Shown here: positions 1-26,241 of the stretch, in pieces | Layout of the letters: each line of letters begins with the position of its first letter | How positions within the stretch are numbered: the stretch's first letter is position 1 | DNA from: Amoebophilaceae bacterium UBA1467 | Lineage (GTDB): Bacteria > Bacteroidota > Bacteroidia > Cytophagales > Amoebophilaceae | Assembly: GCA_002325615.1 (NCBI GenBank) | Contig: DCSL01000020.1 | Location: 1,585 to 27,825, forward strand | Direction: 5' to 3' | Length of the DNA: 26,241 nt | Notes under the pieces: model-generated | Seen by the model: only the letters and a program-made list of their open reading frames with translations | The model's database searches: none | What the model was told of the DNA's origin: nothing | Program-made: the position numbers and the translations under genes

Positions 1-29
1 TCACTTATATAGCCAACCAATCCAGAAAA

Positions 30-569
30 ATGTCTCAAGTAAAATCAACAACAGTGCTTGCTGTCATGCACAATAATGAGGTAGCCATTGGTGCAGATGG
101 GCAGGCTACCCTGGGCAACACTATAGCCAAAAGCAACGTCAGAAAGCTAAGAAAACTGCTAAACGGCAAGATTATAACAGGCTTTGCCGGGTCTACAGCA
201 GATGCATTTACGCTGCTAGACCGTTTTGATGAAAAACTACAGAGCTATGCAGGCAACATGAAACGCGCTGCTATTGAGCTAGCCAAGGATTGGCGCATGG
301 ACCGTTACCTGAGGAGACTAGAAGCCATGCTGATCGTGGCGAACAAAGAAGAATTGCTTATTGTCTCTGGAACAGGAGATGTTATAGAACCTGACAACCA
401 AATTGCTGCGATAGGGTCTGGTAGTATGTATGCTCAGTCAGCAGCTGTTGCCCTCAAGAAGCATGCTCCTCACCTAAGCGCAAAAGAGATCGTTCAAGAA
501 AGCCTCACCGTGGCAGCAGACATCTGCATCTACACCAACCATAACATCGTCATCGAAAAGCTTGCTTAA
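30..569 (+). CDS. hslV: ATP-dependent protease peptidase subunit HslV (ClpQ)
   Basis: 179 aa. Short propeptide then catalytic N-terminal STT (KSTTVLAV); GDGQ-like ADGQATLG, GFAGSTADAFTL and AAIGSGSMYA motifs; C-terminal AADICIYTNHN. All typical of HslV. Confidence 0.96.
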   Translation: MSQVKSTTVLAVMHNNEVAIGADGQATLGNTIAKSNVRKLRKLLNGKIITGFAGSTADAFTLLDRFDEKLQSYAGNMKRAAIELAKDWRMDRYLRRLEAMLIVANKEELLIVSGTGDVIEPDNQIAAIGSGSMYAQSAAVALKKHAPHLSAKEIVQESLTVAADICIYTNHNIVIEKLA

Positions 570-807
570 AATGTTGGCACATTATCAGGCTTCAGACAAT
601 AAGCCTTGCTATTGTCATAGGGCCAGACCCTATAAATTTCCAAAAAGTATGAGCTGTGCACACTACCGATCCCTTGTGCCTTTCACATAAATTTTTTTCG
701 TATCTGCAGATGCATCAAATAGAAAAATTTGCGAATGCCATACTTTTTTATTAAAAAGGACTCTGGACTAATTAATAAGAAGAAATACAAATAATACACA
801 ATTGGCT

Positions 808-2139
808 ATGCAAACCGCCCTTACCAGAGAACAGAAAAGAGCTATAGGATTGTTGTCGATAGGAACATTCCTAGAGTATTTTGACCTTCAGCTGTATATC
901 CACATGGCATTGCTCCTGAACAATGTCTTCTTTGCCAAGACCGACCCCTTCAATGCCGCATTATTATCGGCATTTGCATTCTGCTCTACCTATTTACTGA
1001 AACCTTTTGGAGCACTTATATTCGGCTATATCGGAGATTTTATTGGTAGGAAGCTGGTCATAGTGATCACCACCATCATCATGGCGATCACTTGTACTAC
1101 CATCACTTTTTTACCATCCTATGCCCAGATAGGCATTACGGCTTCTATAGTTATTACAATGTGTCGTATGCTGCAAGGCATGGCGGCCAGTGCCGAATCT
1201 AGGGGCGCAGAAATTTACATTACCGAGAGTTTCAACCCACCCCTGCAATATCCTCTGGTGGCCATCATTACAGTTTTTTCTGCAGTGGGTACCAGTATGG
1301 CGCTGGGGATAGGATCTTTTTTTACGAATGAGCGTATTTTTGGTACAGAACATGAGTATTGGAGAGTAGCCTTTTTATTGGGTGCTATCATAGGACTGGT
1401 TGGCGGAGCTGCCAGAACCAGTTTAAAGGAGGCGTCAGAATTTTCCCATAAAAAGAAGATGTTGAAAGCGAGATTTTCTGACAACAAAATAGCTTGGGAT
1501 GAGGACCTTGTGAAGAATAAATTTGATCAACAAAAAGTCTCTTTGACCTCTTTGGCATACTTCTTCATATGCTGTGCAAGGTCGCCTTGCTTCTATTTTA
1601 TTTATATCTACTGCGCAGATGTACTGAAGAACGATCTGGCCCTCTCGGCAAGTGCCATCATTTATCACAATTTCTGGGTATCCATTGTGGATATGCTCGG
1701 GTTGCTTTTTCTAGCCTATCTTAGCAGCAAGGTATATCCTATACGCATACTAAAAGCAAAATTCATTTTGTTCTTTGCGTGCATTGTTTTTTTCCCCATA
1801 GTGATGCATAGCTATCCCAGCGAAAGTGTCGTTTTTTTCTTTCAGTGCCTAGCTGCCCTGTTTGTATTCGACGACATACCTGCCAGCCCGATATTTTATA
1901 GACACTTCCCAATCATGAAAAGATTTACCTACACTAGCCTACTAAGTGCACTAGCCAAGTTAATGACTTACGTGATCACTTCATTTGGTCTCGTATACGC
2001 TACCAAGTATTTCGGATACTATGGGATATTTGTCATATTAGTTCCAGTAGGGGGGCTATACTATTTAGCAGTCAGGTATTTTGACAGACTAGAAGGGGCA
2101 AAACAGGCCTTTCATCAAATACACTCTCCCTCTTCTTGA
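808..2139 (+). CDS. MFS transporter, ProP-like (MHS family), Rickettsia-type
   Basis: ATG at 808 (ORF track starts at TTG 802). N-terminus LTREQKRAIGLLSIGTFLEYFD; MFS motif A region FGYIGDFIGRK; CRMLQG; about 12 hydrophobic segments. Confidence 0.9.
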   Translation: MQTALTREQKRAIGLLSIGTFLEYFDLQLYIHMALLLNNVFFAKTDPFNAALLSAFAFCSTYLLKPFGALIFGYIGDFIGRKLVIVITTIIMAITCTTITFLPSYAQIGITASIVITMCRMLQGMAASAESRGAEIYITESFNPPLQYPLVAIITVFSAVGTSMALGIGSFFTNERIFGTEHEYWRVAFLLGAIIGLVGGAARTSLKEASEFSHKKKMLKARFSDNKIAWDEDLVKNKFDQQKVSLTSLAYFFICCARSPCFYFIYIYCADVLKNDLALSASAIIYHNFWVSIVDMLGLLFLAYLSSKVYPIRILKAKFILFFACIVFFPIVMHSYPSESVVFFFQCLAALFVFDDIPASPIFYRHFPIMKRFTYTSLLSALAKLMTYVITSFGLVYATKYFGYYGIFVILVPVGGLYYLAVRYFDRLEGAKQAFHQIHSPSS

Positions 2140-2746
2140 TGTCACTTGCTGCAACTACCCCCAATTCGATATTCAACTTTAGGCATTCTGTGTACAGGTG
2201 TGTGCCGTGCTGGCTTAAAGAAAATTCTTCAGCAAGAATCAAGAAGTTTCTTATGGTTTCAGCTATTTTTTCTTTTTTCTTTTTTTCGGGTAAGCAACGA
2301 ATTGTACGTATGTTATGGAGCCTATCAATGGTTTTTATTAGAATCACTTCTCTATCATTATTTTGATGGGCATAACGCAGCATTGCCTCCACGCTTAACT
2401 TACTTTTATCAGGTCTATCACGAGTAAGCCTGTCTACCATTTCAGCTACTCGCCACCCAAAACTGTCTAGGACCATGCCTATGGTAACCTCTGTATCTTC
2501 AACGATATCGTGTAGTATACTGGCAACAATTACATCGGTTTTTAGGCTATCATCAGCCACCATATAGGCTACCTCCAACACATGGGTATAAAAAGGCTCT
2601 CCGCTTTTTCTCACCTGGACACCATGGTATTTTTTGGCCCAGTGAATAGCATTATTGATTAAATCAAAGTTTAGTACGCCCCCTTCCTCTAAATCTAGGG
2701 ATTTAAGTTTTTCAATTAATCTGATCGAGTATGTGCAAGTAAGCAT
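2072..2746 (-). CDS. Stand-alone RelA/SpoT-type HD-domain hydrolase (small alarmone hydrolase-like)
   Basis: 224 aa with YHGVQVRKSGEPFYTH, ILHDIVEDT and IKTIDRLHNIRT, the ordered RSH hydrolase motifs. No synthetase, TGS or ACT region. Confidence 0.9.
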   Translation of the reverse strand: MLTCTYSIRLIEKLKSLDLEEGGVLNFDLINNAIHWAKKYHGVQVRKSGEPFYTHVLEVAYMVADDSLKTDVIVASILHDIVEDTEVTIGMVLDSFGWRVAEMVDRLTRDRPDKSKLSVEAMLRYAHQNNDREVILIKTIDRLHNIRTIRCLPEKKKKEKIAETIRNFLILAEEFSLSQHGTHLYTECLKLNIELGVVAASDIKKRESVFDERPVLPLLVCQNT

Positions 2747-3193
2747 AAAGATTTATTTACTAAGCTTTTTTGACTAAAATTATCATAAAATTTATATTTT
2801 AGGACAAAAAGTAAATTTTTAGCATGAATCTTAGCTGCTCGAGCAAGTAGACTTTCTTGTCGATACGTACGACTTGCTTTTGGGTTCCTATCATTATAGT
2901 ACCTTTTCTGGCAGGCGTGTATCGCATTACTTTGGTTGGTAGCTACATGGATCAATGTCAGATCTGAGTAACCACACAATACAGATGTGGGTTCTTTCTA
3001 GCTGCGGTGCTTGTACTGGGCGAAATGCTGCCAAGTTGCAATAGCAACCCGGATAAAAGCATTTGCATAATACCCCAAGCACTTCCCCAACAACGTAGCT
3101 GCCTTCGGCAAGGTTGCGTGGGAGCACTACTTTGGCGATGATGTGTAGTAGGTTAGGAGACTTTAGTAGCCCGGAGTCGCTGGGCAAGGGATG

Positions 3194-3267
3194 TGGAGAA
3201 TATCGGAGTCGAACCGATGACCTTCTGCGTGCAAGGCAGACGCTCTAGCCAGCTGAGCTAATTCCCC
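3194..3267 (-). tRNA. tRNA-Ala(TGC)
   Basis: Reverse complement is GGGGAATTAGCTCAGCTGGCTAGAGCGTCTGCCTTGCACGCAGAAGGTCATCGGTTCGACTCCGATATTCTCCA. Anticodon stem TCTGC/GCAGA, loop CTTGCAC, G3:U70 alanine determinant, TTCGA T-loop, discriminator A. CCA is not encoded. Confidence 0.97.
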
Positions 3268-3314
3268 AAATTGATTTACGCATAGACGGGAAAACCCGTT
3301 ACATCACAGCGCAG

Positions 3315-3346
3315 CAAATATACGTCTGCCGTTCTAAAAAACGCAA
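3315..3346 (-). promoter_or_regulatory. Bacteroidota sigma-A promoter for tRNA-Ala (-7 TATATTTG, -33 TTG)
   Basis: Plus-strand CAAATATA at 3315-3322 reads TAnnTTTG on the minus strand. Plus-strand CAA at 3344-3346 reads TTG after a 21-nt spacer. It lies about 50 nt upstream of the tRNA. Confidence 0.5.
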
Positions 3347-3381
3347 TTCCAACCCCAAACATAATTCCAGGTAGGAGCGAT

Positions 3382-4764
3382 TTATGTATACAGCGCAGCC
3401 AAGTGCTTGTAAAAGGTAATAACAGTATCAATGCCCTTAAAAAAGTTAGCCAACCCAAAGTGTTCATTGGGTGAGTGGATGGCATCTGAATCTAGGCCAA
3501 AACCCATGAGCACAATGTCGCAGTCTAGGACTTCCTTGAACTGTGCAACAATAGGAATACTTCCTCCATCTCTCGTTAGCACAGGACTTTTTTTCCAAAC
3601 GTCTTCAAAGGCCTTTTTAGCTGCTTGCAAAGCGACCGAATTTCTATTAACCACTACAGCATTGCTACCCGCATGGACCACTTTCACTTGTACCTTGGCG
3701 CCTTTTGGAACGAGTGCGGTAAAGTAATTAGTGAATTGGGCAATGATCTCTTGGGCCTCTTGATGGGGAACAAGGCGCATGGAGAGCTTGGCGTGTGCTT
3801 TTGAGGGCAAGACTGTTTTTCCTCCTTCACCTGTATAGCCTCCCCAAATACCATTGATATCCAAAGAGGGCCTAATGCCAATGCGCTCTATCGTACTATA
3901 GCCTTGCTCTCCTATCACTGCCGCTATGCCAAGTGCTTCTTTGTACTTGGATAGTACAAAAGGAGTGTGATTGAGTGCAGTCCGATCTATCTCTGAGAGT
4001 ACTTCAACGCGGTCATAAAAGCCAGGAATAGTGATGCGATTGTGTGCATCTTTCAGCGAGGAAAGCATTTGACAGAGTATGTTAATGGGGTTACCGACCG
4101 CACCTCCATAAGTACCAGAGTGTAGGTCTCTGTTAGGCCCCGTAACCTCTACCTCTAAATAAACAATCCCCCTCAGCCCTGTTGTAAGCGAAGGCTGTTC
4201 TAAAGACGACAGGGCAGTGTCTGATACAAGCACAGCATCTGCCTGGAGCAAAGCATGGTTTTGTTGGTCTTTAAGAAAGTAAGTGAGGCTATCAGATCCA
4301 CTTTCCTCTTCCCCCTCAATCAGAAATTTGACATTGCAAGGTAGCTGCTTGGTAGCTATCAAGGTTTCCAAGGCTTTGATATGCATATACACCTGGCCTT
4401 TGTCATCAGAAGCACCCCTAGCATAAATTTTATCTTCTTTTACAACGGGATCAAAAGGCCGTGTCTCCCAGAGTTCATAAGGATCTGCTGGCTGAACGTC
4501 GTAGTGTCCATATACAAGCACTGTAGGCAGGCTTTTATCTACCATCTTTTCACCATATACCAAGGGACAGCCCTTAGTTTCGATCAACCTAGCCTGGTCA
4601 GTACCGGCCTCCAGAAGCTTTTGCTTAACAAACTCAGCTGCATTTTGTACGTCTTCGGCATATTCCCTTGAGGTACTCACTGAAGGGATGCGCAAAAAAT
4701 CCATCAACTCACCTAGAAACCGATTTTGGTGTGCTGCTATGTATTGTTTTGTATTCAACATCAT
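3382..4764 (-). CDS. M20/M25/M40 family metallopeptidase (dipeptidase, ArgE/DapE-like)
   Basis: Metal-ligand motifs YGHYDVQP, ARGASDDKG, EGEEESGS and IHSPNE; dimerisation-domain DLHSG. Start placed at ATG 4764 (ORF track extends to 4797). Confidence 0.92.
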   Translation of the reverse strand: MMLNTKQYIAAHQNRFLGELMDFLRIPSVSTSREYAEDVQNAAEFVKQKLLEAGTDQARLIETKGCPLVYGEKMVDKSLPTVLVYGHYDVQPADPYELWETRPFDPVVKEDKIYARGASDDKGQVYMHIKALETLIATKQLPCNVKFLIEGEEESGSDSLTYFLKDQQNHALLQADAVLVSDTALSSLEQPSLTTGLRGIVYLEVEVTGPNRDLHSGTYGGAVGNPINILCQMLSSLKDAHNRITIPGFYDRVEVLSEIDRTALNHTPFVLSKYKEALGIAAVIGEQGYSTIERIGIRPSLDINGIWGGYTGEGGKTVLPSKAHAKLSMRLVPHQEAQEIIAQFTNYFTALVPKGAKVQVKVVHAGSNAVVVNRNSVALQAAKKAFEDVWKKSPVLTRDGGSIPIVAQFKEVLDCDIVLMGFGLDSDAIHSPNEHFGLANFFKGIDTVITFYKHLAALYT

Positions 4765-4808
4765 ACGGTGTTTTTCCTGCTTGTCGTACGCGTACATAAT
4801 AGACTTGC

Positions 4809-4816
4809 CAAAGTTA
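4809..4816 (-). promoter_or_regulatory. Bacteroidota -7 promoter box (TAACTTTG) upstream of the dipeptidase
   Basis: Exact TAnnTTTG match in the intergenic gap. No properly spaced -33 TTG was found. Confidence 0.35.
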
Positions 4817-4881
4817 CCAATTCTTCTAGCAAGCCAGTGCCTGCAGCTTGGTACGCACTATTCCTCATTACAGCATAAGCC

Positions 4882-5334
4882 CTAAACGAGCGTATTGAAA
4901 CAAGGCATATCTTGTAACAATACATGGCTTCCCTTCTCATAGTCCAGCTGCCAGCAAAAATGCTCAATCCCATTGGTGATGACCAGTACCTGGGCATTAA
5001 AATGGGCATTGTAGCGTGCTATCTGCCCCCAAGTCTCGTTATTAATGTTAATATGGGGTGCCTTACACTCCACAAGCATCAAGGGCTTGGCCAACCGGTC
5101 ATACACCACGATGTCGGGGCGGTGCAGAAGACGATTGTACTGTACTCCCTGCTCCAGCCTAATCAACGCTTGGGGGTAAGCAAGATGACCTATCAAATAG
5201 TGCAAAAAATGCTGTCTTACCCATTCCTCAGATGTCAGCTGTACATACTTCTTGCGCACCACGTCAAAAATTTGGTAGCCTGTCTTGGAAGACTGGATCT
5301 TATACGAAAAAGCAGGAAGGTTCAGGGGCTGCAT
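4882..5334 (-). CDS. Type I restriction enzyme HsdR N-terminal domain-like protein (stand-alone, HSDR_N_2-type)
   Basis: LNLP..., IFDVVRKKYVQLTSEEWVRQH, RPDIVVY...LVECKAP and ITNG motifs match the Bacteroidota stand-alone HsdR_N family. No helicase, HsdM or HsdS nearby. Confidence 0.85.
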   Translation of the reverse strand: MQPLNLPAFSYKIQSSKTGYQIFDVVRKKYVQLTSEEWVRQHFLHYLIGHLAYPQALIRLEQGVQYNRLLHRPDIVVYDRLAKPLMLVECKAPHININNETWGQIARYNAHFNAQVLVITNGIEHFCWQLDYEKGSHVLLQDMPCFNTLV

Positions 5335-5413
5335 GGGGCCAATCTACGGCTTAATAGTTTTATCTTCGGTCTGATATGAGGGAGTAGTCGCTGGCTTCAA
5401 AAATACTGACAAT

Positions 5414-8400
5414 ATGAACACACGGCATAAAGCTTATGGCCTGCCTTGCGTTTTCCTACTGATCAGCATGCTATTTTCTGCTTATGCCCAAAATGATCGC
5501 AGTGAGCAGCAACAAGAAGCATGGGTAGACAATGTATTTCAGAGCCTTTCTGAAGAGCAACGTATTGCACAGCTTTTTTTGGTAGCGGCCTATGCTAACA
5601 AGGATGAAGCACATTATAGTGCTATTGAGGAGCTTATTCAACGTTATAACATTGGTGGACTTATCTTTTTTCAAGGAACCCCTATCAACCAAGTCGCGCT
5701 CACCAACCGCTATCAACAAACGGCTCCAACCCCGCTACTCATTGCCACGGATGCAGAATGGGGCTTAGGAATGCGCCTTGACGGTACGATCAGCTACCCT
5801 AAGCCAATGACGCTAGGGGCCCTGCAGGATGATACGTTGATCTACGACATGGGTACTGAAATTGCGCGGCAGCTCAAGCGAATAGGAGTGCACATCAACT
5901 TTGCTCCTGTCATGGATGTCAATAGCAATCCTAGCAACTCGGTGATTGGAGAAAGGTCCTTCGGGGAGTGCAAAGAAAAAGTAGCAGTCAAGGGAATTGC
6001 TTACATCAAGGGATTACAAGACCACGGTATTTTGGCTGTAGCCAAGCATTTTCCTGGCCATGGGGATACGAGCCAAGACTCCCACTACGCGTTGCCCACG
6101 ATTGCGCATGATCGGAACAGATTGGATGCGCTGGAGCTATTTCCTTTCAAGAAGGCCATTGCGGCAGGCATCCAAGGAATGATGGTCGCACACCTGCATG
6201 TGCCTGCTTATGATGCTACACCACAACGCGCCACGACGCTTTGTAAAAAAGTGGTTACAGACCTACTCAAGACTCAACTAGGGTTTCAGGGGTTGGTCTT
6301 TACCGATGCCTTAAACATGAAGGGAGTCAGTGCCCATCATCAGCCTGGAGAAGTTGATTTACTGGCCCTTCAGGCAGGCAACGATGTACTGGTATTTCCA
6401 GAAGATGTTTCCAAAGCTATTGCCCTTATTAGGCAAGCTATTCAGCAAAAAAAGCTGGATGGCCAGGCCATGAACGCAAAAGTAAAGCGCCTCTTACGAC
6501 TGAAATATCAGATGCAGTTGTCTACCTGGCAACCTATTGAAACGCAAAACCTAGAAGCACAACTACACACCCCCCAAGCACATCTGCTCAAACAGTTGTT
6601 GTTTGAGCAGGCGGTCACAGTTGTGGCTAACGAGGGTCGGTTGATTCCACTCAAAAATCTAGCATACCACAACATCGCTTGCTTGTCTATCGTCAATGAC
6701 GATGACACTAAAAAGCCCAAGGAAGCTGCTGCAACAGCAATGAGTACTACGCAGAGCTGTGGGCTTAGTGCAGCCGAACTGTTCCCTAGCATGCTCAAAA
6801 AATACGCACCCATGGCTCAACATACCCTGATCCGCGGGACAATCACGCCAGAAGCAGTCAACACACTGGCTAACAAGCTCAAGCAGTACCAAGTAGTCAT
6901 TGTAGGCATTCACGGCATGAGCGAAAAACGCAGCAGCAACTTTGGTCTCCAAACAGAGGAGTTGCAGTTACTAAAGTCCCTGGAAAAGGATACAGCACTC
7001 ATCATCGTTCCTTTCGGAAATGTATATAGCCTAGCGCACTTCCAAACATTCAAGCATGTTATTATGCCCTACGAAGATGACCCTGTAGCTGCCAAGATAG
7101 TGCCACAAATCATCTTTGGCGCCTTATCATCCAAGGGCACGCTGCCTGTCAGCATTCCAGGGGGTTGGGCAGCAGGCCAAGGCATCCGAACAGAAAAAAT
7201 ATCGCGGCTTGGCTATGCGCCTCCTGAGGCAGCAGATATGGACAGCCAAATACTTCAAACCATCGACGACATTGTGGAAAAAGCCATTGCTGAAGAATCA
7301 ATGCCCAGTTGCCAGGTGTTGGTGGCCCGAAAAGGGAAAGTGGTTTTTGACAAAAGTTACGGGTACCACACTGATGCAAAAAGAAAGCCCGTAACGCCCG
7401 ATACAATGTATGATATTGCTTCTGTTACTAAGGTCGTGGGGACCCTACAAGCACTGATGTATTTGGCTGGAACCGAGCAACTCAATATCAATAAAAAGCT
7501 TTCTTTTTACCTTCCCTCACTCAAAGGCACCAACAAAGGAGCTTTAAAGATTCGGCGCATTCTAGCCCACCAAGCAGGCCTGCCGGCTTATGTATGGGGC
7601 GAGATCAGGCAGACCTTATTCGATGCAAACGGCAGATTGAGAAAGGCATTATTCAGCACCCATCCTTCTCCTACCTATCAGCACCAGTTGGCTAGTGACT
7701 TATATGGAGCCACGTGGCTCAAAGAACTCGTATGGGACTGCTGCGTCAACACTGCATTAAGAGACAAAAGCTGGTTCAAGAGCTACAGTTATCAATACAG
7801 CTGCGTAGGTTTTTATTTCCTCCATCACCTGGCAGAAAAGCTGCTCGAACAACCCTTAGACAATTTTTTAGAAGCAACGTTTTATCGTCCTTTAGGACTG
7901 GCTACCCTAACGTACCATCCTTTGCATAAGTTGGCACAAGATCGTATGGCACCTACTGAAAAGGATAATTTTTTTAGACAAGACCTGCTTCAGGGCGTGG
8001 TGCACGACCTTATGGCCGCACTCTATGGCGGTGTAGCCGGCAATTCAGGGCTTTTTAGTAATGCGAATGACCTGGCTATCGTGCTACAGATGAACCTGCA
8101 GGATGGCTATTATGGAGACCAACGGTATCTCCAAAAAGGGGTGGTCCAATCATTTGCTAAAAAGAGTTTCAAGGACAATCGCAGAGGTTTGGGGGGGACA
8201 AATCGGACAAGCACAATGCCCCATCTACCGCTTCAGTACATGCCTCTGAAGACAGCTATGACCATAGTGGATTTACAGGGACAGCCGTTTGGTATACGAG
8301 GCCATGATGAGCCGGTTCGATGGTATGTAAAAAAATTGTCGCGCAACAAGTGCTATAGGTCACCCCTTTCATCACCCAATGATCAATGCCCAAATGCACA

Positions 8401-8437
8401 AACCAAGAAATACTTACTTTTGACATCCACTAAATAG
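5414..8437 (+). CDS. GH3 beta-N-acetylglucosaminidase (NagZ-like) fused to a beta-lactamase-like serine hydrolase domain; C-terminus frameshifted
   Basis: Signal peptide; ATDAEWGLGMR, NFAPVMDVN, KHFPGHGDTSQDSH and FTDALNM (GH3 motifs intact); YDIASVTK (SxxK) in the C-terminal domain. Similarity is lost after RRGLG at about 8194. Confidence 0.92.
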   Translation: MNTRHKAYGLPCVFLLISMLFSAYAQNDRSEQQQEAWVDNVFQSLSEEQRIAQLFLVAAYANKDEAHYSAIEELIQRYNIGGLIFFQGTPINQVALTNRYQQTAPTPLLIATDAEWGLGMRLDGTISYPKPMTLGALQDDTLIYDMGTEIARQLKRIGVHINFAPVMDVNSNPSNSVIGERSFGECKEKVAVKGIAYIKGLQDHGILAVAKHFPGHGDTSQDSHYALPTIAHDRNRLDALELFPFKKAIAAGIQGMMVAHLHVPAYDATPQRATTLCKKVVTDLLKTQLGFQGLVFTDALNMKGVSAHHQPGEVDLLALQAGNDVLVFPEDVSKAIALIRQAIQQKKLDGQAMNAKVKRLLRLKYQMQLSTWQPIETQNLEAQLHTPQAHLLKQLLFEQAVTVVANEGRLIPLKNLAYHNIACLSIVNDDDTKKPKEAAATAMSTTQSCGLSAAELFPSMLKKYAPMAQHTLIRGTITPEAVNTLANKLKQYQVVIVGIHGMSEKRSSNFGLQTEELQLLKSLEKDTALIIVPFGNVYSLAHFQTFKHVIMPYEDDPVAAKIVPQIIFGALSSKGTLPVSIPGGWAAGQGIRTEKISRLGYAPPEAADMDSQILQTIDDIVEKAIAEESMPSCQVLVARKGKVVFDKSYGYHTDAKRKPVTPDTMYDIASVTKVVGTLQALMYLAGTEQLNINKKLSFYLPSLKGTNKGALKIRRILAHQAGLPAYVWGEIRQTLFDANGRLRKALFSTHPSPTYQHQLASDLYGATWLKELVWDCCVNTALRDKSWFKSYSYQYSCVGFYFLHHLAEKLLEQPLDNFLEATFYRPLGLATLTYHPLHKLAQDRMAPTEKDNFFRQDLLQGVVHDLMAALYGGVAGNSGLFSNANDLAIVLQMNLQDGYYGDQRYLQKGVVQSFAKKSFKDNRRGLGGTNRTSTMPHLPLQYMPLKTAMTIVDLQGQPFGIRGHDEPVRWYVKKLSRNKCYRSPLSSPNDQCPNAQTKKYLLLTSTK
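8197..8307 (+). pseudogene. Out-of-frame remnant of the beta-lactamase-like domain C-terminus
   Basis: The shifted frame reads DKSDKHNAPSTASVHASEDSYDHSGFTGTAVWYTRP*. It contains the family's (W)DK and H(T/S)GFTGT..W motifs immediately after a G7 run at 8191-8197. Confidence 0.85.
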
Positions 8438-9319
8438 TTGCAGATTTTGAATTTCAAAAAGACGTTTTCTGGTTGGCTAACCAAGCGCTATCAGCTCGTT
8501 ATTCGCAACGAAGAAAATTTAGCAGAAAAGTCCACTTTTAGTTTCAGCTATGCGAAGCTCATCTCCTTGGGTGCTGTCCTGTTGAGCATTCTCCTACTGT
8601 GTAGTCTAGCACTATCCACCACCATCCTGGCCAGGTGGTTAAATCCTGTTTACATGGAGCTGGAAAACAAAAAAAAACTCATTCAGCTGGCCACGGCAGT
8701 AGATACGCTCGAGGAACAAACCACCCAACAGAAAAAGTTTATTGCACTCTTGCAGAGCATTATTGCCGGCAAAGAGCCACCTTCCAACGAACTGCCCACA
8801 GCTAACGAGGAGCAGACTGAGGAAATTCCCGCTCCTTACTCATCCGAGCAACTAGCTGCTGCCGACGCGCTGCTGCAGAGTGAGTTTGAGCATAGCGAAT
8901 CATCTCCTGCGACTACCTGCAACAAGCCTATGAATGCCTTGCAAGCTCTTTTCTTCTTTTCTTCTGTCCGTGGCACTGTTACTCCCCCTTCCAAACACAG
9001 TAGGGGGCAGTATGACGTGGGCATCGTTGCTAAAGAACACAAACCTGTTACGTGTGTGGCCAACGGGGCAGTTATTTTTTCTGCCTGGACTGTAGAAACA
9101 GGTTGGGTCATGGTTATTCAACACAACAAAGGTTTAGTTTCCGTCTATAAACATAATGCAGCATTGTTAAAGAAAGTTGGTAATTTCGTGGAGGCAGGAG
9201 AGGCCATCGCCGTCATGGGCAGTTCTAGCTCAGGAGAGCTTTCTACAGGGCATCATCTGCGTTTTGAGATCTGGCATGAGGGGAAGGCAGTAAATCCCGA
9301 GCATTTCATTAAATTTTAG
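8438..9319 (+). CDS. M23 family peptidase-like protein (N-terminal TM + coiled coil + LytM domain) with degenerate zinc site
   Basis: TTG start (8438 or 8447). TM segment ISLGAVLLSILLLCSLAL, coiled coil, then GAVIFSAWTVETGWVMVIQH, SVYKHN, VEAGEAIAVMG and FEIWHEGKAVNP. HxxxD reads QYDVG and HLH reads HLR. Confidence 0.9.
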   Translation: MQILNFKKTFSGWLTKRYQLVIRNEENLAEKSTFSFSYAKLISLGAVLLSILLLCSLALSTTILARWLNPVYMELENKKKLIQLATAVDTLEEQTTQQKKFIALLQSIIAGKEPPSNELPTANEEQTEEIPAPYSSEQLAAADALLQSEFEHSESSPATTCNKPMNALQALFFFSSVRGTVTPPSKHSRGQYDVGIVAKEHKPVTCVANGAVIFSAWTVETGWVMVIQHNKGLVSVYKHNAALLKKVGNFVEAGEAIAVMGSSSSGELSTGHHLRFEIWHEGKAVNPEHFIKF

Positions 9320-9344
9320 GCTACAACCAGTATAACTATCTATT

Positions 9345-9821
9345 ATGTTTGGCAGTGCTAAGAAAGAAATTTCCCAGGAGGAGTTGAGCAACTCCAGCAA
9401 CATCATTGGCAAAGGGACGAGCTTAGAAGGCAACTTAAATACAGCAGGGAACTTGCGTGTGGAAGGCAAGGTAAAGGGGAATATCCAAACTAAAGCCAAG
9501 GTAGTATTAGGAGAAACCGCAGTGCTAGAAGGAAATATCATCGCCCAAACTGCAGAAATCAGCGGCGAGGTGCAGGGCACGATCACAGTGTCGGGCCTTT
9601 TGACTTTAAAGCCAACCGCTGTTGTCAATGGAGATATTACTACTAGCAAGCTGGTGTTTGAAGAGGGAGCCAAGTTCAACGGAAAATGCAACATGGGTAA
9701 CTCCTTCAAAGAGACCAAAGCTACACAACCTCCAACTACCTCCCACAAAAAAAATGAAAGTCCTATTGAGCCCCATCTCCAACAAGTCACGCTCTCCCAA
9801 ACAGGAGGACAGGGCGCCTAG
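9345..9821 (+). CDS. Bactofilin (polymer-forming cytoskeletal protein, CcmA/BacA family)
   Basis: IIGKGTSLEGNL...LRVEGKVKGNI...AEISGEVQGTI...VNGDITTSKLVFEEGAKFNGKCNM beta-helix repeats. Confidence 0.95.
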   Translation: MFGSAKKEISQEELSNSSNIIGKGTSLEGNLNTAGNLRVEGKVKGNIQTKAKVVLGETAVLEGNIIAQTAEISGEVQGTITVSGLLTLKPTAVVNGDITTSKLVFEEGAKFNGKCNMGNSFKETKATQPPTTSHKKNESPIEPHLQQVTLSQTGGQGA

Positions 9822-10020
9822 CAGCTACCTCCAATACACCCACTTGAGCTTTCAAATGATGGCTATCATAGGCGCAGGAGTGTGGCTAGGTATACAACTG
9901 GATACTTACTTGCAGCTAGCATTCCCAGTCTTTATGAGCATACTGGCACCTGTCAGTACTGCGTATGCGGTTTACGTCGTCATCAAAACCCTTTCCCAGC
10001 ACCCTCCCCCAAACACTTAG
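9754..10020 (+). CDS. AtpZ/AtpI family small membrane protein
   Basis: YLQYTHLSFQMMAIIGAGVWLGIQLDTYL..FPVF matches the Bacteroidota AtpZ/I pattern (GxWLGxxLD); two TM helices; follows bactofilin. Start uncertain (ATG 9754 or TTG 9766), within ORF 9622..10020. Confidence 0.75.
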   Translation: MKVLLSPISNKSRSPKQEDRAPSSYLQYTHLSFQMMAIIGAGVWLGIQLDTYLQLAFPVFMSILAPVSTAYAVYVVIKTLSQHPPPNT

Positions 10021-10090
10021 TTATTTGCCTGACAACGGAATCATATTTATCTTAGTTACATGTGTTGTAGCATACTGGAGAACTTAGTAC

Positions 10091-13000
10091 ATGCATTATC
10101 TTAGTATAGATTACTTGATTATTTATGCGTTCTTGCTCATCACCCTTGTTATAGGCCTCTGTGCGGGTAGGGGTATCACAGACATTCGGGAGTATGCCAA
10201 TGCTAACAAGATATTTGGGACCGGGGCATTGGTGCTAACTTGGCTAGCTACAGATGTTGCAGGAGAAACTGTGTTGGATATGACGGGTTCTGTGAGAACC
10301 GCAGGCATCATACAGCCACTTACGGTTTTTGGCGGTTGGGCCATTGCCATATTGCTACAGGCGCTGGTGTTTGCCCCTAGGTTTATTCAGTTTAGCAACT
10401 GTATTACCATGGGAGACGTCATGGGAGTGCTTTATAAAGGTCCTAGTCAGGTCATGACAGGGATATTGGGCTTCTTCACGGCGCTCTGTATTGCAGGGAT
10501 GGAGCTAACGGTCATAGGCATACTCAGTGAGAGCCTGGGTATTGGCTTTCACGTCGGGGTCTGGGTGGGGGGTATGTTGCTGGTGTTGTATACCACCCAT
10601 GGTGGCATTAAGTCAGTGGCTTTCACAGATGTGTTTCAAGGACTCGTACTGTTTGCTGTTTTGCCGATCATCACAGTAGCGGCTTTGAAACAAGCAGGGG
10701 GCATCAAGCAAGTGTTGATCCAGGTGCCCACTACACAACTGCAATTGTTGAACCACCCTAAGTCATCCTACTATACAGCACTGTTCCTATCGCTCAGTAT
10801 TTTCCAGTTTTCTGTCATTGACCCTGCCCTGATGCAGCGCATACTGATGGGAAGAACCAAACAGCAGTTGCGCAATCAATTTTTTATCGTAGCGGCATGT
10901 TTATTGGCCTTGATGGTTGCTTTATCCTTGCTGGGACTTGCGAGCATCGTTTTACTGCCCGACGAAAACACAGATGTGCCTATAGTGCTACGCATCATTG
11001 AGCATATTCTCCCCATAGGGCTGAAAGGGTTGGCCTTGGCAGGCCTTATAGCCATTACCATGGCAACGTTCGATTCATTTCTGCATGCGGCAGGGCTCAC
11101 CTTAATTCATGATGTTATTTATCCAGTATGTAAAAGGCTGGGCAACACCATCGACGAACTAAAATGGGTGCGCTATGCTACGGTTTGTATAGGTATTGCC
11201 GTTATTGTGATTGGCTCAATGCGTGCAAATGATCTCTATAACTATGTATTGCTCTCTTATAAATTTACGGGCCCCCTATTAGCCTTCCCACTTTTTGCAG
11301 GTGTCTTGGGGCTTAAACCTGATCAAAAAGCTTTTTATGCTGCTTCGGGCGTGACCATCGCAGTGATTTTGCTGAGTGAGTGGTTGTTGCCAGCATCTCA
11401 AGATCGTTGGGTTTCAGTGGTGGGAGTGGTCACTAATGGGATAGTCTTTTTGGGCATCCATGCTATACGCAACCATGGCTTTGCTATTGTCAATCGTACT
11501 CATAGCAAAGAATATTTGTGGAGACCACACCGTGCAAGCATATGGACGCAGCTTAAGCAGTTGCTACCCACACCCCAGCGTATAGTACAGTATTCGCAAA
11601 GGCAAGTAGCACATTATGGTGCACCCTATGCTTTATTCGGCATATTCTGCTGTGTCAACTATCTCTTTCCATACTTCATGTGGGAGCATGACGCCCCTGC
11701 TTCTTATAACTTGATGCTTTATTTGCGTACCCTAGGTGTCCTTGCCTGTGGTTTGTTGCTCGTGAGAGACAAATGGACCCAATCTTTGCTGCCATACCTA
11801 CCCACCTTCTGGCACTTGACACTGCTCTACTGCCTGCCCTTTACCAGCACCGTCATGTTCTTGCTCACCCAAGGAAGTGTAGAGTGGCTCATCAATGTGG
11901 CCCTCACCATCATGTTCCTCATTGTCCTCGTAGACTGGATGAGCTTTATGATCCTTACAATACTAGGTATAGCCCTGGGTTTTCTCTTCTACACACTAGC
12001 CATTGGCCCGATCAGCCTGCAACTGGACTTTAGTACCGGGTATTTGTTGTTATACCAAGGCATCTTTGCCACGCTCATCGGCCTGCTTTTTGCGCGTAGG
12101 AAGCAACTACACTTTGACACCTTGGCCACCCAGCAAAAACAGTTGGCTATCGATAACCAGGCAAGCAAAGAAGAACTCATAGAAGCCACAGAAAAAGAGT
12201 TTCGGTTTGTGAGCCTCCTCAAAAAGGCCGGCATAGAACAACTAGGGAGTGTAGCCCACCTGAGCAAAAAACTCCTAGCCATCAGCCAACAGAAAGGTGA
12301 CATCAAGGAATTCGAAAAACTAGCCCAGCAACTCACTGACCAGCTCACCCCCATGGCCCTAAGTATGGATAAATTTATACACCGTACCACAGGCTTTTTA
12401 CTCCTGGATGGCGTGGAGACACTACCACTTGACAACTTCTTGCAAGCCCTACAACAGGCGTTCTATAAAAAGGGCCAAAGACTTAAGATAGAAGTACGTA
12501 CACAACACAAAACGTTACAGTGTGATATAGAAAAGATGAAGAAGGTGATTCTGAACGGTTTCTCTTTCGTGCAGTCAGTGGCTGGAGAAAGAGAACAAGG
12601 ACCTGTGTTACTAGGTATAGAAGATACGCGGCTAGGCTATGCGGTGGACTCTGTAAGCCCTGATCACATCAAGAAAATAAGGGCCCTGCGATTTGCCATT
12701 ACTACTGCCCCCACACTACCTACGCTAGCTGCGCTGTACACGGCACAAATAGGTGAGGAAAGCATTATGAAACCCGAAGCACCCACTAATATGCCTCTAT
12801 TGGCGAACGAGCGGATTGTGAAGGCTCACTATGGTTACAGCAGCACGATCAGTGAGGGCAATGAGCTCACGCTAGTCTATGTCATTCCTGTCAACGTCCG
12901 AGAGGTGCGTTCCAAAGACATGGATATGCCACATATGAAGCTAGGTGAGGAGTGGCTTCGGGCCGATGATACCTACCCAGGCGCACAAGAGCAAGAGCAA

Positions 13001-13564
13001 ACATTCCTCCAAGCAGTCAAAGAGCGGTCACAAGCAGGTCTCTCCCTAGTAGAAAAAGCCATCAATCTGATCAAGGACTACCACGGTCCTGTCATGCGTC
13101 AGAGTGGCGAGCCGTTTTACTTACATCCGATTGCAGTAGCACAGATTGTACTGGACTATAACACCGACGAAGCCACTGTATTGGGAGCCCTCTTGCACGA
13201 TATAGTAGAGGATACTCCCCTGACGCTAGAGCAGATAGAATTGTTGTTTAATAAGGAAGTAAGCAACATTGTAAGCGGGGTAACCCACATGGAGAGCAAC
13301 AAAGAGACGCTCTATCAAGTGCTGCTCTCCCATCCTGAAAACATCCATAGGCTCTTAGGAGCCGAAGACCCACGAGTGTTGTATGTGAAGCTAGCCGACC
13401 GCATGCACAACCTACGTACCATTCAGGCCAGATCTTATGAGAGCCAACACAGAACTGCTGAGGAGACGTTGCTCTTCTTTGTGCCCTTGGCCAAGTACTT
13501 AGGCCTCAGTGAGGCTGCTGAGGAACTTAAGCACAGGAGTTTTGGGGTGCTGGGGAGCATGTAG
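10091..13564 (+). CDS. Na+/solute symporter (SSS/PutP-like) - multi-TM module - pseudo-histidine-kinase - RelA/SpoT HD hydrolase fusion
   Basis: aa 1-~460 SSS (YTTHGGIKSVAFTDVFQ, DPALMQR, LKGLALAGLIAITMATFDS). aa ~512-669 about 5-6 further TM helices. aa ~700-935 kinase-like fold lacking catalytic motifs. aa ~985-1150 HD domain (YHGPVMRQSGEPFYLHP, LLHDIVEDT, VKLADRMHNLRT). Confidence 0.9.
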   Translation: MHYLSIDYLIIYAFLLITLVIGLCAGRGITDIREYANANKIFGTGALVLTWLATDVAGETVLDMTGSVRTAGIIQPLTVFGGWAIAILLQALVFAPRFIQFSNCITMGDVMGVLYKGPSQVMTGILGFFTALCIAGMELTVIGILSESLGIGFHVGVWVGGMLLVLYTTHGGIKSVAFTDVFQGLVLFAVLPIITVAALKQAGGIKQVLIQVPTTQLQLLNHPKSSYYTALFLSLSIFQFSVIDPALMQRILMGRTKQQLRNQFFIVAACLLALMVALSLLGLASIVLLPDENTDVPIVLRIIEHILPIGLKGLALAGLIAITMATFDSFLHAAGLTLIHDVIYPVCKRLGNTIDELKWVRYATVCIGIAVIVIGSMRANDLYNYVLLSYKFTGPLLAFPLFAGVLGLKPDQKAFYAASGVTIAVILLSEWLLPASQDRWVSVVGVVTNGIVFLGIHAIRNHGFAIVNRTHSKEYLWRPHRASIWTQLKQLLPTPQRIVQYSQRQVAHYGAPYALFGIFCCVNYLFPYFMWEHDAPASYNLMLYLRTLGVLACGLLLVRDKWTQSLLPYLPTFWHLTLLYCLPFTSTVMFLLTQGSVEWLINVALTIMFLIVLVDWMSFMILTILGIALGFLFYTLAIGPISLQLDFSTGYLLLYQGIFATLIGLLFARRKQLHFDTLATQQKQLAIDNQASKEELIEATEKEFRFVSLLKKAGIEQLGSVAHLSKKLLAISQQKGDIKEFEKLAQQLTDQLTPMALSMDKFIHRTTGFLLLDGVETLPLDNFLQALQQAFYKKGQRLKIEVRTQHKTLQCDIEKMKKVILNGFSFVQSVAGEREQGPVLLGIEDTRLGYAVDSVSPDHIKKIRALRFAITTAPTLPTLAALYTAQIGEESIMKPEAPTNMPLLANERIVKAHYGYSSTISEGNELTLVYVIPVNVREVRSKDMDMPHMKLGEEWLRADDTYPGAQEQEQTFLQAVKERSQAGLSLVEKAINLIKDYHGPVMRQSGEPFYLHPIAVAQIVLDYNTDEATVLGALLHDIVEDTPLTLEQIELLFNKEVSNIVSGVTHMESNKETLYQVLLSHPENIHRLLGAEDPRVLYVKLADRMHNLRTIQARSYESQHRTAEETLLFFVPLAKYLGLSEAAEELKHRSFGVLGSM

Positions 13565-13672
13565 AGATAGGCAGGTGGAAGTACATAAAAACAATACAGA
13601 GCAGCCAGTACAAAGACCCGCTATCCCACACCACATAGCCTAACCGCCCATAAGCCTGGCTTAGATTTTTGA

Positions 13673-15508
13673 TCACTCTACAGTGACCGACTTAGCCAAG
13701 TTTCTAGGGCAGTCCACATCACAGCCACGCATCACCGCCATATGATAGGCAAGTAATTGCAGTGGTACTATCGCGACCATGGGCATGCATGCCTCATGGA
13801 TAGATGGCACTTCAATGACATAATCAGCAAGCTGGGCAGCTGCTTTGTCGTCTTGTGTCACGATAACAATCACTTTTCCTCCCCTCGCTTTTACCTCTTC
13901 TATGTTCGAGATGATCTTGCTATAAGACCTGTCTTGCGTAGCAATAAACACCACAGGCATGGCTTCATCGATCAAGGCAATGGGGCCGTGCTTCATCTCC
14001 GCAGCAGGATAGCCTTCTGCATGGATGTAAGAGAGTTCTTTGAGTTTGAGAGCTCCTTCTAGTGCCACTGGGAAGTTATAACCCCTGCCCAGGTAAAGGA
14101 AGTTCAGCGCGCCTTTGAACACCTGAGCAATGTGCTTAATCCGATCATTTTGTTGCAAAACAAGTCTCACCGTGTCAGGAACGGCAGCTAGGTGCTGTAG
14201 TAGTGATCTAAATACAGTTGTAGTAATGGTTCGTCGTTGCCGGGCTAGTTCTAGCGCAATCATGATGAGCGCAGTCAGCTGGGCGGTAAAAGCTTTGGTG
14301 CTGGCCACGCCCATCTCAGGACCTGCGTGCGTGTATATGCCTGCATGTGCCGCCCTAGCAATAGAAGATTCGACCACGTTACAAATACCCAAAACAGTGG
14401 CCCCTTGTGCTTTGGCTAACTCAACAGCTGCTCGTGTATCTGCTGTTTCTCCAGACTGCGAAATAGCCAGCACAAAGTCTCCTGAACCAATGATCGGGTT
14501 TCTATAACGGAATTCTGAGGCATACTCCACTTCCACAGGAATCCTACAGAATTCCTCTAAAAAATACTCTGCTGCCAAACCAGCATGCCATGAGGTGCCG
14601 CATGCTACGATGGTAATCTTATTGGCCTTGGCTAGCTGATCTATGTGGTTACTGATGCCTCCGAGCACTAACTTTCGGTTGTCTGCGTCAAGACGCCCCC
14701 GCATACAGTCCTTAATTGCTTTAGGCTGTTCGAAGATTTCCTTGAGCATAAAGTGCTCAAAGCGTCCTCTCTCTATCGTCTCCAAGGTGATGTCTAGCTT
14801 TTGGATAGCAAGTGTTAGGGGAATATCCTTGATACTTTTCATCAACAGCTGGTTGTCCTGGATGACGGCAATTTCATGGTCATTGATGAAGACTGCCTGA
14901 TCTGTGTATTCTACAATAGGCGTTGTATCCGAAGCAATAAAAAACTCATCTTGTCCTATACCAATTACCATAGGACTTCCTTTGCGAGCAGCAATGAGTG
15001 TATTGGGCAGGTCTGCGGATAAGATAACCAGTGCATAAGCGCCTATGACTCTAGGCAGTGCCAACCTCACTGCCTCTTCTAGTGTGCATTGATTTTGTTG
15101 TTGCACATCTTCGATAAAGTACAGCAAGACTTCGGTGTCCGTCTCACTTCTAAAGACATAGCTTTTGTGTAGCAGGTCTTGTCTGAGCACGCTGTAGTTT
15201 TCAATGATACCGTTATGCACAATGGCAAGCCTGCCTGAAGCTGACACCTGAGGGTGGGCATTAGCGTCGCTGGGTACGCCATGTGTAGCCCAGCGTGTAT
15301 GCCCAATGCCAATATGGCCTTTTAGGTTTTTGTTGGCTACAAAACTTTCCAGCGCACTGACCCTGCCTGCCTTCTTGTACACTTGAAGGCCCCCATCCAG
15401 CAGCGCAATCCCTGCACTATCATAGCCTCTGTATTCTAGTCTTTTAAGCCCTTTTAAGAGGATAGGATAGCTTTTTTGGTGCCCTACGTACGCAATGATG
15501 CCACACAT
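13673..15508 (-). CDS. glmS: Glutamine--fructose-6-phosphate aminotransferase (isomerizing)
   Basis: MCGI N-terminal nucleophile, LEYRGYDSAG, GHTRWATHG, VHNGIIEN, SQSGETADT, VASTKAFT, EGALKLKE, PRNLAKSVTVE. Confidence 0.98.
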   Translation of the reverse strand: MCGIIAYVGHQKSYPILLKGLKRLEYRGYDSAGIALLDGGLQVYKKAGRVSALESFVANKNLKGHIGIGHTRWATHGVPSDANAHPQVSASGRLAIVHNGIIENYSVLRQDLLHKSYVFRSETDTEVLLYFIEDVQQQNQCTLEEAVRLALPRVIGAYALVILSADLPNTLIAARKGSPMVIGIGQDEFFIASDTTPIVEYTDQAVFINDHEIAVIQDNQLLMKSIKDIPLTLAIQKLDITLETIERGRFEHFMLKEIFEQPKAIKDCMRGRLDADNRKLVLGGISNHIDQLAKANKITIVACGTSWHAGLAAEYFLEEFCRIPVEVEYASEFRYRNPIIGSGDFVLAISQSGETADTRAAVELAKAQGATVLGICNVVESSIARAAHAGIYTHAGPEMGVASTKAFTAQLTALIMIALELARQRRTITTTVFRSLLQHLAAVPDTVRLVLQQNDRIKHIAQVFKGALNFLYLGRGYNFPVALEGALKLKELSYIHAEGYPAAEMKHGPIALIDEAMPVVFIATQDRSYSKIISNIEEVKARGGKVIVIVTQDDKAAAQLADYVIEVPSIHEACMPMVAIVPLQLLAYHMAVMRGCDVDCPRNLAKSVTVE

Positions 15509-15534
15509 GTTGATAGAGTAATGGGCTGCTTAGA

Positions 15535-16221
15535 TTATTGCTGATGCCTCGCGTTGATCGCCTTGAGGCGTGCTGTGTGTTTGAGGGCTTCTCCATACTG
15601 TATGGCATCTGGAAATTCCTGAACAATGCGTTGATAGCAACCTAATGCTGCTTTGCAATCTGTGTTGGCCTCATAGGCCAGTGCGGCTTTGGCCAGATAG
15701 ATGGGCGTAAATACCTTGTTAGGTCGGTAGTTCGCAGCTTTTGTATAGTATTGAACAGCTTTTTCGTATACTTTTTGTGTTGTGAGTGCATCGCCTATAA
15801 GTGCCCAGGCTCGAGCTTGGAGAAGCAAGTCTTTAGCCTTGAACTTAGTAAGATGTTGTATAGCCTTAGCATAGTCTTTCTGGTGCATATAACTTACACC
15901 AACATAAAAATGAGCGAGGTTAGCAGCTTGTGTAAAGCGATACTCTTTGGTAATATCTAGCAAGCCTGCGCACGTTCCGTCGCCATGCAGCGCCTTGTCA
16001 AACGCTTCTTGTTCGAAGTAGTAGACAGCCTGAAACATCTCGCTTTGAGCTATGTCGTTTTGTTGGCGTTGGTAATACTTAAAAAAGAAAACTCCACCGG
16101 TGCCCATGAGCATCAGTAGGCCTACTATGTATAATCGCCGTTGGTGTCTTTTTATGCGCGTTGCCATTTGCTGGATACCATCAGTAGCTGTTGAAAGTGG
16201 TTTGAAGGGTTTTTGAGTCAT
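15535..16221 (-). CDS. Membrane-anchored tetratricopeptide repeat protein (YfgM-like, conserved in Bacteroidota)
   Basis: One N-terminal TM helix; AQSEMFQAVYYFEQ..FDKALHGDG, ANLAHFYVGVSY and further TPR-like helices. Confidence 0.85.
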   Translation of the reverse strand: MTQKPFKPLSTATDGIQQMATRIKRHQRRLYIVGLLMLMGTGGVFFFKYYQRQQNDIAQSEMFQAVYYFEQEAFDKALHGDGTCAGLLDITKEYRFTQAANLAHFYVGVSYMHQKDYAKAIQHLTKFKAKDLLLQARAWALIGDALTTQKVYEKAVQYYTKAANYRPNKVFTPIYLAKAALAYEANTDCKAALGCYQRIVQEFPDAIQYGEALKHTARLKAINARHQQ

Positions 16222-16246
16222 AATAGTTGAAGGACTAGCGCAGTGG

Positions 16247-17293
16247 TCAACTTTTCAGGAATGGATAGTCTTTTTGGGCATATACATCTTCGTAAGTTGC
16301 TGATGGCTGGGGAAACGCGGCGGCATCGGCAAAGGCCACAGCATCGGCAACCTGTTGTTTTACTCGTTGATCAATCAACCCCAAGTCCTTTTCGTCGGCC
16401 ATCTGCTTTGCTAAGATAGCAGTGCGTACCCTTTCAATAGGACCTTGTTGCTTGTAGGCCTCCACTTCTTCTTTGGTACGGTACTTGGCTGGGTCAGAGA
16501 TAGAGTGCCCTTTGTAACGGTAGGTCTTGAGTTCTAATAAACTGGGTAAGCCTTTTCTGGCCTTTTGAGCAGCTTTAGCCACGGCACGGTGCACTGCGGT
16601 TACATCCATCCCGTCTACAGATTCAGAAGGCATATCATAGGCAGTACCCAGTTTGTAAAGTTCTGTGACGTTGGAACTCCGTTGTAAAGAAGTACCCATG
16701 GAATAGCCATTGTTTTCAATAGCAAAAATAACCGGCAGTTGATAGAGCATGGCCAAGTTCAACGCTTCGTGAAAAGCTCCTTGGCGCACGGCGCCATCAC
16801 CCATAAAGGTGATGCACAGGTTGGTTGTCTTCTTGTATTTCTCTGCAAAAGCAATGCCCACGCCCAGGGGAATTTGTCCACCTACAATACCATGGCCGCC
16901 AAATAGATGGCGCTCCTTATCAAACATGTGCATAGAACCGCCTTTTCCTTTGGAGATGCCGGTAGCTTTGGCAAATAGCTCTGCCATGATGTACTGCGGA
17001 GGCGTGCCCAGCGCAATAGGGTGAGCATGATCGCGGTAGGCAGTAATGTACTTATCTTCTTTTTCCAGGGCAGTGACCGCGCCGGCAATGCAGGCCTCTT
17101 GTCCATTGTACAAGTGACAAAAACCTTTGATTTTCTGTTGCCCATAAAGCTGGCTGGCTTTTTCCTCGAATTTCCGCATGAGCAGCATCCGTTCGTACCA
17201 GAACAGATAAGTCTCTTTTGAAAAGTCTTCTAACAACTTTACTTTCGGCTTAGCGAGCGGCCTCACAGCAGTAGGGTCTGTTACGATCTCCAT
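16247..17293 (-). CDS. pdhA: Pyruvate dehydrogenase E1 component alpha subunit
   Basis: KIKGFCHLYNGQEA, YRDHAH, KGKGGSMH, TPP-binding GDGAVRQG...ENN, TYRYKGHSISDP. Start placed at ATG 17293 (ORF track extends to TTG 17341). Confidence 0.96.
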   Translation of the reverse strand: MEIVTDPTAVRPLAKPKVKLLEDFSKETYLFWYERMLLMRKFEEKASQLYGQQKIKGFCHLYNGQEACIAGAVTALEKEDKYITAYRDHAHPIALGTPPQYIMAELFAKATGISKGKGGSMHMFDKERHLFGGHGIVGGQIPLGVGIAFAEKYKKTTNLCITFMGDGAVRQGAFHEALNLAMLYQLPVIFAIENNGYSMGTSLQRSSNVTELYKLGTAYDMPSESVDGMDVTAVHRAVAKAAQKARKGLPSLLELKTYRYKGHSISDPAKYRTKEEVEAYKQQGPIERVRTAILAKQMADEKDLGLIDQRVKQQVADAVAFADAAAFPQPSATYEDVYAQKDYPFLKS

Positions 17294-17355
17294 ACGATCT
17301 ATATAATGGCAATAGACAGGTGCGAAGCTAACCAAAAACATCCAAAAAGGAACTG

Positions 17356-18477
17356 ATGCTGCTTACAAAACTGCGGTGCGCACACTTCAAAAACCACACC
17401 GCCGTTGAGCTGACTTTTGCAGACCAACTCAACTTTATCGTAGGCCCTAATGGAGCAGGGAAGACCACGCTTTTGGATAGTATCCACTACCTTTCTTTGA
17501 CCAAAAGTGCCTTTAATCCCATAGACACCCAGAACATCCAGCATGGCCATGAGGCTTTTGCTGTGGAGGGGAATTTTGTCAAGCATAACAGGCCTTGTAC
17601 TGTACAATGCATCTTTCGGAAGAATGGCGGCAAGTATTTCAAAAGCAATGACAAGCCTTACGAAAAGCTGCGTGACCACATTGGGCTTTTTCCGGTTGTG
17701 TTGACAACACCGTATGATATGGACCTGGTCTGTGGGGGGAGAGAGGGCAGAAGAAAGTTTTTTGATATGCTCCTTTGTCAGTTAGACAGGACCTACTTGA
17801 ACACCCTCCTACAATACCAACACCTATTGAAACAACGCAATAGCCTGTTGCGACTGTGCCAAGGAACAGGACAACTGGACCAGGATTTGCTGGCTTCTTA
17901 TGAGCATCGGCTGCTGCCATTGGGCAAGCACCTGTTTATGGCCCGCAGAGCTTTTATCCAAGAATTTGCACCGAATTTTCAAAAGTACTACCAGTACTTT
18001 GTGGCTGCCTCCGAAGAGGTACAATTGATCTATGTTTCAGAAGTAGCGTCTCCTGACTTTGAACAAAAGTTCCGCAATAGCTTACAGCAAGACCTGTCCC
18101 TGCAACGTACTACCCAGGGCGTCCATCGAGATGAAGTACATTTTCTCCTGAATGGCCATCCCCTGAAAAAGATAGGCTCCCAAGGACAGCAAAAATCGTT
18201 TATCATTGCGTTGCGACTGGCGCAATTTGAGTGCATGCACAAAGCCCTGCAGCTAAAACCGCTACTGCTCTTGGACGATATCTTTGACAAGATAGATGAG
18301 CAACGCATTGATCGGTTGGTCCAACTTATAGTCCAGCAGCACTTTGGCCAGGTATTCATTACAGATGCCAAGGGAAAAAGTAGTGCTGCCATCATGCAGC
18401 AGGTCAAGGCCGACCGAGCCCTGATCAAAATGGATCAAGGCAGGCACCTAGCAGAGGGAATAGGTTATGAATTGTGA
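17356..18477 (+). CDS. recF: DNA replication/repair protein RecF
   Basis: Walker A GPNGAGKTT, RRKFFDMLLCQ, GVHRD, signature GSQGQQKS, Walker B LLLDDIFDK. Confidence 0.96.
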   Translation: MLLTKLRCAHFKNHTAVELTFADQLNFIVGPNGAGKTTLLDSIHYLSLTKSAFNPIDTQNIQHGHEAFAVEGNFVKHNRPCTVQCIFRKNGGKYFKSNDKPYEKLRDHIGLFPVVLTTPYDMDLVCGGREGRRKFFDMLLCQLDRTYLNTLLQYQHLLKQRNSLLRLCQGTGQLDQDLLASYEHRLLPLGKHLFMARRAFIQEFAPNFQKYYQYFVAASEEVQLIYVSEVASPDFEQKFRNSLQQDLSLQRTTQGVHRDEVHFLLNGHPLKKIGSQGQQKSFIIALRLAQFECMHKALQLKPLLLLDDIFDKIDEQRIDRLVQLIVQQHFGQVFITDAKGKSSAAIMQQVKADRALIKMDQGRHLAEGIGYEL

Positions 18478-18601
18478 AGGATAGGTGGCATATTTGGGGC
18501 TTTATGCCCTTGGAAGCTTTACGCTGCTGCGGCGCAAGGTTTTACTTTTATTAATCTAGTAACTAATAACGGTGTATTGCAGCCGTAAAAAATATTTCGC
18601 C

Positions 18602-18889
18602 GTGAAGATCAACAAGCCTTTGCTGCAAAAGATGGCCCACTTGGCCCAGCTTGAGGTAGATGTGCACAATGAAGAAACTCTACTCGAAGACTTGAACAAA
18701 ATTGTTACCTGGATTGAAAAGTTGAAGGAATTAGACACAACTGGCGTCAATCCACTTGTCACCATGACGTTGGAGCACAATATCTTCCAAGAGGACATCC
18801 CCCAGGCATCCTTGGCGCACGAAAAAGGACTGGCTAATGCGCCTAGCAAAGACTCTAACTATTTCAGAGTGCCCCAAGTCAAAGAATAA
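18602..18889 (+). CDS. gatC: Asp-tRNA(Asn)/Glu-tRNA(Gln) amidotransferase subunit C
   Basis: MAHLAQLE, IVTWIEKLKELDTTGVNPL, LANAP..DSNYFRVPQV. Start placed at GTG 18602 (ORF track starts at 18572). Confidence 0.92.
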   Translation: MKINKPLLQKMAHLAQLEVDVHNEETLLEDLNKIVTWIEKLKELDTTGVNPLVTMTLEHNIFQEDIPQASLAHEKGLANAPSKDSNYFRVPQVKE

Positions 18890-18915
18890 CCTCCACCACG
18901 AGCAACCATGACCGT

Positions 18916-19974
18916 ATGAAGCCACGTTCGGAAACAGCATTTAGAAAGCTGAATATCAACAGAATATGGCTCCCTGTGCTACTAGGCATCGGTGTTGTCG
19001 TTTATCTATTTGCCAGTGATGATAATTTCAGTTTAGCCGATCTCAGCCTTATTGGCCAAGCCGACTGGCGTTACATGCTTTTGACGTTGTTGGCGGTCGT
19101 GGTGCGGGATTTAGGCTACATATATCGAATCAGAGTATTGACAAAGGCCGATCTGAGCTGGCTGAGTAGTTTTTACATCATTGTACTTTGGGAGTTCTCC
19201 TCGGCCGTTACCCCTTTTGCGGTGGGAGGAGGCGTGGTGGCTATTTTCTTACTACTCAAGGAAGGCATCAATTTAGGTAGGTCACTAGCCTATGTGATCA
19301 TCACCTCTATTTTTGACAACCTGTTTTTTATTGGGGTGACTTCGCTAGGTCTTTTTGGGGTCTATGATTCCATATTTGCAGATATATCTGTCTTGAAAAG
19401 CAAGCTCAGCGGAAGTCTCAAATTTATATTCTGGTCCAGTCATGCTGCGGTATCCGCTTACACACTCATTATGCTTTTGGCCATATTTGTGCGGCCCAAG
19501 TTCTTCAGGTGGGCCTTATTAAAAATCACTAGTATTGGCTTTCTGAAACGATGGCAACAGGCTGCCCGTAGACATGGCGACGACCTTGTCCTAGCATCAG
19601 AGACCTTACAAGGTGAGGCATTTTCTTACTGGCTAAAGGTGTGGGGAACCACTTTAGTGACTTGGGCGGCACGCTATTTGATTGTCAATCTGATCATTGC
19701 TGCTTATGTGCATCTGAACTTTGTAGACCACCTCGTTATCTTAGGTAAACAAGTCATCCTGTGGACCATCATGTTGGTTTCTCCTACACCGGGCAGTAGT
19801 GTTACCGCAGAATTCTTTTATAAGCAGCTCCATAAAGCTGTTTTAGGGGAGTATACCCTGATTACCGGTGTGCTTTGGCGAGTGCTTACTTATTACTTCT
19901 ACCTTGCTCTTGGTGTTGTTTACCTGCCCCGTTGGATCAAGCGGGTGTTTCCTGCCAGAGGAGTAAGTGAGTAA
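18916..19974 (+). CDS. Lysylphosphatidylglycerol synthase TM / flippase-like domain protein (UPF0104/YbhN family)
   Basis: Multi-TM; RDLGYIYRIRVLT, WEFSSAVTPFAVGGG, SPTPGSS.TAE, LWRVLTYYFYL. Confidence 0.85.
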   Translation: MKPRSETAFRKLNINRIWLPVLLGIGVVVYLFASDDNFSLADLSLIGQADWRYMLLTLLAVVVRDLGYIYRIRVLTKADLSWLSSFYIIVLWEFSSAVTPFAVGGGVVAIFLLLKEGINLGRSLAYVIITSIFDNLFFIGVTSLGLFGVYDSIFADISVLKSKLSGSLKFIFWSSHAAVSAYTLIMLLAIFVRPKFFRWALLKITSIGFLKRWQQAARRHGDDLVLASETLQGEAFSYWLKVWGTTLVTWAARYLIVNLIIAAYVHLNFVDHLVILGKQVILWTIMLVSPTPGSSVTAEFFYKQLHKAVLGEYTLITGVLWRVLTYYFYLALGVVYLPRWIKRVFPARGVSE

Positions 19975-20013
19975 TCAATACTTCTTGTTTTTATAAGGGT
20001 AGATTAAGCTTGC

Positions 20014-20430
20014 TCATACATTGATTTCAGGGAAGAAGAACTTGGCTTCTATGGCAGCCGTTTCGTCTGTATCAGAACCATGTACTGCATTGGCTTCGAT
20101 AGATTTGCCGAATCTTTCTCGGAGGGTGCCTGCTACGGCTTGGGCCGGGTCTGTGGCGCCAATGAGTTCTCTAAAGTCAGCGACAGCATTTTCTTTTTCC
20201 AATACCATAGCTACTACAGGCCCTGTAGACATGGCTTGGCACATCTGCTCATAAAAAGGACGGTCTTTGTGTACTTGGTAGAATAGCCCTGCAATCTTTG
20301 GGGTGAGGTGGACAAGCTTCATAGCTCGGACGCTAAACCCGGCTTGTTCTATCATGTTAATAATGGCCCCAATGTGGTTGTCTTTTACTGCATCGGGTTT
20401 GATCATGGAAAAAGTTACTGTTCCTGTCAT
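20014..20430 (-). CDS. ndk: Nucleoside diphosphate kinase
   Basis: TFSMIKPDAV, HKDRPFY, GPVVAMVLE, IGATDP, catalytic NAVHGSD. Confidence 0.97.
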   Translation of the reverse strand: MTGTVTFSMIKPDAVKDNHIGAIINMIEQAGFSVRAMKLVHLTPKIAGLFYQVHKDRPFYEQMCQAMSTGPVVAMVLEKENAVADFRELIGATDPAQAVAGTLRERFGKSIEANAVHGSDTDETAAIEAKFFFPEINV

Positions 20431-20486
20431 TGCTTGTTAGTTGAGTATAGATTTAAAAGTAAGATAAAAATTGGCCAATCACAGGC

Positions 20487-21494
20487 TCAAAACTGCTTCA
20501 GAAAGCTAAGGTCATTTTCTGTAAACAAGCGCAAGTCATTGATCTGGTACTGCAGCATGGCAATGCGCTCAATGCCCATGCCAAAAGCGAAGCCTGTATA
20601 CACTTCTGGATCAATGTTGCAGTTGGTCAATACTTGAGGATCTACCATGCCTGCGCCCATGATCTCTACCCAGCCTGTATACTTACAAATATTGCAGCCC
20701 TTTCCCTTACAAAGCCTACAGTCGATATCCAGTTCTGCACTAGGCTCTGTGAAAGGAAAATAGGATGGCCTAAAACGTAGCTTGGTATGGTTGCCAAACA
20801 GCTCTTTTACAAAGTAAAGGAGGGTTTCTTTGAGCTCGGAAAAGCTCACACCTCGGTTGATGTAAAGTCCTTCTATCTGATGGAAAATACAGTGAGCACG
20901 CGCCGAAATAGCTTCATTCCTGTAAACTCTTCCTGGCGCAATGGTCCGTATAGGCAATGGCTGACCCTCCATCACCCGAACCTGTACTGAAGAAGTATGC
21001 GTTCTCAAAGAGCGGTGAGCAGCAACAAAAAAAGTATCCTGCATGTCCCGCGCTGGGTGGTTATCAGGAAAATTGAGGGCTGTGAAGTTATGCCAGTCAT
21101 CTTCAATCTCTGGTCCTTCAGAAATATTAAAGCCTATTTTTTCGAATAGTACTATAATGTCGTTGCCAATGCTTGTTAGGGGGTGTAAGCTACCTAACGT
21201 ACCGGCAGGCGGTGGTAGCGTTAGGTCTTCTGCTGGCTGTTCTGTTGTCTGACTTGCTCTATTTACCTGTTCAATGAGCAGCTCAAATTTCTCTTGGGCA
21301 GTTCTTTTAAGCTTGTTAAGCACTAGGCCCAATTCTTTTTTTTCGCCTGGTCCAACCTTTTTCAATTCAAAGAAAAGCATTGCAATAATGCCCTTTTTGG
21401 CAATAAACTTCTGGCGAAATGCTTCTAGCGTTGCTTGGTTGTTGGCTTGGAAGTGCTCAATCTCGGCATGTAGTGTTTTGATTTTCTCAAGCAT
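20487..21494 (-). CDS. pheS: Phenylalanine--tRNA ligase alpha subunit
   Basis: [71 protein letters not shown]. Confidence 0.98.
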
Positions 21495-21557
21495 GTTGAA
21501 AGTCTATCATGACAGCATGAAATTAGGATGGTCCCCTGCCCTTATCATGCTTTTTTC

Positions 21558-21565
21558 CAAATTTA
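21558..21565 (-). promoter_or_regulatory. Bacteroidota -7 promoter box (TAAATTTG) upstream of pheS
   Basis: Exact TAnnTTTG match about 65 nt upstream of the pheS ATG. No clear -33 element. Confidence 0.3.
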
Positions 21566-21666
21566 ATCACCAGCATCTATACTATAGCGTTGATGAATAA
21601 TCTTTTCCTTGTTGTCACACGGATGATTTTATACATTGTGCTCTGGGCCATGTTTGCATAAGTAGT

Positions 21667-21996
21667 ATGAAAGGCGTGTACGCTAAGCTAGGAGTTAATC
21701 GGGTGATTGGATCCTTTCTTTTACCAGCTATGTTAGTCGGGTGCCTTGCTATACCCGCTGATAAGCCCAATAATGCTAGGTCCGAGCAAGCAAGCTGGTT
21801 GTTGATGCAGGATCGTGCTCACAAGCAAAAGCTATATTTACACGAGCGACGAGTATCTCTGGAAAATAGGCTAGAGCGTGTTCATGCTGAACTGCATGAG
21901 GAACTGAAAAAGGAAAATCCGGATGGGGCCAAGCTCCGGAAGCTACGAAAAACTATAGCAAAGCTGAAAGAATGGATAAGTGAGTACAAAAGATGA
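21667..21996 (+). CDS. Hypothetical small lipoprotein with coiled coil
   Basis: 109 aa. Basic N-terminus, hydrophobic stretch, lipobox-like LVGC (Cys26), then a charged heptad-like helix. No family recognised. Confidence 0.55.
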   Translation: MKGVYAKLGVNRVIGSFLLPAMLVGCLAIPADKPNNARSEQASWLLMQDRAHKQKLYLHERRVSLENRLERVHAELHEELKKENPDGAKLRKLRKTIAKLKEWISEYKR

Positions 21997-22295
21997 GATA
22001 AAAAAATAGGTGAAGGTGTTACCTAGCGGAAGTTATTAAGAACTCAGTTGAGGAGGGAAAGTATGTTATTAGAGAATTTTCTAATAGTTTTATTTTGTGA
22101 AAGCCTTTAGCAAGGGATCGCCACAGGGAGAGAGAGTATAACTTTGAGAGAAAAGCTGTCATTGGGTATAATATTGGTAAGGTAAGGCGGCAAGCAACGT
22201 AAGAAGGTCGCTCTGATTACGTCCACACCGCTGCTTTCTAAAATCTGCACATATACGATTAACATGTTAACCTAAGTGTTTCAGCTGTTCGACTA

Positions 22296-22820
22296 ATGAA
22301 AAATAAACATTGCTTTTGGGCATACTTTTTTTTCGGGATAGCCTTCGGGTTTACCCCTGAGAAAGATCGAGCCTATGGCATTCCCACCCTAGAGTCCTCT
22401 CATATTGAGCTCCTCTGCAGCGAACACGGGGTTGTCAAGTATAGATTATTTACTGACAAGGCGTTGCACTATGAAAATGGTGATAGGACCTATCCTGAAG
22501 GAATTCATATAGAGTTTTATGAATCCAACAAAGAGGTGTCAGCGACAGGAAGAGCTAATAGCGGTTATTTTTTTGCCGAAAAAAATGTTTATGCATTCAG
22601 AGGTGATGTAGAACTCAAGAGCTTGCGTGATACAAGACAACTGAATACAGAGGAGTTACATTGGAGTCCTGAGACTGAGACATTTTACACGGATAAGTTC
22701 ATCAGAATAGAAACTGAAGAAGAGCTGCTCACGGGTGCAGGCTTAATAGCTAAGCAAGACCTTAGCTATTATAATATCTCAAAGCCTCAAGGCCTGTTAA
22801 ATGTAAAATCGATCAAGTAA
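22296..22820 (+). CDS. lptC: LPS export ABC transporter periplasmic protein LptC (Bacteroidota type)
   Basis: N-terminal hydrophobic anchor; YPEGIHIEFY, RANSGYF, FRGDVEL, LNTEELHW, YTDKFIRI, LTGAGL..QDLSYY motifs typical of Bacteroidota LptC. Upstream of a hemolysin-family gene. Confidence 0.85.
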   Translation: MKNKHCFWAYFFFGIAFGFTPEKDRAYGIPTLESSHIELLCSEHGVVKYRLFTDKALHYENGDRTYPEGIHIEFYESNKEVSATGRANSGYFFAEKNVYAFRGDVELKSLRDTRQLNTEELHWSPETETFYTDKFIRIETEEELLTGAGLIAKQDLSYYNISKPQGLLNVKSIK

Positions 22821-22977
22821 CCTGCTAGACCACTTGCGCTTCATCATGAGTTTTTGCTGCAATACAAACGGTAAAAGAGGAGCTTCGCGACCGTTGGTAG
22901 CTCTTTTATACCTGGAGCCTTCTAGCAAGATATCCAGCAAAAATATAGCCCTTAAACTCTCCCAGTAGGGTGAAAAT

Positions 22978-24261
22978 ATGGTAGAGCCATACCAGATCAT
23001 TGTTATTGTTGGCGCACTTATTTTCTCTGCCTTTTTCTCAGGCATAGAAATTGCCTTTTTGGCTGCAGATAAACTAGGAATGAAGCTAGAGGGAGAGCAT
23101 AAGTCCTTTTCTGGCAGGATTTTGAATGGCTTCCTGAAACACCCTGACCGTTTTATCAGTACTACACTGATTGGGAATACCGTTGCACTGGTCATATACA
23201 GTACCTACATGGCCAAGGTCTTAGACCCTTTTTTGAACGATTATTTGCCTGTTGCCATCAATAACAATGCTACTTTGCTCACCCTGAAGACGCTACTATC
23301 CACCCTAGGCATATTGGTGGTAGCTGAGTTTATTCCCAAAAGTATTTTTCTATTTGGCCCCAACCGCCTACTCTCTTTCTTTGCGCTACCCACAGCAGCC
23401 ATCGCCTATGTGCTTCAACCACTGGTGGTAATCACCACTGCTATCGCTAAATTTTTTATCATCCATGTATTAGGGCAAAAATATCGAGAAGAACGGCCTT
23501 CTTTTGGCTTGACAGACCTACACAAGTTTATTCAAAGTACATTGAATATTAATGAGCAAGTGCCTGCAGGCGTAAGCGCCAGAATCGTAAGCAATCTAAT
23601 AGAGTTTAGGAAAGTGAAGGTGAGAGATTGTATGATTCCTAGAACAGAGATTGTGGCCGTAAGCATTGAAGATGGAATAGAGGGGCTCAAGGAGGCAGTC
23701 ATCAAAAGCAATCATCCCAAGATTCTGGTCTACAGACATGATATCGATGATATCATTGGCTATTGTCATGCTAAAGAATTATTTAAAAAACCCCAGCACA
23801 TTGAGACCATCCTTAGGCCTGTTGTCATTGTGTCAGCAACCAACCTGGCAAGTGAGGTGATGGTGCAGCTTACAACAGAAGGAAAAAGTTTAGCACTGGT
23901 CCTTGATGAGTTTGGAGGTACTTCGGGCATTGTCAGTATGGAAGACATCATTGAAGAAATTATTGGTGAAATACAAAATGAGCATGTTGTCACAGAGCTG
24001 GTAGAAAAAAAGCTAGACTGTGACGCTTATTTGCTGAGTGCAAGGCATGAGATTGATTATCTCAACGAAAAATATGGCTGGGATATGCCACAGGGAGATT
24101 ATGATACACTCGGTGGGCTTATTATTAATGTCACTGAAAGAATACCTGATCTCAACGAAACGGTAGAACTGTCTCCTTTTACCTTTACCATCGTTGCACT
24201 AGAAGATACACATATTGGGGCTGTGAAGGTGACCATTAACAACTCTGTGGGTGATTCATAA
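22978..24261 (+). CDS. Hemolysin-family / CNNM (DUF21 + CBS pair + CorC_HlyC) membrane protein
   Basis: FSAFFSGIEIAF, FISTTLIGNTVAL, AEFIPKS, VRDCMIPRTEI, LDEFGGTSGIVSMEDIIEEIIGEI, YDTLGGLI. Confidence 0.93.
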   Translation: MVEPYQIIVIVGALIFSAFFSGIEIAFLAADKLGMKLEGEHKSFSGRILNGFLKHPDRFISTTLIGNTVALVIYSTYMAKVLDPFLNDYLPVAINNNATLLTLKTLLSTLGILVVAEFIPKSIFLFGPNRLLSFFALPTAAIAYVLQPLVVITTAIAKFFIIHVLGQKYREERPSFGLTDLHKFIQSTLNINEQVPAGVSARIVSNLIEFRKVKVRDCMIPRTEIVAVSIEDGIEGLKEAVIKSNHPKILVYRHDIDDIIGYCHAKELFKKPQHIETILRPVVIVSATNLASEVMVQLTTEGKSLALVLDEFGGTSGIVSMEDIIEEIIGEIQNEHVVTELVEKKLDCDAYLLSARHEIDYLNEKYGWDMPQGDYDTLGGLIINVTERIPDLNETVELSPFTFTIVALEDTHIGAVKVTINNSVGDS

Positions 24262-24323
24262 ACTTATTTATTGGAACCAGACCTGCACTTATGCTTCAAT
24301 TTCCCCAATGAACGACTTCCCCA

Positions 24324-26241
24324 TTAAATCGGGTCTACGTCGAACAAAACCTTCACTTGCTTAAAAGTCTTGTCGAGCAAAACACGCCTGCTCTCTTGAG
24401 TGATCACCTGCTTAGTAAATAAAAGCCGTTTTTCCGTGTCTTTCTTGATCTTTACCCAGGTATCCATAAGGTATTGATTTCTCACCTTAGCGATCAATGG
24501 AGTTTGGGGGCCCAACACCCCATGCTCTAGTTGTTTTCGTAATCCATGGGCGAGCATGCTAGCAGCAGCCTCCACCAAGGTTTTATCCGGGTGCTTTAAG
24601 GTAATCTTGACAAGCCTTGCGTAAGGAGGATAAAGGAATTGCTTGCGCTCTCTTAACTCTCTACGATACATCCGCTCGTAGTCATGCTGCACGACGTCCT
24701 TCAAGACAGGATGTTCTGGATTGTTAGTCTGGATAATCACTTGCCCTTGCTTTTCTCTTCTGCCTGCCCGTCCACTCACTTGTGTAAGCAGCTGAAAGCA
24801 CCGCTCACTCGCTCGGAAGTCAGGAAAGTAAAGTAACCGATCCACATCGAGTACCCCTACGAGTGATACTTGGCCAAAGTCCAATCCTTTGGTAAGCATC
24901 TGGGTACCCACCAATATGTCAGTGCTTCCCTGTTCTAATGCTTCAATAAGCTTGTCATAGCTATGTTTCCCTCTGGTAGTGTCTAGGTCCATGCGTTGTA
25001 TTTTTTTCCCGGGAAAAAACAATTGCAGCGTCTCTTCTAGCTTTTCTGTGCCAAAACCTACATTTTTGAGCTGATGTGAATCGCAGATGTGACAAGCCGG
25101 CGGCATCTTGATGTTGTAGCCACAATAGTGACAACGCAAGTTGTTGTTGAACTGATGGTAGGTGAGACTAACAGCGCACTGCGTACACATAGGCACCCAA
25201 GCGCAATCCTCACAAGCAATGTAAGGCGCATATCCCCTCCTGTTTTGGAAAATAATGGCCTGCTCTTGCTGATCAAGAGTTTGCCGTAAAGCTTCTAGGA
25301 GCACCTGAGTAAAATTCTCATGCAAAGCCTTTTTTTCCCGCTCTAGGCGCACATTGGACAGTACAATCTCCGGCAAAGCAGCTTGGCCAAACCGCTCCTG
25401 GAGGGTTACAAAGCCATACTTGCCACTCTGTGCATTGTAATAGCTCTCAATAGAAGGAGTAGCCGAGCCTAGCAATACTTTGGCGTGGTGGTACTGGGCT
25501 AGGACTAGGGCAGCATCTCTGGCGTGGTAGCGAGGCATCGCATCAAACTGCTTGTAAGACGACTCGTGCTCCTCATCAACAATAATCAAACTAAGATGCT
25601 CAAAAGGCAAAAAGATAGCAGAACGTGTGCCTAGCACAAAAGAGCACTCCCCTTGTAACACGCTGTTCCAGACCTCGACCCGTTCTTTGTCAGAGTACCT
25701 GGAATGGTATACACCCACTTGATTACCAAAAATCCTTTTCAGCCGCCTGACCATCTGGGTGGTAAGGGCAATTTCAGGTAGCAGGTATAGCACCTGCCCT
25801 CCACCCTGGAGTACCTCTTGAATTAATTGCGTATATACCTCAGTCTTTCCGCTGGCTGTCACACCATGCAGCAGGACGGCGGCTTTGTCTTGAAATTGAT
25901 GGTGTATAGCGGCTAGTGCAGTGCTTTGCACTTGGCTCAGGGTAGGGGGCGATTGGTCTACCGGTTTGGCCTCCTCAAAACGAGAGACAATGACTTCTTC
26001 TTCTACAAGAATATTCTTTTTAAGGAGTGTTTGGAGCGCAGAAGGGGAAATTCCTGTTTGGATGAATTCTTTTTTATTAACGCAATAATCCTCTAGCTGT
26101 GCAGATTGATGTACAGGTACTAGCGCTACATACTTGAGCAGCACATCAAGCTGCTTGCCATTCCGTTCGAGTGCTGTAAACAGGTTCTTTAAGGTTATGT
26201 GACTTTGGGTGTAGGCCTGGTTGAGTCGCACTCTTTTAACC
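24324..26241 (-). CDS. priA: Primosomal protein N' (replication restart helicase), 5'-truncated by the window edge
   Basis: LHGVTASGKTEVY, LLPEIALT, DEEHESSYKQ, LGSATPS, NRRGYAP, two CxxC-pair zinc clusters, GTQMLTKGLDF, QVSGRAGR. The frame stays open to the end of the window. Confidence 0.97.
   Translation of the reverse strand, partial: VKRVRLNQAYTQSHITLKNLFTALERNGKQLDVLLKYVALVPVHQSAQLEDYCVNKKEFIQTGISPSALQTLLKKNILVEEEVIVSRFEEAKPVDQSPPTLSQVQSTALAAIHHQFQDKAAVLLHGVTASGKTEVYTQLIQEVLQGGGQVLYLLPEIALTTQMVRRLKRIFGNQVGVYHSRYSDKERVEVWNSVLQGECSFVLGTRSAIFLPFEHLSLIIVDEEHESSYKQFDAMPRYHARDAALVLAQYHHAKVLLGSATPSIESYYNAQSGKYGFVTLQERFGQAALPEIVLSNVRLEREKKALHENFTQVLLEALRQTLDQQEQAIIFQNRRGYAPYIACEDCAWVPMCTQCAVSLTYHQFNNNLRCHYCGYNIKMPPACHICDSHQLKNVGFGTEKLEETLQLFFPGKKIQRMDLDTTRGKHSYDKLIEALEQGSTDILVGTQMLTKGLDFGQVSLVGVLDVDRLLYFPDFRASERCFQLLTQVSGRAGRREKQGQVIIQTNNPEHPVLKDVVQHDYERMYRRELRERKQFLYPPYARLVKITLKHPDKTLVEAAASMLAHGLRKQLEHGVLGPQTPLIAKVRNQYLMDTWVKIKKDTEKRLLFTKQVITQESRRVLLDKTFKQVKVLFDVDPI

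Follow-up and report, generated by a model that had tools for sequence, protein, structure and literature searches.

Pairs of a transporter gene and a gene for a hydrolase-only SpoT paralogue have been described from the Rickettsiales. In Rickettsia felis, such a paralogue adjoins the gene of an MFS 'proline/betaine' transporter at seven of the 14 spoT genes, in a report that gives adjacency alone, with neither orientation nor overlap (Ogata et al. 2005, PMC1166351). Hydrolases of the RickSpo group are common to the Rickettsiales and Amoebophilus (Atkinson et al. 2011, PMC3153485), ProP and SpoT paralogues have been linked to rickettsial mobile elements (PMC4316617, PMC10732058), and the ProP groups of the rickettsiae are as yet uncharacterised (PMC5615194). 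The kind of pair analyzed here is thus already known, and the locus is a clear new example of it, not a new system.

The pair is located in a window of 26,241 nucleotides (the whole stretch of DNA analyzed) from an endosymbiont with a 0.86 Mb genome that belongs to an Amoebophilaceae genus (Bacteroidota). At the loci compared, three genomes of its GTDB genus have the same DNA sequence (200-nt windows, 17-21 for each pair of loci) as NCBI MAGs named Amoebophilaceae bacterium or Cytophagales, and the PheS look-alikes come from Bacteroidota. The features of the locus are as follows.

30-569, plus strand: hslV, the resident left flank (NCBIfam HslV equivalog, 275 bits; 84-96% identity to the gene of seven further species in the genus)
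570-801, no strand: AT-rich spacer 5' of the MFS gene, the left part of a 2.6-kb segment (GC 0.345 vs 0.457 for the window)
802-2139, plus strand: MFS transporter, probably of the MHS family or a sister family, annotated 'ProP-like', 445 aa from TTG 802, alternative ATG at 808
2072-2139, both strands: 68 nt coding on both strands, for the C-terminal tails of the two proteins
2072-2746, minus strand: stand-alone RelA/SpoT-type HD protein, a predicted small alarmone hydrolase, RickSpo-like, 224 aa
2747-3192, no strand: right spacer, from the HD start to the tRNA, single copy in the genome
3193-3267, minus strand: tRNA-Ala(TGC), its 3' end abutting the inserted segment (ARAGORN)
3382-4797, minus strand: M20 dipeptidase, the resident right flank (NCBIfam dipeptidase equivalog, 552.7 bits)

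The MFS and HD genes are convergent and, by their ORF coordinates, overlap by 68 nt at their 3' ends (2072-2139). The sequence-only reading had placed the MFS gene directly against a 224-aa HD-only gene, which is confirmed but understates the arrangement. The alternative MFS start, ATG 808, lies two codons inside the ORF that begins at TTG 802. Both genes are intact and under purifying selection (dN/dS 0.05-0.10 for the MFS gene and 0.08-0.16 for the HD gene), and their GC contents of 0.42 and 0.40, respectively, lie below the 0.45-0.48 of the neighbouring genes. A protein with an HSDR_N_2 domain is also encoded near the pair. Assemblies from JGI, ENA, and Logan, made independently, all show the order hslV-MFS-HD, which rules out a contig chimera.

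The HD protein matched Pfam HD_4 (PF13328; 65.3 bits, cut-off 27.2) and HD (PF01966; 27.4 bits, cut-off 22) alone, with no synthetase, TGS, or ACT domain found by Pfam in its 224 aa, and it covers positions 1-150 of the 687-position NCBIfam spoT_relA model. Alignment to 5xnx, 8acu, and 8fr8 showed the catalytic motifs RKSGEPFYTH, LHDIVEDT, and DRLHNIRT to be unsubstituted, and the motifs R-K-S-G-E-P...H, H-D..E-D, and D-R-L-H-N also aligned with 1vj7, so that the intact HD...ED and D-R-x-H-N motifs noted earlier held up against solved Rel hydrolase domains. Fold family and all catalytic motifs are common to the HD protein, the hydrolase domains of long Rel/SpoT enzymes (Rel_Seq 1vj7, Mycobacterium tuberculosis Rel 5xnx), and MESH1 (3nr1, 5vxa). 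Compared with the long enzymes, the window protein lacks the synthetase, TGS, and ACT parts and carries an extra C-terminal tail of ~45 residues, partly encoded in the overlap. The nearest PDB relatives are Rel enzymes (E 7e-23 to 8e-21), followed at weaker scores by MESH1 (E 2e-12) and a (p)ppApp hydrolase. Judged by its sequence, the protein qualifies as a small alarmone hydrolase, for which hydrolysis of (p)ppGpp is predicted. The host genome encodes a single long Rel, which has a synthetase domain, so a substrate for such an activity exists. A toxin-antitoxin (toxSAS/SAH) interpretation was ruled out, as the partner is a transporter and a small synthetase is absent nearby, and neither the MFS nor the HD protein was matched by the PADLOC defence models.

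In the HD tree, the window protein falls within a clade of 59 sequences that includes the stand-alone HD proteins of Rickettsia, Tisiphia, and Megaira and is split (support 96/97) from the transporter-fused HDs. Its RickSpo-like assignment follows from this clustering with stand-alone Rickettsiaceae HDs, that is, from tree position and not from the HMM of Atkinson et al. The copy is, in addition, distinct from the RickSpo of Amoebophilus, as it was acquired separately and later, by a different genus of the Amoebophilaceae. The family also contains transporters fused to an HD_4 domain, namely an SSS-HD protein encoded in the window itself (10091-13564) and MFS-HD proteins in the sister genus g8, one of them 665 aa long. 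Like the window pair, these combine a transporter with an HD_4 hydrolase domain, but they are single polypeptides whose HDs form a clade apart from the RickSpo-type HDs of the pairs. The suggestion that the pair is the unfused counterpart of the SSS-HD fusion at 10091 therefore does not stand: the two HDs lie on opposite sides of the 96/97 branch and are 33% identical, and sequence and tree position mark them as analogues with separate origins.

The MFS protein scored 65.6 bits against Pfam MFS_1, above its cut-off, and also matched Sugar_tr. Its best NCBIfam model was TIGR00883 (metabolite/H+ symporter) at 168.7 bits, below the cut-off of 443, so it is probably either a divergent MHS member or a member of a sister family. 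E. coli ProP, an osmosensory proline/betaine transporter with a C-terminal cytoplasmic extension that contains a coiled coil, lies in the same neighbourhood of MFS subfamilies as the window protein, that of the metabolite:H+ symporters, and has the N-terminal signature region in common with it. The N-terminal block G-L-L-S-x-G-T-F-L-E-Y-F-D showed no variation across 13 family members, which bears out that part of the rickettsial ProP pattern previously recognized. The ProP identity itself did not follow: the NCBIfam ProP equivalog (NF007927) requires 544 bits, and the protein reached 109.7, aligning only to positions 23-330 of 500 and leaving the C-terminal part of the model unmatched. In the alignment of the 13 members, the window protein stops 14 residues past the last invariant column, and by model match and alignment alike it lacks a ProP-type C-terminal cytoplasmic extension. 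No relative of the MFS protein was detected in the INPHARED phage genomes at E <= 1e-30.

Outside close relatives, the best match of both proteins was an overlapping pair in Candidatus Megaira/Megaera (Rickettsiaceae). The MFS protein is 77% identical to that of Megaera polyxenophila, and the HD protein 60-63% identical to Megaira HDs; among the other species of the host genus, identities reach only 63% (MFS) and 58% (HD) at best. The nearest named relatives are the pairs of Candidatus Megaera polyxenophila (NZ_CP104166.1, L016) and of the Rickettsiaceae MAG GCA_021300375.1 (L012-L015), with identities of 77% for the MFS and 60-61% for the HD protein and a DNA identity of 70.6% over both genes; Megaira DNA homology is confined to 826-2737. 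The convergent layout is common to these pairs, but the Megaera overlap is 35 nt compared with 68 nt in the window, where the MFS frame is 11 codons longer, and the Megaera pair neighbours rplS/trmD whereas the window pair neighbours hslV/tRNA-Ala. The Rickettsia pairs are more remote. They share with the window the spoT-MFS adjacency known from R. felis and, in the Rickettsia loci fetched here, also the convergent and overlapping layout, yet the window pair resides in a Bacteroidota genome, belongs to the Megaira subclade, and is only 59-61% (MFS) and 34-35% (HD) identical to the Rickettsia copies.

The trees, both unrooted, agree with these matches. The window clade groups with Megaira in the MFS tree (support 99), followed by Rickettsiaceae SGMAG-38 (97), and in the HD tree (100/98), and in each tree the successive outgroups of the joint clade belong to the Rickettsiaceae or Rickettsiales. 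A single clade for the MFS copies of the genus was rejected by the AU test (p = 6e-36; 36-sequence subset of the 120-sequence MFS set). The inter-phylum two-gene module proposed in the sequence-only reading is thereby upheld, and neither best matches to vertically inherited Bacteroidota genes nor an adjacency unique to this genome was found. We conclude that the pair was probably acquired from a Megaira-like donor of the Rickettsia family, a direction drawn from trees that lack a root and from the limited spread of the pair in the genus. The opposite history, in which the pair is an ancient Amoebophilaceae paralogue that most lineages have lost and Megaira is the recipient, would fit the many such pairs in Amoebophilaceae, the lack of a root in the trees, and a dS of the pair that matches that of the flanks within the genus. 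We regard it as very unlikely in view of the rickettsial outgroups, the GC content of the pair, shifted toward that of an AT-rich donor, and the 77% identity between phyla, which is incompatible with vertical inheritance of the pair itself, as well as the empty sites described below.

Upstream of the pair, the window is collinear with the related species G042 to base 568. In four other species of the genus (G042, G047, G041, and G046) hslV, tRNA-Ala, and M20 adjoin and the pair is absent, so that a 2.6-kb variable spot (about 569-3192) extends from hslV to the 3' end of the tRNA. No decayed MFS or HD sequence was detected in these four empty sites by tblastn or by profile HMMs on six-frame translations (best E ~0.2). 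The left spacer (570-801) aligns only to L009, a relative of 90% identity, and has no match in the empty sites, and in the right spacer the L009 homology stops at 2886, beyond which no protein or DNA match was found in any fetched locus. In the M20 tree, the nearest species is G042, whose site is empty; the pair is present in L120 and L122, which are more distant, and G047 is placed outside the carrier clade. The empty site of G047, together with those of the three other species, speaks against an old Amoebophilaceae pair. With this patchy distribution, a single insertion requires two or three later losses, or else spread by recombination within the genus. The dS of the pair equals that of the flanking genes (against L122, 0.95 for the pair and 0.92 for the flanks; against L120, 1.56 and 1.4-1.5), and a pair that diverges in step with its flanks must be old in the host lineage. 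A second hslV beside the MFS gene in L120 was considered as a donor-derived copy and ruled out, being a pseudogene with three stops that resembles the resident hslV.

The segment missing from G042 stops exactly at the 3' end of tRNA-Ala(TGC), as is characteristic of insertion at a tRNA gene, and this tRNA is 97% identical to the G047 copy while the flanking genes are only ~78-82% identical. Searches of 570-801 and 2747-3192 for an att-like direct repeat copying the 3' end of the tRNA, for inverted repeats, and for integrase or transposase relics gave only short repeats at chance level and no protein matches. No integrase or tra genes are present at the locus, TraC_F_IV was not found in the assembly (92.9% complete), and the only two tyrosine recombinases in the assembly (~300 aa) are on other contigs. 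The pair had been taken for cargo of the Rickettsiales amplified genetic element, whose cargo is flanked by an integrase and by tra/trb genes for F-type conjugation; the literature on ProP and SpoT paralogues and the position at a tRNA agree with this, but the missing integrase, tra genes, and TraC do not.

A survey of co-occurrence, which had been suggested from the sequence, revealed a convergent HD neighbour at 73 of the 136 MFS relatives examined, and such recurrence shows that the pairing is not due to chance. The overlapping pair is present in multiple copies in Rickettsiaceae, Paracaedibacteraceae, Francisellaceae-labelled MAGs, and Amoebophilaceae, and it was also found on Megaira and Rickettsia plasmids and on plasmid- or ICE-like IMG/VR contigs. 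Single-ORF MFS-HD fusions have arisen independently in g8, and many family-wide matches are in ORFs of ~1,100-1,200 aa resembling the SSS-HD gene of the window. This plasmid carriage and these fusions, together with an overlap in 60 of 61 pairs, are what is added here to the pairs already described. The partners are not strictly co-inherited, as the HDs closest to that of the window also pair with another MFS clade. At L049, another locus of Megaera, identity to the window proteins is 59% for the HD and only 47% for the MFS, and at G042:C27 the corresponding values are 41% for the HD and 63% for the MFS.

Such reshuffling implies that the linkage may reflect co-mobility more than co-function. 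The genes may then be linked without any functional coupling, the overlapping 3' ends making them an inseparable mobile piece whose proteins act independently, with an HD protein that may act on a different molecule, for instance (p)ppApp or NADPH; NADPH hydrolysis has been reported for MESH1. Solo HD genes amid IS elements on one Megaira plasmid, and the presence of MESH1 and the (p)ppApp hydrolase among the weaker PDB matches, are in line with this view. We nevertheless hold it to be the less probable account, since the g8 fusions and the many SSS-HD-like ORFs speak for selection of the transporter-HD combination, the HD protein is nearest to true Rel hydrolase domains and not to MESH1, and a synthetase is present in the genome.

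The 3' overlap recurs in 60 of 61 distinct MFS-HD pairs, with lengths of 4-185 nt, and was retained while the proteins diverged to ~45% (MFS) and ~35% (HD) identity; neither its length nor its sequence is conserved. Three other convergent ORF pairs in the window are separated by gaps of 39-108 nt. A contig from an RNA library of a relative (~93% identical) spans 1857-2258, crossing the MFS stop and reaching 119 nt into the HD gene; it is unstranded, and the library may include DNA. One way to read the overlap is as an antisense switch, in which mRNAs complementary at their 3' ends place importer and hydrolase under reciprocal control, for example through RNase III cleavage or transcriptional collision. 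Persistence of the overlap despite protein divergence, the gaps between the other convergent pairs, and a contig running across both 3' ends would all be expected from it, the last with the reservation of missing strand and possible DNA. Yet the variable length and sequence are those expected of stop codons drifting where no spacer is present, and overlaps are promoted by the deletion bias of reduced genomes. RNA structure in the overlaps of the window and Megaira was not significant (z-scores -0.8 to +1.5), which leaves the switch without a conserved structure, and promoter and terminator scans at the pair performed no better than on shuffles. Altogether, we find antisense control unlikely.

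The explanation we favour, with good though not full confidence in it as a whole, is that the locus is a small genomic islet in which a rickettsial (Megaira-like) two-gene cassette, with putative alarmone-hydrolase and importer roles, resides in an Amoebophilaceae chromosome. The HD protein would be a Mn-dependent (p)ppGpp 3'-pyrophosphohydrolase lowering the alarmone produced by the single long Rel of the genome, and the MFS protein would bring in a host metabolite by proton symport, most likely an amino acid or a compatible solute. The genes may stay together because taking up the nutrient and removing the starvation signal have a common purpose, and with their 3' ends overlapping they would be moved and duplicated as a single piece. 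The coupling could be physical, regulatory through antisense 3' ends, or a matter of genetic linkage alone, and a link between uptake and alarmone turnover, as first suggested from the sequence, is a plausible interpretation. A more far-reaching form of it, prompted by the near-universal 3'-3' overlap and the independent transporter-HD fusions, would make the pair a nutrient-sensing unit of intracellular bacteria that is complete in itself, in which the importer signals the availability of its substrate to the hydrolase by membrane contact (as a transceptor) or through the antisense mRNA ends, and which spreads between phyla because it needs no host-specific partners; this we consider doubtful.

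Obligate intracellular bacteria of unrelated phyla draw on a common gene pool for life in eukaryotic cells, and the present locus is a clean and datable case, in which a unit of the Megaira lineage moved to an Amoebophilaceae genus and was kept there under selection. It leaves the current understanding unchanged, its value lying in a well-documented case and in a testable hypothesis about the overlap. It also adds to the evidence that the alarmone hydrolases of such bacteria are nearly always found beside transporters or fused to them, an attachment that points to an unexplored tie between the stringent response and supply from the host.

Five features were resolved at the left end of the window:

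30-569, + strand: hslV, left flank of the pair
802-2139, + strand: MFS protein of 445 aa, start codon TTG at 802
2072-2746, - strand: HD protein of 224 aa
3193-3267, - strand: tRNA-Ala(TGC)
3382-4797, - strand: M20 dipeptidase gene, right flank of the pair

The sequence-only reading had placed an MFS gene against a hydrolase-only HD gene of 224 aa with intact motifs, and this was correct, since the ORFs, the Pfam and NCBIfam domain matches and, by alignment to solved Rel domains, the unaltered hydrolase motifs were all found. The gene pair itself stands, but the proposed ATG start at 808 lies two codons inside the ORF opening at TTG 802, and the two ORFs do not simply adjoin: they are convergent and overlap by 68 nt at their 3' ends. 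The MFS protein matches MFS_1 and Sugar_tr in Pfam, and its nearest NCBIfam model is TIGR00883 (metabolite:H+ symporter), with a score under the cut-off. Its proposed identity as ProP found no support, as it reached 109.7 of the 544 bits required by the NCBIfam ProP equivalog and matched model positions 23-330 of 500. The HD protein matches HD_4 at 65.3 bits (cut-off 27.2) as well as HD, and the NCBIfam model for long RelA/SpoT proteins in model positions 1-150 only. Its alignments with Rel hydrolase domains of solved structure have E-values of 7e-23 to 8e-21 and show the R-K-S-G-E-P...H, H-D..E-D and D-R-L-H-N motifs retained.

The window comes from contig 78 of 83 in an assembly of 858,736 bases (92.9% complete), whose PheS has its look-alikes in Bacteroidota, and the sequencing runs containing window DNA are microbial-mat metagenomes. 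Three same-genus genomes, placed by genome search, are DNA-identical to NCBI MAGs at the compared loci, as judged on 200-nt windows: JANPMB01 and JALOLY01, labelled 'Amoebophilaceae bacterium', and CAYVYH01, labelled 'uncultured Cytophagales bacterium'.

The closest relatives of both proteins are metagenomic (85-94% identity), followed by Candidatus Megaira/Megaera of the Rickettsiaceae (77% for MFS, 60-63% for HD), while within the window's genus the best copies from other species reach just 63% and 58%, respectively. In Megaira and in one Rickettsiaceae MAG the two genes are likewise convergent and overlapping, and at the DNA level the window matches Megaira (70.6%) solely over 826-2737, exactly the span of both genes. 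In the MFS tree (120 rows), the window and three syntenic metagenome relatives form one group (branch support 100) whose sister is the Megaira clade (99), with a further Rickettsiaceae MAG next (97); the sister relation to Megaira is repeated in the HD tree (67 rows; 100/98). Forcing all MFS copies of the genus into one group, a grouping chosen after the tree was seen, costs 954 log-likelihood units in a 36-row subset (AU p = 6e-36). The GC content of the two genes is 0.42 and 0.40, and that of their neighbours is higher (0.45-0.48). The nearest relatives, both trees, the DNA match limited to the two genes and the low GC together argue that the pair moved between phyla as one unit, in line with the inter-phylum two-gene module put forward from the sequence. 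Transfer from Rickettsiaceae to Amoebophilaceae is the better-supported direction, as read from unrooted trees. Five MFS paralogues of this family are found in tandem without HD partners in Rickettsiales MAGs (loci L038, L044 and L069), and form their own clade adjoining the Megaira/window clade.

In four same-genus species (G042, G047, G041 and G046), hslV, tRNA-Ala and the M20 gene adjoin each other, and no MFS or HD traces were detected between hslV and M20 by tblastn or profile HMMs. The window is collinear with G042 up to base 568 and again from base 3193, where the tRNA has its 3' end, and 2,624 bases of the window are replaced by 240 bases in G042. In the relatives L009 (90%), L122 and L120 the pair occupies this same position, with a complete DDE transposase, IS fragments or a pseudogene copy of hslV next to it. 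The pair's synonymous divergence equals that of the flanks (dS of 0.30-0.31 vs 0.33 in L009, 0.95 vs 0.92 in L122 and 1.56 vs 1.4-1.5 in L120), and the pair has thus been inherited with the chromosome since the split from these relatives. The M20 tree, however, makes the empty-site G042 the sister of the window (99/95), with L122 and L120 branching further out, so that the pair must have been lost two or three times or been exchanged by recombination inside the genus. The site between hslV and tRNA-Ala behaves as a variable spot adjoining a tRNA gene. Neither att repeats nor relics of an integrase or transposase are present at the window's insertion site. The suggested RAGE cargo status was not borne out.

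Several further features of the site were observed. DDE_Tnp_1/DUF772 transposase genes or fragments directly adjoin the pair in L009 (6682-7705) and L122 (10063-11406), and synteny with the window ends at these genes, for L009 at window base 2886. In L120, a second, decayed hslV (10327-10830, - strand; three in-frame stops, ~60% identical to the intact gene) separates the MFS gene from the intact copy, which suggests a local duplication tied to the insertion or to a later rearrangement. The tRNA-Ala(TGC) at 3193-3267 is 97% identical to the G047 copy, the flanking genes ~78-82%. The hslV-tRNA-Ala spacer, of 240 to ~850 nt, is wholly different among species of the genus and alignable only between G041 and G046.

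Among the fetched loci, an HD gene lies at the 3' end of 73 of 136 MFS relatives (71 convergent, two fused on the same strand), with carriers in Rickettsia, Tisiphia, Megaira, Finniella/Paracaedibacteraceae, Francisellaceae-labelled MAGs and Amoebophilaceae. Of 61 distinct convergent pairs, 60 have overlapping reading frames (4-185 nt, median 56); three other convergent ORF pairs of the window have gaps of 39-108 nt. Plasmids of Megaira and Rickettsia bear the pair, an MFS relative occurs on a Paracaedibacter acanthamoebae plasmid, and the closest named HD (63%), carried by a Megaera polyxenophila plasmid, is a solo gene among IS630 and IS982 elements. The pair is also present on 13 IMG/VR contigs. 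One of these (L158, 31 kb, predicted viral) has it near genes for a DNA methyltransferase, a DnaB-like helicase, a ParA-like protein and a RecE-like exonuclease, with no phage structural genes in the examined stretch, and looks plasmid- or ICE-like rather than phage. The partners are not strictly co-inherited, as HDs near the window's also pair with another MFS clade.

HD matches were found in 44 of 48 family genomes, mostly within ORFs of ~1,100-1,200 aa. The window's genome has about six further HD_4 matches, mostly in ORFs of ~950-1,170 aa resembling the window's 1,157-aa SSS-HD gene, plus decayed copies. Two decayed stand-alone HD genes (C50:137-729 and C31:11579-12112, with seven and two in-frame stops) indicate that other hydrolase copies are fading and the Megaira-type one is retained. 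Single-ORF MFS-HD fusions (665 aa, MFS_1 + HD_4) occur in the sister genus g8; ORFs of 665-693 aa, such as L098:109-2106 in G026, are present in several copies per genome in G026 and G027. In the HD tree, the g8 fusion domains cluster with the long transporter-fused ORFs, apart from the pair HDs; the combination of transporter and alarmone hydrolase thus recurs and was reached more than once. The reading of the pair as the 'unfused counterpart' of the SSS-HD fusion found no support.

Such pairing is already known as a kind, of which the window pair is a fresh instance: in R. felis, seven of 14 spoT genes adjoin an MFS (proline/betaine) transporter gene (Ogata et al. 2005, PMC1166351), Rickettsiales and Amoebophilus have the 'RickSpo' hydrolases in common (Atkinson et al. 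2011, PMC3153485), ProP and SpoT paralogues are common associates of rickettsial mobile elements (PMC4316617), and Orientia carries SpoT hydrolases as RAGE cargo (PMC10732058). New are the transfer of this unit from Megaira to Amoebophilaceae, the tRNA-Ala variable site, the count that makes the 3' overlap almost universal, and the MFS-HD fusions.

Purifying selection acts on both genes, with dN/dS of 0.05-0.10 for MFS and 0.08-0.16 for HD (hslV and M20, 0.04-0.19). An RNA-library contig from a relative (~93% identical) covers 1857-2258, past the MFS stop and 119 nt into the HD gene, leaving the remainder of the latter uncovered. It would fit an MFS transcript that reads through, antisense to the 3' end of HD, although the contig is strandless and may stem from DNA carry-over. 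One long Rel (598 aa; L129:709-2505, contig C28) is encoded in the genome, its HD, synthetase and TGS domains joined by partial AH/RIS domains, and (p)ppGpp can therefore be made, giving the hydrolase a substrate. This Rel is the only synthetase-bearing RSH of the genome, is shorter than typical long Rel and has no detected ACT domain. The main argument for a functional meaning of the adjacency is that transporter and hydrolase recur together. Substrates of the rickettsial ProP groups are unknown, with amino acids possible (PMC5615194). Most likely, the MFS protein would import an amino acid or a compatible solute from the host and the HD protein would lower (p)ppGpp, importer and hydrolase having probably been selected together.

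Follow-up and report, generated by a model that had tools for sequence, protein, structure and literature searches.

The open reading frame at positions 10091..13564 (+ strand) of the window, by which we mean the whole 26,241-nucleotide stretch analysed, codes for a 1157-aa protein (P0001) in which a sodium:solute symporter (SSS) domain, a six-helix membrane module (6TM), a pseudo-histidine-kinase and a Rel-type HD hydrolase follow one another in a single polypeptide. With moderate confidence, we interpret this protein as a one-component sensor derived from an SSS-6TM-kinase ancestor, in which the dead kinase would act as a scaffold and the output would be a (p)ppGpp hydrolase under solute control. 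In such a protein the sensing of host nutrients is probably tied directly to clearance of the starvation signal. An initial annotation of this DNA had put forward the joining of a symporter to a (p)ppGpp hydrolase as a new signalling system. The wiring had indeed gone unrecognised, but the gene family has been counted before, as a "rickSpo expansion" (PMC3153485), as "spoT/sodium cotransporter homologs" (PMC6232779) and as "19 putative symporters" (PMC8831229); it is thus already catalogued, though never characterised in the literature, and only the recognition of its wiring is new.

An uninterrupted gene in an expanded family

As the initial annotation had read it, the frame is open throughout, and the start ATG and N-terminus agree with those of homologues. 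The protein has 19 transmembrane (TM) helices, with the HD domain making up the C-terminal 15%. There are more than 300 full-length homologues (38-85% identity), closed genomes being among their sources. Across the six named domains dN/dS is 0.06-0.28, the exception being one short linker in one orthologue comparison, which indicates that the domains are under purifying selection. The gene is also present in several independent microbial-mat metagenome runs, and in four of these the Logan contigs show no joints or indels. These contigs tile the gene in pieces with breaks inside it and none spans it completely, because paralogue repeats break contigs; the domain junctions are therefore not independently bridged by Logan. 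That the fusion might be an assembly chimera, a possibility raised with the initial annotation, is rejected given the full-length homologues, some on closed genomes, and the four runs free of joints and indels. A scan for sigma-70 promoters and terminators around the gene, which excludes Bacteroidota promoters, gave matches at or below the level of shuffled controls. The source of the sequence is an uncultured genus of microbial mats, different from Amoebophilus and Cardinium, with a genome of 0.86 Mb that is 92.9% complete.

Among the genomes searched, the SSS/6TM/pseudo-kinase/HD fusion is confined to the Amoebophilaceae, where it occurs in 3-33 copies per genome of roughly 1 Mb and is absent from three genera. 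At least six long copies are present in the genome studied here, so the single switch originally envisaged gives way to a set of paralogues. This is the most expanded gene family of Amoebophilaceae symbionts: 33 copies of about 3.5 kb amount to approximately 10% of a 1.2 Mb genome. Identity between paralogues is 47-56% in the HD domain, about 30% in the middle region and 23-30% in the membrane part, a gradient such as would be expected if the inputs had diversified around a single output. As the HD domain is kept while the SSS domain diverges, the paralogues would report different solutes. Fragments and pseudogenised remnants also exist (C31, with two TAG stops, C50, and pieces at contig ends), and SSS/HD fragments of one Cardinium have been listed as MITE candidates (PMC12039267). 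Of the 19 putative symporters of A. asiaticus, 10 have lowered expression early in infection and 10 have raised expression late (PMC8831229), a pattern that is no obvious match for the 'resume growth' switch proposed in the initial annotation.

Domain architecture

The SSS domain occupies residues 1-460 (10091..11470, + strand). The Pfam domain scan that the initial annotation had proposed as a check bears out its symporter assignment: SSF (PF00474, TC 2.A.21) matches residues 43-398 with E 1e-19 and 71 bits against a cut-off of 22.8. TIGR00813 matches with E 7e-24, yet under its own cut-off, the matches to the PutP and PanF equivalog models fall far short of theirs, and solved SLC5 transporters give weak matches (E 1e-5). 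Hydropathy and the AlphaFold2 (AF2) helices agree on 13 TM helices with a LeuT-fold core topology (pLDDT 80-94). For the Na2 site we take the reference to be PutP A53, M56, A337, S340 and T341, with equivalents placed by that numbering. On this basis A53, V56, A321 and T326 are present, while the equivalent of S340 is Ala325. Across 38 sequences, A53 is found in all 38, A321 in 33 and Thr or Ser at T326 in 37; position 325 is Ser in 29, so its replacement by Ala here may mean that Na+ coupling is weakened.

A K/R-rich cytoplasmic linker (residues 461-510, 11471..11620, + strand; eight K/R in the loop; in the full-length model pLDDT is low at 498-511) leads into the second membrane module, for which five to six helices had been proposed and for which hydropathy and AF2 give six (residues 511-668, 11621..12094, + strand). 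Pfam gave chance-level matches only for this module, and a PDB profile search found none. Its own profile retrieves 1385 cluster representatives, of which those sampled are SSF+HATPase_c proteins of about 920-1000 aa, and it also stands at the N-terminus of hybrid kinases (6TM-HisKA-HATPase_c-REC-REC) of another Bacteroidota family. On sequence comparison, then, it is a widespread membrane module of kinases, a putative transmitter of the histidine-kinase type. The analogy with SSS-histidine-kinase fusions drawn in the initial annotation is strengthened by P0121, from an Amoebophilaceae genome, in which SSS and 6TM are fused to a real kinase: it is 38% identical to P0001 over residues 1-670, and the similarity breaks off exactly past the last TM helix. 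In P0001 the AF2 model continues this helix unbroken into the cytoplasm, as one helix spanning residues 647-712. Together with the HD domain, the 6TM module is the best-conserved part of the protein (mean identity 59%).

What follows had been described as a cytoplasmic linker, but is instead, by profile and model comparisons, a folded, catalytically dead histidine kinase. It comprises a DHp-like helical hairpin without a phospho-acceptor His (residues 669-768, 12095..12394, + strand; AF2 helices and Foldseek) and a CA-like alpha/beta domain of the HATPase_c fold whose ATP-binding motifs are lost (775-935, 12413..12895, + strand). A connector (936-984, 12896..13042, + strand), highly conserved in the alignment and with dN/dS 0.06-0.09, leads on to the HD domain. 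Foldseek matches the DHp and CA region to HK853, ZraS, RetS, DivL and LvrB with probability 1.0 over approximately 260 columns, and in the PDB the CA-like profile finds two sensor kinases as its top matches, ThkA (E 0.002) and ZraS (E 0.009). Across residues 668-800, His stays below 30% in every alignment column; of the ATP-binding boxes of the CA-like domain, no G1 or G2 glycine box is conserved and the N-box Asn is found in 22 of 38 sequences. Pfam HATPase_c is detected in none of 37 family members, the middle region otherwise giving chance-level Pfam matches. An hhalign comparison of the middle-region profile with the kinase tail of P0121 gave no match (probability 0.2), and kinase ancestry therefore rests on the PDB profile matches and the fold match.

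The C-terminal domain (residues 985-1157, 13043..13561, + strand) is of the Rel/SpoT HD type. Pfam HD_4 matches residues 990-1139 over profile positions 1-155 of 156 (E 4e-29, 102 bits against a cut-off of 27.2), and by coordinate arithmetic the His-Asp codons singled out earlier, at 13196-13201, are those of H1036-D1037. Also upheld are the claims of intact hydrolase motifs and an absent synthetase. Taking as reference the equivalents of RelSeq R44, H53, H77, D78, E81, D82, D144 and N148, the catalytic set is complete: R1003, H1012, H1036, D1037, E1040, D1041, D1103 and N1107 are present and either invariant or at least 90% conserved, and H1106 is invariant or close to it. The NCBIfam spoT_relA match stops at profile position 165 of 687 (positions 1-165), so the protein is without a synthetase. 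Paralogues C83, C3 and C21, as well as copies from six genera, likewise retain a complete and conserved set of these residues. Some family copies have degenerate HD residues (C2 and C38 in the same genome; others in G009 and G017), and hydrolysis is therefore not universal in the family. Among PDB sequences, the HD domain of P0001 is most similar to Rel hydrolase domains (8acu, 7e-34; 1vj7, 3e-32; 32-38% identity), compared with E 1e-11 for Mesh1 and 1e-11 to 6e-6 for Mesh1 and (p)ppApp hydrolases together, and Foldseek superposes the domain on Rel structures 7oiw, 1vj7, 6s2v and 7qpr (E 6e-9 to 1e-8, rmsd 2.1-2.6 A, approximately 190 residues). When the HD domain was used by itself as the query, most matches were pieces of members of this family, followed by fragments of long RSHs, and there were no named rickettsial proteins among them.

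Alarmone turnover and alternative readings

The genome carries exactly one RelA_SpoT synthetase domain, in a long RSH on contig C28 whose synthetase motifs align with those of B. subtilis Rel, and whose HD domain has lost the equivalents of R44, H53, H77, D144 and N148. With a dead HD in the sole synthetase enzyme, hydrolysis must come from elsewhere, which lends support to (p)ppGpp as the substrate of the fusion protein. A second source is predicted in the same window, where a stand-alone gene resembling small alarmone hydrolases (224 aa, 2072..2746, - strand) matches HD_4 with E 7e-18 and has its catalytic residues intact. Most Amoebophilaceae, too, have a degenerate HD in the enzyme that bears the synthetase; in G028, G032 and G036 the Rel HD is intact and there are no further HD_4 copies. 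G033 (96% complete) has a single fusion copy, and no synthetase domain was detected in it; G005 gives a weak synthetase-like match and lacks HD_4. The 92.9%-complete genome that carries P0001 yielded no Response_reg (REC) domain, which makes a phosphorelay output unlikely.

In the mechanism that we favour, a host-derived solute, through binding or Na+-coupled transport by the SSS domain, would change the conformation of the adjoining 6TM transmitter. The signal would then travel along the continuous helix from TM19 into the DHp hairpin and through the CA-like domain, and would turn the HD domain on or off, the coupling presumably running from transporter to enzyme. The dead kinase core would serve as the transmission scaffold and is probably dimeric; a homodimer prediction for the pseudo-kinase region reached a score of 0.27, the mark being 0.42, and speaks neither for nor against dimerisation. 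The output would be a Rel-derived, Mn-dependent 3'-pyrophosphohydrolase degrading (p)ppGpp, and alarmone made by the long RSH would be removed once the solute becomes available, each paralogue answering to a different one.

The signal could also run in reverse, the HD and pseudo-kinase tail sensing the cytoplasmic level of (p)ppGpp, which it would bind or turn over, and gating uptake through the SSS domain, with starvation tuning nutrient import. We consider this unlikely, given that most copies keep the full catalytic set under strong constraint, which binding alone would not need, that genuine hydrolases are required where the sole synthetase enzyme has a dead HD, and that the output fed by the 6TM module in the parent architecture is a kinase; on the other side, copies with a degenerate HD persist and are conserved, as would suit a ligand-binding regulatory role, the signal sensed by CbrA is thought to be intracellular (PMC7918813), and in annotation and expression the family resembles nutrient transporters (PMC8831229). 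Nor can coupling between transporter and output be assumed, since the kinase of CbrA signals even without its SSS domain (PMC7918813). Without any allosteric coupling, a working symporter might simply tether a constitutive hydrolase to the membrane, copy number having grown as the transporter diversified and the tail being carried along. The Na2-site positions are largely conserved family-wide, the SSS part is the most divergent between paralogues, and metabolically dependent symbionts typically have expanded transporter families (PMC8831229, PMC5615194). We nevertheless find such passive tethering rather unlikely, as a stretch of approximately 500 residues that did no more than tether would hardly be expected to show the dN/dS of 0.06-0.28 of the 6TM module, pseudo-kinase and connector, and the continuous helix from TM19 into DHp is a classic transmission geometry.

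The HD domain might instead act on (p)ppApp, pGpp, NADPH, which is reportedly a substrate of Mesh1, or a host-derived nucleotide, in which case the stringent response would not be controlled. Occurrence of a fusion copy in G033, where no synthetase was detected, is in keeping with this, as is the promiscuity of which small alarmone hydrolases are capable according to PMC9765508. Another substrate is improbable, however, since Rel hydrolase domains are matched far more closely (E 1e-32 to 1e-34) than Mesh1 and (p)ppApp hydrolases, and since a synthetase with a dead HD co-occurs in this and most other family genomes. Very improbable indeed is the view that the genes are decaying or selfish repeats, or chimeras, without cellular function: the remnants, the listing of MITE candidates and the breaks of Logan contigs inside the gene point that way, but they are set against a full-length open frame, low dN/dS, hundreds of full-length homologues and four runs without joints or indels. 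For P0001 itself, decay is effectively refuted by the open frame, the purifying selection and the full-length homologues.

If P0001 is a sensor that degrades (p)ppGpp under solute control, a wider reading can be offered tentatively, namely that in Amoebophilaceae two-component signalling has been dismantled and the bifunctional Rel split, 3-33 transceptors carrying out hydrolysis, each according to its own host solute. Were this so, synthesis would rest with a ribosome-type RSH whose hydrolase is dead and hydrolysis with an array of membrane transceptors, the alarmone level would be a direct read-out of inflowing host nutrients, and an obligate intracellular bacterium would be sensing its host in a way not described before. 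The family may answer two questions together, namely by what means tiny-genome obligate intracellular bacteria sense host nutrient status and how hydrolase-only RSHs are regulated, because a transporter-type receptor would here be wired through a dead kinase to alarmone degradation.

Relation to known systems

The HD domain shares with the RSH HD of Rel/SpoT and with the 'rickSpo' group the HD_4 match, the full Mn-binding and catalytic set and the absence of a synthetase. RickSpo are long-RSH-derived proteins after domain loss (Jimmy et al. 2020, PMC7229694), and Ca. Amoebophilus asiaticus shows a rickSpo expansion with 15 RSHs (Atkinson et al. 2011, PMC3153485); our tentative assignment of the family to rickSpo is based on the Ca. 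Amoebophilus entries in Tables 1 and 2 of Atkinson et al. These surveys (PMC3153485, PMC7229694) treat rickSpo as small single-domain hydrolases, the symporter and membrane part going unmentioned. Genes named 'putative sodium/solute symporter' or 'spoT homolog' in Amoebophilus and Cardinium (PMC8831229, PMC6232779, PMC12039267) belong, by homology and annotation strings, to the P0001 family, in agreement with the mention in the initial annotation of similar architectures there. The 'symporter' and 'spoT' labels of those genome papers thus refer to the same composite proteins, which the papers count or name, and the pseudo-kinase, the 6TM module and the wiring are described in none of the three.

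Like P0001, CbrA, CrbS/MxtR and RpuS (PMC7096432, PMC7918813, PMC9100948) combine a 13-TM N-terminal SSS domain and signalling domains in one polypeptide (a 'transceptor'), and CbrA is both a histidine transporter and a signalling protein. P0001 differs from the CbrA type in having no STAC, PAS, active kinase or response regulator (STAC and PAS gave no match in P0001 or its family at E up to 1), the 6TM module taking the place of STAC, and in that the enzyme predicted to form its output works on a nucleotide second messenger. The 'SLC5sbd+HK' proteins that Driscoll et al. 2017 (PMC5615194) describe from Rickettsiales have multiplied in obligate intracellular bacteria, as has the P0001 family, the likeness in the 6TM module being seen in P0121 and P0271. 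Similar in build are the SSS-6TM-HK proteins of about 910-1000 aa, such as P0121 and P0271, the latter named as a sensor histidine kinase of an Alphaproteobacteria MAG, in which SSS and 6TM are likewise followed by a DHp and CA fold. They keep the H-box His and a Pfam-detectable HATPase_c, both of which P0001 has lost, and P0001, unlike them, carries an appended Rel-type HD hydrolase. As SSS and 6TM bear a real kinase in these relatives, P0001 looks like a sensor kinase rewired to a hydrolase, and the family illustrates how, in nature, a sensor kinase has had its phosphorelay output swapped for an enzymatic one.

Architecture and integrity of the fusion gene

The fusion gene (10091-13564, forward strand) comprises 1157 codons in one uninterrupted frame. 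A Pfam scan, proposed as a check in the initial annotation, finds both expected domains in its product: SSF spans residues 43-398, and HD_4, the hydrolase domain of RSH enzymes, spans residues 990-1139 with its whole profile covered. The match to the NCBIfam model spoT_relA is limited to model positions 1-165 of 687, indicating that the hydrolase is present and that synthetase, TGS and ACT are absent, so the earlier description of a hydrolase without synthetase holds. In hydropathy analysis, residues 1-460 form 13 helices and residues 511-668 a further six, with a K/R-rich loop between the two groups (461-510), and an AF2 model of the full-length protein (pLDDT 80) reproduces the helices; the six-helix group (6TM module) is the second transmembrane module of the initial annotation, whose coordinates for the gene and its parts prove accurate by open frame, Pfam and hydropathy.

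The initial annotation had itself raised the possibility that the fusion is an assembly chimera. This is ruled out by three lines of evidence. A search of a large protein collection found >300 proteins of ~1150 aa with the same SSF and HD_4 make-up, at 38-85% identity to the fusion protein; homologues that carry a name belong to Bacteroidota, Amoebophilaceae or Candidatus Amoebophilus MAGs, and the genome loci nearest to the gene are titled Amoebophilaceae or Cytophagales MAGs. Full-length copies are carried by closed genomes. Finally, 0.86-0.95 of the sampled words of the gene are present in microbial-mat metagenomes sequenced in several studies, with no joints or indels in the gene across four of the runs. 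Short Logan contigs do end inside it, between 11885 and 13486, and word depth rises where they break because paralogues share sequence.

The flanks are housekeeping genes, with bactofilin and AtpI-like genes upstream and a convergent glmS downstream, and no conserved partner gene stands beside the fusion gene in the window. The AtpI/ATPase_gene1-like gene (9622-10020, forward strand), encoding a small membrane protein, precedes the fusion gene at a distance of 70 bp and is not followed by ATP synthase genes. Further upstream, a 1007-aa open frame (5414-8437, forward strand) carries a GH3 (NagZ-type) domain and a beta-lactamase-fold domain; its best beta-lactamase stretch covers only positions 1-156 of the 329 in the Pfam profile, so its C-terminal part may be damaged.

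A kinase-like middle region and a Rel-type hydrolase domain

The region between membrane part and hydrolase (residues ~668-975) had been taken for a cytoplasmic linker, a description that does not survive comparison with known folds. A profile of residues 668-975 built from 37 homologues has its strongest PDB matches among sensor histidine kinases (ThkA, 3a0r, E 0.002; ZraS, 9jfj, E 0.009), in alignments that take in the C-terminal strands as well as the N-box helix. Modelled with AF2 (pLDDT 84, pTM 0.77), residues 668-1157 form a hairpin of helices followed by an alpha/beta sandwich and, last, the helical HD domain, and in Foldseek the ~260 residues before the HD domain match the entire cytoplasmic regions of the kinases HK853, ZraS, RetS, HprS, DivL and LvrB with probability 1.0. 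The motifs of a working kinase are missing: residues 668-800 contain no conserved His (every alignment column has <30% His), the N-box Asn occurs in only 22 of 38 family sequences, the alignment of the region lacks the G1 and G2 glycine boxes, and no family member scanned matches the Pfam HATPase_c domain. Kinase-like profile and fold matches, together with the loss of the His and of the ATP-binding motifs, identify the region as a pseudo-histidine-kinase, with DHp-like and CA-like parts. In the model the last transmembrane helix runs unbroken into the DHp-like hairpin as one helix (647-712), the same geometry that sensor kinases use to transmit signals.

Judged by sequence search, the HD domain is much nearer to long-Rel hydrolase domains (B. 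subtilis Rel, 7e-34; RelSeq, 3e-32) than to Mesh1 and other small hydrolases (1e-11 or worse), and in Foldseek the HD part of the AF2 model superposes on Rel/SpoT hydrolase domains with an rmsd of 2.1-2.6 A at 32-38% identity. It contains equivalents of RelSeq R44, H53, H77, D78, E81, D82, D144 and N148, the catalytic set in the numbering of 1VJ7. Each of these positions is either invariant or conserved to at least 90% among 38 homologues, in agreement with the intact hydrolase motifs reported in the initial annotation, and the His-Asp codons it placed at 13196-13201 are those of H1036-D1037. The set is intact in the paralogues on contigs C83, C3 and C21 of the source genome and in the best fusion copies from six genera; partly degenerate residues are found in the C38 copy (D to E), the C2 copy and copies in two other genomes (G009 and G017).

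Comparisons of the fusion gene with its orthologues and the C83 paralogue give dN/dS values of 0.13-0.15 for the SSS domain, 0.07-0.14 for the 6TM module, 0.09-0.28 for the pseudo-kinase, 0.06-0.09 for the connector (residues 936-984) and 0.06-0.15 for the HD domain. Across the family, mean identity is 61% for HD, 59% for 6TM, 44% for SSS and 37% for the middle region; among paralogues within the source genome it is 47-56% for HD, ~30% for the middle region and 23-30% for the membrane part, a pattern suggestive of one conserved output with diversified inputs.

The window also holds a second, soluble putative hydrolase source, a stand-alone HD_4 gene (2072-2746, reverse strand) whose 224-aa product resembles small alarmone hydrolases and has an intact catalytic set. 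The 3' end of an MFS transporter gene on the opposite strand (802-2139, forward strand) overlaps with it.

Alarmone enzymes in the source genome and across Amoebophilaceae

The source genome (0.86 Mb, 92.9% complete) has a single RelA_SpoT synthetase domain. The protein that bears it is encoded on contig C28 (P0123, 598 aa; C28:2641-4434, L008:1321-3114) and has HD, synthetase and TGS domains and no ACT. Its synthetase motifs align with those of B. subtilis Rel, but the catalytic set of its HD domain is lost, with Y, Q, Y, E, Q and K standing at the equivalents of R44, H53, H77, D144, H147 and N148. The protein is thus predicted to be a RelA-like, synthetase-only enzyme, and with a dead HD domain in the sole synthetase enzyme, alarmone hydrolysis would have to come in trans.

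HD_4 matches in this genome number 14. Long copies of the fusion are found on C78, C3, C21, C38 and C83 (over residues 647-1156 the C83 copy shares 81-87% identity with the one in the window), the C2 copy is split or degenerate, and contig-end fragments and remnants of the family are also present. Contigs end inside family copies on C83, C23, C39, C52, C72, C73 and C74; the family therefore has more copies than the full-length ones alone, and it is a main reason why the assembly is fragmented. No response-regulator receiver domain was found across this 92.9%-complete genome. A 491-aa 6TM-kinase on C81 (P0388, L072:1498-2970) has a real HATPase_c domain, the only one besides a DNA-gyrase-B-type protein on C47 and three further matches set aside, and the His of its H-box is replaced by Ala. 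Taken together, the lack of receivers and this Ala suggest that two-component signalling has been dismantled.

Among 48 Amoebophilaceae genomes, which are related to one another and not independent samples, the fusion protein has matches in 45 (between 3 and 23 in each), and 42 carry the synthetase enzyme. Three 0.7 Mb genomes from three genera (G005, G006 and G007) have neither a fusion copy nor HD_4; G005 shows a weak synthetase-like match (36.7 bits), G006 shows no such match, and G007 was searched for one with the C28 enzyme as sole query. An exception is G033, where a fusion copy is present and no synthetase was found. The HD domain of the synthetase-bearing enzyme is degenerate in most genomes and intact at only five of the loci checked. 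Of the genomes with an intact Rel HD, G028, G032 and G036 have no other HD_4, and G035 and G037 do. The closed 1.19 Mb genome G008 (genus g6) has 33 HD_4 matches on C1, including tandem arrays of ~1160-aa copies at ~3.7 kb spacing (~181-204 kb and ~322-376 kb), which together would make up roughly a tenth of it.

Origin of the fusion, proposed mechanism and comparison with known systems

The 6TM module has no relatives by sequence in Pfam or PDB. A profile search of 1.84 billion representatives returned 1385 proteins, in which it usually occupies residues ~470-680; they are typically either ~920-1000 aa long (SSF and HATPase_c) or ~1150 aa (SSF and HD_4), and those named include one Alphaproteobacteria and one Verrucomicrobia MAG. 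Among 401 sampled Bacteroidota genomes, the module was seen in one family besides Amoebophilaceae, with genomes of 2-3 Mb, where in 54 of 87 sampled genomes it begins hybrid kinases (6TM-HisKA-HATPase_c-REC-REC, one with Hpt; for example L070:842-2971, reverse strand, and L071:443-3133, forward strand). It looks like an undescribed kinase input domain. A 983-aa protein from one Amoebophilaceae genome shares 38% identity with the fusion protein over its own first 670 residues, which are followed by an H-box and a real HATPase_c domain; other copies in the family have degenerate tails without HD. The simplest history runs from 6TM-kinase to SSS-6TM-kinase to SSS-6TM-pseudokinase-HD. SLC5-kinase fusions have been reported to have proliferated in Orientia and to have been carried to Amoebophilus and Cardinium by lateral transfer (Driscoll et al. 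2017, PMC5615194).

The best-supported reading, on which we stand about evenly balanced, is that the fusion protein is a one-component transceptor controlling a Rel-type hydrolase. Solute and Na+ occupancy or turnover of the SSS domain would be read by the 6TM transmitter and passed through the DHp-like helices and CA-like domain to control the hydrolase, such that alarmone made by the hydrolase-dead RSH would be removed once particular solutes from the host become available.

At the level of its genes the family is already known, and the Amoebophilus and Cardinium relatives mentioned in the initial annotation have indeed been counted: "18 homologs of spoT ... /sodium glucose cotransporter" in Amoebophilus and 2-7 in Cardinium (Brown et al. 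2018, PMC6232779). In Ca. Amoebophilus a "rickSpo[H] expansion" of 15 RSHs was described with no mention of a membrane part (Atkinson et al. 2011, PMC3153485), and 19 "putative sodium/solute symporters" of unknown function were found to be life-cycle regulated (Selberherr et al. 2022, PMC8831229). Family fragments have been treated as MITE candidates in one Cardinium (Hubert et al. 2025, PMC12039267). None of the papers found describes the pseudo-kinase, the 6TM module, the wiring or a functional test. The copy analysed here belongs to a further genus, and with it the picture of the family gains a synthetase partner with a dead hydrolase domain, a genome without receiver domains, a broader range for the 6TM module and the phyletic pattern. 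A 2021 review of prokaryotic SSS proteins gives STAC/PAS/kinase fusions as the only ones known; we rate the present protein as a sensor kinase or transceptor whose output has been rewired to an RSH hydrolase.
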